This document shows positions 1 through 64,000 of a stretch of DNA of 64,000 nucleotides, in pieces (positions within the stretch are counted from its first letter, which is position 1; each line of letters starts with the position of its first letter). The notes beneath the pieces are model-generated. The model had not been told where the DNA came from, did not search any database, and saw only the letters and a program-made list of their open reading frames with translations. A program made the position numbers and the translations under genes. The stretch is from NCBI GenBank assembly GCA_030648615.1, contig JAUSHJ010000045.1, forward strand, positions 25,071 through 89,070, read 5' to 3'. This stretch comes from Candidatus Micrarchaeota archaeon. GTDB taxonomy: Archaea; Micrarchaeota; Micrarchaeia; Anstonellales; Bilamarchaeaceae.

Positions 1-219
1 GATCAATGCTCGTACGACTTTCTTTATCATTTCAGGGTTTCCTTTTTTCACTGAAGCAATTATAATATCCCCAATGCCTATTGATGGATTTCTTGAACGT
101 ACTCCTTTTGTTCCGAGTGTACCTATTACGAATAGTTCTTTTGCACCACTATTATCATTGCAAACCAGATATGAACCGGTTGTAAGACCTTTTGTAATTT
201 TTGCTGTGAGTCCCTTCAT
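1..219 (-). CDS. rpl14: 50S ribosomal protein uL14 (3' part cut by window edge)
   Basis: Reverse-strand translation from ATG at 219 gives MKGLTAKITKGLTTGSYLVCNDNSGAKELFVIGT..., typical uL14; follows S17 as in the conserved spc cluster. Confidence 0.8.
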   Translation of the reverse strand, partial: MKGLTAKITKGLTTGSYLVCNDNSGAKELFVIGTLGTKGVRSRNPSIGIGDIIIASVKKGNPEMIKKVVRALI

Positions 220-270
220 AATAATCTAATCCATTTATTTAGTTTTAGTGAACAAGTTCACTGCTCCACG

Positions 271-573
271 TTACTCCGTGGATGGCTTTACAATTTCCAA
301 AACAGTCCATGCCTTTGTCTTGCTGATTTTTCTGCACTCGCCCACGGTTACAACATCTCCTATTTTTGCTCCGATGCAAGCTGGATTGTGTGCTGGAATT
401 TTTGAATGTTCCTTTGCCCATCGCCTATATTTCGAAAGGAATTTTGTAATGTCGAGTTCTACCACTGCGGTTAATTTAGCTTTTGTGGTAACTACTCTAC
501 CTTCTGTTCTTCCCCCTCGAACGCGAATGGTTCCGTGAATATAACAATTTTTATCTGTGCATTCTGTTGTCAT
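271..573 (-). CDS. rps17: 30S ribosomal protein uS17
   Basis: 100 aa; TECTDKNCYIHG...RGGRTEGRVVT motif typical of archaeal S17; operon position between rnp1 and L14. Confidence 0.8.
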   Translation of the reverse strand: MTTECTDKNCYIHGTIRVRGGRTEGRVVTTKAKLTAVVELDITKFLSKYRRWAKEHSKIPAHNPACIGAKIGDVVTVGECRKISKTKAWTVLEIVKPSTE

Positions 574-794
574 TTATATACCTCGACATGAGCATCTCTA
601 AGTTATTTAACGCCACTATAATGAGGCGAAGCTTGAACTGGTTTCTCTCGAAACATTCAAGGTATTCGAAGTTAGATCTCGTATCCGTTAGACACGAGCT
701 CTCGATGAAAGTTCAATTTCATCAAGATTAATAATTCTAATCGAAAATTTTAAAATTCTAAAGTTAATTTAAGAGGAAGGATTTATAAAGACTC

Positions 795-1076
795 CTACAC
801 TTTCTTCGCTCGATCTTCAGGTCTGAACATTATTTCCTTTCCGTCTATGTCAAAAGTACTCTTGTCTCCTAGATAAAATCTAAAGGTACAAGAACGTTTC
901 TGTAACTTTTTTTCTTGTCCGACCTTATTCTCAATTACAATTAAATTTTTCGTCTCATCAACTATTTTTCCTTTAGCACCAATCATATTTCTAGAGTGAG
1001 AATTTACAACTTCCACCATAAGACTAATGAATGTTGCATAGAGAATTGTTTGTCTGTTACGAAACATCTGTTGCAC
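795..1076 (-). CDS. rnp1: RNase P protein component 1 (Rpp29/Pop4 family)
   Basis: 93 aa; GAKGKIVDETKNLIVIENKVG core resembles Rpp29; conserved archaeal position between SUI1 and S17. Confidence 0.6.
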   Translation of the reverse strand: MQQMFRNRQTILYATFISLMVEVVNSHSRNMIGAKGKIVDETKNLIVIENKVGQEKKLQKRSCTFRFYLGDKSTFDIDGKEIMFRPEDRAKKV

Positions 1077-1824
1077 CTTGTAAATTTTCTGGAATGTTTT
1101 TCTTTAATGTAAGTACTATGTCAGCTGTAGAAATTTCTCCGTTTAAATACTGAAGAAAGAAAGGTTGTGATTTCCTTGAAGTTAATCCAGTAAATATAAT
1201 TTCAGGATTATTATTTAAATCGATAATTTTTCTGCAGGCAATTAAAACAATTTCAGGTTTTTGTGAAAACAATACCAGTGCATCTGGATTAAGAGCAAGA
1301 AACGAAAGTATATTGTCCATACCTCGCTTAGTTACTCTTGCTAGTTCAAGAAATGAATTTGGATTTCCCATAAAAGCTAGAGAAAGAGTGTTGGATAAAT
1401 GTTTAAAACAGGAGAAAGCTTTTTGACGGGTCGCAATTGCAATCTCAACAAAAAATGCTGGATCCTTGCTAAAAAGGTTAGATGCTGCCTCATATTCTAA
1501 TAGTCTACTAAGAGAATTAAAAACCATGAAAAGACCGTTGTCACTACTTGCTAGAGCCATTTCAACAAACGGAGTAGGGTCAGCTACAAAAAATTTATAG
1601 AATATTGTACTGTATTTAGAATTCTCCAGACGATAGATAGCCCGACTAAGATTTTCATCAGTGAGTGTTGCTTTCAATTTATTGAGTGCGTCTCTTACCA
1701 GTTCGAGTTTTTTATTTGGGTTATCACTATTTATTATAGCTAAGACCATACCGTCAGAGCAACCTGAGCCTACTGCATGTTTGATGCCTTCAGGAGTTCG
1801 TTTTGTTTTTGGTTGAGTTGACAT
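1057..1824 (-). CDS. hypothetical protein, paralog A; shares N-terminal TKRTPExIKHAVGSxCSDG motif with the 1936..2442 ORF
   Basis: 255 aa ORF inserted in the ribosomal operon; N-terminal 20-aa motif plus ~75 nt of ~85% DNA identity with its neighbour; helical C-terminal domain, no family recognised. Confidence 0.5.
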   Translation of the reverse strand: MSTQPKTKRTPEGIKHAVGSGCSDGMVLAIINSDNPNKKLELVRDALNKLKATLTDENLSRAIYRLENSKYSTIFYKFFVADPTPFVEMALASSDNGLFMVFNSLSRLLEYEAASNLFSKDPAFFVEIAIATRQKAFSCFKHLSNTLSLAFMGNPNSFLELARVTKRGMDNILSFLALNPDALVLFSQKPEIVLIACRKIIDLNNNPEIIFTGLTSRKSQPFFLQYLNGEISTADIVLTLKKNIPENLQGATDVS

Positions 1825-1935
1825 AAATAATACCTATAGATATATTGGATAGTGAAGTAAATAAATTACGTACTTTTTGTTTTTCTTAATTCTTCTAAGT
1901 CTAGATAAGTATTAGTTACAATGACGTATTCACCC

Positions 1936-2442
1936 TTAGGATGTAGCCTTATCAAACTTTTCAAGAAATTGAAAAATTTCAGATGTAAATTCTTTTGGAA
2001 AAAAATCAACTAAAATTAGTAAATATTTATTATCCATATTTTCAAAAAATGAAACGAATACTGCATTTTGAACTTCGTCCTTGCTCTCTTCTTGACACCT
2101 CAATATAAATTGTGCAATTCTTTTTGTTAATTCCGTATCTTTTTTTGTAATTGCATCTTCACAAAATCTACGAAAATAACCAAATACAATATTAACTCCA
2201 ATATCACAATCTTCCTTATTATTTTCATAAATCTGTTTAAATTCAGGAAATGAGTTTATAAGTTCTTTAATAAAATTTTTTTCATTAATTTTTGAATTAT
2301 CACTATTTGCTATGACCCAACCCGTACCGTCAGAACAGTCTGAACCTACAGCATGTTTGATATTTTCAGGAGTTCGTTTTGTGCTTGGTGGAGCTTTTTC
2401 TCCTTTTTGTTGATCGCTAGATCGAAGCTGAAAAATTAGCAT
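1936..2442 (-). CDS. hypothetical protein, paralog B; same N-terminal motif
   Basis: 168 aa; its ATG overlaps the SUI1 stop (TAATG), implying translational coupling; contains TKRTPENIKHAVGSDCSDG. Confidence 0.5.
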   Translation of the reverse strand: MLIFQLRSSDQQKGEKAPPSTKRTPENIKHAVGSDCSDGTGWVIANSDNSKINEKNFIKELINSFPEFKQIYENNKEDCDIGVNIVFGYFRRFCEDAITKKDTELTKRIAQFILRCQEESKDEVQNAVFVSFFENMDNKYLLILVDFFPKEFTSEIFQFLEKFDKATS

Positions 2443-2747
2443 TATCTCACTTCTATGCTTTCCTTGGGATAACCGAGTTTCTCAAGAACAGCTGACACAT
2501 TCTTTTTGTGATTACCCTGAAGAATAATTATGCCATCTTTAGATGTACCGCCACAGGCAAACTTGTGCTTAAGCTCACTGGCAGTCTGATCAATATGTTC
2601 CTTTTCTATACCTTGAATAATAGTAACTAGTTTCTTGAATTTCTTGGCAGTAGTATAAATAGTAATTTTATTAGCTCCTTGTTTGTCCAAGACTTCACAT
2701 ACACAAAGATCCTTCAATAAGCCGCATTTGTTGCAAATATCTGCCAT
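2442..2747 (-). CDS. sui1: translation initiation factor SUI1/eIF1
   Basis: 101 aa; C-terminal FACGGTSKDGIIILQGNHKKNV matches the SUI1 fold signature; conserved archaeal position after L29. Confidence 0.8.
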   Translation of the reverse strand: MADICNKCGLLKDLCVCEVLDKQGANKITIYTTAKKFKKLVTIIQGIEKEHIDQTASELKHKFACGGTSKDGIIILQGNHKKNVSAVLEKLGYPKESIEVR

Positions 2748-2825
2748 TAATAATTTACCTCGATAGGTTTATATGAGTATGAACGAATTTAAAGTAATGT
2801 GTTCACAGTGACTTCAAACATTTAA

Positions 2826-3017
2826 TTATACTGCTGCTTTCCTTGCCAACTCGCCAATGTGGAATTTCAATGCTGCAATAGTTTTTCTCACAGACTTGGA
2901 TTTTTCCATCTTCCCTTCTCCGTGGAGTTCCAGCATTATTCTTTCCATTTCAAGGACTTTCTGCTCTGCCTGAACTTTTGAAAGTTTCTTCATTTCGATT
3001 TTTTTGATTAATGCCAT
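2826..3017 (-). CDS. rpl29: 50S ribosomal protein uL29
   Basis: 63 aa helical protein MALIKKIEMKKLSKVQAEQKVLEMER...; position between S3 and SUI1. Confidence 0.75.
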   Translation of the reverse strand: MALIKKIEMKKLSKVQAEQKVLEMERIMLELHGEGKMEKSKSVRKTIAALKFHIGELARKAAV

Positions 3018-3080
3018 AAATTTTCACCAAATTTATTATCTCAAAAATTGTGATTTTCTCGATGCCATAGGTATCACTTA

Positions 3081-3785
3081 TCACTTTGCAACTGGTTCGC
3101 TCTTAACTACAGATGGAGCTACCGATGGTCTAACTGCAGGTTGTTCTCCTTCAATCGTTTCAGCCGCAGTTATTACCTTTGGCAACGAAAGTACGTGAGT
3201 AGATTTCTTATCTGGAAATACAGTTCCCGGTGGAACTATTCTGACTAAAACACCAATAACACCAAATTTTGTAATTGCATGAAAATGTGCTTCTTTTACA
3301 AGTCTTGCTGGTTCACCTGCTTTTGGTATAAACCCACCTAAAACACGAAGGGTTTTTGCACGACCACCTTTGGACATGACACCAGATGCAACAATTTCTG
3401 CACCCAATGCACCTGCACTTATTATTTCCCTAAGGAAGTAATGTAATATTGAACGTACTTTCTTTCCCATTTCGATGTGTTTTGCAGCTCTTTTTGCCAA
3501 AATTCTTGGTTCTAAAAACTGTTGTTTAACTTCGATAACACTTATCTGCGGGTTTTCAATTTTGAAATCTTTTTTAATATCATCAGTAAGATCGTTGATT
3601 AATTTTCCTCTTTTTCCAATTATTCTTGCAGGATTTATTACTTCTAAGGTGATTCTTGTTACCAATGGAGTTCTCTGAATATCTACGCTAGCTAAACCTG
3701 CACGGTCAAGCTTCTGCTCAAGATATTTCATAATCTGGTATTTGACTATTGGTTCCTCGATAAGTTTGTCTGCATATAACATCAT
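3081..3785 (-). CDS. rps3: 30S ribosomal protein uS3
   Basis: 234 aa; KH-domain region and GAEIVASGVMSKGGRAKTLRVLGGFIPKAGEPA motif. Confidence 0.9.
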   Translation of the reverse strand: MMLYADKLIEEPIVKYQIMKYLEQKLDRAGLASVDIQRTPLVTRITLEVINPARIIGKRGKLINDLTDDIKKDFKIENPQISVIEVKQQFLEPRILAKRAAKHIEMGKKVRSILHYFLREIISAGALGAEIVASGVMSKGGRAKTLRVLGGFIPKAGEPARLVKEAHFHAITKFGVIGVLVRIVPPGTVFPDKKSTHVLSLPKVITAAETIEGEQPAVRPSVAPSVVKSEPVAK

Positions 3786-3786
3786 T

Positions 3787-4491
3787 TCACCTTAGCTGCT
3801 TATTTTGCTTGATATTTGACTCCGAATGTTTCACCTTAGCTGTCTGTTTTGCTTCGGATTTTGCATCATGTTTTACTTCTGATCTCGTATCATGTTTTAT
3901 TTCTGAATGTTCATGCTTTTCTTTTGTATCAGATGCCTCTAATTTTGTATCGTGAACATGTGGTTTTGCTTCAGTTTTAACTTCCTGTTTTGGATCTGGT
4001 TTCTTTATGTCAACCTTCTTCAAAGCTCCAGGAGTCCCTTTAAGGACTATTTCAATTCTAGCAGTGGAAAAGTTTTGTTTCATCTTTCTTCCTTTTGCTG
4101 ATAGTCTACCATAAATCATTTTGGTATTTGCTGCTGCATGAACTACAATAAGATCATTTTCACCAAAACCCTTAACGCGTGCATTTGCAATGGCACTTTT
4201 CACTACTTTTAATACTGCAGCTGCGGCTTTCTTTGGATATCTTCCTTGTCTTCCTCCCAATTCTCTTCTGTGCCCAAGATTCTTATTATGACGAGCAAAT
4301 AAAATTGGAATTTCTCCTTCTGCAGCTTTTTCCAAAAATGCAACAACTCTATCAGCTTTTTTCTGAGTTATTCTACCGCAAACCTGTGAAAGATCTCTTG
4401 TAGATGCATCTACTCCTTCCACTCTTGCGAATGCGAAGGAATTGATATCCTCTTTTGTTTCAAATGAGTAACTTTTTGTCATAATCATCAC
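3787..4491 (-). CDS. rpl22: 50S ribosomal protein uL22 with ~80-aa K/E/H-rich C-terminal tail
   Basis: N-terminal ~150 aa is the L22 fold (GRITQKKADRVVAFL...); C-terminus is low-complexity KHD/KSE repeats. Confidence 0.85.
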   Translation of the reverse strand: MMIMTKSYSFETKEDINSFAFARVEGVDASTRDLSQVCGRITQKKADRVVAFLEKAAEGEIPILFARHNKNLGHRRELGGRQGRYPKKAAAAVLKVVKSAIANARVKGFGENDLIVVHAAANTKMIYGRLSAKGRKMKQNFSTARIEIVLKGTPGALKKVDIKKPDPKQEVKTEAKPHVHDTKLEASDTKEKHEHSEIKHDTRSEVKHDAKSEAKQTAKVKHSESNIKQNKQLR

Positions 4492-4889
4492 TTTAGTGGT
4501 ACGAACTTGCTTCCTCTTGTTGCACCTACACCTGGACCAGAGTGTAATACTCTTCCGATAGTGTGCGAGAAGTCGCCGAGTCGTTTACCTACCTTATCAT
4601 ACGTAATTTCAACTGGTTTGAAATCTTTTCCATTATGAACGCCAAATTTTAACCCTACCCATTCAGGTATGATTACTGCATCTCGAACGTGAGTTCGTAT
4701 AACCTTCTTTGGATTCGTAGTCATAACTTTCTTGACTTTTTCCATGAACTGTTTCAGTCGAGGATTATTACCGAGTCTTTTAAGAGTCCTTCTATTTCTA
4801 GAAGTGGTCATTTTCACGAAATCATCCATTGAAATGGATTTGACATTTTCTGCATCAATACCTTTGAAAGTTTCACGTCGCATTATCAT
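4488..4889 (-). CDS. rps19: 30S ribosomal protein uS19
   Basis: 133 aa; GKDFKPVEITYDKVGKRLGDFSHT core; 4-nt overlaps with both neighbours. Confidence 0.9.
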   Translation of the reverse strand: MIMRRETFKGIDAENVKSISMDDFVKMTTSRNRRTLKRLGNNPRLKQFMEKVKKVMTTNPKKVIRTHVRDAVIIPEWVGLKFGVHNGKDFKPVEITYDKVGKRLGDFSHTIGRVLHSGPGVGATRGSKFVPLK

Positions 4890-5641
4890 TCACCTTGAGC
4901 GGCATCCATTGCCTTCTTTGATTTTCTTCTTCCAGTACTTCTGGCTGCTATGTGTCCTACCTTAGAACCTGGAGGTGATCCTCTAGCAATAGTAGTTGGC
5001 TTACCAACGTGGTGCTGTTTACCACCATGTGGGTGGTTATATGCAGACTGGTGAACCCCTCGGTTCATTGGCCAGCGTCTGTGTCTTGCAGTAAACTTAT
5101 GGAATGAATTTCCTGCTTTAAGCATTGGTTTATCCAATCTTCCTCCGCCAGCTGCGACACCAATTTGTGCACGGCATTCGTTGGAAATTATTATTGTTGT
5201 CTTACTTGGCAACCTTAGATATACTACATCATTTTCTTTTGAAATTATATTTGCATAACTTCCTGGTGCGCGAACCATCTTGCCGCCGTCACCTGCATTT
5301 CTTTCAATATTAAATATATAAGCGCCATCTGGAATTCTGTAAAGAGGCAGTACACTCCCTAATAATAGTCTTGCCTGTGCACCGACTTCAATATAATCAC
5401 CAATTGCAATTCCTTCTGGTGCTAGGACATATCCTACTTCACCATTATCATAACGAACACTAATAAGTATGGTATCTCTTGCTGGGTCATCGACTAATTT
5501 CAAAACTTTTCCTCTAAGTACGCCTGTCTTTTCAAGATCATCGTAACTTCTATAGTTCAAATCAGTCTTGAATCTACTTGTTGGAGCAATGTAACGCGGA
5601 CTTGCTGAACCACGTCTCTGTTGTTTTAGTCTCTTACCCAT
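4886..5641 (-). CDS. rpl2: 50S ribosomal protein uL2
   Basis: 251 aa; C-terminal MNRGVHQSAYNHPHGGKQHHVGKPTT... L2 signature. Confidence 0.95.
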   Translation of the reverse strand: MGKRLKQQRRGSASPRYIAPTSRFKTDLNYRSYDDLEKTGVLRGKVLKLVDDPARDTILISVRYDNGEVGYVLAPEGIAIGDYIEVGAQARLLLGSVLPLYRIPDGAYIFNIERNAGDGGKMVRAPGSYANIISKENDVVYLRLPSKTTIIISNECRAQIGVAAGGGRLDKPMLKAGNSFHKFTARHRRWPMNRGVHQSAYNHPHGGKQHHVGKPTTIARGSPPGSKVGHIAARSTGRRKSKKAMDAAQGE

Positions 5642-5714
5642 AAATATTCACCAAATTTATAATCATTTATATTCTACATTTTACCAATCATCATTCTACC
5701 TTCTACCAATCATA

Positions 5715-5975
5715 TTACGCCATCTTCAATTTAGTTGTAACGTCTTCTGCCTTGGAACCTGCTGCTAACTTTACCAGAGCACGTTTTACTCCCTTGGCAG
5801 TTATAAATGTTTTAACATGTACCACTTTGACAGCGAAAAGTTTTTCAACTTCATGCTTCACTTCTGCCTTATTGGCGTTCATACTTATCTCGAATGTTAA
5901 TGTATTTTCGAATTCGATCTTTCCGATCGCTTTTTCAGTTTTAATTGGTGCTAGTAATATCATAAAATCACGCAA
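5715..5975 (-). CDS. rpl23: 50S ribosomal protein uL23
   Basis: 86 aa; position between L4 and L2; KLFAVKVVHVKT motif. Confidence 0.85.
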   Translation of the reverse strand: MRDFMILLAPIKTEKAIGKIEFENTLTFEISMNANKAEVKHEVEKLFAVKVVHVKTFITAKGVKRALVKLAAGSKAEDVTTKLKMA

Positions 5976-6711
5976 ACATTTTTTTCAATTCGTTTAAAGC
6001 ATTCTCACTATATATGGTTACCCTTCCACCAGCACAGCCAGGAGCCAAATGTTTTACTTTCAATTTAGAAGGTGAAACGGTTTCTACACCAGCAATATTT
6101 TTTGCTGCTTTCAAAACGTTTCCAGTGGCAACTACTAATGCACCTTTGCAACCATTGCTCTTGGAATTGATAACCATTGAATTTAAGTTAAGCAACTCGA
6201 AAACTTTTAATACGTCTTGAGTTTTCTTCAGTGATTCAAAAGAATTATCCATAACTAAAGGATAGGAGGCTAAGGAAAGTTTTTTGTATCTTGCATTTAC
6301 AACATCCTTCTGAGCTGTTGCAGCCAATGCACTCATTAATGCTTTCCTGTATTCTTTCTTATTAACTTCTTCTATTATTTTAGTTTCAGGTTTTGGAGGA
6401 TGTGCTCTTCTACCCTTAACAGCATGAGGAACTCGTTTTACTTTACCGAACTGTCCTTTTGGCTGGACTTCGTGAGGTAAGTGTGGAATACCTTTGTTCT
6501 TTATTGCACCGTACATTTCTTTTCTTCCACGGTATTTGGCACTAGTTTCCAAACCTGCAAATTTATAAGAACCCTTTGGCTGGTATTCTTTGCTTTCATC
6601 GCTAAGGACTGCTCGCTTTATCAAATCATCACGATAATGCCCTTCGAAAACTTCCGGCAAATCTATTTGTTTGAGCGCTTTTCCTTCAATCGAATATAAT
6701 GTTGTTTTCAT
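5968..6711 (-). CDS. rpl4: 50S ribosomal protein uL4
   Basis: 247 aa; position and composition typical of archaeal L4. Confidence 0.9.
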   Translation of the reverse strand: MKTTLYSIEGKALKQIDLPEVFEGHYRDDLIKRAVLSDESKEYQPKGSYKFAGLETSAKYRGRKEMYGAIKNKGIPHLPHEVQPKGQFGKVKRVPHAVKGRRAHPPKPETKIIEEVNKKEYRKALMSALAATAQKDVVNARYKKLSLASYPLVMDNSFESLKKTQDVLKVFELLNLNSMVINSKSNGCKGALVVATGNVLKAAKNIAGVETVSPSKLKVKHLAPGCAGGRVTIYSENALNELKKMFA

Positions 6712-6720
6712 ATGTTACAC

Positions 6721-7665
6721 CTATTGCTTTGAATCCAAAGAAGTATAGTTAAGCTGTGGCTCCTTGAATGCTGGAGAACGAACACCTAATCTTAATTTCA
6801 CAAGTCTCTTTGGTGGACCTGGCACTGAACCATGTACTATTATGTAATCATTTCTTACAAAACCATAGTGAGGAAAACCATCTTTTGGATTTATTTCTTC
6901 TACTTTCTCACTAATTTTCATAATTTGCTTATTCAACTCAGTTCTTTTATGATAACCAGTTTGACCAGCTTGTGGAACAGTGTAAAGTACGTAAGCAGGA
7001 TGCCACTGACCCAAAGTACCTACGTGTCTATATTTACCTGTTGCTTTTCTTCTTTGCTTGGCAATACCAAATCTTTTTACAGGACCTTGCCAGCCTTTAC
7101 CTTTTGTAATAGAAACAATATCTACGAATTCACCATGCTTGAAAACATCTTTTGCTCTTATTTCTTTGCCAGCCAATGTTTTTGCATATTCGATTTTTTC
7201 ATTGACATCTTTTCCACCAATACCAAGTTCCATTCTTTCAATGTGCTTCTTGCCTATCTTGGTTTTTGATGGCTGTACGAAAACTAGTAAACGAACATCA
7301 TTAACAGATTCTACTTTAACTTCCTTTTGCTGTAAAGGTTTTTTTATGTTGAGTAATTTTAATACAGTAGCATCTGCAGTTAAAACATCTGCAATTGAAT
7401 CCATGCCATCGTAGCATCGATAACCATATACTTGTATTGGTGGCACTTCAATTACCGTTGCTGCACCAGTTAGCTCCTGACCTTTTGTAGGAGATTCTCT
7501 GTGATCTATATATGAAATATGAGTCATTCCAACTTTATATCCTGCAAATCCTAGAACACGTTTTTGTTCTTCGTCCTTCCAGTAAACCCTAGGGTTCTGA
7601 CTAGCTGCCCTTTTTCTTGGACGGAATGCCATACTACCTCTGCGCGGTCTTCTTAAGTCTGTCAT
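6721..7665 (-). CDS. rpl3: 50S ribosomal protein uL3
   Basis: 314 aa; PRRGSMAFRPRKRA N-terminus and FGIAKQRRKATGKYRHVGTLGQWHP motif; first gene of the cluster. Confidence 0.95.
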   Translation of the reverse strand: MTDLRRPRRGSMAFRPRKRAASQNPRVYWKDEEQKRVLGFAGYKVGMTHISYIDHRESPTKGQELTGAATVIEVPPIQVYGYRCYDGMDSIADVLTADATVLKLLNIKKPLQQKEVKVESVNDVRLLVFVQPSKTKIGKKHIERMELGIGGKDVNEKIEYAKTLAGKEIRAKDVFKHGEFVDIVSITKGKGWQGPVKRFGIAKQRRKATGKYRHVGTLGQWHPAYVLYTVPQAGQTGYHKRTELNKQIMKISEKVEEINPKDGFPHYGFVRNDYIIVHGSVPGPPKRLVKLRLGVRSPAFKEPQLNYTSLDSKQ

Positions 7666-7694
7666 TGATAAAACACCTTATGTTTTTGAAATAT

Positions 7695-7775
7695 CCCAAT
7701 TGTTGCAATGCAACAATGGGCATCTTGTCGCTCAACGCGACAAGCTTGTTGTCCGTTAGGACAATTCATATGAAT
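7695..7775. repeat. hairpin-cluster repeat element, copy 1 (upstream of the ribosomal operon)
   Basis: cccaattgttgcaatgcaacaatgggcatcttgtcgctcaacgcgacaagcttgttgtccgttaggacaa: three consecutive TTGTYG/CRACAA stem-loops plus the AATGGGCATCTTG linker. Confidence 0.8.
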
Positions 7776-7946
7776 TACCTAAAACGTCTTGTGGTGGGTG
7801 TAAAAATGTTTAATTCTTAACACGCTACGAAGACTAAAACCTTTTTCTCTTGCATTGCCCTACATTGACAAATCGCTCTTAGCGACAGCCGAACAGGGTT
7901 GCCAAATTAAAAGTATAGAGTAAATATGAAAAGAAAGGTTTAAATA

Positions 7947-8555
7947 TCAACTGGTGTGTTTTCCAAAATCTTTTGTTTCTCCATTAGCAGGTTGAACTTC
8001 GAATAATTTTAACTTTTCTTCACTTAGAGAATCAACAGTAAGACGAGTTACTAGCTCAGTGTAAAAAAAATGCATACCTTTTTTTGCCCACGCATAAATA
8101 AGCATAATTGCAGTTGCAGCCATGACAGCAAATGCCCATTTTCTTGCAGGCTCACCTAAATCACGCGCATGATCAATTAAACGATTTATCAGAAATGCAA
8201 CCGGCGTAATCACTGACCAAAAAGTACCCACTAAAGTAATAGTTGCAATGCTTACTCTGGCATGCATATAAGCAATTTTTCTTGCTTCCATAACTGCAGT
8301 TTCATCTAGTTTTTTTGATTCTGAAACCATTGGTGTCGCAATGAGAGCACGATCTAATCTACGCATATGTAATACTTCATGAAATATATAAGAACCGGAT
8401 TTACCTATGCCGGCATCTTCTAAATGCAATTTGTCTCCTCTTAATGATTGTGCTTTCAACCGATCTAACTTAAAACGATTTATTCCACTTGGAAGCAGGT
8501 ATGCTCTTTCGAAAGGTTCTTTGAATACCATTTTTCGTTTTATATCGATTGCCAT
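7947..8555 (-). CDS. hypothetical membrane-anchored protein, family X member 1
   Basis: 202 aa; shares MVFKEPFE, HMRRLDRALIATP, ARKIAYMHAR and EPARKWAFAVMAATAIM with the 8616..9155 ORF; C-terminal transmembrane helices. Confidence 0.55.
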   Translation of the reverse strand: MAIDIKRKMVFKEPFERAYLLPSGINRFKLDRLKAQSLRGDKLHLEDAGIGKSGSYIFHEVLHMRRLDRALIATPMVSESKKLDETAVMEARKIAYMHARVSIATITLVGTFWSVITPVAFLINRLIDHARDLGEPARKWAFAVMAATAIMLIYAWAKKGMHFFYTELVTRLTVDSLSEEKLKLFEVQPANGETKDFGKHTS

Positions 8556-8615
8556 AAATTACGCGTCACCTGTTTTTCCTGAAGTTTGTTAAACATCGAA
8601 TAATTTTAACTTTTC

Positions 8616-9155
8616 TTAACTTAGAGACTTTCCAAGGAAAAAATCTATTAGCCAGTTAACATAGGATTGAAGAACATCTTGTCCACTTTTGAAACTAGTC
8701 ATAATTGCAGTTGCAACCATAACAGCAACTACCCATTTTCTTGCAGGCTCTATAAAAATCGCTATAGATGCTGCTACTTCACCCGCTAAAAGAGTTATAC
8801 CAACTGCATCAATAGATGCAATGAATAACCGAGCACGCATATATGCATTTTTTCTTTCTCCCATTATTTCTGCTTCCGTAAATTTTTTAAATTCACTGTC
8901 GATGGGAGTTGCAGTAAGCGCACGATCTAATTTACGCATATGACTTATTTCACTGCCAGTATAAACACTCAGACTTATCATAATAGTTGTATCTTCTAAA
9001 AGCAAATTATTTCTTGCCAGTACATTTGACCTTAATTTAGCTAAATTGACAAATTTATTAAGGACCGGAAGTACTTTTTCAAATGGTTCTTTAAATAGCA
9101 TTTTTCTATCTAGACCAAATAATTTTCTAGTTAAATCAGTTCCCATAAATAACAC
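8616..9155 (-). CDS. hypothetical membrane-anchored protein, family X member 2
   Basis: 179 aa; clear paralog of the 7947..8555 ORF (MLFKEPFEKV, HMRKLDRALTATP, ERKNAYMRAR, EPARKWVVAVMVATAIM). Confidence 0.55.
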   Translation of the reverse strand: MLFMGTDLTRKLFGLDRKMLFKEPFEKVLPVLNKFVNLAKLRSNVLARNNLLLEDTTIMISLSVYTGSEISHMRKLDRALTATPIDSEFKKFTEAEIMGERKNAYMRARLFIASIDAVGITLLAGEVAASIAIFIEPARKWVVAVMVATAIMTSFKSGQDVLQSYVNWLIDFFLGKSLS

Positions 9156-9191
9156 TAAATTATAATTAGTATAAAAAGGTTTTAAATAGTG

Positions 9192-9626
9192 TTATATCAC
9201 GCTTCTTCGTGTTTTCAAATGAATTGTCGCTTTGAACTTTTTTCTTAAAATTTCCTTTGCCGCCTTTATTCTCTCCCCTTCTTTACCTATTGCAATTCCC
9301 CTATCTTTCTCATCTATTGTAAGTACTATAGCCAAATCGCCCATAATATTCTGAACTTCCACAGATAAAATAGAAATATTATTGAACATACCTCTGACAA
9401 AAAGTTCAGGATCAGACATATCTCCAATTATAATTACTTTTCTCTTGAAGGCATCTCTCAATTTCTGCATATTACTGCCGTTTTTACCTATTGCTTTTCC
9501 TAGTTCAGCAACAGGGACAAGAAAAATAAGCAATGTAGCTGAAGGTTCATAATCAGATGGCATAACACGAGTTATGTTTTCAAAAACAGAAAACATATTT
9601 AAATCATCATTTGTAAGTTCAACCAT
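9192..9626 (-). CDS. nusA: transcription termination/antitermination factor NusA (archaeal, KH domains)
   Basis: 144 aa; two KH-like GKAIGKNGSNMQKL and IAIGKEGERIKAAKEIL motifs; position after L30e. Confidence 0.8.
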   Translation of the reverse strand: MVELTNDDLNMFSVFENITRVMPSDYEPSATLLIFLVPVAELGKAIGKNGSNMQKLRDAFKRKVIIIGDMSDPELFVRGMFNNISILSVEVQNIMGDLAIVLTIDEKDRGIAIGKEGERIKAAKEILRKKFKATIHLKTRRSVI

Positions 9627-9630
9627 AATT

Positions 9631-10224
9631 TTAACCTTTTACCTCTGTAGCTCCAGATTCTATTTTATTATTTCTATTAACATAATGTTCAAATGTTTTC
9701 CCTAAAAAAGTAACTAAACCGATGGTAATTCCACCAGCAATACCTTGAAATATCCAATGACGATGATATGTGGAAAACAATGCTGCTAAAACAGGAGCGC
9801 TAAGAATAGTTGCTACTGTAGCCTCGCATGAAATTGGAAACCATGTATTTACTCGTGATGAATGTGTGTATCCAATTTCCCTTACTTCGAATCGTTCTTG
9901 TTCCGTCAACGTTTTCTGTGGCCATTCAAATATTTCTGCTTTTATTGCATGCGCTTTAACACGCATTAATTTAGTCTCTTCAATTTTATATCTCGCAAAA
10001 ACAATTGGATGCGATAGTATTGCAAGTGTCCTGCCTTTTCTTGGATTAACATAAGTATAAGAAAAATCAGATACTTTTCCATTTCCCCTCGTATCTGGAT
10101 GAATTAAACCTTTCCCAGTATATTTTGAGACGTAAAAAGCAAATACTTTGTCAATCGCCGATTTGAAAAGAACAGCTTTACCTTGTACAACAACCATTTG
10201 TGTTAACCTTTTTTTACAATGCAA
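9631..10224 (-). CDS. hypothetical membrane-anchored protein, family X member 3 (divergent)
   Basis: 197 aa; N-terminal MVVVQGKAVLFKSAIDKVFAFYVSKYTGKG...LSHPIVFARYKIEE aligns with MVKIYGFSERVMFREVQDTVRASFKSTKGKS...LEHPVCAFRYARAE of the 15581..16183 ORF; C-terminal transmembrane region; inserted between L30e and NusA. Confidence 0.5.
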   Translation of the reverse strand: MHCKKRLTQMVVVQGKAVLFKSAIDKVFAFYVSKYTGKGLIHPDTRGNGKVSDFSYTYVNPRKGRTLAILSHPIVFARYKIEETKLMRVKAHAIKAEIFEWPQKTLTEQERFEVREIGYTHSSRVNTWFPISCEATVATILSAPVLAALFSTYHRHWIFQGIAGGITIGLVTFLGKTFEHYVNRNNKIESGATEVKG

Positions 10225-10226
10225 AA

Positions 10227-10661
10227 TTACTTTGCTTTCTTCTTTACAAGATCAAGAATGTTTGAACTTCCTTGTTCATAAATCGACAATATGCTAATTG
10301 GAAATGGTTTACCGCATATGGAACCGAGATCGATTGAACTACCTTCAAATTCAATTGTAGGTACCTCGCTCTTCAATGCCTTGAATTTTTCCATGACTCC
10401 TGAGACATTGCCAGCAACTACGAAAAGTTTTGCCTTGCCAACTGCAGCATTCTTGAGACCAATATTAGAACCAAATTCTACTTTTCCACTTTCAACTGCC
10501 AATCTGATTGCAGCACTTAGAGGATTTTCTTTTTCTTTCTTAGACTTTCTCCTTCGCACTACTTTCTTAGTTGGAGCATACTCGTCTTTTCCTGCTTCGA
10601 GTTCACTATCAGTTTCAGTACTTTCTTCTACGCCCATTTTTTCTTCTTTTTCGTCAACCAT
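10227..10661 (-). CDS. rpl30e: 50S ribosomal protein eL30 with charged N-terminal extension
   Basis: C-terminal 95 aa LSAAIRLAVESGKVEFGSNIGLKNAAVGKAKLFVVAGN is the L30e/L7Ae fold; conserved position after rpoA''. Confidence 0.8.
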   Translation of the reverse strand: MVDEKEEKMGVEESTETDSELEAGKDEYAPTKKVVRRRKSKKEKENPLSAAIRLAVESGKVEFGSNIGLKNAAVGKAKLFVVAGNVSGVMEKFKALKSEVPTIEFEGSSIDLGSICGKPFPISILSIYEQGSSNILDLVKKKAK

Positions 10662-10689
10662 AAAAATTACCCCTCATTTTTGTAAATAT

Positions 10690-11766
10690 TTACTTCTTTC
10701 CCTTTAGTATAAGCTTAATCTTACCAGTACCAACCGGAACGGTCTGACCAACTATAATATTTTCAGTTACACCGATAAGATTTTCATCTTCAGAGAACGC
10801 ACTTGCATTTATCAAATGCTTTATTGTTTCTTCGAAAGCTGCTCTTCCGAGTACACCGACTTTTTCTCCGCTTAAACCGTGTCTTCCAATTGATTTGACT
10901 TGACCAGAATAACATACTGCATCGGAAACAAGCATGATATGCCTAATGTCAACATAAAGTTTTTGCATGTCCATGACATCTTTTATTTCTTTTATGATTG
11001 CATTTCTAGCAGCTTCTATACCGAAAACTCGTTCGATTTCTTTTATGTTATTAGTATAGATTCTTTTCGGATCTACTGCTGGATTTTCCATGGCACCTAA
11101 AATATTACTTCCTGCAGCTCTTATAAAGTATTCACCGTCTCCTTTAAGTACCACTGCTCGTTCTATTCCAGGAACTCCTTTCACTATTCCGTTCTTAATT
11201 TTATTTCCGAGTCTGCGGACATTTTTAGCTGTGAACTCCAATGTCTCCTGTGGTTCGCCTTCCTTGGCAGTTTTTTTCTTCTCTTTTTTAGGAGAAATTA
11301 CTATTTTTTCTTCTCCTACTATTTTGAGATTAGCAGAAAAGTTTTCAAGAGCTTTCTTGAGTGCGTTGAAAGTAACACCTAAAGTTTTTCCATCTTTCTC
11401 ATTAAACGTAACAGTTATTGTCTTATCTGAAAGATCATCTTCTACTCTGGCGACATCTCTTACGAACACACTGGTTATTTCCAGCATTATTTTTCCAGCT
11501 TCTGCTTCACTTTTGTGAGCACTCTTGAGATAAATATCGATGACTGGTTTCTTTGGTTCTTTTTTTGAATCTACTATTTCAATTAATCTAGGAAGACCAG
11601 TTGGCACGTGCTCTGCTACACCTGCATAGTGGAATGTTCTCATTGTCATCTGTGTACCTGGTTCACCGATGCTTTGTGCTGCGATTACTCCAACTGCTTC
11701 GAACGCAGGAATAGATGCTTTCCTTAATTTTTCCATTTTGTCAGATTTATCAGATTTTTCTACCAT
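10690..11766 (-). CDS. rpoA2: DNA-directed RNA polymerase subunit A''
   Basis: 358 aa; [21 protein letters not shown] and C-terminal GQTVPVGTG motifs typical of A''. Confidence 0.9.
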
Positions 11767-11848
11767 ATAAAAATCACCATTTTTATATATTTGTCGGCAT
11801 TTTTTCTTGACGACAAATCATAAATTTTTCACCTTGTAAATATTATTT

Positions 11849-12247
11849 TCATCTTATAACCAACTGAGCTCGCATAGAAGCTAAATACTGATCACTTTGA
11901 ACTTCGGAACGATTTACAACATAGAATGCCTGTTTCACTTCTTGTGGCAAAGATCCGACTAATCCCAAGAAACGAGACTGTGCAGTTGTAACCGCAGCAA
12001 CAAACTGTGATACTTCAGTACGAGTTTTTCTACCCTTACCCATAGATACGATATCATGTCTCAAAGCATGAAGTTGCCCAATTCTAGAAGCTAGGACAGA
12101 ATCTTCCTCTCCAGTAGCATACTTCACTTTTTTCTGTCGATCTTTCAACACAATCTCTACTGCACCAACCTGATTTGTAAATCCACGAACGTATGCTCGA
12201 GCATGATCCGGTAAAGGTTTTCCTTTGATATTAGAATGTCTTGTCAT
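11849..12247 (-). CDS. small basic hypothetical protein (MTR-start ORF 3 of 3)
   Basis: 132 aa Arg/Lys-rich ORF; only long ORF on either strand in this interval; tandem with two similar-sized ORFs between rpoA' and rpoA''. Confidence 0.4.
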   Translation of the reverse strand: MTRHSNIKGKPLPDHARAYVRGFTNQVGAVEIVLKDRQKKVKYATGEEDSVLASRIGQLHALRHDIVSMGKGRKTRTEVSQFVAAVTTAQSRFLGLVGSLPQEVKQAFYVVNRSEVQSDQYLASMRAQLVIR

Positions 12248-12268
12248 TGTATCTCCATTTAAATATTA

Positions 12269-12526
12269 TTAGTATCGTTTAGTTGGCTTTGCAACAGGAC
12301 AGATTAATGGAATTGGATACTCTCCCATTGAACCTAGCATATAGCTGCCACCAACATCGTGATAAATCGTAGGTCTTCTTCTTACGTATAATGTTGCACT
12401 TGCACATAAAATACCCTCACGTTCTACCAACGGTTCTTTTCTATGAATTACTAACCTGCTACCTCGTTGAAGCGAATAATGTCCTCTGATATTTCTTTCT
12501 TCTCTTCTTGTGAGTGTTCTTGTCAT
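12269..12526 (-). CDS. small basic hypothetical protein (MTR-start ORF 2 of 3)
   Basis: 85 aa, starts MTRTLTRREERNIRG; 13-nt spacing from upstream ORF. Confidence 0.4.
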   Translation of the reverse strand: MTRTLTRREERNIRGHYSLQRGSRLVIHRKEPLVEREGILCASATLYVRRRPTIYHDVGGSYMLGSMGEYPIPLICPVAKPTKRY

Positions 12527-12539
12527 TATTATTCACCAG

Positions 12540-12815
12540 TTATACATCAATATTTCCTTTACTAGCTGTACGTATTTCTCTAGCCCTCGCTTCGTTCCTT
12601 TCATTGGATTCTGCTACGTCTCTATCGATTCTTCGAGCATATTCTTGAAAGAACTGAACACTTGCACGAGTGTCAGCAAGTTGTTTTTCTGATGATTTGA
12701 TTTCTGGAACTTCTACTTCCAAAGGTTTACTTTTGAACGGAGGCTTTGTTGTATCTACAACGCTACCCGTCCTTCCGCTTCTACGACGTTGTGTATCAGC
12801 TCTGAATCTTGTCAT
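12540..12815 (-). CDS. small basic hypothetical protein (MTR-start ORF 1 of 3)
   Basis: 91 aa, starts MTRFRADTQRRRSGRTG; sits 76 nt after the rpoA' stop. Confidence 0.4.
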   Translation of the reverse strand: MTRFRADTQRRRSGRTGSVVDTTKPPFKSKPLEVEVPEIKSSEKQLADTRASVQFFQEYARRIDRDVAESNERNEARAREIRTASKGNIDV

Positions 12816-12891
12816 TTTTTCACCATCAAATTAAATGCCTCGAGACCCAGAACCAAAATTCGGAACTGAAGACTCGAAACTCAAAACAGAA

Positions 12892-15558
<2,667 letters not shown>

Positions 15559-15580
15559 GTTTATTACCTCGTGAATATTA

Positions 15581-16183
15581 TTATCCTGATTGAGTTCCTG
15601 CACTTGATACTCCTCGTAAATGTTCTACGTTAGATAATATTGCTTCTGAAATATCAAATTGTACAGTCAATTTAGGATCGTAAGCTTTTCTTTCGCAACG
15701 TTGTCTTGCTACGTAACCCCATACCAAAGCAATTGCTACTCCAGCTGCAGAAGCCATGAACCGAAGATTGGAAAGACTAGGTCCGAGTGTCACGAAATGC
15801 GTAGCGATATCTGCAGCAAGAATAAGCGCAGTACCACCGGTTGCAATAATAGAACCTCGCAAGTCCCCCAGATGCTGCCATGCATTGGAATATGCATTCT
15901 TTCTAGCAGTTCTAACTATTACTTCACGCGATTCCACATTCGGAGAAGTCACCGGAGTCGCAACTTTAGCTTTAGCAATATCTCGCATGTATTTTCTTTC
16001 TGCCCTTGCATACCTAAATGCACAGACTGGATGCTCGAGCATTAGACTACGTTCGCCATCCAGATATTTTCTGCTGAAAACATCAAACGCTGATTTGCCT
16101 TTCGTAGATTTGAAACTAGCTCTAACTGTATCTTGCACTTCGCGGAACATCACACGTTCACTGAAACCGTATATTTTTACCAT
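15581..16183 (-). CDS. hypothetical membrane-anchored protein, family X member 4
   Basis: 200 aa; paralog of 7947/8616/9631 ORFs (VMFREVQDTVRASF, YMRDIAKAKVATPVTSP, ARKNAYSNA); lies between rpoB' and rpoA'. Confidence 0.5.
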   Translation of the reverse strand: MVKIYGFSERVMFREVQDTVRASFKSTKGKSAFDVFSRKYLDGERSLMLEHPVCAFRYARAERKYMRDIAKAKVATPVTSPNVESREVIVRTARKNAYSNAWQHLGDLRGSIIATGGTALILAADIATHFVTLGPSLSNLRFMASAAGVAIALVWGYVARQRCERKAYDPKLTVQFDISEAILSNVEHLRGVSSAGTQSG

Positions 16184-16258
16184 GATTTTTCAACCTTCTA
16201 CCAGAGTTCTACCATCTAGCATCTACCCTCTACCCGTAGTTCTAGCTTCTAGCAATAA

Positions 16259-18103
16259 CTATCCTTTATCCCTCATCAATAATCTTGGGAATATATACAA
16301 TGATTTTATTTCATCAAGCAACAACTTGAATGCGTAACTCATTTCAACTGCATGAACATTTTCACTTTCACAAACAGGACAAACATCCTTGTTTCTTGCG
16401 TAATCATGAGTTGCAACTCCACCACATTCGTTACAAACGAGTTGTACAGTCTTGTCGCTTTCTTCAAGCAGTCTTTCCCTGATTAACATACTTGCGCCGT
16501 AACCAAGTAAACAATCACGTTCCATTTCCCCGAATCTGAGACCACCTTCTCTTGCGCGGCCTTCAGTTGGCTGATGAGTAAGTAATTGCACTGGACCTCT
16601 CGATCTTACGTGCATCTTATTGCTTGCCAAGTGATGCAATCTCTGATAGAAAACTACACCAATGAATATTTTTGCTTTTATCTGCATACCAGTAATACCA
16701 TCATATAATATTTCTTCTCCGTGTTCTTCGAAACCGTTTTTCTTTAATATGTCACGATATTCTTCTTCACGATTACCACTGAACGCAGTTCCGTTCATCA
16801 ATTTACCTACTATACTTCCTGCTTTTCCACCTAGGGTTTCAAGCAAGTGACCACATGTCATTCTGCTTGGTATTGCGTGAGGGTTAACTATCAAATCTGG
16901 CACGATACCTTGAGCAGTAAATGGTAAATCTTCCGGTTGTGCTAAAAGACCGAGTACACCTTTCTGTCCATGTCTTGATGCAAACTTATCTCCTACCTCA
17001 GGAATTTTTATCACTCTTAGTCTGACCTTAACCAATCGGTTTCCGCTTGGACCTTCTGTGATAAGAACTGAGTCGACTTTTCCTGTTTCTCCAGGTTTCA
17101 GTGCTAGTGAGCTTTCTCTTTTTTTCTCTTCAACTGAACCAAAAACAGATATTTCTTCAAGGAATCTTGGAGGTGAGGTTTTACCAACTAAAACTTCTTT
17201 TCCAAATACTTCGCTTTCTGGTAAAATTATACCATCTTCAGATAAATGTTTGTAAATCTCTTCACCACGATAGCCAGCTACTTCTGGAGTTGGTGCTTCT
17301 ATTTTATCTTTCTGACCACCAGGATAAATTCTTTCTTCTGTTTCGTATGTTTTGAGCATTGCAGTTCTGAATAAACCCCTATCAATGGCAGCACGATTAA
17401 CGACAATAGCATCTGCCATGTTGTAACCGTGATAACTAGTTAATGCAACTACACAGTTTTGACCTGCAGCTTTATTTTTAAGTTTCAAAGCGTCATACAT
17501 CTTGGTTTTTACAAGAGGTTGCTGTGGACCGTAGAGAATATATGCTCTCGTATCAAATCTAAGATTGAAATTAGATGCATATGTACCAAGACTTTGCTTA
17601 GCCATTGCGCAAGCCATGGTAATTCTCGGTGAAGAGTTATATTCTGGGTAAGGAAGAACTGATGCAACTACACCAAATATTGTTGAGGCATCGATTTCCA
17701 AATGAGTATGCTCTGGGGAAATGCTCTCTGGCTTCAGTGCCACGTAGGCATTCTCTTCCTCTTGAGCATCCAGGAATTCTATAACTCCCATTTTTATCAA
17801 ATGATGCCAATTGATTGTATTATTTTTTAATTTCTCAAGCATTTCTGAAGTAAGTCTTGCCTTTCCAGCTTCCACTACGATATAAGGTCTGCGTACTCTA
17901 CCTTTATCAGTAGTTATATGTAATTCATCAGCTTTTTCAGTATAGTAAACGTTAACCTGGTGATTGAGTTCGTTGGTTCTTCTTTTTTCTCTCAAACGAT
18001 TTGCAAGATCTCTACCATTAGCGTGAGTACCGACTAATTTCCCATTAAGATAAATTGAAGTTCGTGCATCTGCAGATCTCACTCTTCTTTTCCTTTTTGC
18101 CAT
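16259..18103 (-). CDS. rpoB1: DNA-directed RNA polymerase subunit B' (C-terminal half of split RpoB)
   Basis: 614 aa; C-terminal Zn motif CNECGGV...CPVCESE; GQKGV and NPHAIPSRMT motifs. Confidence 0.95.
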   Translation of the reverse strand: MAKRKRRVRSADARTSIYLNGKLVGTHANGRDLANRLREKRRTNELNHQVNVYYTEKADELHITTDKGRVRRPYIVVEAGKARLTSEMLEKLKNNTINWHHLIKMGVIEFLDAQEEENAYVALKPESISPEHTHLEIDASTIFGVVASVLPYPEYNSSPRITMACAMAKQSLGTYASNFNLRFDTRAYILYGPQQPLVKTKMYDALKLKNKAAGQNCVVALTSYHGYNMADAIVVNRAAIDRGLFRTAMLKTYETEERIYPGGQKDKIEAPTPEVAGYRGEEIYKHLSEDGIILPESEVFGKEVLVGKTSPPRFLEEISVFGSVEEKKRESSLALKPGETGKVDSVLITEGPSGNRLVKVRLRVIKIPEVGDKFASRHGQKGVLGLLAQPEDLPFTAQGIVPDLIVNPHAIPSRMTCGHLLETLGGKAGSIVGKLMNGTAFSGNREEEYRDILKKNGFEEHGEEILYDGITGMQIKAKIFIGVVFYQRLHHLASNKMHVRSRGPVQLLTHQPTEGRAREGGLRFGEMERDCLLGYGASMLIRERLLEESDKTVQLVCNECGGVATHDYARNKDVCPVCESENVHAVEMSYAFKLLLDEIKSLYIFPRLLMRDKG

Positions 18104-18112
18104 AAAATGAAC

Positions 18113-18175
18113 ACCTCAAACTTTGTTTGAGGACCGACAAATCGAAGTTTCGATTTGTGGTCCACAAAATGCCAC
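18113..18175. repeat. hairpin-cluster element, copy 7 (short; between the rpoB halves)
   Basis: cctcaaactttgtttgagg, caaatcgaagtttcgatttg and gtggtccac: three adjacent perfect inverted repeats. Confidence 0.6.
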
Positions 18176-18235
18176 TAGCATTTTGTAGGATTTTTGAACA
18201 ACAGTTCAATCAATCCTCATTAATGAATATTATTT

Positions 18236-18550
18236 TTATTCTAGTTTACTTCGACGCCTACTGTAAGTTATAGCAACCGGAACACGTCCAGAGCCTGGAT
18301 GAGTAATACCATCACGTACACTATGAGTTGGACCGACTACAATTCCTCCACGAATGAGACTAGTTTCTCTAGCCCGAACAAATGGATGTCCACCACCATC
18401 ACCAAATGCAGAAGCTTCTGCAAGTGGATTTTCAACCAAACCTCTTCGATTACGAACATCTGCCCTGACACCGGCATGTCTTCTGCTGGTATTGACTGGC
18501 TCTGCAGCTTGTCTTTGAATTGATCGATCTTGAGTTTTTTGTCTTGACAT
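18236..18550 (-). CDS. small Arg/Gly-rich hypothetical protein inserted between rpoB'' and rpoB'
   Basis: 104 aa from ATG 18550, 5 nt after the rpoB'' stop (the listed ORF 18236..18559 begins with a GTG codon overlapping the rpoB'' stop by 4 nt); sequence MSRQKTQDRSIQRQ...GGGHPFVRARETSLIRGGIVVGP; higher GC than surroundings. Confidence 0.4.
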   Translation of the reverse strand: MSRQKTQDRSIQRQAAEPVNTSRRHAGVRADVRNRRGLVENPLAEASAFGDGGGHPFVRARETSLIRGGIVVGPTHSVRDGITHPGSGRVPVAITYSRRRSKLE

Positions 18551-18555
18551 GAAAA

Positions 18556-20004
18556 TCACTTGACGTCAAACGCTTTGAGCAATTTATGAATTTCCTCATC
18601 ATCAATACCTGTGGAAACTTCTGCCATAACTGCAATGTTCTTTACAAGAGAACAACTTGGACCTTCTGGAGTTTCGTTCGGACATAATTTACCAAGATGA
18701 GTACCATGGAGATCTCTTGCTTTGAAGTGTGGATGCTTCTTGCTCAGTGGAGAAATAACTCTCCTCAAATGCGAAATAGTTGAAAGATAACTGACACGAT
18801 CAAGTAATTGTGAAACACCAGTTTGACCTGCAATCCAGTTACCGGTTGCCATTGCATATCTTATTCTGTCTGCCATAGCATCCTGTCTAACTAAAGTATG
18901 TACTTGCAATCTTCTTCCACGAGCATCTGCTCTTGAAGCCTGATAAACTAAATCTTTGATCAAGAATTGGAATGCATATCTAAACAACTCTTCCATCATT
19001 TCTCCGGCTAATTTCACTCGCTTATTTGCATAGTGATCTTTGTCATCAGGAGCAATTTCTTTATATGAAACTCGGGTTGCTTTTTCTGCCATCTTTATTA
19101 AAAATTTAGCTTTTTCAATTCTGTCAGCTTTTGTTACACCAACGTGAGGCAAAAGATAATTATCGATTAGGCTTTCCATCCTGTTTAATCGGAATTCTGC
19201 AGGCTGGCCTGGAGAAAGTTTTCTGCTAAGTAGATCGACTGCATCTTCTCTGACTTTACTCTCTTCTGTTTCCGTATTGAGTATCACATCGTTCTGTATG
19301 TGCTTCTGCTGAGAGAATGCTTTTGATATCTCGCTATTACTTTCGAAAGCTAAAACTCTCAAAAGTTGAAGTAATGGTATTCCTGCTGGAGCTGATGGGA
19401 ATTCTACGCTGAATGCACCATCTGCATTTCTTTCAACCACACATCTTGCTCTAAATCCATAATGAGTTGAAAATATTTTTGCCACGATACCAGATTTTTC
19501 TGTGGTTACCATCAGTTTGTTTGGTACCAAATCTTCTATGCTAACCAATACACGTTCACTTCCATTGATGATAAAATATCCACCCGGATCGTCTGGATCT
19601 TCGCCATTTTGAATAAGTTCGCTTTCACTTAAATTAGATAAATAACATAATTTTGATTTTACCATTACTGGAATTTCACCAATAAAAACATCACTGTAGG
19701 TTGGTCGTTCAACACCGTTGAAAATTGGAATTATTTCAAGAAAAACAGGTGAAGCGTAGGTAAGATTTCTTAATCGTGCTTCAGTTGGATGGATCTGCAT
19801 GTAACCACCTTTTACTTCGTAATATCGTGGCTGCTCTATCCTAACTTTTCCAAGCTTAAGTTCAAAACCTTCTACGTTAGTTTGTATTTTTCCTATATGA
19901 GTAACAACATCCTGTATCCCCTTATCAACAAATTTATTGTAGGATTCGAATTGTTGTTTTACTAAAGTATTTGCTCGATAATATGCTTCAATTAATCCAT
20001 CCAT
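18556..20004 (-). CDS. rpoB2: DNA-directed RNA polymerase subunit B'' (N-terminal half of split RpoB)
   Basis: 482 aa; rifampicin-pocket and fork-loop region motifs (GYFIINGSERV, ANKRV). Confidence 0.95.
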   Translation of the reverse strand: MDGLIEAYYRANTLVKQQFESYNKFVDKGIQDVVTHIGKIQTNVEGFELKLGKVRIEQPRYYEVKGGYMQIHPTEARLRNLTYASPVFLEIIPIFNGVERPTYSDVFIGEIPVMVKSKLCYLSNLSESELIQNGEDPDDPGGYFIINGSERVLVSIEDLVPNKLMVTTEKSGIVAKIFSTHYGFRARCVVERNADGAFSVEFPSAPAGIPLLQLLRVLAFESNSEISKAFSQQKHIQNDVILNTETEESKVREDAVDLLSRKLSPGQPAEFRLNRMESLIDNYLLPHVGVTKADRIEKAKFLIKMAEKATRVSYKEIAPDDKDHYANKRVKLAGEMMEELFRYAFQFLIKDLVYQASRADARGRRLQVHTLVRQDAMADRIRYAMATGNWIAGQTGVSQLLDRVSYLSTISHLRRVISPLSKKHPHFKARDLHGTHLGKLCPNETPEGPSCSLVKNIAVMAEVSTGIDDEEIHKLLKAFDVK

Positions 20005-20047
20005 TAATTACACCCCATTGCGATTTCCTGTGAAAAACAGTAACCGA

Positions 20048-20380
20048 TTAACCATCTATGACTAACTTATAACAGGTAGATTTGCCAGTAAGATCACTAC
20101 GATTTATTTCTACTACGTCATCTACGCTTGCCTTTAGAGCTACCATTGAACTATCAGAAACAAGTAACCTAGGAAGCTGCCATTTAGTTATATTATATTT
20201 CTTAAGAACTCGATTTTTTTCTTCTGTGGACAGAATCTTCATTTCTGGCACGAGTACATGCGAGAGAACGTCTATACCTTCGGTTTTTACTTTCTTTCTC
20301 TTAACCAACGAACCACCTATAGAATAGATATACAAACAGGCGATATGACTAGTAAACTGCAAAAAACAGAGTTCCAGCAA
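20048..20380 (-). CDS. rpoH: DNA-directed RNA polymerase subunit H (Rpb5 homolog); start uncertain
   Basis: C-terminal 75 aa HVLVPEMKILSTEEKNRVLKKYNITKWQLPRLL...YKLVIDG is canonical RpoH; the listed ORF has a ~35-aa hydrophobic N-terminal extension that may not be translated. Confidence 0.7.
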   Translation of the reverse strand: MLELCFLQFTSHIACLYIYSIGGSLVKRKKVKTEGIDVLSHVLVPEMKILSTEEKNRVLKKYNITKWQLPRLLVSDSSMVALKASVDDVVEINRSDLTGKSTCYKLVIDG

Positions 20381-20423
20381 TCGCTCTAAAGCATTATCAT
20401 AGTTTGTCTAAGAGATAATTTAG

Positions 20424-20432
20424 GAAGGAAAG
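20424..20432 (-). promoter_or_regulatory. candidate TATA box upstream of the rpoH operon
   Basis: tttaaataa ~45 nt upstream of the rpoH ORF in AT-rich intergenic DNA; archaeal TATA consensus TTTAWATA. Confidence 0.25.
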
Positions 20433-20496
20433 ATTTAAATAACATTGCTTAAAATGCTAAATTGCATATTTACAAGGTCGATAATGTTGCTAGTAA

Positions 20497-21324
20497 CTAG
20501 GAACTAATAGAGAATAACTGATTCAAACGCGCAGCTTCCAGTTGAACAGAAGTTAGTAAATTTAAAGAATCTGGAATTACTCCAGCTGCAAATTTTGTTA
20601 TATCTTCCACAGTAACGTCTCGTGCAAGTTCTTTTGTAATTTTTCCTTTCCCATTGATTTCTATAAGATCATGCGTAACGTATGTCACTCTGAACGCTCC
20701 ATGACAGTTATAACCTGCATCGATGATACGCCTAGAATAGAAACCGCTAACATCACGAACCACGGGTCTTACACCTGCACTATCAACTCGGAATAACCAT
20801 CTCTTTTTTCGATCTCTAATCCTTTGTGCTAAGCCCTGATCCATTTGTAAAGGTACTCTTGTGGCATCATCCACTATCCCACACTCGCCATTGATTTGAA
20901 TAAACGGAGTTATAACAGTAATTTGTTGTAGTTTAGCTAAGACAATTACTCTTTGGTCAGAAACTTCTAAACTTTCAGGATCGACAAATAGACCTGCATT
21001 TTCTACCCCCACTACTTCTTTAGGAACACATGAACCAGGAAATATCCATTCCTTCCGTCCATCATTTTTATGATTATCAACGATGTCTATTCCTTTCTTA
21101 AATAACGCATATCTTTCCGGGTAAACAAGAATTTCTCTTGACCAGACAGGATAAACACTCCTCATTTCTTGATATCTTTTTGACCCTACAAGATAATTAT
21201 CATGTAAAACATTGGAAGGCAATCCACCTTGAGCAGCTATAGCATTTCTGGCTTCAATAAAAGGCAGGTTCTGAGCAATTGGAACTATTCTTGGACGGAA
21301 TATAAGATTTGTCATAAATAACAC
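20497..21324 (-). CDS. hypothetical protein (275 aa)
   Basis: Long ORF with good start context; no family recognised. Confidence 0.5.
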   Translation of the reverse strand: MLFMTNLIFRPRIVPIAQNLPFIEARNAIAAQGGLPSNVLHDNYLVGSKRYQEMRSVYPVWSREILVYPERYALFKKGIDIVDNHKNDGRKEWIFPGSCVPKEVVGVENAGLFVDPESLEVSDQRVIVLAKLQQITVITPFIQINGECGIVDDATRVPLQMDQGLAQRIRDRKKRWLFRVDSAGVRPVVRDVSGFYSRRIIDAGYNCHGAFRVTYVTHDLIEINGKGKITKELARDVTVEDITKFAAGVIPDSLNLLTSVQLEAARLNQLFSISS

Positions 21325-21395
21325 TACTCAAAATATTTTAATATGTGATATGAAGGGATTAATAATGTTTGTATATGGTACTGATGCTAACGAGA

Positions 21396-21872
21396 CTAAT
21401 GCCCCTTAGATTTCGCCATATAAGATATTACAGAAGCCAGGAAATAGTAATATAAAACAAATATTATGAAAACTACGATTCGATTAAGATAACTGTAAGT
21501 GTTTATCCCAAAATAACTAATTATTGAAATAATTATGTGCCCAGTTACAAGAAGTGGAGCAGATATTGCTAACCATATCCAGTAGAAGACTAACGATAAT
21601 GTAGAGTCTACGTAAAATCTGAAAGTCTCATAGAATGGAGCGAGTTTCAAATCATCAGATCTTGCACCATAAAAAGTTGAAGAATAACTGCCCAAGAAGT
21701 GCAGTACAATAAGAAATATGAATAAAATAATATTGATAACTCCTGGCTTGAATAATGCGAAATGATCTTCTTCTGCCATAGCTATAATTAATAGTGCAAG
21801 GATTAAAAAGCGAACCTCAGTAAAAAACTTATGAGCACCCTCATTGTCGATCACGGTTCCCAATATACTCAC
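21396..21872 (-). CDS. hypothetical integral membrane protein (158 aa)
   Basis: 4-5 predicted transmembrane helices; overlaps the guaA-A start by 42 nt, so one of the two starts is probably shorter. Confidence 0.4.
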   Translation of the reverse strand: MSILGTVIDNEGAHKFFTEVRFLILALLIIAMAEEDHFALFKPGVINIILFIFLIVLHFLGSYSSTFYGARSDDLKLAPFYETFRFYVDSTLSLVFYWIWLAISAPLLVTGHIIISIISYFGINTYSYLNRIVVFIIFVLYYYFLASVISYMAKSKGH

Positions 21873-22406
21873 TTGATTAAGAGAAATTGTCGTGACTTAG
21901 GTTACGATGCTGAAATTGTCAATAGCAAAACCGGCAAACTAAGCGAGATTAATATAACTGAAATTAAAAAAATTATTCTAAGCGGTGGTCCTAGTTCAGT
22001 TTATGCAAATAGCAATGGGCTGGGGGAAGAAATAGCAAAGAAAGTAGCAACAAGTGAAATAAAAGTTCCAATATTAGGAATATGTTTCGGACATCAACTG
22101 CTAGCACACGTCTTCGGTGGAAAGGTTGAAAAAGGAAAAAGTGCGGAATATGGATTAAGCAGAATTACTATTGATGATGAAGATTTACTACTTAGCGGAA
22201 TACCTAAAGAGTTTAATGCCTGGACGAGCCACTTTGATGAAGTCAATGAATTACCAAAAAAATTTATAGCACTTGCACACAGTGACTCTTGTAAATACGA
22301 GGCAATGCGGCACGAAACCAGAAATATTTTTGGTTTGCAATTTCATCCAGAAGTCTGGCACACTGAACATGGTGAACAGATTTTGAAGAATTTTTTGGAG
22401 TTATAA
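21831..22406 (+). CDS. guaAA: GMP synthase glutamine amidotransferase subunit A (class I GATase)
   Basis: 191 aa; catalytic LGICFGHQLL Cys, C-terminal FGLQFHPE His-Glu; stand-alone GATase as in archaeal two-subunit GMP synthase. Confidence 0.85.
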   Translation: MSTLIVDHGSQYTHLIKRNCRDLGYDAEIVNSKTGKLSEINITEIKKIILSGGPSSVYANSNGLGEEIAKKVATSEIKVPILGICFGHQLLAHVFGGKVEKGKSAEYGLSRITIDDEDLLLSGIPKEFNAWTSHFDEVNELPKKFIALAHSDSCKYEAMRHETRNIFGLQFHPEVWHTEHGEQILKNFLEL

Positions 22407-22459
22407 GGCGCCACATAAAAAACTCATGTCGCCTAGCTAGTCATTTGTTTTTCTTACAG

Positions 22460-22538
22460 ACGCGATTCCAGTCGCTCTCGATTGTTCTGTGGAACAATGG
22501 GCATATTGTCGCCGTAGCGACAATCATGTCGCGACAGC
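22460..22538. repeat. hairpin-cluster element, copy 2
   Basis: ttgttctgtggaacaa, then tgggcatattgtcgccgtagcgacaa, then tgtcgcgaca. Confidence 0.75.
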
Positions 22539-22584
22539 CGTTTAATGAATAGAAATTAATAACTAGCACTGTATTAACTTAGTT

Positions 22585-23208
22585 ATGGAAGTCCTCGTAC
22601 AAAAAGTAAATTCAGTGAAAAGAACTGCAATATCAAAATTAGTAGATCAACGATCGGAAGAATTTGAAGCTGTTTTTGCAGATGATTCCAAAGTATTCTC
22701 AGAATTATGCTTTTGTTTGACTACTGCAAACTCCAGTGCAGAAATGGGAATAAAAGTTCAAAATGCACTTCAAGGAAGATTAGATAAGCTCACTAGAAAA
22801 GAACTTAGTGTTGAACTAAGAAAATTAGGCTATAGATTCTACAATAAGAGAGCAGAGTACATTGACGAAGCAAAGCAGTGGCGTAATATAAAAAATAAAA
22901 TAAAAGAGTTCCAAGGTGAAATTGAATTAAGAGAGTGGCTGGTTGAGAATATTCTTGGTTTCGGATATAAGGAAGCATCTCATTTTCTTAGAAATATAGG
23001 ATTCAAGGAACTTGCAATTTTAGACAGACATGTTTTACGCACAATGCATGAGCATGGAATGATAAAAGAATTACCAAAAACACTTAACAGAAAAAGATAT
23101 TTGGAGTATGAGGGTAAGTTAGAGGAAATTTGTAAAAGAACAAACCTTAATCAGTCACAACTTGACCTTTATCTTTGGTACATGAAGACGGGTAAAGTTT
23201 TGAAATAA
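22585..23208 (+). CDS. ogg: N-glycosylase/DNA lyase, archaeal Ogg2-type 8-oxoguanine DNA glycosylase
   Basis: 207 aa; ELCFCLTTANSSAE, HhH-GPD GFGYKEASHFLRNIG with catalytic Lys, ILDRHVLR Asp, C-terminal LYLWYMKTGKVLK as in M. jannaschii Ogg. Confidence 0.85.
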   Translation: MEVLVQKVNSVKRTAISKLVDQRSEEFEAVFADDSKVFSELCFCLTTANSSAEMGIKVQNALQGRLDKLTRKELSVELRKLGYRFYNKRAEYIDEAKQWRNIKNKIKEFQGEIELREWLVENILGFGYKEASHFLRNIGFKELAILDRHVLRTMHEHGMIKELPKTLNRKRYLEYEGKLEEICKRTNLNQSQLDLYLWYMKTGKVLK

Positions 23209-23327
23209 TTTATGAAGAAAAACATGTTTTGGGGCGATCTTCAAATACGCAGTATTTGAACGAGCTAGAGAGCGACATTTGCTCTCTGGACAACCGCCCT
23301 TTTGATTAGTTGAGCTAGAGCAATAAA

Positions 23328-23369
23328 ATTGCGGTGTGGTATATGAAAACTGGCAAGATTTTGAAGTGA
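23328..23369 (+). pseudogene. 3'-terminal remnant of a second ogg2-type gene
   Basis: att gcg gtg tgg tat atg aaa act ggc aag att ttg aag tga = IAVWYMKTGKILK*, 11/13 identical to the Ogg2 C-terminus 120 nt upstream; preceded by a stop after 3 codons. Confidence 0.5.
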
Positions 23370-23370
23370 G

Positions 23371-24369
23371 CTATTCCGCCATCCTAAATCCCTCAGTTTC
23401 TGCCAGCTTGGCATGTGCGTATAATTCATTATATATAGCTTGTAAGGTTGGATTGGACTGAGTAAGTTTTGTCGTTGCATCTCTTAATGTTTCATAAGCT
23501 AACGCTAATTCTGGAGATAATGAAATACCTGCAATGTTTCTGAAGACTGAGTTCTCAACTAGATATCTAGCTACAATTTCACTTACAAATATTGGCGCGT
23601 ATCTATTAAGATATTCTGGTTTTGCCTTAATATTAGCTGCGTCTCTTTGAATATCCTCAGAGAGCACAAATGATTGTTCATCTTGTAAGATCCTCAGTTT
23701 CACTCTTACTTCGGAAATTACTATTCTTAACTCTATTTTAGATTGTTCGTCTTTGGGAATTGCAACTAATACTGGCAACAGATGATTATCTGATAAGAGC
23801 CCTCTAGATTTCATAACATATGTAGAGGCGTCTTCAGTAAATGCATCAAAACCCAAATGATAATCATCTACTACGTGTTTATATTCATGATCGAAATAAA
23901 ATTTCCAGCGCGCAGCCCAAAAATCTACAGCACTTTCTGTAGTATTCCAAGAATGAAGAAGAGCAAGGCAAAAACTTATGGCTCGTTCACCACTATCATT
24001 GATTTCATGACCAACATAGGCCATAGTGTCTATCTCTCCGAGTGAACATTTTTGTTCTGCAATTTTGATAGCTACGGTGTGTACCAAATTCTTTTTCGCA
24101 AGTGATTCTCCTATATTAGTCACTCTGGCCATAATTGCATTTCTTAAATCCGCTGGATACAACTCAAAAAAATTTCCCTTTTTCATATTAGTGAACAGTG
24201 GAGATGGTGTTGATTGTGAAAAGGGCGCATCTTTTTCCTTTTTGGAATTTGCTGGGTCTTCTACTAATGGCGGATTACCAATTAATATAAATGGCACGAC
24301 CAAATTTAAAATTGCTAAACTAATATTATGCCTAAATTTAAACGGTCTTATTTTTGGTTTTCTATTCAT
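23371..24369 (-). CDS. hypothetical protein with HExxH motif (possible metallopeptidase)
   Basis: 332 aa; FDHEYKHVVDDYH contains HEYKH; no further family assignment. Confidence 0.45.
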   Translation of the reverse strand: MNRKPKIRPFKFRHNISLAILNLVVPFILIGNPPLVEDPANSKKEKDAPFSQSTPSPLFTNMKKGNFFELYPADLRNAIMARVTNIGESLAKKNLVHTVAIKIAEQKCSLGEIDTMAYVGHEINDSGERAISFCLALLHSWNTTESAVDFWAARWKFYFDHEYKHVVDDYHLGFDAFTEDASTYVMKSRGLLSDNHLLPVLVAIPKDEQSKIELRIVISEVRVKLRILQDEQSFVLSEDIQRDAANIKAKPEYLNRYAPIFVSEIVARYLVENSVFRNIAGISLSPELALAYETLRDATTKLTQSNPTLQAIYNELYAHAKLAETEGFRMAE

Positions 24370-24393
24370 GTGATAATAAGTGTATGAATATAT

Positions 24394-25146
24394 TTAAAAC
24401 TCTTTACCCTCATTCTTTTTCATGTTTGTGCAGAAATAGTTTCCATCTTTTTTATAGAATAATAGACTTGCCTTAGAACAAACTATTTCTCCGTCAATGG
24501 CATTGCTAACTTCAAATGATTTTGGAGTAAGATATGGTATTCTTCTTGCATCTTTTGAATGAACTAAATCTGAAAACACTTCACTTGCTGAAACTAAATC
24601 AATTGCCGCTCTTAATTTTGCATCATCAAACTTCCCAGCAAGAGCGATCTTCATTTTCCTGTCAACACGAACTGCATTCTTGAAACCGAAAGTATGCTGA
24701 AGATTATTTTCAGTGGAGTAGGCATCTTCTGCATTGTCAAAACGCATTAATTCCACAAAATAGTCTGCACCCTGCTCCATAGTTCTTGTTTCTACACGTT
24801 CTGTCCTTGTCACTCCACACTTAATTATAGAATCGCCAAATGCTGCAAGGTAAATACTAAAATTCTGCTTGGACATTTCCTCTTTGATGTGTTCATAGCC
24901 AGTAAAATTAAGTCGAGTATAAACCTTTGAAATGTCCTTGTGCATACAGTAAAAACATTGCTTTGCACCTGCACGATTATATTTGCATTTGTGCCAACCA
25001 TGCTCCGTCTGATAGCCAACACATTTTTTATCAATTGAAAATTCAGCAGTTAAATTTCTTGATAATTCAACATCTTTTAGCTCATCATCTTCCCAGAAAG
25101 TCATTTTTGGAGATGGGGAGGAGTAGAAGTATATAAGATGATTCAT
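24394..25146 (-). CDS. hypothetical protein (250 aa, Cys-cluster near N-terminus)
   Basis: CVGYQTEHGWHKCKYNRAGAKQCFYC looks like a zinc-binding motif; function unknown. Confidence 0.45.
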   Translation of the reverse strand: MNHLIYFYSSPSPKMTFWEDDELKDVELSRNLTAEFSIDKKCVGYQTEHGWHKCKYNRAGAKQCFYCMHKDISKVYTRLNFTGYEHIKEEMSKQNFSIYLAAFGDSIIKCGVTRTERVETRTMEQGADYFVELMRFDNAEDAYSTENNLQHTFGFKNAVRVDRKMKIALAGKFDDAKLRAAIDLVSASEVFSDLVHSKDARRIPYLTPKSFEVSNAIDGEIVCSKASLLFYKKDGNYFCTNMKKNEGKEF

Positions 25147-25253
25147 GCTTCAATAAAACACTTCACAATTAAATGCGTTTCTAAAATTACTAATTTAATC
25201 GCATCACCGAATTGACAGATGATTTTTAACACCTTGCAGTTATTATCATTTTT

Positions 25254-25877
25254 GTGCACACACATACACCGAGACAACGTGTAGTCTATTACAAAGATAA
25301 TACTGGTAGAGTTCATGGAATGGACAAGGAAACATTTTTTAGACACCCTGCACTTTCAGAACGATTAACCTTAGTCTCAATAGAAAATCTCCCTATTAGG
25401 CAACCAGGCTATGATGTAGATGGGAATTGGAGAAGTATAACCGAAACTAAAATAGTCGAACATGTAATTAATGGTGGAACTAGAAAAGGTCACCTGAATT
25501 TCGTTTCATTGACAATGTGTGGAATCCCTGCTTTCGATCTTGAAATAATATCAAAGAAAAAATTTAGAGCCACCAAAATAGTAAAAGCCATATGTGAATT
25601 GTTAAATAGAAAAGATGCAGACATACAAAAAGAAATTGAAAAACATAAAGAAGATTGTGTAATAGGCTCTGATTGTCTTCCATGTAAATCCACTACAGCT
25701 GATTACAAAAATTATCTAATTAAAACTTTAAAGTATATTGAAGAATTAGGAATAGGAAAAATTGACTGGAAAGAGGTAGAAAAAATTATTCCGAATGCAA
25801 GAGCAATGAGGTTTAACTTGGATTTAGATACAAAAGATGGGACATTTTTCATTTATGGTGCAATAGTAGATCAGTAA
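25254..25877 (+). CDS. hypothetical protein (207 aa)
   Basis: ORF only; no recognisable motif. Confidence 0.4.
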   Translation: MHTHTPRQRVVYYKDNTGRVHGMDKETFFRHPALSERLTLVSIENLPIRQPGYDVDGNWRSITETKIVEHVINGGTRKGHLNFVSLTMCGIPAFDLEIISKKKFRATKIVKAICELLNRKDADIQKEIEKHKEDCVIGSDCLPCKSTTADYKNYLIKTLKYIEELGIGKIDWKEVEKIIPNARAMRFNLDLDTKDGTFFIYGAIVDQ

Positions 25878-26686
25878 CTAGATAGACTAATTTTATCTCC
25901 AATTTTTATTTTATGTTTATCGGCAAAATTACCCATATTAACTGCAATTTCAACTCTTCCAAAATCATCATCTAAAATAACTTCTTTTCCTTTTTCTACT
26001 TCACCAAAAGTAAGTGAGTATCTTAATTCAATGATTTCGGTTTTAGTTTTGATTTTTATAATGTCACCAAGTTTAGCAAGTTTATGCATTTCTTCTGCAA
26101 GAACATTTACGAATAAACCCCCGAATTTATTTATGTGAATAATTTCACAGTCTATTTTTCTATTTTCAATTTTCGCATTTTCATACGAAGATTTGGTCAA
26201 TTCACTTGATTTTAGTTCCTTGCCGAATTCATCAATCTTAACTCCGTTCGCAAGATAAGCAGCTGCTGGAATAAAAATATCTCTACCATGAAATACTGGA
26301 GAAACTGGCAATTGCATGTATTTTTCATTAGTTATTTCTACAACTTTTTCTATCCCACCTAAGAACCAGGTTGCTGAAATTAGTACTCCGTTGTCAGGAC
26401 CAATAAGATAATCACCACGCTTTGTTTTGATGATAATTGCTTTTCTTTTTGTACCAACACCTGGGTCAACAACACAAACATGATGACCAATAGGCAAATA
26501 GGCAACTGATTCTAAAATTCTAGCACCTGACCGAATATCAAAACTATCAATATTAGAAGCTAATTCGATTACGTGTGCATCTTCACATATTTTTAATGCA
26601 GTTGCCATTAGCACACCGCTGCCTTTCGTGGAAGGTCCAAAATCAGTAATAAAACTTATGAAAGGACGTTTCATAATAAACCCCAC
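25871..26686 (-). CDS. S-adenosyl-L-methionine hydroxide adenosyltransferase (DUF62 / SalL-fluorinase-like family)
   Basis: 271 aa; ITDFG, VVDPGVGTKRKAIIIKTKRGDYLIGPDNG motifs characteristic of this family. Confidence 0.75.
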   Translation of the reverse strand: MGFIMKRPFISFITDFGPSTKGSGVLMATALKICEDAHVIELASNIDSFDIRSGARILESVAYLPIGHHVCVVDPGVGTKRKAIIIKTKRGDYLIGPDNGVLISATWFLGGIEKVVEITNEKYMQLPVSPVFHGRDIFIPAAAYLANGVKIDEFGKELKSSELTKSSYENAKIENRKIDCEIIHINKFGGLFVNVLAEEMHKLAKLGDIIKIKTKTEIIELRYSLTFGEVEKGKEVILDDDFGRVEIAVNMGNFADKHKIKIGDKISLSSY

Positions 26687-26687
26687 A

Positions 26688-27803
26688 TTACCTAGTAATG
26701 TCCCCTTCCTTTATCTGTTCCAGATATTCTTTATGTTTAGCAAAATAGTCACGAGAAGGCTTAAGCATATTTACCAATTCACGAGCAACTGCATTCTTAA
26801 GATCCATAGGATGTAATTTTCCTTCTGCGTAGACACTCTTAAGCTCTTCTGCTGTTTCGAACACTATGTCGCCACCAAACTTAGCAGGTCTTTCAATTTT
26901 CAATGGTCGATCACGTAACACTAAATATTCTGCATACTCAACCATTGGATTTCCATCAGAAACTTTCTCAGGACAGTATGCCTTCTTTATTTTTCTCTGA
27001 ATTTCTTCTTCTGAATCATGAACGAATATTGCTGAATCTGGCTTTGATTTACTCATCTTAGCATCTATTAGCTCATCTACTTTTGCATCAACAGTAGTAC
27101 CAGTTTCTACACCAGGAGCATTCATCCTTCCCGGACCCTGTAACCCTGGAAGCAGATGCCCATGTACAGCACAAATCTTCTTCTTGAACTTTGGAGCTAA
27201 CTCATAAGCAAGCATGTGAACTTTTCTCTGATCCATACCTGCATGAGCTATTTGTACATCTAAAAGAAAGATATCTGCTGCCTGCATCGCAGGATAAACA
27301 ACTGCTGAACTTTGTAACGTCTCTGATTCTTTTCTCCCCATAATTGTAACACAGCGAAGCATACGATTCATAGTAGTGTCTTTTGAAATTTTTAGCATGT
27401 CTGCCCAAAACTCAGGATGTTTTTTGTAGGTAGTACTGGCAAGAAGAAAATCTACTTTCTCTTCATCTATACCTGCACTAATTAACGCATGTTTAAAGTA
27501 ACCTTCTCCGATTTTTTGAATTTTATCTAAATCTCCACCGAACTTACCGTTAATCCATGCATGATAATCTGCAAGCCATATAGTAGGCTTAATACCTGCA
27601 GCCAAGAAATCTTTTATCTTTAGGCCAACTGCCAAACCGGAACCGATATGTACCATACCGGATATTTCATAGCCGATGTAGTGTTTAGGGTGAGCGTAAT
27701 TCTCGAATATTTCTCTTAGGTCTTTTTCAGTAACTACTTCTTCAGTAGGTTTTTTCTTAACTAGGTCTATTTTTGTTTCAATGTCCATAGTGATCACGTA
27801 CAT
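26688..27803 (-). CDS. tyrS: tyrosyl-tRNA synthetase (archaeal type)
   Basis: 371 aa; class I HIGH-equivalent (YIGYEISGMVHIGSGL) and KMSKS (AKMSKSKPD) motifs; length fits archaeal TyrRS. Confidence 0.8.
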   Translation of the reverse strand: MYVITMDIETKIDLVKKKPTEEVVTEKDLREIFENYAHPKHYIGYEISGMVHIGSGLAVGLKIKDFLAAGIKPTIWLADYHAWINGKFGGDLDKIQKIGEGYFKHALISAGIDEEKVDFLLASTTYKKHPEFWADMLKISKDTTMNRMLRCVTIMGRKESETLQSSAVVYPAMQAADIFLLDVQIAHAGMDQRKVHMLAYELAPKFKKKICAVHGHLLPGLQGPGRMNAPGVETGTTVDAKVDELIDAKMSKSKPDSAIFVHDSEEEIQRKIKKAYCPEKVSDGNPMVEYAEYLVLRDRPLKIERPAKFGGDIVFETAEELKSVYAEGKLHPMDLKNAVARELVNMLKPSRDYFAKHKEYLEQIKEGDITR

Positions 27804-27884
27804 GTGCCATAAATAATGAATTTATTAAGGTCGATACCTAATAAAAAGTATAGGATATATTAAAACCCCCGTTTTAAGTTAATA

Positions 27885-28910
27885 ATGCGATCAAAAATAG
27901 CAACAATGATGATTATAATTATGGTGTTTGGTTGTACTTCCTATCAAGATAGTATTGACCAAAATAAGACTTCTGACTTAGTGTTACCTGCAAATGATAT
28001 AACTGACAACGCCAGCGAAAATTATACATTTGAAAGTCCATTTGCGTATATCGAATACAAAAATAAAACTGAATTAAAAGAAATTTATTACAATTTTGAA
28101 AAGAATGGATTTGGTGGATGCAATGCAAAACTATATTTGGACAAAACAGGAAGATTAGAAAAATTACAATTTGTAGATATGCTAGAACCTGGAAAAAATA
28201 AAGAGAATATTTTTGTAAGAACCAGTAATTGTAGCGGCCACAACATTATATTAAGCGGAAATAGAGAAATGATAGCTAGATGGCTAGCAAATGCTCTTGC
28301 TGAAAATTCAGACATAACCGAAGTATATAATAAAAACATAGAGATGACAATAACTGAACTAAACTATTCTGGCAGAATCATGGATATACGAATAGATACA
28401 CCTCGCCAAAATAATATTTCCGGGTATCCCGTAAAGAGCGTATATGATATAGACGGAATAGGTATAATTTCTTCTGCCAGAATTGCTTTGAGTGAATATA
28501 ATGGCACAAAATATTATTGGATCACAATTAGTAGAAGTTATTATCCTGAACCAAAGATAAAGATAAAACCAAAGATAGAACTTAAGGAAGCAAAGGAAAA
28601 ACTAGTGGAAAATTATAATAAAAAAGCAGAGGAATGCAAAAAAGAATATTCTAGTGCAAGTTCAGAATCAGCACCAAAACCTAACTGCAGTTTTATAAAT
28701 AGAACAATTTTGCTTACGGAAGATGAAGAAAAAAATAGCAGGATGTATCAAAGCTCGTTAGTGGTTATTGCTAGAGAAAACGACCTATTAGAAAGACTAG
28801 AATATAAGTTAGCTTGGAATATGATAATGAAGAGGAATTGCGATAATGATGCGTATGTAGATGCGATGACAGGAGAACTAATAACTATAATTGATCATTG
28901 TGACTATTAA
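27885..28910 (+). CDS. secreted lipoprotein, N-glycosylation-sequon rich, function unknown
   Basis: Signal peptide MRSKIATMMIIIMVFGC with lipobox-like Cys; many NxS/T sequons. Confidence 0.5.
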   Translation: MRSKIATMMIIIMVFGCTSYQDSIDQNKTSDLVLPANDITDNASENYTFESPFAYIEYKNKTELKEIYYNFEKNGFGGCNAKLYLDKTGRLEKLQFVDMLEPGKNKENIFVRTSNCSGHNIILSGNREMIARWLANALAENSDITEVYNKNIEMTITELNYSGRIMDIRIDTPRQNNISGYPVKSVYDIDGIGIISSARIALSEYNGTKYYWITISRSYYPEPKIKIKPKIELKEAKEKLVENYNKKAEECKKEYSSASSESAPKPNCSFINRTILLTEDEEKNSRMYQSSLVVIARENDLLERLEYKLAWNMIMKRNCDNDAYVDAMTGELITIIDHCDY

Positions 28911-29485
28911 TCGAGTTTCTTCAAATTAGCATACCATTCGGTGCTTTTCATTGTTTTAATTTTGTCCATAAGTTTCTTTGCAGTTGGAGTTTTTAGTCTT
29001 TTCTCAATGCTCACGAGCCACTCTTCCGCTGCAGTGTAGCCAATTTCCAGATACTCCTTAGCTTGCAGTGCCATTTCTAGCAAATCTGCATCCTTGAGAA
29101 TTGTTTTTTCTCGCTCACTAAGATTATAAAGATGATTAACAGACTGTTTTAGTTCATTTGGTAGCATTGCAATCTGCTCTTGTTCAACTTTTGAACCTAA
29201 TACCTCTTGTTTATCGATATATTTTGCAGCTACTTTATTTACATCTAGTATTCTGCATTCGTGTATATCGTGGAATACTGCTGCACTACATATTTTATTT
29301 GCTATACTATCATCTTGACATTCTAGTTTTGCAAGAACAAATGCAACTACTGCTGTACGAAATGAATGTTCAGCAACGCTTTCAGGATCTTTTATACCTG
29401 CAAGCCACCATCCGCTGCGTTTCACTCGTTTAAGAGTACCTGCTTCAAATAGATATTTTGTAATATTTGAGAAATCGTCTTGCAT
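28907..29485 (-). CDS. HD-domain metal-dependent phosphohydrolase
   Basis: 192 aa; AEHSFRTA (His) and VFHDIHE (His-Asp) HD motifs. Confidence 0.75.
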   Translation of the reverse strand: MQDDFSNITKYLFEAGTLKRVKRSGWWLAGIKDPESVAEHSFRTAVVAFVLAKLECQDDSIANKICSAAVFHDIHECRILDVNKVAAKYIDKQEVLGSKVEQEQIAMLPNELKQSVNHLYNLSEREKTILKDADLLEMALQAKEYLEIGYTAAEEWLVSIEKRLKTPTAKKLMDKIKTMKSTEWYANLKKLD

Positions 29486-29493
29486 TAGTTCAC

Positions 29494-30039
29494 CTATTCT
29501 TGATATGTCTCAAAAATTAAATCGTTAAACTCATATTCCAACGAATTCTCTTTTAATATTTTATCCATGTCCTCACCGCTTAAAGTTGAACATGTTTCTG
29601 GTATTATAATGTGCTTCACATTTTTATGCTCGAACGAAACAAAAACCCGTTTATTTTTTGCGAGAAGTACTTTTACATTTGGCGTATCAATGGCACGAAG
29701 CAATGCTGTGAGCAAAATCGCCTTATCCATTGGATGTGCTGCCTTTATCTCAACTATTTCTTCAAAACTCATCCAGAAAGGAATCGATAGTTCAAAATTA
29801 TGTATTGACTCGATATAATCTAAAATAAGTGGCAATGCTTGAGAAAAATTAGTTTTATAATCGTAAACAGGCAAACGTGCGATTAATTGATCCTTTAAGT
29901 TTTTAATAAAATCAGTGTAAGGAGAACAACGTTGCCGTAGCTCAGTAATATTCTGCTCTTCCTGTTTTGCGATTAAATCCTTGTACCTACTAACAATCAA
30001 CATGTACAGCTTAAGCTTTGTCTCGGTGTCTATTGACAT
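29494..30039 (-). CDS. hypothetical protein (181 aa)
   Basis: ORF only. Confidence 0.4.
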   Translation of the reverse strand: MSIDTETKLKLYMLIVSRYKDLIAKQEEQNITELRQRCSPYTDFIKNLKDQLIARLPVYDYKTNFSQALPLILDYIESIHNFELSIPFWMSFEEIVEIKAAHPMDKAILLTALLRAIDTPNVKVLLAKNKRVFVSFEHKNVKHIIIPETCSTLSGEDMDKILKENSLEYEFNDLIFETYQE

Positions 30040-30063
30040 CTAAGTTATAATAAATAGAAAGGT

Positions 30064-30516
30064 TTAAGGCGATTTTGATTCGTAACCGATGATCTTTTTT
30101 CCTGTTTTTTGTTCTAATTCTGCAAGCATAAGTTTGTAATTATCGAACGAATCGATACGAATCAAAATATGCGACGTATTCATCGTATGTAATGTAAGAT
30201 TCCAGCTAGGATACACACCAAGATAATCATAGAAGCATTCAAATTTCGTGATATCCTTTAAGTTAATTTTTATCTTCTTTTTAGATGTAAACAACCAAAT
30301 CAAATCTGAAGTTATTATTACTCGCACAATTTTGGACAAGAGAGTTAAATAAAATATTGAAGAAACAACGATAAACAAAACGATGAGTGTAACTCCAAGA
30401 TAAATATTTTCACTGACAACCGCGGACAGTATATAAATAAGGATAATGAAGATACCAACATGACAACCTAAAGATAATTGTTCTTCGAAGTCAAAAAGCC
30501 TGCGTTTGTATTCCAT
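30064..30516 (-). CDS. hypothetical membrane protein (150 aa)
   Basis: Two N-terminal transmembrane helices, cytoplasmic C-terminal domain. Confidence 0.4.
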   Translation of the reverse strand: MEYKRRLFDFEEQLSLGCHVGIFIILIYILSAVVSENIYLGVTLIVLFIVVSSIFYLTLLSKIVRVIITSDLIWLFTSKKKIKINLKDITKFECFYDYLGVYPSWNLTLHTMNTSHILIRIDSFDNYKLMLAELEQKTGKKIIGYESKSP

Positions 30517-30678
30517 TCAGCTCACTTCAGTAAACTTCAATTTTGATTACTATTCTGGAAGCGATCTCCAGTTTTTCCTCATTTTATTAACTAGGTTAAT
30601 CATTTCTTCTGTGTCGTTATCGCTCATGAAACTCCAGGCTCCGGCAAACTCCATAAAACTTTTTTTGTTAATTGCCAT

Positions 30679-31602
30679 TCATCTCACATACTCGAGCCAT
30701 TTTTCGTATCTTGGCTCTTTGCCAGTAACAATACCACGAAACTTTTTCTGTAAAGCAGCAGTAATAGGGCCTTTCTTTCCTTTTCCGATGGTTACATCAT
30801 CCACTCTGCTAATAAAATTTATTTCTGAAGCAGTGCCAGTCATAAATACTTCATCTGCAGTATATAACTCATCCCTTAGAACAGATTTCTCTTCTACAAC
30901 GTAACCAAGGTCTTTTGCCATTTCAATCACCGATTCTCGTGTAACTCCACCAAGGACACTATCATAAAATGGAGGTGTAATTAACTTACCTTTTCTTGCA
31001 AGAAAGATATTTTCCCCAGTTCCTTCGCTTACATGACCCTCGTCAGTAAGCATGATTGCTTCATCAAACCCTTCCCTTTCTGCTTCTGCTTTTGCTAGGA
31101 CGGAATTCATATAATTAGCACTTGCTTTAACATGTGGAGATAGTTGATTAACTGAAATCCTATGCCAACTTGAGATACAACAATGTAAACCACGTTCAGC
31201 TTTTTTAGGATCAAAATAATGATCAAAACGTACTGGAGCTATGGCAACCTTTACAGGAACATCTTTCATACTTAGACCCATAGTTTTGTAACCAAGATAA
31301 ATTATTGGTCTTATGTAACAATGATCAACTTTGTTTACCTTGATTACTTGAAAAACAGCTTTTCTAAATTGTTCTTGTGAATACGGAATTTCAAAATGAT
31401 ATGACTTTGCGCCTCGGTATAATCTTGCGATATGATCTTTAAGTCTGAATACGGCTGGACCTTTTTTCGTAGAGTAACACCTCAGACCTTCGAATATTGC
31501 TGTACCATAATGCAACGCGTGGGTAAGCACGTGCACCTGTGCTTTTTTCCATGGAACTAATTTTCCGTCCATCCAAATTTTTTTGAGTTCTATTCCTGCC
31601 AT
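30679..31602 (-). CDS. ilvE: branched-chain amino acid aminotransferase (class IV PLP fold)
   Basis: 307 aa; HALHYGTAIFEGLRCY, TDEGHVSEGTGENIF, VFMTGTASEI motifs. Confidence 0.9.
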   Translation of the reverse strand: MAGIELKKIWMDGKLVPWKKAQVHVLTHALHYGTAIFEGLRCYSTKKGPAVFRLKDHIARLYRGAKSYHFEIPYSQEQFRKAVFQVIKVNKVDHCYIRPIIYLGYKTMGLSMKDVPVKVAIAPVRFDHYFDPKKAERGLHCCISSWHRISVNQLSPHVKASANYMNSVLAKAEAEREGFDEAIMLTDEGHVSEGTGENIFLARKGKLITPPFYDSVLGGVTRESVIEMAKDLGYVVEEKSVLRDELYTADEVFMTGTASEINFISRVDDVTIGKGKKGPITAALQKKFRGIVTGKEPRYEKWLEYVR

Positions 31603-31711
31603 GATAAAGAGTAGAGGTTAAGGATTAAATAGATTTTGACAACTAAAATAAAGGGAAAATAAAAAAAATAGAAAATCAAGACTCGAAATATCTAAACACT
31701 AAAATCGAATC

Positions 31712-31864
31712 TCAAAATAGCGGGAATACTACACTAGTAAGGAATGCTACGAGTACAACGACTATCACAGTCATAAGAATGTAGTCATCGTTGTGAAACC
31801 AATGGTCCTTACCGGATGCAAATCCGCCTGATTTTTTCTGGGTTTTTGATTTTTTGGTCGCCAT
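31712..31864 (-). CDS. small tail-anchored protein (50 aa), possibly Sec61-beta/SecG-like
   Basis: Unlisted ORF MATKKSKTQKKSGGFASGKDHWFHNDDYILMTVIVVVLVAFLTSVVFPLF: basic N-terminus plus single C-terminal transmembrane helix; coordinates approximate. Confidence 0.3.
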   Translation of the reverse strand: MATKKSKTQKKSGGFASGKDHWFHNDDYILMTVIVVVLVAFLTSVVFPLF

Positions 31865-32082
31865 GATAATATATACGACGTGGATATTTATAAAGTTAAC
31901 GCTGAAGAAGCAAGTTTAACATAGAGAAATAATGTGACGCTGCTTTTTAAAATATTCGAATATAAATGTTATAAAAGATAAGAATATAAGTAGGTGAGAT
32001 CATACATAACGAACATGCACCTCTAGCAGTTAGAGACAGTCACTTAATACCCTGGGCAGAAAATACATTAAACTTTGCAAGC

Positions 32083-33381
32083 GTGCCTGTACAATACGGC
32101 TACGGTTGTTTAGATGGACAAGTTAATGGACTAGTCTTAGATGAAGGTAAAGCATTTTTAGTAGCAGTAGATCTTGGTGCACACATTGCAAGACATATTT
32201 ACAATAGCTTAAGGTCTGTTGAATATAGGACAGTTGAACAGATCGGCACATTAGAAGAAGCAATAAAACTTGGGAGAAATTATGATTCTGATTATAAAAA
32301 TAGACTTGCAACAAGAACAGGAGAAATAGGTTTTAGAGAGTATTTTGATATTTATATAAGATTAATGTTTGAAAATATGAATCAGGGATTTGTCCATGGA
32401 AATTATGTGAGACCATTCTATGCCCCGTGTGATGAAAGAATAGATGGAGAACAGACTGATTTTCAGATAAACGGCAGAATATACAAAAAAACATTAACTA
32501 TTATGATGCTCCATTGGCCAGCACTATTAGTTCCAAGAGTTCCGACATTTGATGGCTTAAATGTTTTATTAACAACTAGTTCAGCGTCACCATACCCAGG
32601 TACAAGCTTAATAGAATACAAGGCAGAATCTTCCTATGCACCTACGAGAGGACCTGCAGTAGAAGAAAAAAACCAATTTAACGACAGATTTGGAAAAGAA
32701 CTAATAATTCATGAGGTTTTGATATTTGACCATAGCAGAAAATTTGCTAGGGAAGGAAGTGGATCTAATTTATTTTTATATGATCCGAGAAGCAGAACAT
32801 TTTACACTCCTTATTTGGATGGATCCATATTTCCTGGATTAACTAGAGATTTTGTAATGAGATTGATCAAAGGGGAATTTGGAGAAACGTTGAATTTGAA
32901 GGTGCAAGAATTAAATTTTGATGATAAATTTATAGGAGACGTTGCAAAACATGGGGGAGAACTTTTCCTTACAGGAAGTGCACTTGGAGTAGTATCTGCA
33001 AGAAGATTGATTGTGCGTAACGATAAAAAATCTGGAACTCTAACAGATTATGACATTATAGAATTTGAAAGACAACCTGAGTCCCCCGTATCACGAATTG
33101 GAGATTGCTATCGATGTTTTAGCAGTGGCAACGGAGCAGAAATCAAAACAAAAGAAGGAACCGTAAGAATGACTGAATTTTCTTCCTGGAGCGTAATGTT
33201 TGAGGTTCCAAAAGAATTAGCAACCAAAGCAAAAGAGGCATATACTTCTATAAATGGAACACGATTGGATTTGCCAACTGATCAGATTCTAAGAAGCGGA
33301 AAAGTTATTGCTATTACACCAAGAGAAAGAAGAGTAGTTACTAAAGGAGACTATGATAGAAGAAAAAAGGCAACGGTATAG
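32083..33381 (+). CDS. class IV aminotransferase-like protein (second, divergent paralog; start uncertain)
   Basis: 432 aa; central AREGSGSNLFLYD...IFPGLTRDFVMRL...FLTGSALGVVSA resembles the fold-type IV C-terminal domain; extra ~130-aa C-terminal region; in-frame upstream sequence suggests a non-ATG or earlier start. Confidence 0.55.
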   Translation: MPVQYGYGCLDGQVNGLVLDEGKAFLVAVDLGAHIARHIYNSLRSVEYRTVEQIGTLEEAIKLGRNYDSDYKNRLATRTGEIGFREYFDIYIRLMFENMNQGFVHGNYVRPFYAPCDERIDGEQTDFQINGRIYKKTLTIMMLHWPALLVPRVPTFDGLNVLLTTSSASPYPGTSLIEYKAESSYAPTRGPAVEEKNQFNDRFGKELIIHEVLIFDHSRKFAREGSGSNLFLYDPRSRTFYTPYLDGSIFPGLTRDFVMRLIKGEFGETLNLKVQELNFDDKFIGDVAKHGGELFLTGSALGVVSARRLIVRNDKKSGTLTDYDIIEFERQPESPVSRIGDCYRCFSSGNGAEIKTKEGTVRMTEFSSWSVMFEVPKELATKAKEAYTSINGTRLDLPTDQILRSGKVIAITPRERRVVTKGDYDRRKKATV

Positions 33382-33383
33382 TA

Positions 33384-35135
33384 CTAGCTAGAATAGTAAT
33401 AGTCCCCACTCGCCTTCTGTTCAGAATCCAATGAACTGCCAGGCTTATTGATACGTGGACGGTTGCTATCCTTATCTCGTCTCATCGTTATTCCTGCCAT
33501 CTTCAAAAACGCATTCATACCTTCTTTTTTAGAATATGGAGAAGACGCATGACCTTTCACTGAACTTTTTCCATCGAAAACTACTAATCGGTTAGCAACG
33601 GCATCCATGAAAACGATATCGTGGTCAACTACGAAAGCACTCTTGTCACTTTCATTTATTACTTTCCTCAGAAGAGAAGCAAACTCAAATCGTTGTTCCA
33701 CATCTAAAAATGCACTTGGTTCATCAAACAGATAGACATCAGCATCTCTGCTTACGGCCATAGATAGTGCAACTCTTTGTAGTTCTCCGCCACTTAATTC
33801 TGTTAACTTCTTTTCTAGCAAACTAGAAATTTTTAATTTTCTTTTACATTCTTCAAGAATTGCAATGTTTAATGATTGTGAAGCAAAAACTTCGTTTACT
33901 GTCACTTCTTCTGCATGAGCATATTGCGGCTTGTAAGATACTTTTAATTTTATTTTAGATTCGCCCTTATCTGGTTTCTCCACACCAGCCAGAATCTTAA
34001 CAAATAAGGATTTTCCTAGAGCATTCTTGCCTACAATACCAACTATTTCCCCTTTTCTCAGATCTCCAGAATCACTTGAAAATGAAAATGAATCAAACGT
34101 CTTCTTTATTCCTTCGTATTTTAGCATTGGAGAGCTTTTTATCTCCCCTTCACTGTGTTTAGTAAATTCTATTGCATGATTCCTAAACCTAACATTCTCC
34201 TCTTTTAGCATACCTTCAAGATACTCGTTTATACCTGCCCGAACGTTTTTTACTCCGGAAACTATGCCATAAACATTTTCATCACCGTAGAAAAGGTAAA
34301 CATAGTCACTAACGTAATCAAGCAGAGTGAGATCATGTTCTGCGATTACGACATTCTTTAAAAGAGAAAGATCTTTGATTACAATGCCGACGCGAAGACG
34401 TTCCTCTATATCTAAATAATTAGTGAATTCATCGAAATAATAGATATCTGCATCTTTCAAATATGTCACTGCCACTGCGATTTTCTGAAGCTCTCCCCCG
34501 CTTAATTGAGAAACATCTCTTTGAAGAATATCTTGTATTGCGAATAACTCTATTGCTTTATCAGTTTTTTCTTTTGATATTTTTTTCAATAAATCAATTA
34601 CCTTGCCCTTAAACACATCACGCAATTTGTCCACATGCTGAGGTTTATGACTAACTTTAATAGAGCTTTTAATATCTGAAAAATATCTTCTTTCTTCCAG
34701 AGATAAATTAGCAGTTATTTCTGATTCTTTTGGTTCATGATCTAGTATTGCAAAATTAGGTGAGAGTTGTTTGCTCAAAAGTTTTATTGCAGTTGTTTTT
34801 CCTATCCCATTTTTTCCTACCAATGAAACTGCACCACCTTTTGGCAGTGGCAAACCATAAAGTCTAAATGCATTAATGCCATATTGGTACATTGGGAATT
34901 GTTTTTTCTTTTCTTCTGCAAGATTAATTATAGAAATACAATCAACCGGGCATTTCTTTACACATAGTGAACAGCCAATGCAGACATCTTCGTAGATAAC
35001 TGGATAATTAGAATCTTTTTCTATGATTATGCATTCTTCGCCAATACGATTAGGAGGGCAGACATGTTGGCAAACATAGCCACATTTCTCCCTTATGCAA
35101 AGATCCCGATCTATTACTGCCACTCGTGTTACCAT
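33384..35135 (-). CDS. abcE1: ABCE1 / RNase L inhibitor-type ribosome recycling ATPase
   Basis: 583 aa; N-terminal double 4Fe-4S ferredoxin Cys clusters (CQHVCP, CIGCSLCVKKCP) followed by two ABC cassettes (GKNGIGKTT, LSGGELQ x2). Confidence 0.9.
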   Translation of the reverse strand: MVTRVAVIDRDLCIREKCGYVCQHVCPPNRIGEECIIIEKDSNYPVIYEDVCIGCSLCVKKCPVDCISIINLAEEKKKQFPMYQYGINAFRLYGLPLPKGGAVSLVGKNGIGKTTAIKLLSKQLSPNFAILDHEPKESEITANLSLEERRYFSDIKSSIKVSHKPQHVDKLRDVFKGKVIDLLKKISKEKTDKAIELFAIQDILQRDVSQLSGGELQKIAVAVTYLKDADIYYFDEFTNYLDIEERLRVGIVIKDLSLLKNVVIAEHDLTLLDYVSDYVYLFYGDENVYGIVSGVKNVRAGINEYLEGMLKEENVRFRNHAIEFTKHSEGEIKSSPMLKYEGIKKTFDSFSFSSDSGDLRKGEIVGIVGKNALGKSLFVKILAGVEKPDKGESKIKLKVSYKPQYAHAEEVTVNEVFASQSLNIAILEECKRKLKISSLLEKKLTELSGGELQRVALSMAVSRDADVYLFDEPSAFLDVEQRFEFASLLRKVINESDKSAFVVDHDIVFMDAVANRLVVFDGKSSVKGHASSPYSKKEGMNAFLKMAGITMRRDKDSNRPRINKPGSSLDSEQKASGDYYYSS

Positions 35136-35191
35136 AATTATCAGTAGAAGTAATGAAAGAAAGAAATTAAAAGAGAATTAGATTATGAAAT

Positions 35192-36646
35192 TTATGCGCT
35201 TCCTGAATTCCTTAAATCATAAAGATTCCGATAAATTAAGACATTCGCAACTACGCCAGGCTGGAAACCGTGAGTAATTGAGAGACTTTCGTCATTACCA
35301 TGATAATTATCAGCAGGGGAGTTAAACGCATTGAAAACTACAGGAACGCCCAAAAGAACTTGGTAATACATTGCTATAGGCTCAGTTCCACCACAACCCA
35401 TAAAATCAACTTTTGAAACATCGAAACCAACAGCCATGCCATCGGCAACTGCTTTGAAAGTTGCACTAGAAGTATCCTGCGCAAATGGATGAGCTAAAGA
35501 TTCAGCAACTATAGACAGCGCACTTTTTGAAAGGTTGGTGAATTCTGCTAATCTTCGATAAGCTTCTGCCTTGAACAATTTAAAGACAGCTTTAGGATCC
35601 TGATTTGCTACAAGTCTCATCGTCACGTATGCCTTAACATGGGTAGGTATGAGATTTGCAACTACTAATCCTTCATCAGTTCTGCTAAGCACAGTATGAC
35701 ATTCATAACTCGGTTGAGTCCATATTGTTTCCTGAGCGCTATGACCAGCTAGAGTTTGTATAACTCTTAAACCGTTATTGCGTCTAAAAAGAGCCATGTC
35801 GAAAGGCATTGCATTAAATGCTAAACGTTCAGAATCAGAAAGTATACGAACCGAATCATAAAATCCAGGAATATTAACCTTACCAGTTCGTAGATCCTTC
35901 ATGTCTAAGATTTTATTCAATGCCAATAGTGCATTAACCGTAAGATTTGTACCAGAATGCGGATCATTCGTCCCTAATTTCAGTTCAACATTTGCACCAA
36001 CAAGACCCCTGGCCATAGTAGTCACTACAGGAGAGCTCATTCTTCCAGGTTGAGAATCTGTAAGTATTACTAGATCACATTTCAAAAGTTGCTTATTAGC
36101 TCTAATGAAATTATCCATTTTAGGACTTCCGATTTCTTCTCCACCTTCTATTAAGAATTTAATATTAACTGGAACAGGAATTCCTAAATCTCGCATCATT
36201 TTTACTGCCATAAAATGTGTAAGTACTTGTCCCCAATCGTCGCTAGTACCTCTACCAAAAACTCGAATTTCGCCGCCTCGAGTTACCAGTTTTGGTTTGT
36301 GTGGCTTTGTTACATGCCACTGTTTAGCGGAAGAGGGTTGACCATCATAGTGTCCACCTACTAAAATAGTTGGAGCATTTGGAAGATCGGATTTTATTTC
36401 ACCGTAAACAGTAGGATGACATCCGGGATGATTTATTATCCTGGCATTTGGTACTCCTAAAGCTTTCATCGTATCTCTTACAATTTTTGCCGTTGACATC
36501 TGGTCATCCGGAGTCTTGTTTTTACTAACTGGAGAATCAGCGATAACTGGAAAAAGGAATTGAGTTACTGGTTTAACACCTAAACGTTCAACTGAACGTC
36601 TCACTTGACCAACATCAATAGTTCTTGCTTGTAAAATTGCTCCCAT
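35192..36646 (-). CDS. M20-family metallopeptidase (dipeptidase/ArgE-like)
   Basis: 484 aa; GHYDGQP, GRGTSDDWG, FLIEGGEEIGS metal-binding motifs. Confidence 0.8.
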   Translation of the reverse strand: MGAILQARTIDVGQVRRSVERLGVKPVTQFLFPVIADSPVSKNKTPDDQMSTAKIVRDTMKALGVPNARIINHPGCHPTVYGEIKSDLPNAPTILVGGHYDGQPSSAKQWHVTKPHKPKLVTRGGEIRVFGRGTSDDWGQVLTHFMAVKMMRDLGIPVPVNIKFLIEGGEEIGSPKMDNFIRANKQLLKCDLVILTDSQPGRMSSPVVTTMARGLVGANVELKLGTNDPHSGTNLTVNALLALNKILDMKDLRTGKVNIPGFYDSVRILSDSERLAFNAMPFDMALFRRNNGLRVIQTLAGHSAQETIWTQPSYECHTVLSRTDEGLVVANLIPTHVKAYVTMRLVANQDPKAVFKLFKAEAYRRLAEFTNLSKSALSIVAESLAHPFAQDTSSATFKAVADGMAVGFDVSKVDFMGCGGTEPIAMYYQVLLGVPVVFNAFNSPADNYHGNDESLSITHGFQPGVVANVLIYRNLYDLRNSGSA

Positions 36647-36727
36647 TTGGATACCCCCATAATTAGTTTACGTAGAATTAATTTTAGTACAACAATTTAA
36701 AAATTAGTGTCACATTGTTAGTAGTTC

Positions 36728-37618
36728 TTACTCTCCCAAAGAAGGTGGAATCGCTCCACTTTCCTTTTTCTTTCTAGGTCGATAGGATTTCTTTGGTGTT
36801 GCTACTTCAGACATTGGTTGATAAGATCTGGATTTATACGCACTGCCGCTTGAAGAATTGCCTGAAGAACCCTTTGAAGAATAAACATAGTATGCGATCG
36901 CACCTACAAGTACGACGAAACCAAGTCCTGCCAATAGTAAAAGAATCAGACCAGAATCTAATCCATTACTCGTTGGAATTATTGGAGATTCTGTGTTTTT
37001 AACAGGAGGAATGACTACACTAGTATTTGTTTCGTTCGTACTAACATTTTGTAACGGAACGATAACTTCAGTATTATTTTCCACAATAACTGGAGGTAAA
37101 TTAGTCGTATTATTAACAGTATTATTCTGAATAGTAACATTCACAATGATAGTTTCATTATTTTTAGGTGGTACTACCACCGGAGGCAATACAACAGGGC
37201 AAAGTGAAAATTGTAATTTAACAGTATCAGAAGGCCTATAGGCATCCTGAACAGCAATAATTTGATACGTGCCAGGCTTAATTAACAAAACAGATGTTTC
37301 TCCGATAATATTAGTAATATTATTTGCTACCTCACCAATATAGGGATCAACTAATAAAAGTCTCACGGCACCGCCAGTTACATAATTTCCATTTAAAGCA
37401 TCAGTAGTAATAATTTTAATATTCGCAGAACTATCGGAATTACATGTAACTGAATAGTTGATAGCCATATCTCTTCTTGGAGAGTTATTAGGATTATCTT
37501 GTTGGGTAGGCGCAGGATCAAATTTAAGTGAATTGCCATGTATCAAAGGCAATGCAACTGAAGCAAACAAAAACATTATCGATAAAACTACTGCCACGTC
37601 ATATTTTGATATTTTCAT
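36728..37618 (-). CDS. cell-surface protein, N-glycosylation-sequon rich, C-terminal transmembrane anchor
   Basis: Start chosen at MKISKYDVAVVLSIMFLFASVALPLIHG (signal peptide); the longer ORF to 37723 runs through a hairpin repeat; NxT/S-dense stalk, PPVVVPP, C-terminal transmembrane helix and basic tail. Confidence 0.6.
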   Translation of the reverse strand: MKISKYDVAVVLSIMFLFASVALPLIHGNSLKFDPAPTQQDNPNNSPRRDMAINYSVTCNSDSSANIKIITTDALNGNYVTGGAVRLLLVDPYIGEVANNITNIIGETSVLLIKPGTYQIIAVQDAYRPSDTVKLQFSLCPVVLPPVVVPPKNNETIIVNVTIQNNTVNNTTNLPPVIVENNTEVIVPLQNVSTNETNTSVVIPPVKNTESPIIPTSNGLDSGLILLLLAGLGFVVLVGAIAYYVYSSKGSSGNSSSGSAYKSRSYQPMSEVATPKKSYRPRKKKESGAIPPSLGE

Positions 37619-37642
37619 CGAGAAATCACCGCGTGCATTTCC

Positions 37643-37726
37643 GATTGTTCGATGTTTCGAACAATGGACATATTGTTGCGTTGCGCAACAATCTTGTCGA
37701 GACATTTGTCCTGCATGGGACAAATC
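37643..37726. repeat. hairpin-cluster element, copy 3
   Basis: ttgttcgatgtttcgaacaa, then tggacatattgttgcgttgcgcaacaa, then ttgtcctgcatgggacaa. Confidence 0.8.
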
Positions 37727-37854
37727 GTAAAGTCGCCATTGAGTATTAAAGAAGCAATCTTTATAAAGTTTTAGAGAGCAAAAAATTACGTTAGAATGAT
37801 AAACTAGTTCAATTAATTCAGAAACTAAGGCGATTTACCAAGGGGGATGGAACA

Positions 37855-38154
37855 ATGGAAGAAACGACTACAGTACAGCCTAGAAAAGATGAAAATGTTA
37901 TTTATGTAGGAAAAAAACCTACTATGAGTTATGTATTAGCAACCATAACTCAATTCAATAATGGAGCTGAATCAGTAATACTCAAAGCTAGAGGCAAATT
38001 AATATCTACAGCTGTCGATACTGCGGAAATAGTAAGAAACAGATTTATGCCTAATTGTAAAATCGCAGACATAAAAATAAAAACTGAAGAACTTACTTCT
38101 GAAGATGGATCTCTAAACAAAGTATCTGCCATAGAGATAACTATTCAAAAATAA
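37855..38154 (+). CDS. albA: Alba (Sso10b-type) DNA/RNA-binding protein
   Basis: 99 aa; [49 protein letters not shown] matches the Alba consensus. Confidence 0.85.
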
Positions 38155-38182
38155 TAATTAGTTTTTGAATAAGGGTGATTGA

Positions 38183-38794
38183 TTGGCTATAATGTTGGAT
38201 AAACAAGGTATTGCAATAGCAGTAATGATGGCAGTGGCCATTGTTTACTTTAGCAATGCGAATTACTTATTACTTATACTAGTTTTTTACGCTCTCGCCC
38301 TCATGGTTACTAAATACGAGTATAAAAGAAAAAAAGACCAGGGAATTTACGAACATGAAAGAAGTTGGGAAAATGTACTTTCAAACGGTCTCGTACCAAC
38401 CATGTTAGCTGTTGCCAGCCCATATATAGGAAGCGGTGCATTTATTGGAGCTGTATCTGCCATAACCGCTGATAAATTTGCTTCTGAACTAGGAGTTTTT
38501 GACAAAACGCCGCTCTCATTGGAAAATCTTAAACCTGTTAAACCGGGAACCAGCGGAGCAGTGAGCGTACTTGGATTTGTGGTTTCGTTGATGGGCGGTT
38601 GTTTTATAGGTGTAGCTACGATGTTTATCTTCAATAAAACTGCTAATGAAGCAATTATAATCGCAGTAATTGGATTAGCAGGTTCAGTTGTAGACAGCCT
38701 GTTCGGAGTGCTGGAAGAAAAAGGATTCGGAACTAAAGGTACGACAAATATGATTTGTTCGATAACTGGCGGACTACTTGGATATTTTAGGTGA
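38183..38794 (+). CDS. DUF92-family integral membrane protein
   Basis: 203 aa; RSWENVLSNG and GTSGAVSVLG motifs, 5-6 transmembrane helices. Confidence 0.55.
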   Translation: MAIMLDKQGIAIAVMMAVAIVYFSNANYLLLILVFYALALMVTKYEYKRKKDQGIYEHERSWENVLSNGLVPTMLAVASPYIGSGAFIGAVSAITADKFASELGVFDKTPLSLENLKPVKPGTSGAVSVLGFVVSLMGGCFIGVATMFIFNKTANEAIIIAVIGLAGSVVDSLFGVLEEKGFGTKGTTNMICSITGGLLGYFR

Positions 38795-39491
38795 TTTCTC
38801 GATGAAAACATTTGTATTATGCGGCGGACTTGGAACAAGACTTAGACCACTTACACTAAAAACGCCAAAGCCAATGCTTTTAGTTGGTGGAAAACCAATA
38901 TTATTTTATGTTATAGATAATTTGAGAAAAAATGGATTTGTTGATATAGTTCTTACTGTAGGGTATTTGAATGAACAGATGAAAGATTACTTCGGTGATG
39001 GTAAAAAATTTGGTGTAAAGATAGAATACCTCATTGAGAAAGAAAGACTGAATACTGCTGGATCAATTTTACCATTTAACGGTAAGCTCAAAGAAACATT
39101 TGCAGTGGTTATGGGAGATCATCTCACTAATGTAAACATGAAAAAAATGCTTGAATTTCACAAAAAAAGTGGTGCAATAGTCACCATCGCACTTCAAACA
39201 CAAAAACTAAAAATAGATTATGGTGTTGTAGATATTGACAACGACAAAGTCGCAGCATTCAGAGAGAAACCTGTTTTGGAACATCTGATAAATACTGGGA
39301 TGTATATCTGCGAACCTCAAATATTTGATTACATAAAAGAAAAAGAGGATTTTGCACATGATGTTTTCCCAAGATTGTTGAAACAAGGCAAAAAGATAGC
39401 TGCTTATCACCTGCCGGATGAATGGTTTGATATTGGACGGCTCAGTGATTATGAAAATGCCGGGGAATTGCTGAAGAGGCTGAATTTATAA
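38778..39491 (+). CDS. sugar-phosphate nucleotidyltransferase (glucose/mannose-1-phosphate NTP-transferase family)
   Basis: 237 aa; N-terminal CGGLGTRLRPLTLKTPKPML signature. Confidence 0.8.
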   Translation: MDILGDFSMKTFVLCGGLGTRLRPLTLKTPKPMLLVGGKPILFYVIDNLRKNGFVDIVLTVGYLNEQMKDYFGDGKKFGVKIEYLIEKERLNTAGSILPFNGKLKETFAVVMGDHLTNVNMKKMLEFHKKSGAIVTIALQTQKLKIDYGVVDIDNDKVAAFREKPVLEHLINTGMYICEPQIFDYIKEKEDFAHDVFPRLLKQGKKIAAYHLPDEWFDIGRLSDYENAGELLKRLNL

Positions 39492-39514
39492 ATAGTTATT
39501 AATAGTAAAAACAT

Positions 39515-40087
39515 ATGCGACTGCAATTTAGTCCAAAACAAATGTTTTCTAATTCCTTAAGGACAGTCAGAAATGGCTATTACCTGATTGATGATGTAAC
39601 ACATGCAACGATCCATAAAGTAGGAGATGACGTTGAAAAAGCAAGTAGTAAAGCAACCAAAGGATTGTTCGTTTTGCATAAAGAAAGAGTTGCAAGATTT
39701 ATGACCAGGATAAGTCCGCTCGCTACCGTAGCCACAATGATGAGTAAAAATATGCTAAATATATTACTTCCGGTAGCAATAGCCATGGCATTTGACACGG
39801 TGATTTTTTCAAAAGTAATTAGGTCTTCATCAGAACATGCAAAACGAAATGATGGTACCGAAAGCAGAGCAAATTATTTCCTGACCCTGGCAAGACTACC
39901 TTTTCTTGGTTTGGGGACAATTGCGCTATTGCTCGGAATACGAGAACACGATGCAATTAACTTTGGGATTTCAATATATATGACAGCACATGGGATTGCA
40001 TTTTACCTTGCCAGCTCTTCAAATGGAATGCTTAACAAGGCAAGAGAGTGGCTCATGACGTCTTCGGTAAAACCAACAACCAGTTAG
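39515..40087 (+). CDS. hypothetical membrane protein (190 aa)
   Basis: Several hydrophobic helices; no motif. Confidence 0.4.
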   Translation: MRLQFSPKQMFSNSLRTVRNGYYLIDDVTHATIHKVGDDVEKASSKATKGLFVLHKERVARFMTRISPLATVATMMSKNMLNILLPVAIAMAFDTVIFSKVIRSSSEHAKRNDGTESRANYFLTLARLPFLGLGTIALLLGIREHDAINFGISIYMTAHGIAFYLASSSNGMLNKAREWLMTSSVKPTTS

Positions 40088-40117
40088 ATTTATAAGAGAT
40101 AGATTGTTTTACTAATT

Positions 40118-41179
40118 ATGGAAATTTCTCAGGAAATGTTGGCTAGAGCAAAAAATAAAGGCAAGCTAATTCTTCATGATGAAGAGATAAAATACTCCAG
40201 ATTTCGGGAAGGTTCTGGTAAAATACCACGAGGAACAGTTTTGATTGGTGAAAGAATAATCTTTGGTTTTCCACACATTAAACGAATTTTCACGTTACAA
40301 AAAGGACTAGAAAAAAATATAACTGAGGACGAGTTTTACATAGAAGAGAAAATAGATGGATTCAATGTACGTGCTATATTGATTGATGGAAAGATTTTTG
40401 CATTTAGTAGAGGTGGATTCGTTGATCCTTTTGTAACTGAAAAAGTGAGAGAGATACAACTAGAAAAGTTTTTCTCTGATTATCCTAATTCCGTACTTTG
40501 TGGAGAGATGATTGGTAGAACACCTTATACCCGAAATGATTTTGAGCCTAAACTGCTTGTGTTCGACATTATGAATGCCGATGGAGAGTACGTGGAAGTT
40601 GAAAAAAAGTACGAAATACTAAAAAATTATAAAATTGATAGCGTCCCTACTTTTGGAAGATTTACTATAAAAAATATGGAAAAAATAAAACAAGTTGCAT
40701 TGAAACTCATGAAAGAAAAGAAAGAAGGCATGGTAATCAAAAGCAGAATTAGCAACCGCTGTAAATATGTGAATCCGTTTGCTGACATCCATGACATTAT
40801 TGGTAATGCAAGAATTATGTTCGACATGCCTTCTGGCTTTTTCATCCAGCGCGTTTTACGTTCAGCGATGTTTATTAGAGATTTCAAACTGGATGAAAAC
40901 AAGTACGCAAAAGAACTTGGCAGTGCATTTTATGGGAAACTTATTGAAACGCTAAAAGAAGTAGAAAAAGGAAAACTTATTGCAGAAGAATTTGAGATTT
41001 CCATAAAAGATGTTTCTATCTGGAACAAAATAGTAAAGCACATGGGAAAAGAGATAAAACTTGAGAAGATTTCGGAAAAGAAAGAGAATGGAAAATTAAG
41101 AATAAAATTTAGAAAAATATACAAGAGAACAAATCAGAAATTCCGGGAATTTTTATCCGGAAAGGGAATTGAGGATTAA
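40118..41179 (+). CDS. ATP-dependent RNA ligase (archaeal Rnl3/Pab1020-like)
   Basis: 353 aa; nucleotidyltransferase motif I EEKIDGFNVRA (KxDG), overall size and Lys-rich C-terminus as in archaeal RNA ligases. Confidence 0.6.
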   Translation: MEISQEMLARAKNKGKLILHDEEIKYSRFREGSGKIPRGTVLIGERIIFGFPHIKRIFTLQKGLEKNITEDEFYIEEKIDGFNVRAILIDGKIFAFSRGGFVDPFVTEKVREIQLEKFFSDYPNSVLCGEMIGRTPYTRNDFEPKLLVFDIMNADGEYVEVEKKYEILKNYKIDSVPTFGRFTIKNMEKIKQVALKLMKEKKEGMVIKSRISNRCKYVNPFADIHDIIGNARIMFDMPSGFFIQRVLRSAMFIRDFKLDENKYAKELGSAFYGKLIETLKEVEKGKLIAEEFEISIKDVSIWNKIVKHMGKEIKLEKISEKKENGKLRIKFRKIYKRTNQKFREFLSGKGIED

Positions 41180-41193
41180 CTTTGCAGACCACT

Positions 41194-41316
41194 CCCAATT
41201 GTTCGATGTTTCGAACAACACGATTGTCCGGCGTACCGGACAATGTGCGCATTGTCGCGCTCGACAATTGCGTGGGCATATTGTTGCGTAGCGCAACAAT
41301 AATGTCGTGGCGGCAG
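41194..41316. repeat. hairpin-cluster element, copy 4 (longest; between convergent genes)
   Basis: cccaattgttcgatgtttcgaacaa, then ttgtccggcgtaccggacaa, then ttgtcgcgctcgacaa, then tgggcatattgttgcgtagcgcaacaa. Confidence 0.85.
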
Positions 41317-41321
41317 ATCAA

Positions 41322-41855
41322 TTATATCGATAATTTTACGTAATCAATCAAATCATAACGCATACTTAATCCACTTTTTCTTTTCTTGGCCAAGTTCTGT
41401 ACGAAGCCGAGTTTCATATAGAAATCTATTGCTTTTTCGTATGCGTCAACAGTTACAAACCTACAACCAATTTCCTTAAGGATAGAAGATGCAATTTTAC
41501 CCATAGCTACCTTAACTAAAAATGTACCTATGCCAAGCTTTGCAAAATTTTTATGAACTGCCAACCTGCCTATCTTAACAGCTGGATATTCCCCCAACCT
41601 TTGTTTTGGTTCAGACATTGCTTCTTTTTCTCCTAAATCTAAACGGATGGAATCTGAAGAAAGACTAAAATAACCAACAATTTGGTTTTTGTGCAAACAT
41701 AAATAGGTAATTGCTAAAGCACCATTTTGATAAAGTAAAGCATCATCTTTAAGAAAAGAATTAAGATCTGAGTCACCACAATCAAAAGCAAGTAGATCGA
41801 AACCCGCTGAAAGTTTTACGATATCCAATTTATTAAAATCTATAATGTCTTGCAT
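41322..41855 (-). CDS. GNAT-family N-acetyltransferase (possible TA-type toxin)
   Basis: 177 aa; acetyl-CoA-binding motif A RLAVHKNFAKLGIGTFLV; preceded by a 50-aa co-oriented ORF. Confidence 0.7.
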   Translation of the reverse strand: MQDIIDFNKLDIVKLSAGFDLLAFDCGDSDLNSFLKDDALLYQNGALAITYLCLHKNQIVGYFSLSSDSIRLDLGEKEAMSEPKQRLGEYPAVKIGRLAVHKNFAKLGIGTFLVKVAMGKIASSILKEIGCRFVTVDAYEKAIDFYMKLGFVQNLAKKRKSGLSMRYDLIDYVKLSI

Positions 41856-41862
41856 TAAACCA

Positions 41863-42015
41863 CTAAAATGGTTTTTTTATATATAATTCGATACATTCTT
41901 TGATAAACTGAGCCTTCTTAAAACTAGGGTTAACCTCTGCATTTTCAGTTTCTTCATAGAACCTTTTTGCATCCTCTCCTTTTAGGATAGGAGTAGACTC
42001 GATTGGTTTTGCCAT
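41863..42015 (-). CDS. small ORF (50 aa) immediately upstream of the GNAT gene; candidate antitoxin/partner
   Basis: Unlisted ORF MAKPIESTPILKGEDAKRFYEETENAEVNPSFKKAQFIKECIELYIKKPF; stop lies 7 nt before the GNAT ATG. Confidence 0.3.
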   Translation of the reverse strand: MAKPIESTPILKGEDAKRFYEETENAEVNPSFKKAQFIKECIELYIKKPF

Positions 42016-42111
42016 GTTTATACCTAACAAGATTATTTATAATCCTTATTTAAAAGTTATCGAATTTCAGGTGGAAAGGTGATTGAGGATTGAGTAACAA
42101 TTTAAACATAT

Positions 42112-42777
42112 GTGAACAATAAACTACTTATGGCAACACAATTAATTAACAGAAAAACTGCACTCACAGAGCTCACAAGAATTCTTAAAAAAATAGATAG
42201 ACGAGAAGCTTTTCATGAAGTCGGAACTTTAATTGAAAAAATATTCGATCCAAAAACGCCTACATACGAACTGGACAGATTTAAAGTACAGATAATTTTT
42301 TATGAAAACGGAAAGCACATGCTAATTCCTCTGGACACAAAAAAAGCATATGAAGAACTCAGACAAGCATTAGATGAAGTTCTGCGTTTACGAGGCTATA
42401 GAAGTAATATACTGACATATCAGGAACATTGTCTACTAGGAAGCACTCAATCAGAAACTTTTGCCAGAGACCCATATAAACCAATAGGAATACTAAGGAG
42501 GGAATTAGGAATAGAAGAAACAATGCTTGCCAGAAAACTAGAATTGAAAGGCGGTGCCAGAGCATACTTCTACGGATTAAAAAGAGAAGGTATTATCGGA
42601 GTAACTACTTCGCTTGAACCACTTGATACAGAAGGAAGAACAGTGAGAGACCCGAGACCCATTAGCATGGAAAAATTGGATGAAGCACTAGCAAAAGGAA
42701 TACCACTGGAACAAATATTCGATCTCTGTGTAATTCCGTTCGTGAAGGATCCCGAATTTCCATTTAGAAGAGAGTAG
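42112..42777 (+). CDS. hypothetical protein (221 aa)
   Basis: ORF only. Confidence 0.4.
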   Translation: MNNKLLMATQLINRKTALTELTRILKKIDRREAFHEVGTLIEKIFDPKTPTYELDRFKVQIIFYENGKHMLIPLDTKKAYEELRQALDEVLRLRGYRSNILTYQEHCLLGSTQSETFARDPYKPIGILRRELGIEETMLARKLELKGGARAYFYGLKREGIIGVTTSLEPLDTEGRTVRDPRPISMEKLDEALAKGIPLEQIFDLCVIPFVKDPEFPFRRE

Positions 42778-43353
42778 CTATTTCTTCATCTTCTTAAGCA
42801 TTGCAAACATCTTACTGCCATTAAGCCATTCGCAACCAACCTTATTCGCGAATTTCAAAACACCTTCATCACTACTAACTAAAGTTGCCTCTAACTCTTT
42901 TGCAAGCATAACTAACTCAAAATCCTCTTTACTGTCAAGTAAACCTGCACGAACAGCATCCCTATATTTCTCTCTTAACTTCTGAAGTTTAACATTATTC
43001 TCAGGTTTATTATCCTGAGCATATTCCTCTGCCAATCGCAATCCTTTATTCATGCGACCTCGCACGTCCTCAATGAAATCGTGGAGCACTGCAGCAGGAA
43101 GATAAAGTGCATAAATATTTGGTGCTCTTTTTTTTATATGCAATTCAAATTCACTTGAAATTTTTTCTCCAATAAAATTCTTCAACTCCATGAATATCAA
43201 AGAGGGCATGTAAAACTCTGCATCCAGTTTAGATATCATTTTGATGAAAGATTTTACTGCAAGCGGAGGGGTCTTACCGAATTTCTCCCGTGCATGAGGA
43301 TTTACAAATAATGAAGTATCTAATACAAATCTTCTGGTTAGTACCATAGGCAT
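42778..43353 (-). CDS. PIN-like nuclease domain protein, likely HARP-type minimal protein-only RNase P
   Basis: 191 aa; N-terminal FVLDTSLF PIN start, RMNKGLRLAEEY and LLDSKEDFELVMLAKELEATLVSSDEG resemble Aq_880-type HARP proteins as recalled. Confidence 0.5.
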   Translation of the reverse strand: MPMVLTRRFVLDTSLFVNPHAREKFGKTPPLAVKSFIKMISKLDAEFYMPSLIFMELKNFIGEKISSEFELHIKKRAPNIYALYLPAAVLHDFIEDVRGRMNKGLRLAEEYAQDNKPENNVKLQKLREKYRDAVRAGLLDSKEDFELVMLAKELEATLVSSDEGVLKFANKVGCEWLNGSKMFAMLKKMKK

Positions 43354-43515
43354 GAACTCAAGGACAAGGATTAAATATATTGCTGAAAAAGGACAAAATA
43401 ATAAAAATTTTGTCCTGTTGTAAATTCTTATAGAATTTACAGTAGAACTAGAAGCCCCAGGATTCCAAATCTGGAACCTGAGACCCTAGAACCTATATTT
43501 ATTGTCTAGCAACTA

Positions 43516-44739
43516 TTATTTTTTCTTTGTTGTATCTGCACTGGTATTCTTTTTGAATTTCTTATAGATTTTGTATATCACAAAGATAATGATTACTGTA
43601 GGAAGCAGGAATCCGATTAATCCGGATAGCACCAGCAAAGCAGCTGATAGAGCAGCAAAGAATGTCCCTGTAAGATCTTCCAAAGGCAATTGGAGATTTG
43701 TCTTAACAGTAGATTTATCTTCTGTAAGTGTTACATAGACAAGAGACTTCTCCGGTCTATTCTTCTCATCAACATCTTTGCTTAGTTGTTTGACTTCTCC
43801 CAGAGCCTTGGCTTTCTCCATGAAAGAATCGAGCTTGTTCGAAGAAACTTGCACTACAGCATAGTATGTTTTCTGACCTGTTGATTCTACGAATCTAAGA
43901 GAACTGATTGATCCTCCTTCATCTGCAACTACAGCCTTAAGCGAATCAAGTGAAGTTGAAAGTTTCCCCTCATTTACCTTAACAGTCATATCTCCTTCTT
44001 TTGCTTCCGATGCAGCAACATCTTCATAGAGATCAAGAGTTATTGTTGACTTTTGTATCTTCCCTTCAAGTGTCCCCTTTTCATTTTTTAACTGTTCTAT
44101 TTCTGTTTCTATTCTTGTAATTTCTCTCTCAACAGTTATCAAATCTTCTACTAGTTCACTTTTATTATAAAGAATATAAAGTCTCTGCAACTCGATGTTT
44201 TTGTTTTGCAATCTTAGATCCAGATCACGATATTGTTTTGTAACATCTTCGATATTTACATTTGCTCCTTTTAATTCACCTAAATTTTTCAACTGTTCAA
44301 AAACACTATCAAATTTTTCAGGAGAAATCTTAAATGAAATAGAATAATGTTTTTGACCACTATATTCATCGTAAGATGTTGAAATTACGGTTCCACCTTG
44401 GGTTTCTACTATGCCTGTGGCTCCCTTTACTTTTTCATCAAGCTGACCACGTTCAAGCTTTATAGATATGGAGCCTTCTTTTGTTTTTAACGGCTGTTCA
44501 CCAGTAAACGTATCTGAAACCTTAGCTTCGTAATTAGCCCCGTCACTTAATGGAGCGTCTGAATAAGAAATAGAATTCTCATCTGAAAATGTATTAGAAG
44601 AAGATGTTACAGGAAAATAATCTGAACTAGATATATCATTTTTTTGTTCAGTAGTAGAATTAATTCCGGATAGACCAGCACATCCTGCAGACAGCAAGAA
44701 AATTCCAAACAGCAAAATAAAGAAAATGTTCAATTTCAT
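43516..44739 (-). CDS. coiled-coil lipoprotein with internal duplication and C-terminal transmembrane anchor (DUF4349-like architecture)
   Basis: 407 aa; lipobox LLSAGC, S/T-rich linker, two repeats (IVETQGGTVISTSYDEYSGQKHYSISFKIS and VVADEGGSISSLRFVESTGQKTYYAVVQVS), central heptad-rich segment, C-terminal transmembrane helix plus KKFKK. Confidence 0.6.
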   Translation of the reverse strand: MKLNIFFILLFGIFLLSAGCAGLSGINSTTEQKNDISSSDYFPVTSSSNTFSDENSISYSDAPLSDGANYEAKVSDTFTGEQPLKTKEGSISIKLERGQLDEKVKGATGIVETQGGTVISTSYDEYSGQKHYSISFKISPEKFDSVFEQLKNLGELKGANVNIEDVTKQYRDLDLRLQNKNIELQRLYILYNKSELVEDLITVEREITRIETEIEQLKNEKGTLEGKIQKSTITLDLYEDVAASEAKEGDMTVKVNEGKLSTSLDSLKAVVADEGGSISSLRFVESTGQKTYYAVVQVSSNKLDSFMEKAKALGEVKQLSKDVDEKNRPEKSLVYVTLTEDKSTVKTNLQLPLEDLTGTFFAALSAALLVLSGLIGFLLPTVIIIFVIYKIYKKFKKNTSADTTKKK

Positions 44740-44847
44740 AATTTATATTAAAAAGTAAAAGAATAAGAATGATTCGAATTTGTTAACATTTGCCCTAAAC
44801 ATTTTACTTTCTAGCAATCGCTCTGCCCTCTAGCAATAACTCTACCT

Positions 44848-44980
44848 CTCAATTGTCCAATATTTTGGACAACATTATTGTCCAGCGGGACAATATGCAT
44901 CTTGTTGCTCATAGCAACAAGCTTTGACGCATCTGCGTCAAATTTTGTCAGGATTTTTATCATCCTGACAAAGCTTGTCT
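44848..44980. repeat. hairpin-cluster element, copy 5
   Basis: ttgtccaatattttggacaa, then ttgtccagcgggacaa, then atgcatcttgttgctcatagcaacaa, then tttgacgcatctgcgtcaaa, then ttgtcaggatttttatcatcctgacaa. Confidence 0.85.
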
Positions 44981-44985
44981 ACCAA

Positions 44986-46035
44986 CTATATTAACTTAAT
45001 TAACCCTCTTCCTATTTCTGGAATATTCCCACCGAGCAGACTAGTTGTTGAAAGTACGAATGAAAAAACTATTACCATTGAAATCATTGGCAAGAAACAT
45101 ACTGATACGGTAAGTTGTTTGAGAATTGCAGGCGAAAGGACATTGGTCAATGAATCTATGTCGCCCCTGTAAGCATTAATCCATGAATTAACCTCATAAA
45201 CTTTTGATGGATTAGCATAGCCACAGTATTGAACTTCTTCAAGAGCAGGTAATGCACATACGTAAGCCACTGGATTATGAGTAATAGAATTAGAAACAGC
45301 GGTTGGATCAGCTAAAGTGGGTTGACCCATAAAACTTGGTCTTATAACAGGCAAAGAAATCGCTGATGAGATAATATAGGTAAACGGAAATATAAAATAC
45401 AACCCTAAAGAAAGCGCCATAACATAACCTCCTGCACCTCGAGTAGGTGGAAATGCACGAAGAATAACACCTAAACTTAAAATGAAAAGACCATATGAAC
45501 CTATGAACTTAGATATGTGAATAAGCAGATAATAAAAAAACATGTAGAATTGTGTTAATTCTGTGGCATTTTTTATGCGCTCAGCAAGTATCTTAAAACC
45601 AAAACCGCTTGCATGCTCACTCATGAATATTTCCATATATACAGATGTACCGGCTTCAACTGGTATGCTAGCGACATAGAGAGAACGCATTAAAGTTCGA
45701 GCACATGCTGCTGCCGGATCCATGTACATTATCATAATATCAGTAAGATGTGTACCAGGAGGAAAAACAATCTGACCTGGAAGTAAGCCTACTGAAGTTG
45801 CATAAAGATTCGTAGCTATACTTACTAGCATGCTCTCTCCGCCTGTGACAAATGTAATTAACATGAGAACTATAAAAACAGTTGAAATTGCATAAATAAG
45901 TTCAGTTTTGGCTGTCTGCTCAAGATTTTTTAGATCAAAGACTTTGGAAAACATGTATACTATTGCTGAGGCTATGATAGCTACCATGGAAACTGAAATA
46001 GCAATACCTTCCCAACCTACCACGTATTCTACCAT
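44986..46035 (-). CDS. polytopic membrane protein, FPPTR-loop family member P6
   Basis: 349 aa; N-terminal transmembrane helix, YMFSKVFDLKNLEQTAKTELIYAIS, loop ILRAFPPTRGAGGYVMALSLGLYFIFPFTYI, C-terminus GGNIPEIGRGLIKLI. Confidence 0.7.
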   Translation of the reverse strand: MVEYVVGWEGIAISVSMVAIIASAIVYMFSKVFDLKNLEQTAKTELIYAISTVFIVLMLITFVTGGESMLVSIATNLYATSVGLLPGQIVFPPGTHLTDIMIMYMDPAAACARTLMRSLYVASIPVEAGTSVYMEIFMSEHASGFGFKILAERIKNATELTQFYMFFYYLLIHISKFIGSYGLFILSLGVILRAFPPTRGAGGYVMALSLGLYFIFPFTYIISSAISLPVIRPSFMGQPTLADPTAVSNSITHNPVAYVCALPALEEVQYCGYANPSKVYEVNSWINAYRGDIDSLTNVLSPAILKQLTVSVCFLPMISMVIVFSFVLSTTSLLGGNIPEIGRGLIKLI

Positions 46036-46036
46036 T

Positions 46037-47266
46037 TTATATCAGCCTCGTAAGTGAATTGACATCTATTTCTTCGCCCAATGTCTTACTAAGATATTTA
46101 ACACTTTGAACAAACAATAATACTTGGAATGCAGGTAATAAATAGCCTATTACCAGTCCCATACCAACAGTAGCCATAGGTATTAGAAATGCGGTTGTTA
46201 CAGCAGCACCGAAAGCTACGGAAATCAGTTTACCTATCATGTCCAAAAAGCCAACGGTAACATTTTTGAAAAAATCAAAAATAATATCTCCCGTGTTCTT
46301 GGACTGTTCTTTTAGCGAGTCTGCTTTAGAATCTACAGTATGTGCAGTAAGGCCATAGATAGTAACACTTGCAAAATTATTTATATTATTATCGTAGACG
46401 TTTATTATGGAATCACTAGTTGTGAACAGCATTATGTATGAGGCATTTACATAGAGAGGATAAAGAAGCATGAAACCTATGGCTAACGCTATCAACGTCC
46501 CACCAAATCTACGAGTTGGAGTAAAACAGCGGAGAAATATACCTATTGGAAGATAATATTTTAGACAAGCTGCAATGGCAAATTTTAGTACGTTCAACTG
46601 TGCGATATTAATAATGAGTGCAATTGCCAGTGAAGTAAAAACATTGTAAATCATTTGTTTTAAAGGTGCGGCAAAACCAGCACCTGGAGTAGCAACTATA
46701 CCTACACCCAATGGTCTTGAATATGGAGTAATGGAAGCTAATTGATCGAGCCAAAGGTTTAGTGCATAATTAACATGCATCCAACCTTCAATCTTATCTG
46801 TTATTGAAGTGAAATATTTTTCAGTAGTATCATAAAAACCTAAACTACTGATAGCAGGATCAGTAATACTGGGAAAAACTGCCCCTAGCGTAAGAGAACA
46901 CATTGGAACCATGGCAGCTATGAAAGAACCTACAATGATTACACTTGCAAAAACTTCAAATAATTCTAATTTTACAAAACTTCTAATAGTATCAGTTTTA
47001 AAAAAATAGGAAAACATGTAAAGAAAAGTCAACAGCATGATAGATGCTACGATAGCTAATGGCCAAAATGGGACCCAGGTAGTCCAGAAATCTGAATCGG
47101 CAGCACCTTGAGAGCATATGAAAGCCTGGAGAGAAGAATTTGCAGGTGCACCTCCTTGACCACCTGTGGATGGTGTAGAACTCAGCCCTTCCATAGTACA
47201 ACCTGAAAGCAAAAGTAGAATTGCAAATGAAAGGACATAGAATAGTTTTTTAGTCATCATATCCAC
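46037..47266 (-). CDS. polytopic membrane protein, FPPTR-loop family member P5 (lipoprotein-type signal)
   Basis: 409 aa; LLLSGC lipobox, YMFSYFFKTDTIRSFVKLELFEVFAS, loop FLRCFTPTRRFGGTLIALAIGFMLLYPLYV, C-terminus EIDVNSLTRLI. Confidence 0.7.
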   Translation of the reverse strand: MDMMTKKLFYVLSFAILLLLSGCTMEGLSSTPSTGGQGGAPANSSLQAFICSQGAADSDFWTTWVPFWPLAIVASIMLLTFLYMFSYFFKTDTIRSFVKLELFEVFASVIIVGSFIAAMVPMCSLTLGAVFPSITDPAISSLGFYDTTEKYFTSITDKIEGWMHVNYALNLWLDQLASITPYSRPLGVGIVATPGAGFAAPLKQMIYNVFTSLAIALIINIAQLNVLKFAIAACLKYYLPIGIFLRCFTPTRRFGGTLIALAIGFMLLYPLYVNASYIMLFTTSDSIINVYDNNINNFASVTIYGLTAHTVDSKADSLKEQSKNTGDIIFDFFKNVTVGFLDMIGKLISVAFGAAVTTAFLIPMATVGMGLVIGYLLPAFQVLLFVQSVKYLSKTLGEEIDVNSLTRLI

Positions 47267-48537
47267 CTTGCAAAAGACATAAAGTTAACATCCACACTCA
47301 ACCAACTCGCCACTTCTCTTGCAAATGTCAGAGTCGTAAAAATATTTATGAATGGCAATAATATGCTTATTATAACGATATAATAAATCGCACTTCGTAT
47401 GAGTTCAAACGCGGTGGTAAGTCCTGCACCTATAAAGAAAGGCACGAATACCCCAGCAGCCAGGAATGAGATTGAAACTACAGTAAGTCCTACTCCCAGA
47501 AGGCCGCTATTAGTTACAAAATCAGTCATAATGCTCTTCTGCGACGTTACATCTACACCTAAACTATACTGAAGAATAGTATGTGCTTCATGAGTTACTA
47601 AAAACATAAACGGATACATTATCGCAAAACTAAAGAAAAGCGCTAATATTGCATCTCCAGCACCTCGTAGTGGTGGAATTGCCCTTAGAACTACACCTAG
47701 AGGAATGAAGAATGTCCATGTCCATTTTTTTATCATGCATAGCATGACTAAATGTATTATCCACTCACCTAAACCTACGGAAAGAAGCTGCATTGTAAAA
47801 CCCAGCATATCGACTATGGGCTTAAGTATTGGACCTAAATTAAATGAAAACATAGCACGCCAGGTTATTCCAAACCACATGGTAGCACTGAAAAGAGTAT
47901 GAATTATTGTATTGTATATCAAAAGAAAACCATAGGCTGAAGAAATTTCAGCTATCATTTGCCTGGAAAATGCCATAGATGCATCTATCATCGTATTCTG
48001 CTGGAGAACTGGATCGGTAGTGGTAAATGTTTTAAATCCATACCAGGTTTGACTTGCTTGCATAAACATAACTATGAATAGCAAAGCCAGAACAGTCCTG
48101 CCAAGTTCAAACATCAAATCCTTTGATACAGCAACAAGATTCTGAGACTGAAACAATTGACTAAACATGTAAATCAGGATTGCAACAAAAAGCACAATTA
48201 GCACAGACATGATGACATAGTTAGTCCATTCTGCACCGAATATGGTTAAATATTCTTTTGGAACACCTGGAACAGTAGAAACCCAGGATGTACCGCAACT
48301 ACCTGGGTCCACAATATCATAAATAGTACTTGCTGCAGCATTTGCTTGAGCACCCCCTCTTGTAAAACCAGGAATGTCATTAACGAATTTACTTATGGTG
48401 TCAATTATACCAGTACTTGGAGGGGGTGAAGTCTGCGCAAATGAAATTGTAGAAAGCAGTAGCACTAGTGCAACCACGAAAAATATTTTTTTGTTATCCA
48501 GTTTGTAATTCATAGAATCATCAGTTTGCTTTGACAT
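47257..48537 (-). CDS. polytopic membrane protein, FPPTR-loop family member P4 (signal peptide; start uncertain)
   Basis: Start at MSKQTDD (48537) or MNYKL (48513); the longer listed ORF runs into a hairpin repeat; loop VLRAIPPLRGAGDAILALFFSFAIMYPFMFLV. Confidence 0.65.
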   Translation of the reverse strand: MSKQTDDSMNYKLDNKKIFFVVALVLLLSTISFAQTSPPPSTGIIDTISKFVNDIPGFTRGGAQANAAASTIYDIVDPGSCGTSWVSTVPGVPKEYLTIFGAEWTNYVIMSVLIVLFVAILIYMFSQLFQSQNLVAVSKDLMFELGRTVLALLFIVMFMQASQTWYGFKTFTTTDPVLQQNTMIDASMAFSRQMIAEISSAYGFLLIYNTIIHTLFSATMWFGITWRAMFSFNLGPILKPIVDMLGFTMQLLSVGLGEWIIHLVMLCMIKKWTWTFFIPLGVVLRAIPPLRGAGDAILALFFSFAIMYPFMFLVTHEAHTILQYSLGVDVTSQKSIMTDFVTNSGLLGVGLTVVSISFLAAGVFVPFFIGAGLTTAFELIRSAIYYIVIISILLPFINIFTTLTFAREVASWLSVDVNFMSFARWI

Positions 48538-48552
48538 CTTTGATGTCAAATA

Positions 48553-48636
48553 TCCCAATTGTCGTTTGACGACAATGGGCATCTTGTTGCTTCAAGCAAC
48601 AAGCTTGTGTCAGCATTTTTCTGCCCTGCTGACAAT
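48553..48636. repeat. hairpin-cluster element, copy 6 (inside the membrane-protein array)
   Basis: cccaattgtcgtttgacgacaa, then tgggcatcttgttgcttcaagcaacaa, then ttgtgtcagcatttttctgccctgctgacaa. Confidence 0.85.
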
Positions 48637-48678
48637 GCTCTGCTGTGCAAATCTGTAAAGTAACATAGTTACTTCACA

Positions 48679-50034
48679 TCATATAAGGTGTGTTAAACCA
48701 GCTATTTCTACATCTCCACCCAAAGTTATTGAAATACTTCTTATTGCTGCAATGGTTGCAAGAACTCCGAAGAATGAAAAAAATACAGAGAAGAAAGTTA
48801 ACCTTGACACAACATCCATTACTCCACCGTCTTCAAGTGAAATGGATACGAAATTATCATAGAATTTTTTCTTTCCCAGATTACCTGTAAATGTAGTACC
48901 AACACCTTGTAACTCTTTTAAGTCAGCATCACTCAACTGATTCGTACGAGCAGTTAGATCTGCATCACCATTAGGTAAATTTAGATTAACACTTGGGAAA
49001 TAACCATCTGGAGAAGCACCATCTGCAATTTTATCTCTTGTAACTTGAGGCTCAACTCCAACTAAACTATAATAATCAAGCTGCTGCTGATTGAGGTCGT
49101 AACTGCCAGTGAGAAGTGGCACTTTACCGTTTATATAAAGATGATCTGCAATAGATGGGATATTATCAGGACCAAGGTATGCGGCATGCTGTATAGAAAT
49201 GGCTAACATTGCACCAAAAACATAGAACATAGGAAATATATAGAATAGTGCAAGAGCGATAGCCATGAGCAAACCCCCAAGACGCCTAGTAAATGAAAAT
49301 GTCCTAAGTACAAGACCAACAATGAAGAGATTTGGAAATAGTGCCTTTGATACAAAAGCTATTAGTATTTCCTGAAACTTGGTAAGCGTCATCATCTTCA
49401 TAGCAAAATCAAACCCAGCAGTCTTCATCGCATTACCCATGGTAAAAAAACCACGCCAGGGAGTTATGGTGAAGAAACCTGCTTTGTCAGTAACGAATTC
49501 GATATTTATCGCAAAATCAGCTATTGTTGAAGTAATCATGTATGATTGATAAATCTTAAATGCAACGTTTGAAGTTTCTTGGAAAATAGTATTTAAATAA
49601 TATATGGAAAGACGAATATGGCAATGAGGTATGTCAGCATAGGGAGAAACTGAACTAAGTGCAAGTGGATCTGCAGCTCTATCGTAATTAGTACCTGGTG
49701 CAAATGAGCATATATCCTGAGTTACATATTTACCTGGATTTGCAGCATCTGGAAAAAACCCTTGAGTAAGATACGAAGGATTAGACCCAGAGGAATCGTG
49801 CAATATCCCATAAGCAACACTGTCAAACATACCTATCCAAGAGAAAACTGCAGCAAGAAGAATCAGTGAATAAAATATTTCAAACAACTCTAATTTTGCC
49901 CATAGTTTCATCTTGTCATCTACAAGAACACTACCGAACATATACACCAGTGAGACTAGCACGGTACTTATTACCACTAATATGACCGCAACGAAACTCC
50001 ACGAAGAATATAATGCAGTTAGTGAATCAACCAT
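48679..50034 (-). CDS. polytopic membrane protein, FPPTR-loop family member P3
   Basis: 451 aa; YMFGSVLVDDKMKLWAKLELFEIFYS, loop LVLRTFSFTRRLGGLLMAIALALFYIFPMFYVF, C-terminus GGDVEIAGLTHLI. Confidence 0.7.
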   Translation of the reverse strand: MVDSLTALYSSWSFVAVILVVISTVLVSLVYMFGSVLVDDKMKLWAKLELFEIFYSLILLAAVFSWIGMFDSVAYGILHDSSGSNPSYLTQGFFPDAANPGKYVTQDICSFAPGTNYDRAADPLALSSVSPYADIPHCHIRLSIYYLNTIFQETSNVAFKIYQSYMITSTIADFAINIEFVTDKAGFFTITPWRGFFTMGNAMKTAGFDFAMKMMTLTKFQEILIAFVSKALFPNLFIVGLVLRTFSFTRRLGGLLMAIALALFYIFPMFYVFGAMLAISIQHAAYLGPDNIPSIADHLYINGKVPLLTGSYDLNQQQLDYYSLVGVEPQVTRDKIADGASPDGYFPSVNLNLPNGDADLTARTNQLSDADLKELQGVGTTFTGNLGKKKFYDNFVSISLEDGGVMDVVSRLTFFSVFFSFFGVLATIAAIRSISITLGGDVEIAGLTHLI

Positions 50035-50038
50035 AGTA

Positions 50039-51034
50039 TCAACTACTTTTTCCAGATAGGAATTTCATAAATGCGTTTATAAACGCAAGAGTTATCGTCG
50101 CTGAAAGGGCAGGAATAAATAAACTCGGTATTGATAACGCCCCTAGCGATTCTATTATGGGAAAGAAAAATGCTGGAGTTGCTATTATATTGACTCCGAA
50201 TTCTGAGAAAAGAAACTTTACAAATGGGGCAATAATGGGAATTCTTCCAAGTGGATTTTGATTATTACCAAGAACACCGAACAGAACCCATTGACCGCCA
50301 CAAAGCATAGTAACATCAAAAGTTTTTCCAGAATATATCTGGTCAGGCTTAGGGAAACCCATCAGTTGATCGTTATAAACCTGCATACTCAGGATATATG
50401 TAAGTGGAAAAACTGACTGAAAACCTATTGCTATGGCTATCAGAAATATACCTGCCTGTCTAGTTGGTGGAAAGAACCTTAGAATAATACCTGCTGGAAA
50501 TACAAACGGCAGCAATATGGCATCGATGATGACGAAAATAGTAGACTGTGCGGTAAGGCTCCCGTAAACTGCTATAAGTCCGTAGCCAACAACATTAGTT
50601 ATGGAAACCAGAGAATCTATACCTGGAAATAGTTTATAAGACAGAGTAAGTACGTACTCCCCAATACGTCTTTGGAAAGTACTAAGAACAGAAAGGCATA
50701 CCTGAGCCCTGAAAACATCAGTTATGGCATTTTGAGTACTCTCTCTTATTTGATAGATATAACCTATGGCAATATCTATGGCAGATTGAGAGGAACCACC
50801 CCCAACAATATCTGAAGCAACTGTGGAAGCAATGAAATTAGAAGATTCTAAGAAAGCTATGGAAAATATTACTATCAACAATGAGACAAAAACCTCTTGA
50901 AGTTCTATATTGAAATATGCTTCCAGTTCATTAGACTGAGTAAGTTTAGCTGCCATATAAGTAAGTGCTAGGAAAATAGTCATGATGAAGCCCATGATGA
51001 ATATTACCCAACCGTAGATAGCTATGTCAACCAT
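50039..51034 (-). CDS. polytopic membrane protein, FPPTR-loop family member P2
   Basis: 331 aa; YMAAKLTQSNELEAYFNIELQEVFVS, loop ILRFFPPTRQAGIFLIAIAIGFQSVFPLTYI; lacks the shared C-terminal tail. Confidence 0.7.
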   Translation of the reverse strand: MVDIAIYGWVIFIMGFIMTIFLALTYMAAKLTQSNELEAYFNIELQEVFVSLLIVIFSIAFLESSNFIASTVASDIVGGGSSQSAIDIAIGYIYQIRESTQNAITDVFRAQVCLSVLSTFQRRIGEYVLTLSYKLFPGIDSLVSITNVVGYGLIAVYGSLTAQSTIFVIIDAILLPFVFPAGIILRFFPPTRQAGIFLIAIAIGFQSVFPLTYILSMQVYNDQLMGFPKPDQIYSGKTFDVTMLCGGQWVLFGVLGNNQNPLGRIPIIAPFVKFLFSEFGVNIIATPAFFFPIIESLGALSIPSLFIPALSATITLAFINAFMKFLSGKSS

Positions 51035-51036
51035 TT

Positions 51037-52704
51037 TTACACCAATTTTGTTAATCCTGCTATTTCAAGTTCCCCACCTATTATGGCTGCAACATTTCGA
51101 TACATTGTAATTGTAAATATTATTTCTAAAACTGAAGTTATTATTATTAATACGATCAATTGAGAAACGGTAACTACTTCATCTATAATGAATTTATAAA
51201 GCCCAGAAGTAGATGCAGATGGGAAGAAAGGATTATTTGATAACGGATGGTGAATTACTTCTGCCATTGCACCTACAAATCCGGAAGTCATAGACCACAT
51301 AAACTTGCCTATGGTAAAAATATTATCCGTTGCAGCTGACAGAACACCTCCAAAATTAGATATGAGTTTCTTTCCGCTACACAGAAGACCCCAGAAACCG
51401 CTTCCGCATGCAGCCTGAACCTGGAACTCAGTTAATGTTTCTGATGCGAATTCATCTGTAAGCTCATCTTTTTTGTGTTCAGTTTCAATATCTACAAGTT
51501 CCTGTATTTTAGCTGGGTCAGGATTACCTAGCGGACTTATGGTTTTCGGAACATAGTTGAAATCTGCGGGTTTATATACATCAAATATCAAATAATTTGA
51601 AAAAAGAACTGAAAGCGGATATACATAAAATACTACGAACGAAATTGCGATAAGGCTCGAACCGGTTTTTCTTGTCATTGGAAAAGCTCTGAAAACTATA
51701 CCCAGAGGCAGAATTATCAGGGGGATTATATCTCTTGCAAAACCAAGAATTATTTGTTTTGCCATGATCGCAGTTATTACAAAACCTATTGCTTCTACAA
51801 CAACCGTATGTGCGTTACTCAGAAGCACAAGCCCGTCATAGGGCATAAATGAAAATGTGACTAGATTTACCAAAGGCAATGGAGAACCTAGAGGAAACGA
51901 TAAAGTTGAAAGAAAACCTATGAGGACTTCAAATAGATAAAGCTGGCTATAGGTAGCACGCATCTTTTCGAATAGTATATCAAGAGCTGCACTTGCAAGA
52001 TAAATGTGAGGAGAAACTGAAATTTCTGGACTTGTGGCATGGGCAGCAATAGCATCACCAACATTTGGTGAACCTGCAGTCAATATGCCAACTATCAAAT
52101 TAGGCAAATATGCATTACTTGCAAGCCAAAACCAAACTATAATCACGCTGAATATTGTTGCGGCTAGTTCTTCCTTGGCTATGGCACTTAGGGGTGGATG
52201 CTGAAAGAAATATGCCATCATGTAAGTGGCTGCTGTTATGAGCATGCAAAGCGTTATGGATTTGAGAACTGGGAGATATATAAGACTAAACATCGACGGA
52301 ATACCAGAGTCTGGATGCTCTATACCTTGAAGTGCGACAGTTGTGAGAATAGGGCTAAGTACAAATGCTATAATTGCAGCAAAAAGTGCTCCCAAAAGTA
52401 GATTGTGAGACCATACTACAGCACGTGCCCTAGTTTCTGCGCCTGATAACTGACCGACAACATAAACTAATGCTGCGAACATTATCATCATCATTATGCC
52501 GATGGGAACCCAGGAGCCATAAAGGTCAAAAAAGGCACAAATCTCATATGAAACCGTACCTGGTACGGGAGCATTTATTCGGTGTAAATTACAAAAATCT
52601 TCAACACCCTGGGCGGAAACGATATTACTAACAGAAATAAGAAAAAATACGATAAGAAATAATTTTGTAACTGTACCTGAGGGTAGAATAACACGATCTG
52701 CCAT
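51037..52704 (-). CDS. polytopic membrane protein, FPPTR-loop family member P1 (signal peptide, largest)
   Basis: 555 aa; signal LFLIVFFLISVSNIVSAQG, loop IVFRAFPMTRKTGSSLIAISFVVFYVYPLSVL, C-terminus GGELEIAGLTKLV. Confidence 0.7.
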   Translation of the reverse strand: MADRVILPSGTVTKLFLIVFFLISVSNIVSAQGVEDFCNLHRINAPVPGTVSYEICAFFDLYGSWVPIGIMMMIMFAALVYVVGQLSGAETRARAVVWSHNLLLGALFAAIIAFVLSPILTTVALQGIEHPDSGIPSMFSLIYLPVLKSITLCMLITAATYMMAYFFQHPPLSAIAKEELAATIFSVIIVWFWLASNAYLPNLIVGILTAGSPNVGDAIAAHATSPEISVSPHIYLASAALDILFEKMRATYSQLYLFEVLIGFLSTLSFPLGSPLPLVNLVTFSFMPYDGLVLLSNAHTVVVEAIGFVITAIMAKQIILGFARDIIPLIILPLGIVFRAFPMTRKTGSSLIAISFVVFYVYPLSVLFSNYLIFDVYKPADFNYVPKTISPLGNPDPAKIQELVDIETEHKKDELTDEFASETLTEFQVQAACGSGFWGLLCSGKKLISNFGGVLSAATDNIFTIGKFMWSMTSGFVGAMAEVIHHPLSNNPFFPSASTSGLYKFIIDEVVTVSQLIVLIIITSVLEIIFTITMYRNVAAIIGGELEIAGLTKLV

Positions 52705-52766
52705 AGGATACTTTATACTGTTTCGGATTATAAATATTACCTTACATACATGTTATTGGTAAAAAT
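52705..52766. promoter_or_regulatory. divergent AT-rich promoter region with TATA-like boxes
   Basis: 62-nt spacer between divergently transcribed P1 and the 52767 gene containing tttatact and ttataaatatt. Confidence 0.3.
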
Positions 52767-53354
52767 ATGGTTAACCATCCAGATAGCGAACATGGCACTA
52801 GTCCGATATTGGGAGGAGTAATTGCATTATTCGTAATTTTAATATCTGTAGCTGTTGGTATAAATAAAATAGAAATTGAATTCCCTAGCATCATTCATCC
52901 AAGAAAAACTGAAATATTTAAAACGTTAGAAAAAATAGAAAGAACTACGATGAAATGTCTAGAATTAAGTGAAAATAGTGAAGAAATATGTGGATGTAGA
53001 AAAACAGGATTACTTGCAAAACAAGAATTGCGTGCTATTTCTGAAACATTTCTTGATGAACCAGATAAAGATATATTAGTAATACTAAGTCAAACTGTAG
53101 ATCAACGAATAATAAGACTAATGAGTCCTGCATTTAGTCGATTACATCCAGAATGTTCAAATCAGGATTTAATGGGGCTTTATGGGTGGATGGAACGTCG
53201 TAAAGGGTGCTATTGTTCAGTGAATTTAAATGTTCAAGCAAAAGAAATAAATGAATTCTATAAAGAAGCGGTCAAAACGTTAAGTGGAAAAAAAGAGCGA
53301 ATAGAGACAATAGTCGAAAGACATTTTCCAAAAGTAGCTGCAAGAGTAAGATAA
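52767..53354 (+). CDS. hypothetical membrane-anchored protein (195 aa)
   Basis: N-terminal transmembrane helix ILGGVIALFVILISVAVGI, Cys-containing soluble domain. Confidence 0.45.
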   Translation: MVNHPDSEHGTSPILGGVIALFVILISVAVGINKIEIEFPSIIHPRKTEIFKTLEKIERTTMKCLELSENSEEICGCRKTGLLAKQELRAISETFLDEPDKDILVILSQTVDQRIIRLMSPAFSRLHPECSNQDLMGLYGWMERRKGCYCSVNLNVQAKEINEFYKEAVKTLSGKKERIETIVERHFPKVAARVR

Positions 53355-53410
53355 AAGCTAGAATATCAAATTACGATAGAATAAAAATCTAATTAATCTA
53401 ATAAACCACT

Positions 53411-56176
53411 ATGGATACTTCTGAGAATCTTGATTTCACCAGTGTAGAGGCTAAGTGGCAGGCACATTGGAAGAAAGAAAAAACATACGAACCTGAAATT
53501 GATAAAAAGAAAAAAAAGAAATTTGTAACTGCAGCTTTTCCCTACCCTAACTCGCCACAGCACATAGGCCATGGAAGAACCTACACTACTACAGATGTCC
53601 ATGCACGCTATCTAAGATTGAAAGATTACAATGTAATTTTTCCCATGGGTTTTCACGTTACAGGTACACCAATAATTGCAATGGCTAAAAGAATTGCCGA
53701 TGGTGACAGTGAATTATACGATGTATTCAAAAGAATATATGAAATACCTGATGAAACTACGAAAACGCTCACTGATCCGACTACGCTGGTAATGCATTTC
53801 TCCAAAGAAATAGAGGAAGGGATGAAAGAAATGGGTTACAGCATAGACTGGAGAAGAAAATTTTATTCATTTGACAAGCATTTTAATAAGTTCATAGAAT
53901 GGCAATTCGAAAAATTAAAGCAATTAGGTTATCTGGTGCAGGGGGAACATCCGATAGCATGGTGCCCTGCTGACAATCAGGCAGTGGGTGGGCACGATAC
54001 AAAGGGAGATGTTGATCCTGAATTAAAAGATTTCACAGCTGTGAAGTTTAGATATGGAGATGGATTCCTGCTTACGGCAACACTAAGACCAGAAACTATT
54101 TACGGGGTCACAAATATCTGGATAAATCCAGAAATAATGCACGTAAAAGCAAAGAGCAAAAAGACTGGAGAAAATTATTATATTTCAAAAAAAGCAGCTG
54201 AAAAAATGAACTCCCAGGGTTTTGAACTTGAGATTTTAGAGGAACTTAAAGGAGAAAAAATGCTTAGTGACAATATGAAAGCTAAAAACCCTATTACTGG
54301 AGATGATTTACCGCTCTACTCTGCTTTATACGTGAAAGATGATACCGGAACTGGCATAGTTATGAGCGTACCTTCACATGCACCCTACGATCACATCGCA
54401 CTTCTAGATATGGGTATCAAACTCGATTACGCACAAATAATCAAAGTTGACGGCTACAAATTCATGGCAAAAGAACTCGTTGAACAACGAGGAATAAAGG
54501 ATCAGCACGACCCAAAAATTGAAGACATAGTAAAAGAAGTTTACAAAAAAGAAATACTTACCGGAGTAATGATTATTGGCCCCCATAAAGGAGAGAAGGT
54601 CTCTATTGCAATAGAAAAAACAAAAAATGAAATGATCAAAAACAAACAGGCATTTCCTTTCTGGGAAATAACCAATAAACCTGTGTACTGTCGTTGCGGT
54701 GCAGAGGTAGTTGCGACTATACTAAAAAATCAATGGTTTATCGATTACGGAAACGAGCAATGGAAAGAAAAAGCTAGAGAGTGCATAGCTGGAATGACAA
54801 TAGTTCCTGAAAAAACAAGGCAAGAATATCTTGCTACTCTAGAATGGCTTAGACAAAAAGCATGTGCCAGAGCAAGCGGGCTTGGAACTAAATTTCCATT
54901 CGAAAAAAATAGAATGATTGAAGCGTTATCAGATAGTACAATTTACATAGCATTTTATTGTTTTTCCTATCTTCTAAAAAATATGGAAGAAGGTGAACTC
55001 AACGAAGAATTTTTCGACTATGTTCTGCTTGGGAAAGGTAAAGGAAATCCAAAATGGAAAGAAGCAAGAGAGCAATTCGAGTACTGGTATGGAGAAGATT
55101 CCTACCATAGTGGTGCAGATTTAGTAAGAAATCATTTGCCATTTCACATATTTAATCATGTTGCCATTTTTGACAAAAAATACTGGCCAAAACAATTTGT
55201 CACAAACGGATTCGTATTAATGGATGGAAAGAAAATGAGCAAAAGCATGGGAAATATTTTGCCATTGAGAAAGGCAATAAAAGAGTATGGTGCTGATGTC
55301 ATAAGATTTTCCGTAGTAAGCGGCGCAGATTTAACACAGGATACCGATTTCAACAAGAGCGTGGCAGAGGGGACCAAAAGCAGGCTTGAGTTCATTGCTA
55401 AACTAGTTACAGAGATTTCTAATGCAAAAGACAAAAAGAAAGATTCCAGAATAGATAAGTGGTTGCTCTCTCGTATGAATAGAAAAATTAAAAATGCAGA
55501 AGAACTTTACGAAAAAATAGCACTAAGAGAACTATCACTGGAGATATTTTATGATGTTTACAATGATCTTCAATGGTACCTGAAGCGTAGTGGCAATGAA
55601 AGCTATGGAGAAACGATAAAAGAATTCCTTAAAGTTTGGAGCGTACTAATTCAGCCATTCATGCCACACCTGGCAGAAGAATTCTGGAATTTACTTGGAG
55701 AAAAGAAAACTATTTCAAAATTCCCTGAATATAATGACAAGAAAATTAATGAAAAAATAGAAAGGGGAGAAGAACTCGTAAAACAAACTTTAGATGATGC
55801 ACTGAATATAGCAAAACTTCTTGGAAAAAAACCAGAAAAAATATATATTTATGTTGCTTCAGAATGGAAGAGGAAACTGTATAACATAGTTAAAAATGAA
55901 AAGGCATTTGACAAAGTAATGAAAACAACTTCACAAGATTCAGAACTCAGGACGCACATGCAAGACGTGCAAAGAATTACGAAACAGTTGATGAAGAATG
56001 CTTATTCACTTCAAGAAATAGAAAATGAAAAAGATGAACTTGCAACTCTCAAAGACGCAGAAGAATTCTTAACAAAGGAACTTGACTGCCCTGTGAATGT
56101 GGCAAGTGACAGTGGAGCAAAGCATGAACGTGCTAAGAATGCATTGCCTGGAAAACCCGCAATAGTATTGGAGTAA
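53411..56176 (+). CDS. leuS: leucyl-tRNA synthetase (archaeal type)
   Basis: 921 aa; HIGH motif PQHIGHGRT, KMSKS motif KMSKSMGN, editing-domain insertion; length typical of archaeal LeuRS. Confidence 0.95.
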   Translation: MDTSENLDFTSVEAKWQAHWKKEKTYEPEIDKKKKKKFVTAAFPYPNSPQHIGHGRTYTTTDVHARYLRLKDYNVIFPMGFHVTGTPIIAMAKRIADGDSELYDVFKRIYEIPDETTKTLTDPTTLVMHFSKEIEEGMKEMGYSIDWRRKFYSFDKHFNKFIEWQFEKLKQLGYLVQGEHPIAWCPADNQAVGGHDTKGDVDPELKDFTAVKFRYGDGFLLTATLRPETIYGVTNIWINPEIMHVKAKSKKTGENYYISKKAAEKMNSQGFELEILEELKGEKMLSDNMKAKNPITGDDLPLYSALYVKDDTGTGIVMSVPSHAPYDHIALLDMGIKLDYAQIIKVDGYKFMAKELVEQRGIKDQHDPKIEDIVKEVYKKEILTGVMIIGPHKGEKVSIAIEKTKNEMIKNKQAFPFWEITNKPVYCRCGAEVVATILKNQWFIDYGNEQWKEKARECIAGMTIVPEKTRQEYLATLEWLRQKACARASGLGTKFPFEKNRMIEALSDSTIYIAFYCFSYLLKNMEEGELNEEFFDYVLLGKGKGNPKWKEAREQFEYWYGEDSYHSGADLVRNHLPFHIFNHVAIFDKKYWPKQFVTNGFVLMDGKKMSKSMGNILPLRKAIKEYGADVIRFSVVSGADLTQDTDFNKSVAEGTKSRLEFIAKLVTEISNAKDKKKDSRIDKWLLSRMNRKIKNAEELYEKIALRELSLEIFYDVYNDLQWYLKRSGNESYGETIKEFLKVWSVLIQPFMPHLAEEFWNLLGEKKTISKFPEYNDKKINEKIERGEELVKQTLDDALNIAKLLGKKPEKIYIYVASEWKRKLYNIVKNEKAFDKVMKTTSQDSELRTHMQDVQRITKQLMKNAYSLQEIENEKDELATLKDAEEFLTKELDCPVNVASDSGAKHERAKNALPGKPAIVLE

Positions 56177-56180
56177 ACAT

Positions 56181-57200
56181 ATGTTATTCGCAAAAGTAAG
56201 AAAAAATATAGGTGAACGTGTAAGAAAGGAGCTTTTGCACAGAGAAGTTCTTTCAGCTAATTATAAAGTAAAAACAGATAATCATTTTGTCTATTTCCCA
56301 GTAACACGAAAAATAAATTTACATGGAGTACATTACATAACCATAGTTGTTGAACCTCAAAAGAAAAAACCAAAAAGTGTCGTTGAATATCTTGAAGAGA
56401 AATACGGGAAAACTACTACACAACAACTTACAAAGTCATTTGATATTGTAGGAGACATTGCGATAGTAGAATTACCTGAACGACTGGCACATTTTGACAG
56501 CAAAGTTGCAGAAGCAGTAATTGCGATACACCCCAATATTAAAGTCGTTGCGAAGAAACTTGGTGCGATGTCTGGAGAATTTCGCGTAAGACCGATGAAA
56601 GTAATTTATGGGGAGAATCGCACAGAAACGATACACCGAGAAAATGACTGCCTAATGAAAGTAGATGTTGCAAGAGCGTATTTCTCCGTAAGATTAAGCA
56701 CAGAAAGAATGAGAATTGCAACTTTAGTTAGAGAAGGTGAAAACGTACTAGTTATGTTCTCTGGTGTTGCACCATTTGCACTGGTGATCGCAAAAAGAAA
56801 ACCGCACACAAAGATAGTATGTATAGAATTAAACGAAGTGGCAGTGCAATATGCAAATGAAAATGTCAAGTTAAATAAATTTTATAATATAGAAAATATT
56901 TGTGGAGATGTTAAAGACGTTATACCTGAAAGATTTTTAAATTGGGCAGACAGAGTAGTTATGCCACTGCCAAAAACTTCTAATGAATTCCTAGATGTTG
57001 CATTCAAAGCTGCGAAAAACGGTGCGATGATACACCTATACCACATAGGTGATTTTGAGAATGCAGAAGAACTGATCCACAAGGTAGCAAAAGAAAATAA
57101 TGCATCTGTAAATATAACTGGTCATCACATTGTAAGACCCTACGCACCTAGGCTAGATCAGATTTGTGTTGATTTCGTAGTTAGGAAAAAAAATCAATAG
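56181..57200 (+). CDS. trm5: tRNA (guanine37-N1)-methyltransferase Trm5 (Met-10+ family)
   Basis: 339 aa; SFDIVGDIAIVE motif, Rossmann SAM-binding VLVMFSGVAPFALVIA. Confidence 0.8.
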   Translation: MLFAKVRKNIGERVRKELLHREVLSANYKVKTDNHFVYFPVTRKINLHGVHYITIVVEPQKKKPKSVVEYLEEKYGKTTTQQLTKSFDIVGDIAIVELPERLAHFDSKVAEAVIAIHPNIKVVAKKLGAMSGEFRVRPMKVIYGENRTETIHRENDCLMKVDVARAYFSVRLSTERMRIATLVREGENVLVMFSGVAPFALVIAKRKPHTKIVCIELNEVAVQYANENVKLNKFYNIENICGDVKDVIPERFLNWADRVVMPLPKTSNEFLDVAFKAAKNGAMIHLYHIGDFENAEELIHKVAKENNASVNITGHHIVRPYAPRLDQICVDFVVRKKNQ

Positions 57201-58051
57201 ATTCCAGCCAGCAATCCAATCAGGAAAAACAATAACATTCCAAGAACAAGCGGTGGCAACGCAGGCAGAACTAATTTTTTATTTAAGAACAAGTGAAGAA
57301 AAACTAAAAGTGAAACGGTTGCACCTAGAAAAACCATAATGACTGCATTGAAACCAAATGGCAAAACCGAAACCTCAAGCATTATCGGAGCAATTATATC
57401 CCCAGTACCTAAATCTATTCTGTGTCGTTTTCCTTCAACAAACCTTGGAGTACCTTCAGCCGTTTGTGCAGTGATTGTAAAAGCAAGATCTTTTTTTATA
57501 ATAAATTCGGCCATCTCCACCATGTGTTTTGTGGTGAATACTGCCACAAAATCATATAGTGAAAGCAAGACCAAAAACAAGACTGCAGGAACGAGACCAA
57601 ACGATATACCAAATATTGCACCTACCCCTGCCGTAGCTAATACGGCTGCTGCATTCTTTGCTTTTGGTAAAACAAATTTTATGGCTGCAAATGCAAGCCC
57701 GGCAGCAATTCCAAAGGTAGTCGCATAACCATAGTCAAGAAAAATGCGTGAGATTGCATAGAAAACAATTGATGACGAAGTTGAAATCATAAAAAATTCA
57801 AGAAGTCTAAATAATATTTCGTGAGTTTTGAAAAACCTGATCATGATTATTATAAAAACTGCACCTATTAGGATGAAACCAAAATAATACAATGCGTTTA
57901 TCGGTTCATTTATATCTTCATTAACTGCAAAAGAAGCTACGTAGGGATTTGCTAATGTATCGTTCAGAATTATTATTCCTGTATAAATGCCCATTAACTG
58001 GGCAACTATGAATAATACTAGCAGATTGAATATGAGTTTCATATAATCCAT
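57194..58051 (-). CDS. presenilin/signal-peptide-peptidase homolog (A22 intramembrane aspartyl protease)
   Basis: 285 aa, ~9 transmembrane helices; ordered catalytic motifs LSLYDF (YD), LGTGD (GxGD), LPALPP (PAL). Confidence 0.75.
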   Translation of the reverse strand: MDYMKLIFNLLVLFIVAQLMGIYTGIIILNDTLANPYVASFAVNEDINEPINALYYFGFILIGAVFIIIMIRFFKTHEILFRLLEFFMISTSSSIVFYAISRIFLDYGYATTFGIAAGLAFAAIKFVLPKAKNAAAVLATAGVGAIFGISFGLVPAVLFLVLLSLYDFVAVFTTKHMVEMAEFIIKKDLAFTITAQTAEGTPRFVEGKRHRIDLGTGDIIAPIMLEVSVLPFGFNAVIMVFLGATVSLLVFLHLFLNKKLVLPALPPLVLGMLLFFLIGLLAGIY

Positions 58052-58091
58052 TTAGAAGGCGTAATTTATAATTAAGCTATTTGACAAAATA

Positions 58092-58763
58092 TTATAAGCT
58101 TTCTACTGCCATGCCGTAACAAAGGGATGGTTCGTCACCAAGAACAACGTTCTGTCCGACATCACCACCAAACAAAACGTCGTAACCACGAGCAACAGGG
58201 CCAACTTTCTTATCAATTCTGGATAAATGCCTGGCTTGCTCAGAAAATGCTACTTGCTCTCCAGTTGGAATTCCATGAATAGGATCAGCTAAATACCAAC
58301 CATCTCTTATGGGAAATGCTGAGACGATATCAACTGCACTTGCATGAACTATCCGGTTATTTCCATCTATTTCTAAAGTATAATCAGGGTGTTCTGCAAC
58401 TAGAATAGCATTTCGTTCATTTCTATAAACATCTGGAACAGTAAATACCCATTTGATTTTTGTTTTAGAATCAATACATTCAATTTGTTTTCCTAGTTTT
58501 TTACCTGGTTTTGCATGGGCAATCATTGTAGCTGACCAGCATCTAAATGCATCTGCAATAGTTCTCCATTCTTCACTTCCAACTAATGCTCGAGTTAGTC
58601 TTATATTAGAGGTTACAATTCTATCCTCTACATTCGCTCTTGCTAAACCCTCTTCGAATGGAACTCCATTTGCTCTAGTTATAAAGGTAGCAATATTAGA
58701 ACCTCTGATTCTTTCTTGAACTTTATGTTGAACGATTGCAAATGTCATAATAAAAACCTTCAA
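58092..58763 (-). CDS. hypothetical protein, tandem paralog 2
   Basis: 223 aa; shares SEEWRTIADAF and KIKWVFTVPDVYRNE.NAILVAEHPDYTLEIDGNNRIVHASAVD with the upstream paralog. Confidence 0.55.
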   Translation of the reverse strand: MKVFIMTFAIVQHKVQERIRGSNIATFITRANGVPFEEGLARANVEDRIVTSNIRLTRALVGSEEWRTIADAFRCWSATMIAHAKPGKKLGKQIECIDSKTKIKWVFTVPDVYRNERNAILVAEHPDYTLEIDGNNRIVHASAVDIVSAFPIRDGWYLADPIHGIPTGEQVAFSEQARHLSRIDKKVGPVARGYDVLFGGDVGQNVVLGDEPSLCYGMAVESL

Positions 58764-58781
58764 TAAACTAAAACCAAAAGA

Positions 58782-59447
58782 TTAAAAAGTCTCAACTACC
58801 ACCCCAAAAGAATCGGACTGGCCATTTAGAACTACATATTGTTTAGGGTCGACGTTGAAATTGCAAAAAGTGAAGATGAGACCACGAACAATGGGACCGA
58901 CTAGTTTAGCAGTTCTCCATAAATACCTAGCATTAGGATTTGAAAAGTGAACCTGATCTCCTGCTGGTATACCATGTTTTGAATCTAGCAAATAACACCC
59001 AGTTTTTCCTGGAAACTCCGAAACCAAATCAACTGCACTTGCATGAACTATCCGGTTATTTCCATCTATTTCTAAAGTATAATCAGGGTGTTCTGCAACT
59101 AGAATAGCATTTCCTTCATTTCTATAAACATCTGGAACAGTAAATACCCATTTGATTTTTGTTTTAGGATCAATATATTCAATTTGTTTGCCTAGTTTTT
59201 TACCTGGCTCTACATAGGCAGTAATTGTACCAGACCGACAAGGAAATGCATCTGCTATGGTTCTCCATTCTTCGCTTCCAACTAATGCTCGATCTAATCT
59301 TTTATTAGAAGCTTTAACTAAACCTTGTGCATCTACTTCTGGCAAAACTTTATCGAAAGGAACACCTGCATATCTAGGTATTAATACTGCTAAATTAGGA
59401 CCTCTAATTCTTCGAACTTCTGTTCTTTGAACTGCTGCAATACCCAT
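58782..59447 (-). CDS. hypothetical protein, tandem paralog 1
   Basis: 221 aa; ~130 nt (58990-59160) nearly identical at DNA level to 58320-58480. Confidence 0.55.
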   Translation of the reverse strand: MGIAAVQRTEVRRIRGPNLAVLIPRYAGVPFDKVLPEVDAQGLVKASNKRLDRALVGSEEWRTIADAFPCRSGTITAYVEPGKKLGKQIEYIDPKTKIKWVFTVPDVYRNEGNAILVAEHPDYTLEIDGNNRIVHASAVDLVSEFPGKTGCYLLDSKHGIPAGDQVHFSNPNARYLWRTAKLVGPIVRGLIFTFCNFNVDPKQYVVLNGQSDSFGVVVETF

Positions 59448-59470
59448 AGATAAACGCCTCCAGAGAAGTA

Positions 59471-61516
59471 TTACTTCTCCCCGACCAGCTTCACATGACC
59501 ATGCTCTTTCTCATATATTTCTCCTTTTCTTAGAAGTTCTGTAAGAATTCTTCTTGTCGTCTGCTCATCTATACCGGAACTTATTGCCATCTGAATTATC
59601 TTATCCAACTCAGCACTATCATTATTACGAAGAAGATCTTTTATGATGTCAATTATAGTATCTACTTTTTGGAGCTTCTCGCGTTCACTCTTAGGCTTGC
59701 CAGTGGCTACCACATCAACATCTAATACCCCGGTAGCTTTATCAGTCATAATTTGTTTCATGACATGATTCATAAGTGAAACTGCCATTTCAGCATCACG
59801 TTGTTCTACCAGTGGATTAAGTCGAATTTTTGCATTTGCTTCTGCTAATCTCACCAAACCTTCCAAATAACGAGGAGTAATTGCAATTGCACCTGCATCC
59901 TTGCTTCTTCTTCTCAAATCAACATAGAAATCTTTTATTTTATCTACTGCTTCATTTGTAAGTAAAGGTCTGATATTTCTTCTAGCATAGGCAATGTATT
60001 TCCTTAGAAAATCCTTTTCTACTAAGCGTTTATCTTCACGCGGTGCATCTCCCTTATGCGCTGCAAGTATCTGCTGTGCCAATTTCAGGTCTTTCTCTTC
60101 GTCTAATACGTCTACTATTGGAAATATTAAATCGAATCTCGACAAAAGTGTTGGTGGCACGTCAAATTGATCGCCTAAATTTTTATTCTGATCAAATCTG
60201 CCATATTTAGGATTTGCTGCAGCAAGAATCGCAGTTTTTGTTTTGAATGTGGCGACCATACCAGCTTTTGCAATACTTATCTGCTGGGATTCCATAACTT
60301 CGTGAAGTGCAGAACGATCTTCTTCTTCGATTTTATCGAACTCATCTAATTGAGCAGTACCACCGCTTGCAAGTACCAATGCACCTGCTTTCAGTGTCCA
60401 TCCACCCTCTCCTAATTCGTCCTTTTCGGCGCTCACCGTTAATCCCACACCACTCGTTGATTTACCACTAACAAAAATACTTTTTGGAGCTATATCTGAA
60501 ACACTATGCAAAAAACGGGATTTAGCAAGTCCCGGATCCCCTATAAGCAAAACATGTATATCGTCTCTTATGGGCAAACCACCAGGCATAGTTTTACCCC
60601 GTGTACCTCCAAATAACTGAAGTATCAATGCGCGTTTAACTTCCTGATGACCATAAATACCAGGTGCAATGGAATCGACCAAAATCTGCTCAATGTTAGA
60701 ATCTCTAGAAAATTCCAATATGCGTTTCTCCTCTTCCTTATCTATTTCTATTTCTTCAAAATCTTTTTTCAAACTTTTCACATATACTACATCTAAAAAT
60801 CGGCCATAAAGCATTTCTTGTTTCTGCTTTGTTTTTATCGGTTGTTTTAATCTTAGTACACCAACAACTTCAACATTGTCACCTGGAGAAATAGTATTTA
60901 TGAAATCGTCTTCCATTAAAAGCTCAATGTGAGCTGCAGGTGCACTGCCACGCACACGTTCAAGAAGCTCCTGTGCTTCTGCCTTCTGAATATCAGTAAA
61001 TTTACTTTCTTCATCCATTTGTTTTAAAGCAAATTTTTTACAAGTTTCGCATTTTTTTGGAGGGATAAAGTTTTTAGTTACTATTTCCCTCATAGTACTA
61101 TCGCACACATCACACTTGAACACAGCAATTTTTACCTTATGCATTGTTTCTGCACGTTTTGTTATAACACCCTTGAAAGAAACAAGTTCGTTAAGATCCT
61201 TGGCCCCCAGTTGCTCTATTAGAATATCTGTACCTGGAAAATTATGAAAACGAATATGTGGAGCAAAAATACCTCCACTTGCAAGGGAAAAATTCATCAG
61301 TTTTATTGATTCTTCTGCAGCTGCTATTACTAAATCAGGCTCTTTCATCAGCTTATCTGCTAAATCTGGATCAAAACGTTCTAGATCAGAATAGTCTATG
61401 AATATACTCCTTTTTTTAGGATAGACTAGAAGCAAACCATCAATATGTTTTTTATAAATTGATGTAAAGAATTCGTTGAACGAACTTATCAAAGGAGTCA
61501 GATCCAGTTTTTCCAT
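59471..61516 (-). CDS. mcm: MCM replicative helicase
   Basis: Walker A GDPGLAKS, Walker B DEFDKIEEEDRSALHE, Arg finger SRFD, zinc-finger Cys4 in N-domain; start at MEKLDL (61516) because the longer ORF overlaps apgM. Confidence 0.9.
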   Translation of the reverse strand: MEKLDLTPLISSFNEFFTSIYKKHIDGLLLVYPKKRSIFIDYSDLERFDPDLADKLMKEPDLVIAAAEESIKLMNFSLASGGIFAPHIRFHNFPGTDILIEQLGAKDLNELVSFKGVITKRAETMHKVKIAVFKCDVCDSTMREIVTKNFIPPKKCETCKKFALKQMDEESKFTDIQKAEAQELLERVRGSAPAAHIELLMEDDFINTISPGDNVEVVGVLRLKQPIKTKQKQEMLYGRFLDVVYVKSLKKDFEEIEIDKEEEKRILEFSRDSNIEQILVDSIAPGIYGHQEVKRALILQLFGGTRGKTMPGGLPIRDDIHVLLIGDPGLAKSRFLHSVSDIAPKSIFVSGKSTSGVGLTVSAEKDELGEGGWTLKAGALVLASGGTAQLDEFDKIEEEDRSALHEVMESQQISIAKAGMVATFKTKTAILAAANPKYGRFDQNKNLGDQFDVPPTLLSRFDLIFPIVDVLDEEKDLKLAQQILAAHKGDAPREDKRLVEKDFLRKYIAYARRNIRPLLTNEAVDKIKDFYVDLRRRSKDAGAIAITPRYLEGLVRLAEANAKIRLNPLVEQRDAEMAVSLMNHVMKQIMTDKATGVLDVDVVATGKPKSEREKLQKVDTIIDIIKDLLRNNDSAELDKIIQMAISSGIDEQTTRRILTELLRKGEIYEKEHGHVKLVGEK

Positions 61517-61580
61517 AATATCATCTAGAAAGGAGAAGAAGTGGAATACTATTAGATGACAAGGGTTTAATAAATTTATC

Positions 61581-62792
61581 TTGAAAACAAAAAATATGAA
61601 AAAAGCAATTTTATTCATTATAGATGGACTAGGAGATCTTCCGCATCCTGAAACTGGTAAAACACCGTTGCAGACTGCAAGACTTTTGAATTTTGAGAGA
61701 ATGGCAAAAGAAGGTTCCACTGGATTAATGAGTACTATTTCTAACGGAGTAGTGCCAGGCAGCGATGTTTCACATCTTCAGATACTTGGTTACGACCCTA
61801 AAGAATTTTATCCTGGACGTGGACCGTTGGAAGCCTATGGAGCTAACATGGAATTAAAGAAAGGGGATGTTGCATTCCGAGCAAACTTCGCAACACTTAC
61901 TGGTGGAAAAATCACTGATAGACGCGCAGGAAGGATAGATAGCGCAAGTGCAAAAAAACTTGAAAGCACCATCAACATGAAAATAGATGGTGTGCAATTT
62001 ATTTTCAAAGCAACAACAGAACATCGCGGTGCATTAGTAATGCGAGGAAAAGGACTTTCTGCAAACATTACGGATAGCGATCCACACCACGATAACGAAA
62101 CACCTATTTGTAAATCATTAGATAAAAAATCTGCAAAAACTGCAAAACTAATCAACAAATTTACTTCTGAAGTATATAAGAAACTAAATAATCATGAAGT
62201 CAATAAAGGAAGAGAGAAACCAGCCAATGTAATTCTCCTTAGAAGTGCTGGAATTGCAATGCAAGTTCCAAAGTTTCAGGAACAGTTCAAATTAACCGCA
62301 GCGTGTATCGCAGGTGGTGCACTCTACAAAGGAATTGCGAAATACCTGAGCATAGACGTAATTGAAGTAGATGGTGCTACCGGAGATAAAAACACTAGCC
62401 TTACTGCAAAAGGTAACGCAGCAGTAACTGTACTCAAAAACCATGATTTTGTATTTCTACATGTAAAAGCGTGCGACAGCTTCGGACACGATGGAGATTT
62501 CGAAGGCAAAACAAATATGCTGAAAAGAATTGATGCTGAATTACTTCCAATTCTACGTGAGAGCGGGGCAGCAATAATAATTACAGGAGATCATTCAACG
62601 CCGTGCATAAGAAAAGCACATTCTGGCCATGAAGTACCAATTCTAATCTGGGCTAAGGGGGAGAGGGTAGATGGTGGAACTACTTTCGATGAAATTGCAT
62701 GTATGAAAGGTGGCATAGGGCATATTAGGGGAAAAAATGTGATGCCACTAATTTTGGATATAATTGAAAAAGCAGAAAAATACGGAAGTTAA
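61581..62792 (+). CDS. apgM: 2,3-bisphosphoglycerate-independent phosphoglycerate mutase, archaeal type
   Basis: 403 aa; N-terminal AILFIIDGLGD and metal-binding DSFGHDGD, ITGDHSTP motifs. Confidence 0.9.
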   Translation: MKTKNMKKAILFIIDGLGDLPHPETGKTPLQTARLLNFERMAKEGSTGLMSTISNGVVPGSDVSHLQILGYDPKEFYPGRGPLEAYGANMELKKGDVAFRANFATLTGGKITDRRAGRIDSASAKKLESTINMKIDGVQFIFKATTEHRGALVMRGKGLSANITDSDPHHDNETPICKSLDKKSAKTAKLINKFTSEVYKKLNNHEVNKGREKPANVILLRSAGIAMQVPKFQEQFKLTAACIAGGALYKGIAKYLSIDVIEVDGATGDKNTSLTAKGNAAVTVLKNHDFVFLHVKACDSFGHDGDFEGKTNMLKRIDAELLPILRESGAAIIITGDHSTPCIRKAHSGHEVPILIWAKGERVDGGTTFDEIACMKGGIGHIRGKNVMPLILDIIEKAEKYGS

Positions 62793-62868
62793 CTAATTAT
62801 TAAAAATGCTTGGAAAGAAAACGATAAAAATAAAGAAAAAAAGGGAAAAAAATAAAAAAACGAGAGAA

Positions 62869-63450
62869 TTACTTCTCCCTGACTGAACCAGTTATGGCTG
62901 CACTTGCTTGTCTCCATACACTTTGATCAACATCGTTGTCAAAATTGTACCAAACCACAAATTGGCCTCGGAAATCTCCACCCACTGCAATTGAAACAGG
63001 AGTTGATGGAGTACCTGGTTTAGAAATACAATCAACAGTTGGAGAATCGGAACCAGTCAAAAATTTGACGCTTCCACCTGCAGGTACATTTAAGTCAGAT
63101 ACGAATTTTGTTCCCCAATTCCTTTTTACATCTCCAATAGCTGCATTAGTACAAAGAACCTGATGTACTTTAACATTCTGGCCTTGTTGATTAAACATTT
63201 GAATGGAAACTTTAACTACTCCGCCTTCATTGAATATCGTTGGCTTAGTGTCACCACAGCTCAAACCCGGTTGTGAGAACAAGCAGTTTTCAGGTGGCTT
63301 AAAGAATTGTCCAGATAGGAACCACAATGCGGCCAATACAATTACTATGACTAAGATTGCCCAACCATAGGTCATGAGGTATTCCATCGCCGCCTGTCCT
63401 TTCAGGTGGCGAGCTTTGAACGAATTGTCGTTCAAACTAATGGCAGCTTG
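62869..63450 (-). CDS. archaeal type IV pilin-like protein (class III signal peptide); start uncertain
   Basis: KGQAAMEYLMTYGWAILVIVIVLAALWFL is the canonical prepilin-peptidase-processed signal (cleavage after KG) plus hydrophobic pilin helix; the listed ORF start at 63498 adds 30 residues and a hairpin repeat. Confidence 0.7.
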   Translation of the reverse strand, partial: QAAISLNDNSFKARHLKGQAAMEYLMTYGWAILVIVIVLAALWFLSGQFFKPPENCLFSQPGLSCGDTKPTIFNEGGVVKVSIQMFNQQGQNVKVHQVLCTNAAIGDVKRNWGTKFVSDLNVPAGGSVKFLTGSDSPTVDCISKPGTPSTPVSIAVGGDFRGQFVVWYNFDNDVDQSVWRQASAAITGSVREK

Positions 63451-63460
63451 CCCGCGCAAA
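63416..63460. repeat. hairpin element, copy 8 (within the pilin 5' region)
   Basis: ttgaacgaattgtcgttcaa perfect 8-bp inverted repeat followed by aatggcagcttg (linker-like). Confidence 0.55.
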
Positions 63461-63508
63461 GAATTGTTTTTCTTTATTTTATTACTATACATACACAAAT
63501 CACCTACA

Positions 63509-64000
63509 CTAAGTTAATGAAAAGAAAAATGCTGCAAAGAAAGCATTCACCAGGAAATAAACTACATATGCTATGCTACAAACAAACGGGAAATATTTAA
63601 GTCCTTCATTCCTTGAACCAGTTTTGATAACACCAACTATAAATGATGAAAATAGAGAAGTGAGGAATATGATTGCAAGACTAAAGTAGAAAAATTCTCC
63701 AGAAGTTATTATAGGTGTTTGTAACCCAACAGTAGAAATACTTCCGAAAACACCAGTATTAACAGAAGAAACACTTGGTATTGCCAATCTATACTTTTCA
63801 AATACTTCTACGAGCTTTCCGGCAACTGCAAATAGGAATGGCGTACCGAAAGTACTTGCAAATAGAATGAATATCTCATATAAAATAAGTGATGATGCCA
63901 CTTCCTTTTTTGTTATTCCTGTTGAACGTACATCTTCAGAAGTACGAGTAAGTACAGCTGCAATTTCACCACCTGAGGCAGAGGATTGTTTTATCAATGC
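63509..64000 (-). CDS. TadC/FlaJ-like pilus assembly membrane protein (C-terminal part; gene continues past window end)
   Basis: GGEIAAVLTRTSEDVRSTG matches the type II secretion system F-domain signature; multiple transmembrane helices; adjacent to the pilin gene. Confidence 0.6.
   Translation of the reverse strand, partial: ALIKQSSASGGEIAAVLTRTSEDVRSTGITKKEVASSLILYEIFILFASTFGTPFLFAVAGKLVEVFEKYRLAIPSVSSVNTGVFGSISTVGLQTPIITSGEFFYFSLAIIFLTSLFSSFIVGVIKTGSRNEGLKYFPFVCSIAYVVYFLVNAFFAAFFFSLT

Follow-up and report, generated by a model that had tools for sequence, protein, structure and literature searches.

Why do two additional genes lie between SUI1 and Rpp29 in this Micrarchaeota genome, and why do they share an N-terminus while differing in what follows it? 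In the window (the whole 64-kb stretch of DNA that was analysed), the ORF listing shows both as co-oriented minus-strand ORFs, and the order of features on that strand is the SUI1/aIF1 gene (2442..2747; Pfam SUI1, 1.8e-17), ORF168 (1936..2442; 168 aa, NCBI Q7S22_05385), an A+T-rich spacer of 111 nt (1825..1935), ORF255 (1057..1824; 255 aa, NCBI Q7S22_05380) and the gene for the RNase P protein Rpp29 (795..1076; Pfam RNase_P-MRP_p29, 2.6e-22). The TAA stop of SUI1 and the ATG of ORF168 overlap as TAATG, the Rpp29 start overlaps the end of ORF255 by 11-20 nt, and candidate TATA-like and AGGT (Shine-Dalgarno-like) sequences can be picked out in the spacer, by eye only. The original prediction was right about the two extra ORFs and about the coupling of ORF168 to SUI1 through the TAATG overlap, and it read the shared N-terminus as a leader or targeting peptide, or as a domain-swapping cassette, with a suggested role in association with the ribosome or RNase P. 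The answer that we favor, and hold to be probable, is that ORF255 belongs to a lineage-specific protein family, that ORF168 is a chimera produced when a segment was inserted and the module duplicated, and that this slot in the operon is a soft spot. The N-terminus common to ORF168 and ORF255 then looks like the product of an ordinary gene fusion, not like a targeting-peptide or ribosome-linked system.

The shared segment is not a chance resemblance at either the protein or the DNA level. Residues 5-35 of ORF255 and 19-49 of ORF168 are identical at 23 of 31 positions (BLASTP, E 1e-13; phmmer, 36 bits), and the peptide similarity runs on through 'I.NSDN', while the remainder of the two proteins is unrelated. 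Repeat search and alignment resolve the underlying DNA as a direct repeat of 103 nt with 79% identity and a spacing of 576 nt, copy A lying inside ORF168 (2291..2393, minus strand) and copy B beginning 7 nt after the ATG of ORF255 (1715..1817, minus strand), both in the same codon register. The stretch of ~75 nt at ~85% identity that was first described is the best-conserved core of this longer and, over its full length, less similar repeat. In the same way, the description of the genes as paralogous is accurate for the N-terminal segment and fails for the genes as wholes. These two copies of the module motif are the only ones in the 64-kb window; a borderline module-HMM match at 30064-30516 belongs to a membrane protein and was put down to chance.

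Since 79% DNA identity over 103 nt links two otherwise unrelated genes, and both copies lie near the 5' ends of those genes, the ~100-nt repeat might be kept for its DNA or RNA, as a recombination or regulatory site or as an RNA structure, with the peptide as a by-product. We regard this as very improbable and already largely refuted. Compared with its ortholog (P0002), ORF255 is under purifying selection (dN/dS 0.12, dS 0.65), and the module codons taken alone also give a dN/dS of 0.12, which shows the module to be translated and under the same constraint as the remaining protein. Their synonymous divergence (pS 0.42) likewise equals that of the other codons, so the module carries no additional constraint on its nucleotides. 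RNA folding z-scores of the two copies are +0.49 and -0.11, their structures differ, neither has an Rfam match, and the peptide remains recognisable in distant family members despite diverged DNA. RNAalifold found no consensus structure for the Rpp29-S17 leader in five genomes.

What the shared peptide is becomes clear from its wider homologs. When 1.84e9 proteins were searched with a profile that combined ORF255 with its ortholog and the N-terminus of ORF168, 26 matched at E<=1e-3 (6 at E<=1e-10, the best at 5e-15), and all 26 are multi-repeat helical proteins, several with 5-7 matched stretches. These define, in the present analysis, an uncurated family in which a three-helix module bearing a conserved Cys opens the protein, ~35-aa 'FVEIAKA' repeats in varying number come next, and a cap motif follows the repeats. 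Organism names, which were found for 10 of the 20 members looked up, are Micrarchaeota, Micrarchaeia, Anstonellales and Bilamarchaeaceae MAGs, plus one labelled Marsarchaeota, and the consensus of the repeats (NPKVAELFVKYPDKFVEIAKAAGENAAEAFEALSN) seems to be confined to Micrarchaeota. The module follows the pattern h-T-x3-h-x3-h-G-x2-C-[SPT]-x...N-P...K-h-x-E-h-[KR]-x-A-h over ~45 aa, with the Cys invariant and the helix pattern conserved in a 16-sequence alignment; some members, such as P0013, carry a Cys-less variant. The cap has the consensus F.(Q/E)Y.nG.h.h and follows tandem repeats with a P..FVEIAkA core. An HMM of the module only, built from three local copies, matches family members alone, and in them only the first ~100 aa (P0018 at 36 bits, P0012 at 35, P0027 at 20, and others). 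The shared 'module' is the N-terminal domain of this helical-repeat family.

Within this family of alpha-solenoid proteins, ORF255 is a genuine member of the short form. Its module (aa 7-52; 1669..1806, minus strand) scores 75 bits against the HMM of the 16-sequence alignment and carries the family-conserved Cys at position 22, with low-confidence AF2 helices at residues 11-17, 24-32 and 36-51; AF2 confidence is low for the module in both protein models, so that 'three-helix domain' is best taken as a description drawn from predicted secondary structure and from the pattern of conservation. Next come four helical repeats of ~35 aa with the 'P..FVEIAkA' core (aa 72-212; 1189..1611, minus strand), in which an HMM of 57 repeat units from the family matches aa 77-90, 114-145, 150-172 and 179-191 with 34 bits in total, and then the cap motif (FFLQYLNGEISTADIVLTL; aa 213-245; 1090..1188, minus strand), which corresponds to family alignment columns ~365-390 and closes the repeat array in all aligned members. 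The protein aligns over its full length, cap included, with short and long members alike, and, like the short forms P0015, P0023, P0024 and P0029, it stops after the cap. Long forms continue into an extra C-terminal domain of ~400 aa with invariant RGHS, PGSCGS and NTSTGxGQVTN motifs (including invariant His and Cys). This domain marks the long-form sub-architecture and not the family as a whole.

The family resembles HEAT/ARM/TPR-like alpha-solenoids in being all-helical, in its ~35-aa units of two to three helices and in its N- and C-terminal caps, but it has a Cys-containing N-terminal module of its own and, in the long forms, a ~400-aa domain without known relatives. No Pfam, NCBIfam or PDB sequence match assigns ORF255 or its family to a named repeat class. 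Profile searches of the PDB with the module, ORF255 and the family C-terminal domain returned only spurious matches to designed repeat proteins, and Foldseek brought up helical-repeat proteins only, both natural and designed, at scores short of significance. By analogy with alpha-solenoids in general, a role as a protein-binding scaffold would be the generic expectation. The family is a candidate for the molecular toolkit of host-dependent DPANN archaea.

ORF168 is a chimeric gene in which a family-type N-terminus is joined in frame to a whole DUF7674 domain. The first 49 residues (2296..2442, minus strand; TKRTPENIKHAVGSDCSDGTGWVIANSDN), assigned by BLASTP and the module HMM, comprise an MLIFQ start, a linker and the first two module helices; the N-terminus scores 55.8 bits against the module HMM, with only these two helices, at aa 19-49, matched, and AF2 predicts the 49 residues to be disordered (pLDDT <50). 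An MF[IVL]FQ start is found in five family members. Residues 50-168 (1939..2295, minus strand) form a complete helical DUF7674 domain without a start codon of its own, confidently predicted as a helical bundle (AF2 pLDDT ~90). The assignment to Pfam PF24722 stands above the gathering threshold (50.4 bits against a cut-off of 27, E 2.8e-13; ORF168 aa 58-158 on profile positions 1-106 of 111) and agrees with the precomputed PF24722 label on P0003, P0004 and P0005, and we found no solved structure resembling the DUF7674 model. The helical-repeat HMM has no match in ORF168, which is therefore not a family member beyond its N-terminus. The view that the C-terminal parts of the two proteins are unrelated helical domains is thus borne out by the domain assignments.

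The junction within ORF168 is sharply placed. The two homologs P0004 and P0005, which are 55-56% identical to ORF168, start with MTKINEK at the position of its aa 50-55 (SKINEK); they begin at the junction and have no module. ORF168 differs in this way from the retrieved DUF7674 proteins, carrying a 49-aa N-terminal extension that both lack and having lost the domain's own start codon, and apart from the ATG at codon 1 it has no canonical in-frame start ahead of codon 114. The original prediction had named absence of the motif from homologs as evidence against itself, and for ORF168 that is what these free-standing DUF7674 proteins show.

If the module were nonetheless a portable N-terminal tag, a ~50-aa MLIFQ and Cys helical unit would serve as a targeting, assembly or processing signal on different Micrarchaeota cargo, DUF7674 included. 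We consider this improbable, although several features are in keeping with it: the module with its conserved Cys is retained at the N-terminus of many family members, MF[IVL]FQ or MLIFQ starts recur across genomes, and dN/dS between the two module copies is 0.28 and not ~1, so that the ORF168 copy does not look neutral, albeit on tiny counts (11 non-synonymous and 9 synonymous differences). Judged from the codons, this may leave room for a function of the peptide itself. A helix-3-like pattern is also retained at the ORF168 junction, where 'KNFIKELINSF' aligns to module helix 3, and on that alignment a complete module-like fold in the chimera is possible. On the other hand, ORF168 is the single instance of non-family cargo to emerge from the profile search of 1.84e9 proteins, degenerate DNA-pattern scans, which covered viral contigs as well as 185,579 genomes and 241 million metagenome records, and ~640 kb of related loci scanned by HMM, with the sensitivity of such searches limited for a domain of ~45 aa. 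The degenerate pattern hit no genome contig, no viral contig and, among metagenome contigs, only the sister contig; word-indexed searches retrieved only the proteins themselves, one ortholog and two DUF7674 homologs, and a search with the 16-sequence module alignment, a query that is probably too short, retrieved nothing. With the module on a non-family C-terminus only this once, a domain-swapping cassette finds no footing.

The peptide also lacks the marks of a signal. Adjacent proteins that share an N-terminus and differ downstream do bring to mind RiPP leaders, signal or lipoprotein peptides and polymorphic toxins, but the shared segment is hydrophilic (TKRTPENIKHAVGSDCSDG), with no hydrophobic region and no lipobox; the residue before the module Cys is Asp or Gly (Asp in ORF168); and the C-terminal parts are folded helical domains of 120-220 aa, not short cores or toxin domains. 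The neighbors are SUI1, Rpp29 and ribosomal proteins, and no maturation, export or immunity genes adjoin the pair. The supposed processing site 'GSxCSDG' dissolves on comparison: apart from the Cys the motif residues vary even in the 85%-identical ortholog, which reads GPGCSDA, and all that the family keeps is the Cys together with the helix pattern. The predicted disorder of the 49 N-terminal residues of ORF168 and the existence of DUF7674 homologs without the module likewise weigh against a tag. A leader, targeting or processing peptide gives way to a simpler account, in which the duplicated 5' segment of a lineage-specific repeat-protein gene was fused to DUF7674.

More speculatively still, the family N-terminus might be a portable recognition or assembly tag that takes both solenoid-plus-His/Cys and DUF7674 cargo to a common partner or site, ORF168 being the first foreign cargo. 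To this we assign a slim chance, as we do to its variant as a recombination switch, in which the in-register 103-nt repeats could toggle the locus between the split arrangement of ORF168 and ORF255 and a single SUI1-coupled gene of 269 aa.

From the homologies, boundaries, selection and synteny observed at this locus, we infer an order of events and its consequences for expression. Ancestrally, a family gene would have been translationally coupled to SUI1. A segment of ~473 nt (window 1818-2290) would have interrupted this gene just after the module, bringing DUF7674 from codon 2 to its end, a stop, the 111-nt spacer and a new ATG, with the 103-nt piece of the module duplicated on either side. 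If so, the upstream copy would mainly supply DUF7674 with a start codon and SUI1-coupled expression, and the downstream copy would go on functioning within ORF255. Campbell-type single-crossover integration is one example of a process that leaves an insertion between direct repeats. The present arrangement resembles such insertions and partial-duplication fusions in that the 5' segment of a gene is duplicated around an inserted block, with a foreign ORF joined in frame to the upstream copy and the original gene body kept by the downstream one. It departs from them in having no integrase, transposase or recognisable mobile-element genes at the locus and in being old (dS ~0.6), and its 103-nt repeat is far longer than the target-site duplications of transposons. 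As read from the gene structure, ORF168 would be a clean example of a start-less foreign ORF gaining expression by fusion to a translationally coupled 5' end.

The age of the duplication bears on a different history. The dS between the two module copies (0.62) is close to the ortholog divergence (0.65), and the duplication is therefore not recent, as would be expected if ORF168 and ORF255 descended from tandem paralogs, the upstream one having had its repeat body replaced by a horizontally acquired DUF7674 and the downstream one having lost MLIFQ and the linker. The family is indeed multi-copy per genome, with copies close together elsewhere (L009 2-334 adjoins P0011, and L008 1-987 lies near P0013), and a different gene occupies the upstream slot in the sister genome. 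No single insertion-duplication event is required in such a history. Yet the homology ends <=7 nt from the ORF255 ATG and <=4 nt from the DUF7674 junction, in one register, and tandem paralogs would need two independent precise truncations to arrive at edges that a single duplication-insertion predicts. We consider the tandem-paralog history unlikely and retain duplication with insertion as the preferred reading.

Known mobile or defensive systems offer no better home for the pair. For ORF168 and ORF255, PADLOC returned only LmuA (14 bits, E 0.005, insignificant), PHROGs nothing significant (E 0.08) and NCBIfam nothing informative, and three scans of viral contigs, with the module DNA pattern and with each protein, gave no match, so that neither protein has the profile of anti-phage defence or mobile-element cargo in these searches. 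Literature searches on DUF7674 and on Micrarchaeota repeat families turned up nothing of relevance.

There remains the position in a translation operon. We found no evidence for a targeting peptide linked with either the ribosome or RNase P, and the current view of translation and RNase P is left unchanged: four other family members lie in non-ribosomal gene neighborhoods, and the junction is uninterrupted (SUI1-Rpp29 spacing <=150 nt) in 56 of 61 archaeal loci, 7 Micrarchaeota among them. An ORF255-type gene is not conserved at this position across related archaea; it occurs there in two genomes only, the source and its sister. In the sister genome, the ORF255 ortholog already has the MSTQ start, and the upstream repeat copy is not recognisable. 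A decayed ORF168 5' end was sought in the 170 nt after SUI1 on the sister contig (L002) and dropped, the alignment not rising above shuffles (local DNA score 22, against 16.7 +/- 2.3 with a maximum of 27 for shuffles; at the protein level, BLASTP E 1.9, nothing by phmmer and hhalign probability <1%). The genes sit where they do in the operon because the SUI1/Rpp29 junction is a lineage-specific soft spot in one Micrarchaeota subclade, and not because of a function related to translation. Five of the 61 loci, all from Micrarchaeota, have a SUI1-Rpp29 gap of ~1.1 kb, which in all three of the gapped genomes examined is filled by an antisense DegT aminotransferase gene, and the sister genome has an unrelated ORF of 142 aa in the slot upstream of its ORF255 ortholog.

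Between SUI1 and Rpp29, the A+T-rich window (36% G+C) carries two extra genes, giving the minus-strand order L29, SUI1, ORF168, ORF255, Rpp29, S17. SUI1 (2442..2747), assigned by Pfam, is directly followed by ORF168 (Q7S22_05385, 1936..2442), whose ATG overlaps the SUI1 TAA as TAATG, and ORF255 (Q7S22_05380, 1057..1824) lies between ORF168 and Rpp29 (795..1076, ahead of S17), its end overlapping the Rpp29 start by 11-20 nt. The sole BLASTP match between ORF255 and ORF168 pairs residues 5-35 of the former with 19-49 of the latter, 23/31 of them identical (E 1e-13; 36 bits by phmmer), and a repeat search found, 576 nt apart, two directly repeated copies of 103 nt (1715-1817 and 2291-2393) that are 79% identical. 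No further copies of this repeat, or of the N-terminal module that the two proteins share, were found within the 64-kb window. The shared segment is confirmed as real and far beyond chance, and the original prediction, of two extra ORFs with a common N-terminal segment and an upstream copy coupled to SUI1, described the feature correctly.

Behind its first 49 residues, which AF2 models with pLDDT below 50, ORF168 is predicted to form a confident helical bundle (residues 50-168, pLDDT ~90) and matches Pfam DUF7674 (PF24722) at residues 58-158 (50.4 bits, cut-off 27). The only DUF7674 homologues retrieved for it are two free-standing proteins, P0004 (127 aa) and P0005 (133 aa), 55-56% identical, which start MTKINEK where ORF168 reads SKINEK at residues 50-55. 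At locus L005 the homologous gene begins ATG ACA AAA ATT AAC GAA AAG, aligned with AAT TCA AAA ATT AAT GAA AAA in ORF168. ORF168 is therefore a whole DUF7674 ORF, lacking its initiator methionine, set in frame behind 49 foreign residues. Other than its start, ORF168 contains no in-frame ATG, GTG or TTG ahead of codon 114, and judging from the sequence its DUF7674 domain could be produced only via the SUI1-coupled start. At L005 itself, the 3' end of tRNA-Ser(GCU) (3574-3602) is repeated 1.6 kb downstream, directly upstream of the free-standing DUF7674 gene (5164-5192; 29 nt, 90% identity). The arrangement resembles att sites and hints at an element integrated beside that gene.

Word-indexed searches with ORF255 found one ortholog only, P0002, 85% identical and from a groundwater metagenome, whose gene sits at the equivalent place ahead of Rpp29 in the sister genome L002; these are the only two genomes carrying an ORF255-type locus. 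Comparison with this ortholog gives dN/dS of 0.12 and dS of 0.65, showing purifying selection on ORF255. When ORF255, P0002 and the N-terminus of ORF168 were combined into a profile and 1.84e9 representative proteins were scanned with no word index, 26 matched at E<=1e-3 (best 5e-15). The matching proteins have 290-1201 aa and a helical repeat unit of ~35 aa (consensus NPKVAELFVKYPDKFVEIAKAAGENAAEAFEALSN), and many of them match in 2-7 separate stretches. Organism names were attached to 10 of the 20 matches looked up: Micrarchaeota, Micrarchaeia, Anstonellales and Bilamarchaeaceae MAGs, and one Marsarchaeota-labelled partial protein. No significant Pfam domain was found for the family, and PDB profile searches gave no match. 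ORF255, which has four repeat units and a low mean AF2 pLDDT of 58, can be aligned with the family starting at the module and reaching as far as a C-terminal cap (FFLQYLNGEIS...), which terminates the repeat array in all aligned members; short forms stopping at this cap are known elsewhere (P0015, P0023, P0024, P0029), and long forms run on into a domain of ~400 aa with invariant RGHS, PGSCGS and NTSTGxGQVTN. ORF255 is best explained as a lineage-specific alpha-solenoid gene, and what is new here goes no further than an uncurated protein family of Micrarchaeota and a single tidy chimeric gene.

In an alignment of the long-form C-terminal domain (A8: P0007, P0009, P0016, P0017, P0022, P0027, P0028 and others), LHD, NPEYFYTSTNHLLFDRL, FRGHSYSL, LFIPGSCGS and NTSTGRGQVTN are invariant, and searches of Pfam and PDB found no relatives. 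The His/Cys pattern after hydrophobic strands suggests a putative cysteine hydrolase. P0006, P0008 and P0013 carry another His/Cys-containing region in its place, which in P0006 weakly matches Pfam DUF4347 (25.8 bits, cut-off 24.6).

In family members, the hits of an HMM built solely from the three local copies of the module fall within the first ~100 residues, in every case directly ahead of the first repeat (P0018 36 bits, P0012 35, P0027 20; P0020, P0024 and P0015 11-14). AF2 confidence for the module is poor in both the ORF255 and ORF168 models. Because its codons alone also give dN/dS of 0.12 between ORF255 and the ortholog, the module is translated and is as constrained as the remainder of ORF255, with no extra constraint at the nucleotide level. 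Between the two module copies, dS is 0.62 and dN 0.17. That the repeat is an RNA or DNA element is contradicted by the synonymous divergence of the module codons between the orthologs; the two copies also give folding z-scores of only +0.49 and -0.11, fold into different structures and lack Rfam matches. If the module were instead a portable targeting or processing tag, as the original prediction proposed and as is possible, it might be expected on varied proteins, but a single non-family cargo was found, in searches of limited sensitivity for short domains, and there is no signal-like hydrophobic segment. A 16-sequence alignment resolves helix / G-x-x-C-[SPT] / helix / N-P / helix with an invariant Cys, the sequences having been picked partly for alignability and P0013 being a Cys-less variant. 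Within the proposed GSxCSDG motif the residues other than this Cys vary even in the ortholog (GPGCSDA), which also counts against a tag.

ORF168 starts MLIFQ (2428-2442), followed by a linker to the module similar in length to that of family members, five of which, from separate genomes, start MF[IVL]FQ (P0007, P0011, P0013, P0017, P0031); its N-terminus is thus of the family type. M-[FL]-[IVL]-F-Q is a recurrent extreme N-terminus across Micrarchaeota genomes in these five proteins and ORF168.

The repeat copy in ORF255 starts 7 nt after its MSTQPK start, the opposite repeat end lies <=4 nt from the DUF7674 junction, and the codon register is identical in both copies, a geometry that a single duplication-insertion would produce. 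The layout would be [MLIFQ-linker]-[R]-[DUF7674 codons 2 to stop, 111-nt spacer, ATGTCAA]-[R]-[rest of family gene], where R is the repeat: the N-terminal segment of the family gene would have been duplicated onto an acquired DUF7674 ORF, supplying it with the SUI1-coupled start, and R x R recombination would restore a canonical family gene of 269 aa, in frame and with its start coupled to SUI1. Tandem paralogues with replacement of one body are a possible alternative that fits the repeat boundaries less well. The best explanation is an alpha-solenoid gene segment duplicated onto an acquired DUF7674 ORF at an incidental operon location. The ORF168 copy is 78% identical at the nucleotide level to the window ORF255 copy vs 72% to the L002 copy and, at sites differing between the orthologs, sides with the window at 9 and with L002 at 3; with the dS of the copies, the duplication is therefore old, roughly the age of the two-genome split, the counts being too small for finer dating.

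The original prediction also took the operon placement as a hint of a ribosome- or RNase P-associated role, which position alone does not support. Four family members in other Micrarchaeota adjoin V-ATPase and AsnRS genes, PheRS, the SUF system or GMP synthase, none of the four (0/4) in a ribosomal operon and two with additional family copies close by. In an Rpp29-anchored survey (one genome per species, 185,579 species; 80 loci obtained), SUI1 is upstream of Rpp29 in 61/80 loci, with a gap of <=150 nt in 56 of the 61, seven of these labelled Micrarchaeota or Bilamarchaeaceae, and of ~1.1 kb in five of the closest Micrarchaeota. All three such gaps examined (L011 2834-3937, L012 2884-3978, L022 2855-3940) hold an antisense gene for a ~365-aa DegT/DnrJ/EryC1 sugar aminotransferase (Pfam E ~1e-98), and the ribosomal superoperon is therefore broken there across a whole Micrarchaeota subclade, in L013 and L015 as judged by gap size alone. 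In L002, a different ORF, of 142 aa and with no relation to the module or DUF7674, separates SUI1 from the ORF255 ortholog. Unrelated sequences thus occupy the junction in different genomes, marking it as a place of repeated insertion, and the operon location is incidental.

L002 54-230, 57 codons from the SUI1 TAG to the ATG of the 142-aa ORF, shares the reading frame of both genes, is free of stops and has no ATG, GTG or TTG (chance of such openness ~0.03); ATT TTT ATT (I-F-I) right after the SUI1 stop recalls MLIFQ. Initiation at AUU, read-through of the stop and a relic of recent origin are possible explanations.

The Rpp29-S17 spacer (window 574-794, minus strand; L002 1694-1863) is ~97% identical over ~150 nt, whereas flanking coding DNA is merely 83-85% identical (dS 0.65-0.97). 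It opens with a TATA-like box, TTTATAAA, directly after the Rpp29 stop and contains a GNRA-capped hairpin and another with a CCUCAUU-type loop, seemingly also present in L020 and L012 on different stems. The spacer gave no Rfam or ARAGORN match and no RNAalifold consensus from five sequences; the S17-L14 operon may have here a conserved 5' leader or a regulatory RNA. Inside it, a 51-nt block (~678-728; minus strand ATCTTGATGAAATTGAACTTTCATCGAGAGCTCGTGTCTAACGGATACGAG) that can fold into two small hairpins is missing from L002 and could be an indel, mini-insertion or intron-like element. Across window 1-64000, ARAGORN found no tRNA genes and no Rfam family reached its gathering threshold. The L22 homologue (3787-4491, minus strand, 234 aa) ends in ~85 Lys/His/Glu/Ser-rich, low-complexity residues (...KHEHSEIKHDTRSEVKHDAKSEAKQTAKVKHSESNIKQNKQLR), and with this tail it is unusually long for an archaeal L22.

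Follow-up and report, generated by a model that had tools for sequence, protein, structure and literature searches.

Four open reading frames, here called paralogs A, B, C and D, lie at 7947..8555, 8616..9155, 9631..10224 and 15581..16183 on the minus strand of the window (the whole stretch of DNA under analysis, 64 kb in length), as described in the initial annotation. They are embedded among genes for RNA polymerase and ribosomal proteins, and Pfam upheld the identity of the neighbors: L3, NusA (KH domains), L30e, rpoA'', rpoA', rpoB', rpoB'' and rpoH. Family genes and neighbors all point the same way, and each family gene is separated from the adjoining genes by 4-75 nt.

Following the minus strand, on which the family genes, their neighbors and the spacers between them are found, paralog D (200 aa, identical to Q7S22_05485) sits between rpoB' upstream (16259..18103; Pfam Rpb2 domains 4-7) and rpoA' downstream (12892..15558; Rpb1 domains 1-5). 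The start of rpoA' is taken to be ATG 15558, as the longer ORF aligns with loci L012 and L034 only from residues 16-20 onward. The spacer between D and rpoA' (15559..15580) is a conserved stretch of 22 nt, TAATATTCACGAGGTAATAAAC, that holds the Shine-Dalgarno (SD) sequence of rpoA'. Paralog C lies between L30e (10227..10661; Pfam PF01248) and NusA (9192..9626; KH_2 and KH_5). It is 197 aa long, or 188 aa from ATG 10197, a start also used by its ortholog P0004, which is 52% identical and occupies the same L30e-NusA slot in locus L001. The stop codon of C precedes the NusA start by 4 nt, and the 4-nt junction is kept in L001. Paralogs B and A share the slot between NusA and L3. Paralog B (P0005) has 179 aa from GTG 9155, or 176 aa from the annotated ATG 9146, and is not preceded by a clear SD; it is the tandem duplicate of A, with a C-terminus shortened by an earlier stop. 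Paralog A (202 aa), identified as an ORF and by its similarity to B, has the SD GGTGA upstream, and its sequence equals that of Q7S22_05435, a hypothetical protein in the NCBI annotation.

The proposed paralogy of the four proteins was borne out both by pairwise comparison and by leave-one-out profiles. Similarity is strongest between A and B (E=7e-33, 41% identity), followed by B and D (E=7e-7), A and D (E=2e-5) and C and D (E=2e-5 across 163 residues); A and C are more weakly related (E=1e-3). When profiles made from three members were run against the 554 stop-to-stop ORFs of the window, the fourth member was recovered at 1e-21 (A), 2e-19 (B), 6.8e-4 (C) and 4.7e-5 (D), while the next-best ORF had an E-value of at least 0.08. 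A fifth member was not found within the 64-kb window. Once relatives from other genomes are included, C-like and D-like sequences are bridged and align coherently as one set; three subfamilies can be distinguished: A/B, C-like and D-like.

A family profile scan over 1.84 billion proteins yielded just 12 hits. The 13 known members (A-D of the window plus P0004 and P0006-P0013) are 176-218 aa long, and each is detected by a 13-member HMM with E<=1e-40. All combine a set of N-domain motifs (F-[KQR]-x-A-x-D; [HY]P-x-V-x-x-R-Y...E...M-R; A-x-x-A-x-P...E-x-R-x-x-[AG]-[YH]) with two hydrophobic helices that follow, and residues F13, Y58, E62, M66, A72, A75 and R94 are invariant or nearly so. The motifs originally noted for the N-terminal region hold exactly in A and B only; D follows them less strictly and C least of all. 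The C-terminal motif EPARKW..AVM.ATAIM, present in A and B, is confined to them. Word-index protein searches with the 13-member and D-like alignments returned only known members and P0013 among the matches listed. A metagenome scan with the C-like alignment found locus L034 only, a near-copy of L002; scans of viral contigs for relatives were empty, and a search of the literature found no description of the family. The carriers are a small group of groundwater Micrarchaeota. Altogether, these data show that A-D belong to a new, hitherto undescribed protein family limited to few Micrarchaeota lineages.

In an AT-rich genome, which favors long ORFs, one might suspect that A-D are chance ORFs or decayed remnants in widened spacers. 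The lack of a clear SD in front of B can be read in this way, and a 107-aa ORF in the gap between rpoB'' and rpoB' may well be spurious. However, paralogy and orthology are both significant, the two-helix architecture is kept in 13 of 13 members, and the alignment of 12 sequences gives a high-confidence fold. Furthermore, dN/dS is below 1: 0.26 for C and its ortholog P0004, and 0.38-0.57 for other pairs, with 0.57 for A and B. The leave-one-out profiles, the relatives, the dN/dS values and the N-domain model effectively refute this highly improbable explanation: A-D are real coding genes, with orthologs elsewhere, dN/dS below 1 and a confident AlphaFold model of the N-domain. They evolve fast, with dN 4-7 times that of their neighbors (0.40 for C, compared with 0.057 for NusA and 0.114 for L30e).

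The predicted N-terminal domain is basic, comprises about 100 residues and is made of a short beta-hairpin and five helices. AlphaFold models built from the 12-sequence alignment reach a pLDDT of 86.7 and a pTM of 0.80, and five models agree at 82-87; for full-length paralog D, pLDDT is 78.6, with residues 10-100 above 90. A long helix is predicted to run from the N-domain into the first hydrophobic helix, and the two hydrophobic helices form a hairpin with a short loop, after which a tail of 20-45 residues follows. In paralog A, for example, the two hydrophobic helices that follow the basic N-terminal domain span residues ~107-123 and ~141-157, and the tail is 45 residues long. The C-terminal hydrophobic region previously noted is thus present, as two segments separated by a loop of 6-18 residues, in all 13 members. 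Hydrophobicity is moderate (mean Kyte-Doolittle values of 1.2-2.3 over 17 residues), and full-length proteins are basic (pI 9.4-10.7). Lysine and arginine residues number 29 ahead of TM1 and 35 beyond TM2, compared with 20 in the loop. The topology is probably N-in/C-in, given the lack of a signal peptide, the basic N-domain and the K+R enrichment on either outer side of the hairpin. The proposal that the paralogs are function-unassigned, probably membrane-inserted proteins is sustained. As the invariant residues do not have a catalytic look, the sequence suggests that the cytoplasmic domain may be a binding module rather than an enzyme. The TM hairpin is rich in small residues, and a GxxxGxxxG glycine zipper is found in every C-like member, including TM2 of paralog C; it seems likely that the hairpin oligomerizes in the membrane.

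Comparison with known domains and folds was negative. The best Pfam matches score 12-17 bits against cut-offs of 25-28, with no domain of any kind; NCBIfam gave 0 families for D and, across 12 members, single-member matches only (E>=0.019). The family profile had a best E-value of 0.42 against 177,635 PDB sequences, and Foldseek found nothing at E<=1e-3 or TM>0.5 in PDB and BFVD. The weak top Foldseek rows, all with E>=0.7, are alpha-pore-forming toxins and stators of the TolQ/ExbB/MotA type. Since glycine-zipper TM hairpins are a common motif of oligomeric channel formers, their presence in C-like members, together with the nature of these rows, raises the idea of small membrane proteins involved in conflict: a toxin-like or pore-forming effector, a superinfection exclusion protein or a component of the host-symbiont interface. 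Expression would then be tied to the output of the host RNA-polymerase operon, and the fast evolution and paralog turnover of the family would reflect an arms race. We consider this explanation unlikely. The fold matches are not significant, PHROGs gave no match and PADLOC 0 families for 12 members, viral-contig relatives and likeness to BFVD models are absent, dN/dS is below 1 throughout, and an antitoxin partner, an immunity gene or a lysis gene could not be recognized.

As to the genomic context of the family, 11 of the 13 members adjoin RNA-polymerase, NusA or ribosomal-protein genes, and none is clearly located elsewhere. The gene that follows P0011 is epimerase-like and does not belong to the expression machinery. 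The rpoB'-rpoA' slot is occupied by D in the window and by relatives in L002-5/L034, L006, L007 and L012 (two copies); the L30e-NusA slot by C and its ortholog in L001; the NusA-L3 slot by A and B; and the S12-S7 slot in L008-10, where P0009 sits between S12 and S7. Homologs therefore share operon slots in other genomes instead of being scattered in unrelated contexts only. Co-transcription with the operon, as first proposed, is strongly implied by the co-orientation, the short gaps and the conserved 4-nt gap between C and NusA. The family is thus probably co-transcribed with the genes of RNA polymerase, NusA and ribosomal proteins, and its dose would follow that of the machinery. The members span genomes of 36-53% GC, in which rpoB' is only 76% identical to that of the window, a sign of long persistence that counts in favor of the adaptor function proposed below.

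A further statement of the initial annotation, that the family fills every position deviating from the canonical gene order, turned out to be wrong. The interval from rpoA' to rpoA'' (11849-12815) holds three small ORFs unrelated to the family, a gap of 452 nt separates rpoB'' from rpoB', and two ORFs of unknown nature are found at 1057-2442 in the S10/spc operon. No convincing alignment was obtained between the rpoB''-rpoB' gap of the window and that of L007. More generally, unrelated ORFs fill neighboring slots of the family-bearing operons: that of L012 harbors ORFs of 74, 198, 70 and 84 aa plus an 887-aa NosD-like protein. Other unknown ORFs are found at rpoB'-rpoA' in L028 and L031. The slot ORFs of L028 (114 aa) and L031 (158 aa), as well as a 132-aa ORF of the window, were discarded as relatives (hhalign against the N-domain profile, probability <1%). 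Another 21 Micrarchaeota operons lack the family and mostly keep the canonical order, and some of these family-free operons are as close as L006. Among genomes with 87-98% identity in RNA polymerase, the family varies in slot and is present in 1, 2 or 4 copies.

These observations make it quite possible that the genes are accessory cassettes that hitchhike in the operon, with a membrane function unrelated to transcription or translation. An ORF without a promoter of its own depends for expression on an existing, strongly transcribed operon, which would account for their place in these spacers. Duplicates would land nearby, and repeat-rich spacers, with their GGTAGAA arrays and duplicated ATATTCACGAGGT, would favor recombination, gain, loss and relocation. 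The variation of slot and copy number among close relatives, the patchy distribution, the relaxed dN/dS (0.26-0.57) and the presence of unrelated small ORFs and the NosD-like protein in the same or neighboring slots can all be explained in this manner. A hypothetical gene reported in the rpoB-rpoA1 slot of the DPANN archaeon GW2011_AR10 (PMC10833476) points in the same direction. Hitchhiking is, however, harder to reconcile with the absence of any clear location outside expression-machinery operons for the 13 members, and with an association kept across the 36-53% GC range.

The structure of the spacers bears on the same question. Paralogs A and B arose by a 597-nt tandem duplication that covers 7974..8952 (minus strand), with a constant offset of 573-597 nt and 70-88% identity, detected as repeat families D1-D3, D5 and D8. 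The stop of B and the B-A spacer (8571-8627) retain 82% DNA identity to the coding 3' end of A (7974-8030) at the 597-nt offset. A second tandem duplication is found in L012, involving P0012 and a 187-aa gene. As in the spacer between D and rpoA', the sequence ATATTCACGAGGT follows the family gene in L002, L007 and L012; it is duplicated between the two tandem paralogs of L012. Hence, the family multiplies by tandem duplication, and its copies have been differentially lost or relocated. The duplication of gene plus 3' spacer in L012 and the 597-nt tandem duplication of A/B would fit hitchhiking cassettes.

Eight heptamers in tandem, of the form G[GC]T[AT]GA(N) or 'GGTAGAA' (16190..16253, minus strand; TRF period 7), fill the spacer between rpoB' and D, and the array ends 6 nt before the ATG of D. 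Three matches were found against 0.03 expected, and 200 shuffles yielded 0 clusters. Each unit is similar to the local SD GGTGA and contains TAG or TGA. Heptamer arrays are also present in operon spacers of L001 and L012, while none was detected in L013-L033. Their position, flanking cassettes in L012 and L001 and preceding D in the window, would suit hitchhiking; however, arrays also occupy spacers that lack inserts, such as rpoA''-L30e in L001 and L012. A further point against hitchhiking is that no recombinase, integrase or terminal inverted repeats were seen adjoining family genes; target-site duplications were likewise not found in their flanks. A comparison with integron cassettes revealed direct 7-nt arrays only, with no flanking inverted repeats. 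Rfam at gathering thresholds and ARAGORN found nothing in the whole window, so the spacers are without known RNA gene. The composition profile around the family genes shows no signature of foreign DNA, D being slightly GC-richer. A scan for promoters and terminators did not rise above shuffles, with models of bacterial type that are unsuited to archaea.

Tentatively, we propose that the most likely function of the family is that of a putative membrane-anchored adaptor, of which the A/B, C-like and D-like subfamilies would be diverged versions. Such an adaptor would keep part of the transcription-translation apparatus, or something that it produces, at the membrane. The membrane tether for the transcription-translation machinery suggested in the initial annotation is likewise a tentative idea. 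In its favor, the operon context recurs in independent genomes, spacing is tight, and the 4-nt and 22-nt junctions are conserved. Precedents exist in secE, which accompanies nusG-L11, and in secY, which belongs to the spc operon; in L009, a DUF106/EMC3-like gene lies near adenylate/cytidylate kinase-like genes. Several points weigh against an adaptor: the fast evolution of the family, its changing copy number and slot, its absence from other Micrarchaeota operons, the unrelated ORFs in neighboring slots, the epimerase-like gene after P0011 and the moderate hydrophobicity. A protein that works with a near-invariant machine should show greater stability than the family does. Moreover, the slots are all part of a single ancestral supraoperon, and their clustering could be explained by local duplication alone. 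Variable copy number and slot, patchiness and fast evolution fit an accessory cassette as well as a core-machinery partner.

A bolder version of the adaptor, which we regard as rather improbable, is a dedicated membrane dock for coupled transcription-translation in ultra-small episymbiotic archaea, with partner-specialized paralogs and the arrays as a shared cis-element. The specialized paralogs would be the D-like and C-like copies next to the RNA-polymerase core, C next to NusA/L30e, and P0009 in the S12-S7 slot. The GGTAGAA arrays, with their likeness to an SD, might tune translation of the paralogs or mediate their spread between slots.

Within its RNA-polymerase/ribosomal cluster, this lineage has retained a protein without recognizable relatives and has duplicated and relocated it time and again. 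If the family does bind the expression machinery, it would be the first membrane anchor for such machinery in Archaea, and a lead on the membrane organization of gene expression in tiny DPANN cells. If its members are hitchhikers, the family and the heptamer-repeat spacers show that a core operon can be an expression platform for cassette turnover. Under either reading, a confident N-terminal fold with no PDB match is a candidate for structure determination.

Several known systems were considered for comparison. Archaeal RNA polymerase subunits and factors (Rpo8, Rpo13, Spt4/5, TFE, TFS, Elf1) have no Pfam or structural match in the family; Pfam detects no nuclease domain (LAGLIDADG, GIY-YIG, HNH) of the kind expected in a free-standing homing-endonuclease ORF, and PADLOC found no match to a defense-protein model that would indicate an anti-phage system. 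Membrane-anchored anti-sigma factors, which are co-transcribed with the factor that they sequester, likewise have a small, helical cytoplasmic domain, are membrane-tethered and are encoded beside transcription genes. The family differs from them in its two TM helices, which leave the N- and C-termini on one side of the membrane in the inferred topology, and a relationship with ZAS/RsiW was discarded: neither a zf-HC2/anti-sigma Pfam domain, nor a fold match, nor the conserved Cys/His motif (HxxxCxxC) is present. To our knowledge, Archaea lack sigma factors.

Class II holins and pinholins share with the family two TM helices, the inferred N-in/C-in topology and a TM2 with small residues or a glycine zipper. 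However, holins are shorter (under ~150 aa), mostly TM, and encoded beside viral lysis genes, whereas family members have 176-218 aa and a folded soluble N-terminal domain of about 100 residues that holins lack. Their neighbors are RNA-polymerase and ribosomal genes; no PHROG match, viral relative or lysin neighbor was found, and this candidate was also rejected.

The hypothetical gene of GW2011_AR10 occupies the same unusual rpoB-rpoA1 slot in another DPANN lineage (PMC10833476). Sequence and profile similarity to translocon and insertase genes (secE, secY, DUF106/EMC3) was not found. Those genes are universal, single-copy and slowly evolving, whereas the family is restricted to few Micrarchaeota, has 1-4 copies, changes slot and evolves fast. 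Nevertheless, they too encode membrane proteins that lie co-directionally inside expression-machinery operons, a location that would make the dose of both follow that of the expression machinery.

Four minus-strand genes of the window, A, B, C and D, encode proteins of about 200 aa that constitute a paralogous family. Paralogy is evident for A and B (41% identity, E = 7e-33); D aligns with B (7e-7), with A (2e-5) and with C (2e-5 over 163 residues), and the A–C alignment, taken alone, is marginal (1e-3). Leave-one-out profiles searched against the 554 stop-to-stop ORFs of the window recovered the omitted member in each case (A, 1e-21; B, 2e-19; C, 6.8e-4; D, 4.7e-5), with the next unrelated ORF at E ≥ 0.08, and no fifth member was detected in the window. 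Pairwise E-values and profiles thus confirm the family proposed by the initial annotation. Its sequence motifs are exact in A and B and become looser in D and then in C, and the EPARKW...ATAIM motif, found in A and B, is specific to that pair and not family-wide. The proposed C-terminal hydrophobic region proved general: every member carries two hydrophobic segments (TM1 and TM2) separated by a loop of 6–18 residues.

Pfam assignment of the neighbors places the four genes within an expression operon. Read 5' to 3' on the minus strand, the order is rpoH (20305-20048), rpoB'' (20004-18556), rpoB' (18103-16259), D (16183-15581), rpoA' (15558-12892), three small ORFs unrelated to the family (12815-11849), rpoA'' (11766-10690), L30e (10661-10227), C (10197-9631), NusA (9626-9192), B (9146-8616), A (8555-7947) and, from 7665, L3-L4-L23-L2-S19-L22-S3-L29-SUI1 and further genes. 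The NCBI hypothetical proteins Q7S22_05435, Q7S22_05450 and Q7S22_05485 are identical to A, C and D, respectively. Co-orientation and short spacers (rpoB'–D, 75 nt; D–rpoA', 22 nt; L30e–C, 29 nt; C–NusA, 4 nt; NusA–B, 45 nt; B–A, 60 nt) support the suggested co-expression with the RNA polymerase and ribosomal genes. The 281-nt A–L3 spacer (7666-7946, minus strand) is GC-richer and contains several hairpins (e.g., 7724-7744 and 7690-7726); no tRNA or Rfam match was found in it, and it may act as promoter or leader for the L3 operon or encode a small RNA. In this clade, the operon that comes after NusA is the L3 (S10-type) one and not S12-S7, as seen in the window (9192-7665) and in L012, a family-carrying locus of another genome (7096-10973). 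The NusA–L3 junction harbors B and A in the window and an 887-aa NosD/beta-helix protein in L012; S12 and S7 are absent from the 64-kb window.

Contrary to the initial annotation, not every departure from canonical gene order is filled by a family member: the operon harbors other, unrelated inserts. The three small ORFs between rpoA' and rpoA'' (11849-12247, 12269-12526 and 12540-12815, minus strand; 132, 85 and 91 aa) all start with MTR and lack Pfam matches; a relative was found for the 91-aa ORF only, namely the 84-aa ORF that L012 has in this slot (5155-5409, E = 8e-6). That slot contains three ORFs of different sizes in L012 and none in L002. The rpoB''–rpoB' spacer is 452 nt long in the window (18104-18555, minus strand) and 458 nt in L007, and its ORFs are non-homologous: a 107-aa Arg/Gly-rich ORF in the window (18236-18559) and a 98-aa ORF in L007. 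The window's spacer also shows several hairpins (e.g., 18114-18132 and 18164-18186) and has no Rfam match. In the S10/spc operon, between SUI1 and the RNase P p29-like gene/S17, two minus-strand ORFs of 255 and 168 aa (1057-1824 and 1936-2442) share a 31-residue N-terminal module, KRTPE.IKHAVGS.CSDG...NSDN (74% identity, E = 1e-13), and have unrelated C-terminal parts, one of which is DUF7674 (E = 3e-13).

Tandem 7-nt arrays with consensus GGTAGAA occupy intergenic spacers of the RNA polymerase and ribosomal protein operons. Their units resemble the local SD sequence GGTGA, and each contains TAG or TGA. Eight units lie between rpoB' and D (16190-16253, minus strand) and a remnant between L23 and L2 (5695-5707, minus strand); arrays are also present in four spacers of L012 (66-104, 329-356, 4259-4322 and 6526-6593) and in several of L001 (478-504, 977-996 and 2092-2123). 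They are confined to the family-carrying clade; 21 other Micrarchaeota loci have none, and shuffling the window 200 times produced none. The arrays may act in translation or RNA binding, or they may serve as recombination substrates in cassette turnover. Downstream of NusA in L001 (2090-2190), array sequence occurs in both orientations; the resulting long inverted repeat (GAGGCTAGAA..ACGACG / CGTCGTTCTAGCCTC) may be a hairpin, made up of repeat units, for termination or processing.

With the four-paralog profile, an exhaustive HMMER search of 1.84 billion cluster representatives returned 12 proteins at E ≤ 1e-3: the window's own four plus eight more. A further member, the 187-aa P0013, was found locally in L012. 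A neighbor-joining tree separates three groups: A/B, found only in the window's genome; C-like (C, P0004, P0006, P0008 and P0012); and D-like (D, P0013, P0007, P0009, P0010 and P0011). Carrier genomes range from 36% to 53% GC, and the rpoB' of L006 is only 76% identical to that of the window. No member was found in 21 RNA polymerase operons from representatives of other Micrarchaeota species, whose NusA is 37-63% identical to that of the window. Most of these operons have the canonical order, rpoH-B''-B'-A'-A''-L30e-NusA; the family is thus narrowly and patchily distributed.

The artefact explanation, that these ORFs are not genes, can be excluded for practical purposes. P0004, an ortholog of C (52% identity), occupies the same L30e–NusA slot in an independent assembly, L001, with the 4-nt stop-to-start junction conserved. 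Nei-Gojobori dN/dS ratios, which are rough because synonymous sites are near saturation, reach 0.26 in C/P0004, lie between 0.38 and 0.51 in other C-like pairs and come to 0.57 in A/B, compared with 0.02-0.08 for NusA, L30e and rpoB' in the same genome pairs; dN is 0.40 for C and 0.06-0.11 for neighboring genes. The full-length AlphaFold2 model of D, built from only 12 sequences, has pLDDT > 90 over residues 10-100 (mean 78.6), and the N-domain modeled alone reaches pLDDT 86.7 and pTM 0.80 (five models, 82-87).

In the model of D, a short beta-hairpin (residues 2-13) precedes helices 14-23, 27-41, 47-50, 52-66 and 69-74; a short strand follows, and then a long helix that starts around residue 87 and is continuous with the first hydrophobic segment. 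A tight turn, the second hydrophobic helix and a C-terminal helix complete the chain. The invariant or nearly invariant residues (F13, Y58, E62, M66, A72, A75 and R94 in D) give no hint of catalysis. Family proteins are basic (full-length pI 9.4-10.7) and lack a signal peptide, and their K+R residues, summed over 13 members, number 29 before TM1, 20 in the loop and 35 after TM2; together, these traits suggest a putative N-in/C-in hairpin with a cytoplasmic folded domain. TM2 is rich in small residues, with GxxxGxxxG in 5/5 C-like members, which suggests helix-helix packing or oligomerisation.

Neither Pfam nor NCBIfam gave a match close to cut-offs, and the family profile reached at best E = 0.42 against PDB sequences. 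Foldseek gave best E-values of 0.7 for the full model against PDB, and of 3.6 (TM ≤ 0.34) and 0.83 for the N-domain against PDB and BFVD. No description of the family was found in the literature searched. The family and its fold thus have no known relative, and the genomic position, unusual as it is, recurs. A role in conflict, or one like that of a toxin, is a minor, rather improbable rival; PHROGs returned no credible match and PADLOC 0 families.

The genomic positions are as follows. L002-5 and L034 show rpoB'-P0006-rpoA'-rpoA''-L30e-NusA; L007, rpoH-rpoB''-(98-aa ORF)-rpoB'-P0008; L006, rpoB'-(218-aa low-complexity ORF)-P0007; L012, rpoB'-(74 aa)-P0012-P0013-rpoA'-(198, 70, 84 aa)-rpoA''-L30e-NusA-(NosD-like, 887 aa)-L3; L001, rpoA''-L30e-P0004-NusA; and L008-10, S12-P0009-S7. 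P0010 lies 3 nt 5' of a gene of at least 378 aa, and P0011 precedes an epimerase-like gene in L011. An RNA polymerase, NusA or ribosomal protein gene thus directly adjoins 11/13 members, so homologs are not restricted to unrelated contexts. All slots belong to one ancestral supraoperon (rpoH...NusA-S12-S7), and local duplication can thus explain part of the clustering. A/B is a 597-nt tandem duplication, in which the coding 3' end of A is still 82% identical to B's stop plus the B–A spacer. In L012, the tandem C-like and D-like genes are each followed by the same ATATTCACGAGGT leader, indicating that the duplicated unit is a gene plus its 3' spacer; this leader also lies 5' of rpoA' in the window, L002 and L007. 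The simplest history would start from a C-like and D-like pair 5' of rpoA'; the D-like copy would then have been lost in the L002 and L007 lineages, and the C-like copy would have moved to the L30e–NusA slot in the lineage of the window and L001.

Altogether, the evidence gives good support to a new, real, lineage-restricted family of probably membrane-inserted proteins whose genes share transcription with those for RNA polymerase, NusA and ribosomal proteins. For its function, where the initial annotation proposed a membrane tether, we commit, tentatively, to an unproven reading: a membrane-anchored adaptor whose cytoplasmic domain might bind some part or product of the expression machinery. 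An equally plausible alternative is that the genes are accessory cassettes to which the operon merely offers expression and which multiply through local duplication assisted by repeats. Copy number and slot vary even among genomes with 87-98% identical polymerase; such variation, together with the high relative rate and the patchy distribution, argues against the family being a core partner of a machine that hardly varies. On the other hand, distant carriers have kept the operon association, and this, together with purifying selection, speaks against pure neutrality.

The pattern is a robust if odd one, but any function is read solely from genomic context. For the DPANN archaeon GW2011_AR10, a hypothetical gene between rpoB and rpoA1 has been mentioned in passing (PMC10833476); it occupies a slot that family members also use. 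The nearest analogies are functional, not homologous: secE and secY within expression operons, anti-sigma factors anchored in the membrane, and two-TM pinholins. Each of these has a defining feature that, when tested, the family fails to show.

Follow-up and report, generated by a model that had tools for sequence, protein, structure and literature searches.

Three small basic ORFs between rpoA' and rpoA'' of a Micrarchaeota archaeon: candidate lineage-specific passengers of the RNA polymerase operon

The RNA polymerase (RNAP) operon of the Micrarchaeota archaeon studied here carries three small co-oriented ORFs of 91, 85 and 132 aa, which fill a gap of 1,125 nt between rpoA' and rpoA'' on the minus strand of the analysed stretch of DNA (64,000 nucleotides in all, referred to below as the window). 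Judging by their sequences, these ORFs are very probably genuine genes expressed together with the RNAP operon. As to their nature, the explanation that we favour, and to which we give a somewhat better than even chance, is that fast-evolving orphan genes have settled in a variable spacer, where read-through of the operon expresses them as accessory passengers rather than as parts of the core machinery.

Few known gene arrangements are as rigid as the archaeal rpoB-rpoA'-rpoA'' block, in which the genes follow each other tightly and often overlap, presumably so that the subunits are co-translated in stoichiometric amounts. The sequence-only reading of this DNA had taken rpoA' and rpoA'' to be normally adjacent, and in related Micrarchaeota this holds: the raw alignment gap between the two genes is shorter than 100 nt in 72 of 77 related species and, when extrapolated to full gene lengths, it has a median of -13 nt and exceeds 300 nt in only two of the 77.

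Layout and coding status of the insert

The arrangement of the locus (Table 1) agrees with its first description as three tandem ORFs in the same orientation, with intervals of 13 and 21 nt. Their products had been described as strongly basic, Arg-rich and starting with MTR, and indeed their isoelectric points lie between 10.1 and 10.3, they contain 14, 13 and 12 Arg residues (ORF1, ORF2 and ORF3, respectively), and all three genes open with the identical 9-mer ATGACAAGA, encoding MTR. The left junction is confirmed by an independently assembled Logan contig (although the MAG may stem from the sequencing run that also yielded this contig), which is 100% identical to positions 11793-13727 of the window, and the right junction is backed by a related JGI contig.

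Table 1. Features of the insert and of other occupied junctions of the RNAP operon (positions in the window)
Feature	Position	Strand	Remarks
Arg-rich orphan ORF, rpoB''/rpoB'	18236..18550	(-)	104 aa, MSRQKTQDRS, start ATGTCAAGA
Structured spacer after rpoB''/rpoB' orphan	18104..18235	(-)	four hairpins, the last of which pairs the rpoB' SD
Orphan ORF, rpoB'/rpoA'	15581..16183	(-)	200 aa, C-terminal part hydrophobic; member of a four-paralog family
rpoA' (RNAP subunit A'/Rpo1N)	12892..15603	(-)	flank upstream of ORF1; Pfam Rpb1 domains 1-4 and domain 5 positions 1-66, E 1e-88 to 1e-23; true start probably ATGACAGAC at 15558
Leader, rpoA' stop to ORF1	12816..12891	(-)	76 nt, T-rich; 3' end is SD GGTGA, 5 nt, ATG
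ORF1 (Q7S22_05475)	12540..12815	(-)	91 aa, begins MTRFRADTQRRR, pI 10.1
Spacer ORF1–ORF2	12527..12539	(-)	13 nt, contains SD GGTGA of ORF2
ORF2 (Q7S22_05470)	12269..12526	(-)	85 aa, begins MTRTLTRREERN, pI 10.3
Spacer ORF2–ORF3	12248..12268	(-)	21 nt, AATATTTAAATGGAGATACA, contains SD GGAGA of ORF3
ORF3 (Q7S22_05465)	11849..12247	(-)	132 aa, begins MTRHSNIKGKPL, pI 10.3
Spacer ORF3–rpoA''	11767..11848	(-)	82 nt; SD and mini-ORF, hairpins, A/T box
Mini-ORF with SD	11821-11783	(-)	12 codons, in ORF3–rpoA'' spacer
Hairpin ATTTGTCG-N-CGACAAAT	11789-11818	(-)	in ORF3–rpoA'' spacer
10-bp A/U hairpin	11765-11788	(-)	loop holds rpoA'' SD GGUG
rpoA'' (RNAP subunit A''/Rpo1C)	10690..11766	(-)	flank downstream of ORF3; Pfam Rpb1 domain 5 positions 68-264, E 2e-46
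Paralog of 200-aa family, L30e/nusA	9631..10197	(-)	inserted
Two paralogs of 200-aa family, nusA–L3	8616-9146 and 7947-8555 (span 7947..9146)	(-)	41% identical to each other

Open frames such as these might be accidents of a non-coding spacer or fragments of decayed pseudogenes, as could be suspected from the fact that homologs of ORF1 and ORF2 were found nowhere. We consider this scarcely credible. When the 1,125-nt spacer was shuffled 20,000 times, three same-strand ORFs of at least 85 aa arose by chance with P of about 5e-5; for an ORF of 132 aa or longer, P was 0.004. Host-like codon usage is confined to the proposed frames: their codon log-likelihood is 0.254 for ORF1, 0.181 for ORF2 and 0.218 for ORF3, which exceeds every off-frame control (maximum 0.155), with 0.234 +/- 0.073 for 90-codon chunks of real genes and at most -0.05 for the other frames of the ORF1 region. 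GC3 is lowered as in real genes (0.23-0.25 versus 0.25-0.28 in the rpo genes), each ORF is preceded by an SD (GGTGA or GGAGA, 5-8 nt upstream) resembling those of the neighbouring operon genes, the AF2 models reach pLDDT values of 72-75 from just one or two sequences, and the comparison of ORF3 with its only homolog (see below) gives a pN well under pS (0.40 and 0.72, respectively), which indicates purifying selection. As neither ORF1 nor ORF2 has any homolog, it is the statistics that argue for their being coding. Two further statements of the sequence-only reading were borne out, namely that the GC content resembles that of neighbouring core genes (0.39-0.41 versus 0.37-0.39 in the rpo genes) and that the opposite strand of the insert has no long ORF, the longest one there being of 60 aa.

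Expression of the ORFs together with RNAP, which had been considered probable, is supported by the codon usage, the SD sites, a homolog of ORF3 that occupies this position in a relative and evolves under purifying selection, and a search for terminator-like sites within the insert, which detected none. Promoter-like sites in the insert were not in excess in a scan of bacterial type, which an archaeal TATA/BRE promoter could escape; these scans thus detected neither a promoter nor a terminator belonging to ORF1-3 themselves. The spacers contain A/T-rich TATA-like boxes. Rfam gave no match at the gathering score in the window and none at E <= 1 in positions 11600-13000, and no tRNA was found. 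We thus infer that ORF1-3 are co-transcribed with the operon, the order of which is rpoH-B''-B'-A'-A''-L30e-nusA: read-through would deliver the transcript, each ORF would be translated from its own SD, and the closely spaced cistrons, with the mini-ORF and the hairpin after them, would hand ribosomes to rpoA''.

The junction in relatives and the ORF3 homolog

Conservation across related genomes had been proposed as a check of the ORFs, and in this respect the outcome was largely negative, as tblastn, phmmer and hmmsearch found no homologs of ORF1-3 in 162 related loci. Word-index searches of 5.8 billion proteins retrieved for each of the three nothing but itself. The lone exception came from exhaustive phmmer, which revealed one true homolog of ORF3, P0003 (147 aa, 36% identity over the full length, E 6e-13), encoded directly upstream of rpoA'', and thus in the same position as ORF3, on a related metagenomic contig (L082; contig Ga0671651_0064152 of JGI metagenome 3300083101). 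A second phmmer match of ORF3, to a 4,827-aa repeat protein, was spurious, being a sum of 49 weak stretches. Metagenome scans yielded nothing with the ORF3 alignment, and with the RpoA'' N-terminus no relative above 70% identity and no insert; viral-contig scans gave no locus matching the ORFs. The dN between ORF3 and its homolog is 0.56, against 0.11 for the adjacent RpoA'', which means an about five times faster change.

In L082 the leader is followed directly by the ORF3 homolog and then by rpoA''. This leader aligns to that at 12816-12891 with z = 7.1; that the 39 nt upstream of P0003 are instead the 3' end of an ORF1-like gene is less likely (z = 2.2). It appears, therefore, that a relative carries ORF3 without ORF1 and ORF2, the evidence being one contig of 1,067 nt with just 39 nt upstream of the homolog, so that the absence of the other two ORFs is deduced from a short alignment. 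When compared with L082, the 568-nt segment comprising ORF1 and ORF2 is an indel bounded by ATGACAAGA repeats.

Spacers of 170-220 nt are present at this junction in two further relatives, L029 and L027, and they hold only the mini-ORF, the hairpin and the A/T box, in the same layout as here but without ORF1-3. L029 has the same leader and SD-ATGACA start as the genome studied here, whereas in L027 the leader aligns poorly and the mini-ORF starts with ATGGCA. By alignment, the rpoA'-proximal spacers of L029 and L082 are homologous to the 76-nt leader. Yet another relative, L030, has at the same junction a 105-aa basic coiled-coil ORF, which is unrelated (its similarity to ORF1 was rejected at z = 1.0). 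As judged from these alignments, the variable spacer is shown to be older than the ORFs, and ORF1-3 are a recent insertion specific to one lineage. An intein-like in-frame insertion was seen within rpoA'' itself in L046 and L047.

Other occupied junctions and the shared start module

Insertions in this operon are not limited to rpoA'/rpoA''. The gaps at the rpoB''/rpoB', rpoB'/rpoA', rpoA'/rpoA'' and L30e/nusA junctions are 452, 655, 1,125 and 600 nt long, and the medians at the same junctions in relatives are 21 (64 relatives), -41, -13 and 9 nt, respectively. We found no report of insertions in DPANN or Micrarchaeota RNAP operons in the literature. The eight inserted ORFs all run in the direction of the operon, and the insertions may be tolerated precisely because of this orientation and because operon expression is uninterrupted. 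Four of these ORFs form one paralog family, spread over three different junctions. The orphan at rpoB''/rpoB' has a GC3 of 0.167, a codon score of 0.262 and a pI of 11.7 (computed on a 107-aa version with a GTG start at 18559), and its start ATGTCAAGA is nearly identical to ATGACAAGA.

The 9-mer ATGACAAGA, also kept in the ORF3 homolog, occurs six times in the window versus 0.91 expected, and three of these six copies are the three start sites. ORF1, ORF2 and ORF3 are not paralogous to each other, as protein Smith-Waterman comparison gave z <= 0.5 and DNA alignment of the cassettes, with the shared start removed, z <= 0.6. One may ask whether the ORFs and the other inserts are mobile or selfish cassettes, either derived from an unsampled virus or plasmid or forming an exchangeable array swapped by recombination at SD-ATGACAAGA, with a role in genetic conflict (defence, anti-defence or addiction). 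Such an origin would agree with the identical start of three genes and a homolog, with the near-identical start of the rpoB''/rpoB' insert, with the ATGACAAGA-bounded indel and with the occupation of three junctions by one paralog family; as genes of mobile elements typically do, these encode proteins that remain orphans among the billions of database sequences searched, and a function in genetic conflict would explain the fast evolution seen in the fivefold higher dN of ORF3. Still, we consider it unlikely. GC and codon usage are fully host-like, the inserted ORFs (to which this search was confined within the operon and window) lack any domain of an integrase, transposase or homing endonuclease, the cassettes are not flanked by attC-like or terminal inverted repeats, and IMG/VR, INPHARED (phage tblastn), PHROGs, BFVD (folds) and PADLOC gave no significant matches. 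Moreover, the AATATTTA-GGTGA-ATG module and ATGACA starts are found at native genes too (the A''-L30e junction, rpoA' and L3), which weakens the idea of ATGACAAGA as a dedicated recombination core, and the repeat may be merely a preferred translation-start context.

Integron cassette arrays resemble this insert in comprising tandem, promoter-less, co-oriented and unrelated small ORFs behind an upstream promoter, with a repeat at their boundaries and with presence/absence variation. In contrast to integrons, the inserted ORFs include no integrase, the repeated sequence is none other than the SD with the start codon, there are only three cassettes, and a repeat search of 11600-13100 found no attC-type imperfect inverted repeat per cassette, the only repeats being short direct ones at leaders and starts. 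Free-standing homing endonuclease genes (T4 seg/mob) and rpoA'' inteins are likewise selfish-looking insertions at highly conserved housekeeping loci, but ORF1-3 are intergenic rather than in-frame and lack GIY-YIG, HNH, LAGLIDADG (Pfam, E <= 1) or any other endonuclease signature.

A close likeness is to ORFan genes in conserved operons, which are also small, fast-evolving and family-less, restricted to one or two close lineages, host-like in composition and dependent on the host operon for expression. ORF1-3 differ from these in their site, between the split halves of the largest RNAP subunit, at a junction that is tight in 72 of 77 relatives. Unusual, too, are the occupation of four junctions within a single core operon and the identity of the first 9 nt in three genes that are otherwise unrelated. 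Under the favoured explanation of lineage-specific passengers, gene gain and loss would take place immediately downstream of an invariant translation-start module, SD-ATGACA(AGA). This explanation leaves the identical first 9 nt of three unrelated genes and of a homolog only 36% identical to ORF3 unexplained. A bolder idea, to which we attach little probability, is that the operon serves as a landing pad, where promoter-less orphan ORFs are captured, stacked and lost behind AATATTTA-GGTGA-N5-8-ATGACAAGA as an integrase-free, start-codon-anchored cassette array, and that the Arg-rich products might act on hairpins gating translation of downstream RNAP subunits.

Predicted proteins and candidate functions

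Pfam, NCBIfam, PHROGs and PADLOC gave nothing significant for ORF1-3, the ORF3 homolog, the rpoB''/rpoB' insert or the four 180-200-aa paralogs, and PDB and Foldseek had no significant match for ORF1-3. In ORF1, a Pro/Lys linker joins the Arg-rich N-terminus to a helix-like C-terminal segment; the sole match of PHROG type, to an Rz-like spanin (E 0.003), runs across its low-complexity helical stretch. ORF2 was modelled (AF2, single sequence, pLDDT 72, pTM 0.57) as an N-terminal helix with six beta strands and has no fold match. ORF3 is a predicted helical bundle (AF2, pLDDT 75, pTM 0.65); MTR, KPLP, GA-EIVLK and GRKT are conserved in its homolog, and in the model KPLP and GRKT, which are the best conserved of these motifs, pair with each other. 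Toxin, antitoxin and defence profiles (PADLOC, Pfam) did not match ORF1-3, and there is no acidic antitoxin partner among them, all three being basic.

The sequence-only reading had suggested that the ORFs encode either accessory subunits or proteins that stand in for missing components of RNAP or the ribosome. In a fuller version, they would be lineage-specific subunits or regulators, for example RNA binders with an Arg-rich motif that act on the SD-flanking hairpins of rpoA'' and rpoB' and so tune stoichiometry or antitermination. Their position inside the RNAP operon implies co-expression, their N-termini are Arg-rich and strongly basic, and hairpins are located at or over the SDs of downstream RNAP genes: the 18104..18235 spacer has an MFE of -49.7 kcal/mol, versus -24.8 in shuffles (z = -7.0), and the ORF3–rpoA'' spacer folds into two hairpins with z = -2.1. 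However, the rpoA''-proximal hairpin is independent of the ORFs, because L027 and L029 have it, together with the mini-ORF, in their absence, and hairpin clusters are not insert-specific, as other intergenic regions have them too. ATTTGTCG was considered as a repeated element, and no enrichment was observed (five copies versus 2.1 expected, a number equalled in 8 of 100 shuffles).

We regard such an accessory role as quite improbable, and the sequence evidence does not support ORF1-3 as subunits of RNAP or the ribosome. None of them matches a profile of an RNAP subunit, transcription factor or ribosomal protein, even at E <= 1 (Pfam, NCBIfam), in a scan that does recognise the flanking RpoH, B'', B', A' and A''; this includes the archaeal small-subunit families (Rpo13, Rpo8/G, RpoH, K, L, N, P and others). 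Among solved ribosome chains, the best PDB sequence matches, to mS29/L6, are not significant (E 0.2-1.2), ORF2 has none and ORF1 one at E 3.4. The ORFs are missing from 77 related species with otherwise the same RNAP, and the one relative bearing ORF3, itself evolving much faster than RpoA'', is apparently devoid of ORF1 and ORF2. A replacement role is unsupported, because a substitute for core machinery should be conserved at least clade-wide.

The weak best fold neighbours of ORF3, which might favour an accessory role, are basic four-helix-bundle nucleic-acid binders of the 23S rRNA IVS protein/DGR Avd family (PF05635). These proteins are alike in size (about 130 aa), very basic charge and predicted helical-bundle fold, and IVS proteins are located inside insertions in core information-processing genes. 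Nevertheless, the fold matches are not significant (E >= 0.3): the ORF3 model gave TM 0.46-0.52, probability 0.38-0.66 and Foldseek E 0.6-1.8 with 2rld, 2gsc and 8ub7_B, and TM 0.46 with E 1.5 for an Avd-like BFVD entry, and helical bundles match promiscuously. The PF05635 profile matched neither ORF3 nor P0003 at E <= 1, and ORF3 lies next to ORF2 and rpoA'' rather than beside a reverse transcriptase or an rRNA. A likeness by eye only exists to lambda N-type Arg-rich-motif antiterminators, which share the length of about 90-105 aa, the very basic charge, T/R-rich N-terminal stretches (TRTLTRREERNIRG; TQRRRSGR) and hairpins in the same transcript; here, though, there is no statistical similarity, the hairpins occur in relatives without the ORFs, and we know of no N/boxB analogue in an archaeal system. 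From the charge and a conserved basic patch, we infer that nucleic-acid binding might be the likeliest biochemical activity of ORF1-3, basic charge by itself being a poor indicator of it.

For annotation, the case is a warning that position in an operon is not evidence of function, and that ORF1-3 should not be named RNAP subunits. The four occupied junctions show that even this operon accommodates cistrons of foreign or new origin, which can persist under purifying selection. The locus is a natural case in which to study how new genes of genome-reduced DPANN archaea come to be expressed as hitch-hikers on essential operons, and one may wonder if the start module that they share is involved in gene capture.

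Coding status of ORF1-3

Pfam searches place a canonical archaeal transcription cluster on the minus strand of the window, and three small genes (ORF1, ORF2 and ORF3; locus tags Q7S22_05465 to _05475 of a Candidatus Micrarchaeota MAG, according to database names) lie in the 1,125-nt gap between rpoA' and rpoA'', which encode the halves of the largest RNA polymerase (RNAP) subunit.

Genes of the cluster and ORFs inserted at its junctions
Feature	Position	Strand	Description
rpoH	20048-20380	minus	Pfam
rpoB''	18556-20004	minus	Pfam
Arg-rich orphan ORF	18236-18550	minus	104 aa, MSRQKTQDRS..., 17 Arg; rpoB''/rpoB' junction
rpoB'	16259-18103	minus	Pfam
paralog family	15581-16183	minus	180-200 aa
rpoA'	12892-15603	minus	Pfam
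ORF1	12540-12815	minus	91 aa
ORF2	12269-12526	minus	85 aa
ORF3	11849-12247	minus	132 aa
rpoA''	10690-11766	minus	Pfam
L30e	10227-10661	minus	Pfam
paralog family	9631-10197	minus	180-200 aa
KH-domain NusA	9192-9626	minus	Pfam
paralog family	8616-9146	minus	180-200 aa
paralog family	7947-8555	minus	180-200 aa
L3, L4, L23, L2	after nusA	minus	Pfam

The three ORFs are as the sequence-only reading had described them: 13- and 21-nt spacers separate them, all begin with MTR, their pI is 10.1-10.3, their GC content is that of neighbouring genes, and the opposite strand of the gap holds no ORF above 60 aa. They are more than a product of chance, as a shuffled spacer yields three same-strand ORFs of 85 aa or more with a P of about 5e-5. 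A codon log-likelihood model, for which 33 long genes of the window served as training set, gives ORF1, ORF2 and ORF3 in-frame scores of 0.254, 0.181 and 0.218, against 0.234 +/- 0.073 for 90-codon chunks of real genes and a maximum of 0.155 among 660 off-frame chunks, and the other five frames of each ORF are all negative. Their GC3 is lowered to 0.23-0.25, a level shared with core genes, and GGTGA or GGAGA stands 5-8 nt before each, as it does at L2, L3, rpoB' and rpoA''. With such scores, and with no Rfam family matched in the insert region, it is very improbable that this is non-coding spacer; ORF1-3 are real, host-adapted, lineage-specific genes, co-directional within the RNAP operon.

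The earlier suggestion that they are probably expressed with RNAP is thus upheld as to coding and orientation, while transcription itself would proceed by read-through, each ORF presumably being translated from its own SD site. The insert contains no terminator-like sites and no excess of promoter-like sites in a bacterial-type scan.

A separately assembled Logan contig, which may share its sequencing run with the MAG, equals window 11793-13727 exactly. Two Logan contigs (L001 and L163) break inside a hairpin at 11789-11818, overlapping by 29 nt (window 11793-11821); the palindrome is probably the cause, and a population variant at the break point is a possible alternative.

Distribution among relatives and the ORF3 homolog

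We compared rpoA'' neighbourhoods from 80 species-representative genomes (RpoA'' 50-73% identical) and 80 metagenome contigs. As had been claimed, rpoA' and rpoA'' are normally adjacent: the raw alignment gap is below 100 nt in 72 of the 77 genomes having both genes, the median distance after extrapolation to full gene lengths is -13 nt, and only two genomes (L047 and L030) exceed 300 nt. In L030 (2880-3200) the junction holds an unrelated 105-aa ORF with a basic N-terminus and a coiled coil, which suggests that this site repeatedly gains small ORFs. In two related Micrarchaeota MAGs (L046, 6786-8951; L047, about 6520-8936) rpoA'' is interrupted near the GEPGTQMT region by about 1.1-1.5 kb of inserted sequence that looks like an intein; it is in frame in L046 (a single 2,166-nt open frame), and in L047 an in-frame insertion of this kind is what lies behind the distance above 300 nt.

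By tblastn, phmmer and profile search, no homolog of ORF1-3 was found in 162 loci apart from one contig that matches ORF3 alone, and the trio is thus a recent gain, lineage-restricted rather than shared by the whole clade. A word-index search across 5.8 billion proteins gave no homolog for any of the three. Exhaustive phmmer with ORF3 against 1.84 billion cluster representatives gave a single genuine relative, P0003, a 147-aa protein that is 36% identical along its whole length (E 6e-13) and starts MTRQSTSKAKPLPEY; a second match, to a 4,827-aa repeat protein, was spurious. Since P0003 stands directly upstream of rpoA'' on a 1,067-nt JGI contig (RpoA'' 81% identical to that of the window), ORF3 is a real gene whose position is conserved. 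It is conserved in this sister lineage under purifying selection (pN 0.40, well below pS 0.72), with a dN of 0.56 against 0.107 for the adjacent RpoA'', about fivefold.

The AlphaFold2 model of ORF3 (two-sequence alignment; pLDDT 75, pTM 0.65) is a four- to five-helix bundle in which short strands at residues 10-11 and 73-74 join KPLP and GRKT, the two most conserved motifs, and that of ORF2 (single sequence; pLDDT 72, pTM 0.57) has an N-terminal helix and six strands. ORF1 shows by eye an Arg-rich tail, a Pro/Lys linker and a long amphipathic helix. Foldseek found no match to the ORF2 and ORF3 models at E <= 0.001 in PDB and BFVD; the best TM-scores of ORF3 (0.47-0.52) are with the 23S-IVS/Avd four-helix-bundle family (E 0.6-1.8, no profile match), a modelled resemblance that is only a lead. 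All three proteins fall outside any known family. The proposal that they are, or replace, RNAP or ribosome components does not agree with a trio that is lineage-restricted, absent from 77 related species and family-less, and even a lineage-specific accessory role in transcription or translation seems doubtful to us.

The junction and the shared start

In two groundwater relatives (L029 and L027) the rpoA'/rpoA'' spacer is 170-220 nt long. That of L029 aligns with the 76-nt leader between rpoA' and ORF1 of the window through the SD and the ATGACA start, after which come only a 5-codon mini-ORF, a hairpin, a AAATATAAAAAT box, an SD and rpoA''; L027 shares this layout, with a poorly aligning leader and a mini-ORF start of ATGGCA. 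In the window this series of mini-ORF, hairpin and A/T box comes after ORF3 (11767-11848). In this sublineage the spacer at the junction was variable before the insertion. In all three lineages (window 11765-11821, L029 7925-8000, L027 2985-3085) an SD-led mini-ORF of 12, 5 or 25 codons, respectively, runs across a hairpin whose pairing is kept while its sequence differs, with the AAATATAAAAAT box and then the SD of rpoA'' behind it; such a layout may serve translational coupling or attenuation.

The best alignment for the 39 nt upstream of P0003 is to the rpoA' leader of the window (z = 7.1 vs 2.2 for the ORF2 leader), so the ORF3-like gene appears to follow rpoA' directly in that relative. 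ORF1 and ORF2 together form a 568-nt indel relative to its contig, flanked by ATGACAAGA direct repeats. This 9-mer occurs six times in 64 kb (0.9 expected), three of these being the starts of ORF1-3, which share no similarity beyond these nine bases at the protein or DNA level. ORF1-3 might have originated as mobile or conflict genes that are exchanged like cassettes at the start module, a reading that we regard as unlikely, if less so than an accessory role. The AATATTTA-N-GGTGA-N-ATG module recurs as the native A''-L30e junction, and native rpoA' and L3 start ATGACAGAC; for this reason ATGACAAGA is not taken as a proven recombination site, and a preferred translation-start context explains it adequately, if not completely.

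Insertions at other junctions of the operon

Comparable insertions are present at three other normally tight junctions of the same genome: rpoB''-rpoB' (452 nt vs a median of 21 nt in relatives), rpoB'-rpoA' (655 vs -41 nt) and L30e-nusA (600 vs 9 nt), with medians from 64-75 relatives, none above 300 nt. The first, about 20 nt in 64 relatives, holds the 104-aa ORF (GC3 0.167, codon score 0.262), whose start, ATGTCAAGA, is one base off ATGACAAGA. The basic 180-200-aa paralogs (41% identity in the closest pair, 20-28% in the rest), with hydrophobic C-terminal halves, occupy three junctions of the RNAP/ribosomal-protein cluster: two fill rpoB'-rpoA' and L30e-nusA, and the other two sit in the nusA-L3 gap. 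Each of the eight inserted ORFs runs in the direction of the operon. No family or homolog was found for the 104-aa ORF or the paralogs, the latter searched in the 162 related loci, Pfam, PHROGs, PADLOC, PDB and IMG/VR.

Spacers next to these inserts are structured. The one before rpoB' (18104-18235, minus strand; folded over 141 nt) forms four consecutive near-perfect hairpins (MFE -49.7 kcal/mol vs -24.8 in shuffles, z = -7.0; no Rfam match), the last of which sequesters the rpoB' SD. As other intergenic regions of the window have hairpin clusters too, these are not peculiar to inserts. The spacer at 16193-16254, between rpoB' and its neighbouring insert, carries TGGTAGA heptamer repeats (period 7, 3.9 copies) within a period of 33 (1.9 copies). 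The 281-nt M202-L3 spacer upstream of L3 is strongly structured throughout (z = -5.0). A near-identical 37-nt palindromic element, AAGATGCCCATTGTYG..CRACAATTGGGATATT, lies upstream of L3 (7690-7726) and, 41 kb away, at the 5' end of an unrelated ORF (48549-48585), both copies opening a short MPIV...QLGY reading frame. After nusA this clade has an L3-L4-L23-L2 operon, not S12-S7-EF2, and every genome examined has a lineage-specific gene of its own in the nusA-L3 gap (window 7666-9191; L027 5335-6051; L032 10329-11150).

The observation made from the sequence is therefore confirmed and its interpretation supported in part only, and the four-junction pattern changes how the rpoA'/rpoA'' find is read. 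We lean towards ORF1-3 being orphan passengers: they would not be polymerase parts, and their likely activity is nucleic-acid binding. What we describe is a set of orphan genes without a family, at a kind of site that is unusual and is used unusually often; its novelty is modest, and its main draw is the four-junction pattern together with the unexplained identical start, rather than a demonstrated function.

Follow-up and report, generated by a model that had tools for sequence, protein, structure and literature searches.

TTGT/ACAA hairpin clusters form a mosaic family of palindromic repeats in the intergenic DNA of a micrarchaeon

Hairpin clusters between the genes of the window

The window, i.e. 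the whole 64-kb stretch of DNA analysed here, is archaeal with a GC content of 36% and has among its genes those for ribosomal proteins, RNA polymerase subunits, MCM, a Pab1020-type RNA ligase and Alba. The Micrarchaeota, symbionts with reduced genomes that have not been cultured, have very little DNA between their genes. Within the window, a single repeat family, built from clusters of short hairpins, fills at least a third of the longer intergenic spacers. It is a genuine repeat family with six copies, which start at 7694, 22476, 37639, 41193 and 44848 and, for the sixth, cover 48530-48634; all are intergenic and lie on the plus strand.

A mechanical search for perfect TTGT...ACAA hairpins with a stem of at least 6 finds 19 in the window, 18 of them inside the six clusters, while re-simulating the window with a first-order Markov model yields about 2 on average and never more than 6. 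The linker ACAATGGGCATMTTGT has 9 matches with up to 3 mismatches at seven places, six of which are the six clusters; shuffling leads to an expectation of 1.2, and none of 100 shuffles reaches 9. Matches on both strands occur in two of the six clusters, with the plus strand always the best. This is further supported by a covariance model of the two-hairpin core, which recovers the six window copies (7694, 22476, 37639, 41218, 44872 and 48553) at E values of about 3e-10 to 4e-20 and has no other match under E = 0.2 in the window. Folded as single-stranded DNA, all six copies are far better than shuffles (z -3.5 to -10). The window copies lack the near-identity that recent copy-and-paste would leave.

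A preliminary description of this DNA had counted eight copies, of which these six are upheld by model, linker and hairpins and two are not. The cluster at 18113-18175 is strong (z -8.1), but its feet read ACAAA...TTTGT and the model returns E = 0.48; it therefore belongs to another hairpin family. This second family occupies 18114-18186 between the split RNA polymerase B'' and B' genes and comprises CCTCAAAC..GTTTGAGG, ACAAATCGA..TCGATTTGT nested in GGACC/GGTCC, and ACAAAATGC..GCATTTTGT. Locus L143 has a related cluster (GACCG...GGTCCACAAATCGAAAATTCGATTT) at 345-403, upstream of L3. The other discarded candidate, at 63416-63460, has one good hairpin and a linker-like remnant but is missed by the model, and we regard 63415-63460 (plus strand, one 9-bp hairpin, linker-like TAATGGCAGCTTGCC, z -2.5) as a doubtful degenerate relic. 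It overlaps the 5' end of a minus-strand ORF (62869-63498) whose product, with its class III signal peptide (KGQAAMEYLMTYGWAILVI), looks similar to archaeal type IV pilins. At this 5' end RGQAA...KGQAA stand on either side of the hairpin at 63415-63436, which suggests that a short stretch was inserted or duplicated in frame, or else that translation starts at a TTG within the hairpin.

The earlier statement that all copies lie at operon boundaries is correct as to their intergenic position; however, the copy at 48553 is located inside an operon and the copy at 37639 between a promoter and a start codon. The operon in question (44986-52704, minus strand) consists of six tightly packed genes encoding 555, 331, 451, 418, 409 and 349 amino acids. 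None of its products has a Pfam domain, and the gene order is kept in the Micrarchaeota loci L147, L148 and L150 and in the contig ERZ27297570.

Modular anatomy and covariation

Alignment of 19 distinct cores, 4 from the window and 15 from other sources, yields the form TCCC-R-ATTGT[top]ACAAT-GGG-CATM-TTGT[top]ACAA-GCTTGT, with GC or TC before the last TTGT. The hairpin foot TTGT/ACAA is conserved and the variable parts are a top of 2-5 bp and a loop of 3-5 nt, while CCC-GGG pairing spans the bulged R. The single-stranded linkers are fixed: TCCC-R on the 5' side, GGGCATM from the first hairpin to the second, and GC/TC ahead of the following one. The core is often extended by more TTGT...ACAA hairpins, one with a conserved T-rich loop; clusters hold 2-5 hairpins of 16-29 nt. 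Two downstream modules follow in constant order, hpX (TTGACRCG...CGYGTCAA) and hpY (TTGTCAYGA, a ATTTTTTTGCCC-like loop and TCRTGACAA); both are present in window copies 5 and 6 and in loci L132, L137, L143 and L144. The BIME-like anatomy proposed before, a mosaic of hairpin modules and fixed linkers, is thus what the copies display.

Copy 1 (7694-7764) reads TCCCA, hairpin P2 (7699-7717, with CCC/GGG closing), CATC, P3 (7724-7744), GC and P4 (7749-7764); it scores 77 bits (E 3.8e-20) with the model and z -6.2 as single-stranded DNA, and adjoins a TATA-like box of the minus-strand L3 operon, the L3 ATG being at 7665. Copy 2 (22476-22529; 62 bits, E 7e-16) separates the plus-strand genes for GATase and Ogg and consists of TCTCG, P2 (22481-22498), GGGCATA and P3 (22505-22524), its CCC/GGG closing stem containing one T.G pair. 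Copy 3 (37639-37727; 69.7 bits) comprises TTCCG, P2 (37644-37665), GGACATA, P3 (37672-37692), TC and P4 (37704-37725), the change from CCC to TCC being compensated by GGG to GGA. On one side it has a conserved TATA box, CTTTATAAAG (~37770), and on the other the start codon (37618) of the gene, which runs on the minus strand. In copy 4 (41193-41301) the TCCCA/TGGG clamp holds three hairpins (41199-41218, 41223-41244 and 41251-41268) instead of one, and then come the usual CATA and second hairpin, P3 (41279-41301). The model matches 41218-41273 and 41277-41299, and the predicted fold is a multiloop closed by CCCA/TGGG (z -7.5); the copy separates the genes for RNA ligase and GNAT, which converge, and begins 14 nt past the ligase stop codon.

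Copy 5 (44848-44972; 47 bits, E 1.4e-11, fold z -10.0), between two minus-strand genes, is a long form with five hairpins: the first at 44853-44872, the second at 44876-44895, P3 at 44901-44921, hpX (TTTGACGC...) at 44923-44942 and hpY with its T-rich loop at 44944-44972. Copy 6 (48530-48634; 74.7 bits, fold z -8.0) begins with an hpX-like hairpin (48530-48550) and continues with TCCCA-P2 (48558-48576), CATC, P3 (48583-48603), GC and hpY (48608-48634), whose loop is TTTTTCTGCCC. The inserted segment that carries it (48514-48678) has an extra hairpin at 48658-48674.

All six window copies share one polarity: TCCC...GGGCAT reads along the plus strand, irrespective of which way the adjacent genes run. 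Six of six on one strand has a chance probability of about 3%, and cumulative GC skew does not change sign across 1-64000.

In the alignment 98.8% of the cells are paired, six pairs are changed on both sides, and one inner position has 10 T-A and 9 C-G pairs with zero mixed. The covariation score is matched by none of 500 shuffles, and slid controls drop to 30-46% paired, which bears out the claim of a repeat family whose stems stay complementary although their sequence changes. The clamp takes part in this, with the compensatory TCC...GGA in one window copy and CTC...GGG (the T.G pair) in another.

Selection on DNA or RNA structure had been proposed on these grounds. The structure is confirmed; maintenance through a single RNA strand is not. 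Only 6 of 478 pairs in predicted stems are G.U on the plus strand (1.3%) and 3 of 493 on the minus strand (0.6%), and the minimum free energies reveal no consistent asymmetry between the two strands. Near-pure Watson-Crick stems and equal folding of both strands therefore argue for maintenance at the level of DNA palindromy. Orientation relative to the neighbouring genes is mixed, as copies are found antisense within co-directional pairs, sense, divergent and convergent. Taken together, the data point to DNA-level palindromes rather than to a strand-specific functional RNA. A role as sRNA genes, also suggested earlier, is unlikely because some copies begin 15-24 nt past a stop codon, leaving no room for a promoter of their own, and because the orientation to genes varies.

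Database searches are in line with this. Rfam 15 has no match at gathering thresholds across the window, nothing relevant at E<=1 in 12 loci and nothing at E<=10 on single copies; a tRNA scan finds none. Nor does the searchable literature describe a family like this TTGT/ACAA hairpin mosaic, and the earlier remark that no such family has been described agrees with both. The neighbouring genes (L3, GATase/Ogg, Alba, RNA ligase/GNAT, DUF4349, GDH, epimerase, dCMP deaminase, RnfD-like, AbiEi) share no function, and the idea of a riboswitch or regulon was dropped. Mixed orientation, unrelated neighbours, the Rfam negatives and strand symmetry thus speak against a strand-specific RNA gene or riboswitch-like element. 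Peptide coding was rejected by inspection of the aligned cores: with inner hairpin lengths of 8, 9, 11 and 12 nt, the reading frame is not kept from copy to copy.

The repertoire of hairpin tops is small (TGC, TGCG, CGC, TCGA, CC, TC), and one hairpin, e.g. TTGTTGCGTTGCGCAACAA, is found at P2 in some copies and at P3 in others across genomes. Among the loci usable for an alignment of type-A copies (L120, L140 and L117), L120 and L140 have identical flanks and differ in the P2 top and the P3 loop. In several loci (L073, L121, L134 and the group of L117, L120, L126 and L140) the core is the tip of a longer, enclosing palindrome that differs in sequence from locus to locus. This enclosing stem, which would create a three-way junction, reaches significance in 6 of 17 copies, none of them from the window, and was therefore discarded as a universal feature; the subfamily is read as insertion into, or module exchange within, other palindromes.

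Locus L126 holds two copies tail to tail, 3-58 (plus) and 77-135 (minus), 18 nt apart. In one of them the feet, normally invariant, are swapped compensatorily (CTTGT/ACAAG, TTTTTGGC/GCCAAAAA) and the linkers GGGCATC and GCTTGT are kept.

Distribution, insertion sites and flanks

Outside the window, the core is also found in four Micrarchaeota MAGs and in about ten families of metagenome contigs. A scan with the 16-mer linker over one genome per species, a query so short that its matches are mostly chance, led to five loci with full architecture from these four MAGs. A more specific pattern identified 17 true copies in JGI/ENA metagenome contigs and 0 in IMG/VR viral contigs, and a viral origin was rejected on this basis. 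The host contigs have 36-45% GC, and comparable proteins are 45-72% identical to those of the window. Four related Micrarchaeota loci (46 kb) contain 0 TTGT-foot hairpins and no model match below E 0.04; one of these loci encodes a protein 73% identical to a window protein. Since the core is present in distant genomes and missing from these four related loci, the distribution is wide but patchy. The linkers are extremely conserved over this deep divergence; conservation of unpaired linkers across genomes of 36-45% GC could equally well reflect a host function.

Comparison with relatives reveals empty orthologous sites, and the elements are clearly insertions relative to related genomes. The spacer of copy 6 (165 nt, 48514-48678) splits the six-gene operon, while in L150 (GCA_023247775.1) and the ENA contig ERZ27297570 the orthologues share an ATGA overlap. 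A 418-aa protein with 100% identity (P0241) confirms 48513 as the gene start. The ends of the insert are not common to other copies, and in this one delimited case there are no terminal inverted repeats. Under protein-guided alignment ATGAT (5 bp) is found at both junctions, MAFFT preferring another register, so that a 5-bp target duplication is possible.

For copy 3 the distance between promoter and ATG is about 150 nt in the window and 30 nt at the orthologue in L148, with TATA box and flank conserved; the copy is absent from the homologous promoter region of L148. Similar GCGAYYTT-like stretches stand on both sides of it; they were not upheld as a target-site duplication, the comparison genome being too diverged for a decision. 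The 3' flank of the RNA ligase gene is likewise free of the element in L148. In locus L120, conversely, an element is present where the two orthologous genes of the window overlap convergently. Upstream of L3, relatives with 91% and 82% L3 identity contain hpX and hpY and no core.

The preliminary description had named as its main counter-explanation that the copies are fragments of a known IS or MITE with terminal inverted repeats and target-site duplications. We found neither terminal inverted repeats nor a transposase in the ORFs scanned. Pfam detects no transposase, integrase or HUH domain, and no cognate nuclease, in the scanned window ORFs of at least 100 aa (about 60 of 76), the remainder being mostly ribosomal-protein genes known from the locus annotations and ORFs nested in longer genes. 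No tnpA or tnpB is encoded in any sequence examined.

The L120 element is part of an 808-nt segment (4250-5057) between convergent orthologues of the window genes 57194-58051 and 56181-57200. The segment includes an unannotated ORF of about 145-210 aa with no Pfam match and a full type-A element, next to which lies an "empty" palindrome, CCCGCTGC-TT-GCAGCG inside CCACAAATTGT.../...ACAATTTGTGG. It may be a small mobile island.

In four copies the GGGA end is immediately next to a TATA-like box (GGGATATTT or GGGAAATATA). The gene-proximal edge reads GGGATATTT(C/G) or GGGAAATATA at window positions 7666-7694 and 48551-48553 and in loci L137 and L134, resembling the TATA boxes of first-in-operon genes such as ATATTTACAAAAA upstream of 10661. 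By this resemblance, elements may carry or adjoin an outward-facing promoter.

Three short-read Logan contigs of SRR13727527 (L001, L146 and L149), the sample that also yielded the MAG proteins of the window, end at 41239, 7694 and 44871, respectively; identity to the window was verified end to end for L001 and L149. Contigs ending at or inside elements are expected because repeated sequence breaks short-read assembly, and the repeats probably fragment Micrarchaeota assemblies.

Known repeat systems and competing explanations

REP-like systems and their enzymes are essentially bacterial, and an archaeal counterpart without RAYT would suggest a new partner protein. The family shares with the REP/BIME elements (REPINs) of Enterobacteria and Pseudomonas short extragenic palindromes with a conserved foot, clustered in mosaics with fixed linkers (PMC2817692, PMC3116915, PMC3733652), folding of both strands, placement between genes in any orientation and a patchy occurrence among relatives. 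Its hairpins of 16-29 nt, 2-5 per cluster, compare with the 20-40 nt palindromes in mosaics of REP/BIME. REP sequences, however, are marked by a GTAG/CGTC tag (PMC3733652), whereas the foot here is TTGT/ACAA and the tag is found in none of the 19 aligned cores. REP stem tops follow one consensus, while here they differ between copies, and the hairpins are themselves palindromic, so that the alternating orientation of REP/BIME does not arise. REP occurs in bacteria whose genome has a RAYT (Y1 HUH) gene with REPs on both sides, at more than 100 copies per genome, compared to six copies in 64 kb of an archaeal host. As the tag is missing and RAYT has not been reported in Archaea (PMC6006769), the family is not a member of REP.

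Transposase-free palindromic repeats, some of them inside other palindromes, are known in archaea (PMC3119063). The PATE/SMR elements of Haloquadratum walsbyi are similar in their archaeal host, non-coding size, palindrome-based build, lack of inverted terminal repeats and heterogeneous copies (PMC3119063). SMR-A elements insert within PATE palindromes (PMC3119063), resembling the cores at the apex of enclosing palindromes in L073, L121 and the L120-type loci. PATEs have one near-terminal palindrome per end, like IS605 ends, and a 4-6-nt 5' targeting sequence without target duplication (PMC3119063), in contrast to the 2-5 tandem hairpins and conserved linkers seen here, and the 5' flanks of 15 copies share no common oligonucleotide. 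In its anatomy the family does not fit PATE and probably does not fit the classical MITE. BOX elements of Streptococcus pneumoniae (boxA-boxB(n)-boxC) are likewise modular with a variable internal number and extensive secondary structure, and have been judged parasitic yet slow-moving (PMC3049150). They too are intergenic and co-transcribed with their neighbours, but their modules are bacterial, sequence-conserved and 45-59 nt long, without hairpins of conserved foot and variable top.

The terminal repeats of parvoviruses and AAV are T-shaped hairpins and the attC sites of integrons are folded sites; both are structural analogues only. The likeness to AAV and attC lies in two small hairpins inside a longer palindrome (copies in L120, L140, L073 and L121) and in an extrahelical base, the bulged R of CCC-R-ATTGT, that gives the folded strand polarity. 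Here, in contrast, there is no gene context of replication or recombination, the enclosing stem is optional, and the copies are chromosomal, dispersed and non-coding. The TTGT/ACAA family thus resembles REP/BIME, BOX or PATE/SMR in kind and, with no counterpart in Rfam or the searchable literature, is new as a family.

We consider it most probable, at roughly 0.55, that the clusters are non-coding, non-autonomous mosaic palindromic DNA repeats of a subset of Micrarchaeota that gain and lose intergenic sites. In DNA, most plausibly in its single-stranded state, the modules would be extruded as hairpins or cruciforms, and a putative trans-acting, structure-specific protein would recognise feet and linkers and copy or move units into intergenic DNA. 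What keeps the arms complementary would be processes acting on the DNA (intrastrand template switching, or conversion among copies) and not selection on an RNA. Once inserted, elements would be co-transcribed, fold either way and incidentally punctuate or stabilise transcripts. Where an AT box (GGGATATTT) or a Shine-Dalgarno-like sequence forms the edge nearest the gene, this may be why the copy is tolerated there. A more specific and speculative proposal, to which we give a minor share of credence, is a hairpin-directed DNA transaction system in DPANN archaea whose enzyme is neither RAYT nor a classical DDE transposase. Such an enzyme might read the TTGT/ACAA foot together with the GGGCAT/GCTTGT linkers on single-stranded DNA at the replication fork and insert or swap modules, which would explain identical flanks with different tops, shifts in module position and copies on one strand. 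Alternatively, the host could have domesticated the elements as a polar chromosome-punctuation signal.

Selection might instead act on the transcripts, if the hairpins and the unpaired GGGCAUC and GCUUGU form a structured RNA that serves in processing, stability or termination punctuation or as a protein platform. Covariation including the compensatory changes in the CCC/GGG clamp, single-stranded linkers highly conserved across distant genomes, a T5-T7 run in hpY on the plus-orientation strand and the subset in which an enclosing stem of unrelated sequence builds a three-way junction would all fit, and some copies are in regions that must be transcribed, inside the operon or in a 5' leader. 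We nevertheless hold an RNA to be rather unlikely, as G.U pairs amount to about 1% and the two strands fold equally, orientation to the host transcript is mixed, several copies have no room for their own promoter, Rfam returns nothing even at E<=10, orthologous sites of relatives lack the element, and the enclosing stem is found in 0 of 6 window copies. Less probable still are arrays of double-stranded DNA sites for a dimeric regulator or nucleoid protein that reads ATTGT...ACAAT upstream of core promoters. From raw ORF calls, the TCCC end faces a divergent gene start at a distance of about 8-190 nt in 11 of 17 copies, 2 of these 11 starts being inferred from over-extended ORFs; in the 4 cases inspected in the sequence itself, 14-28 nt separate GGGA from the ATG, and the TATA-like box that adjoins the element in four copies would suit such sites as well. 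Simple dimer binding is unlikely, however, because the half-site spacing varies from 8 to 14 nt and the inner bases are always mutually complementary, which independent half-sites do not need. Some copies, moreover, separate genes that converge (41193, L121, L140) or are placed within an operon, and the adjacent genes have no common function.

Equally improbable to us are degenerate, PATE-like ends of IS200/IS605 elements, which a Y1 HUH transposase would mobilise while the DNA at the replication fork is single-stranded. Replication-coupled single-strand insertion predicts the placement of all six window copies on one strand, and the elements are hairpin-based and without terminal inverted repeats; moreover, IS200-type TnpA is the sole Y1 subclass reported in Archaea (PMC6006769), where haloarchaeal PATEs provide a precedent (PMC3119063). 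The family departs from it in the many tandem hairpins in place of one subterminal hairpin per end, in the opposite orientation of the L126 copies and in the missing conserved 4-6-nt target 5' of the copies. A 5-bp flanking duplication, should it be real, would be unexpected for the mechanism, and tnpA and tnpB are absent as described above.

For practical use the family offers a strain-typing marker, and it probably accounts for breaks in Micrarchaeota metagenome assemblies. The insertions in the operon and between a leaderless promoter and its ATG can be regarded as natural experiments on how archaea tolerate structured inserts in transcripts. Evidence for a dedicated enzyme, or for a polarity tied to replication, would make the family far more significant.

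Adjacent pairs of perfect hairpins that are unrelated to the family are also present in other intergenic spacers, at 43390-43441 and 23240-23287 (e.g. AGGACAAAAT..ATTTTGTCCT and TGTAAATTCT..AGAATTTACA).
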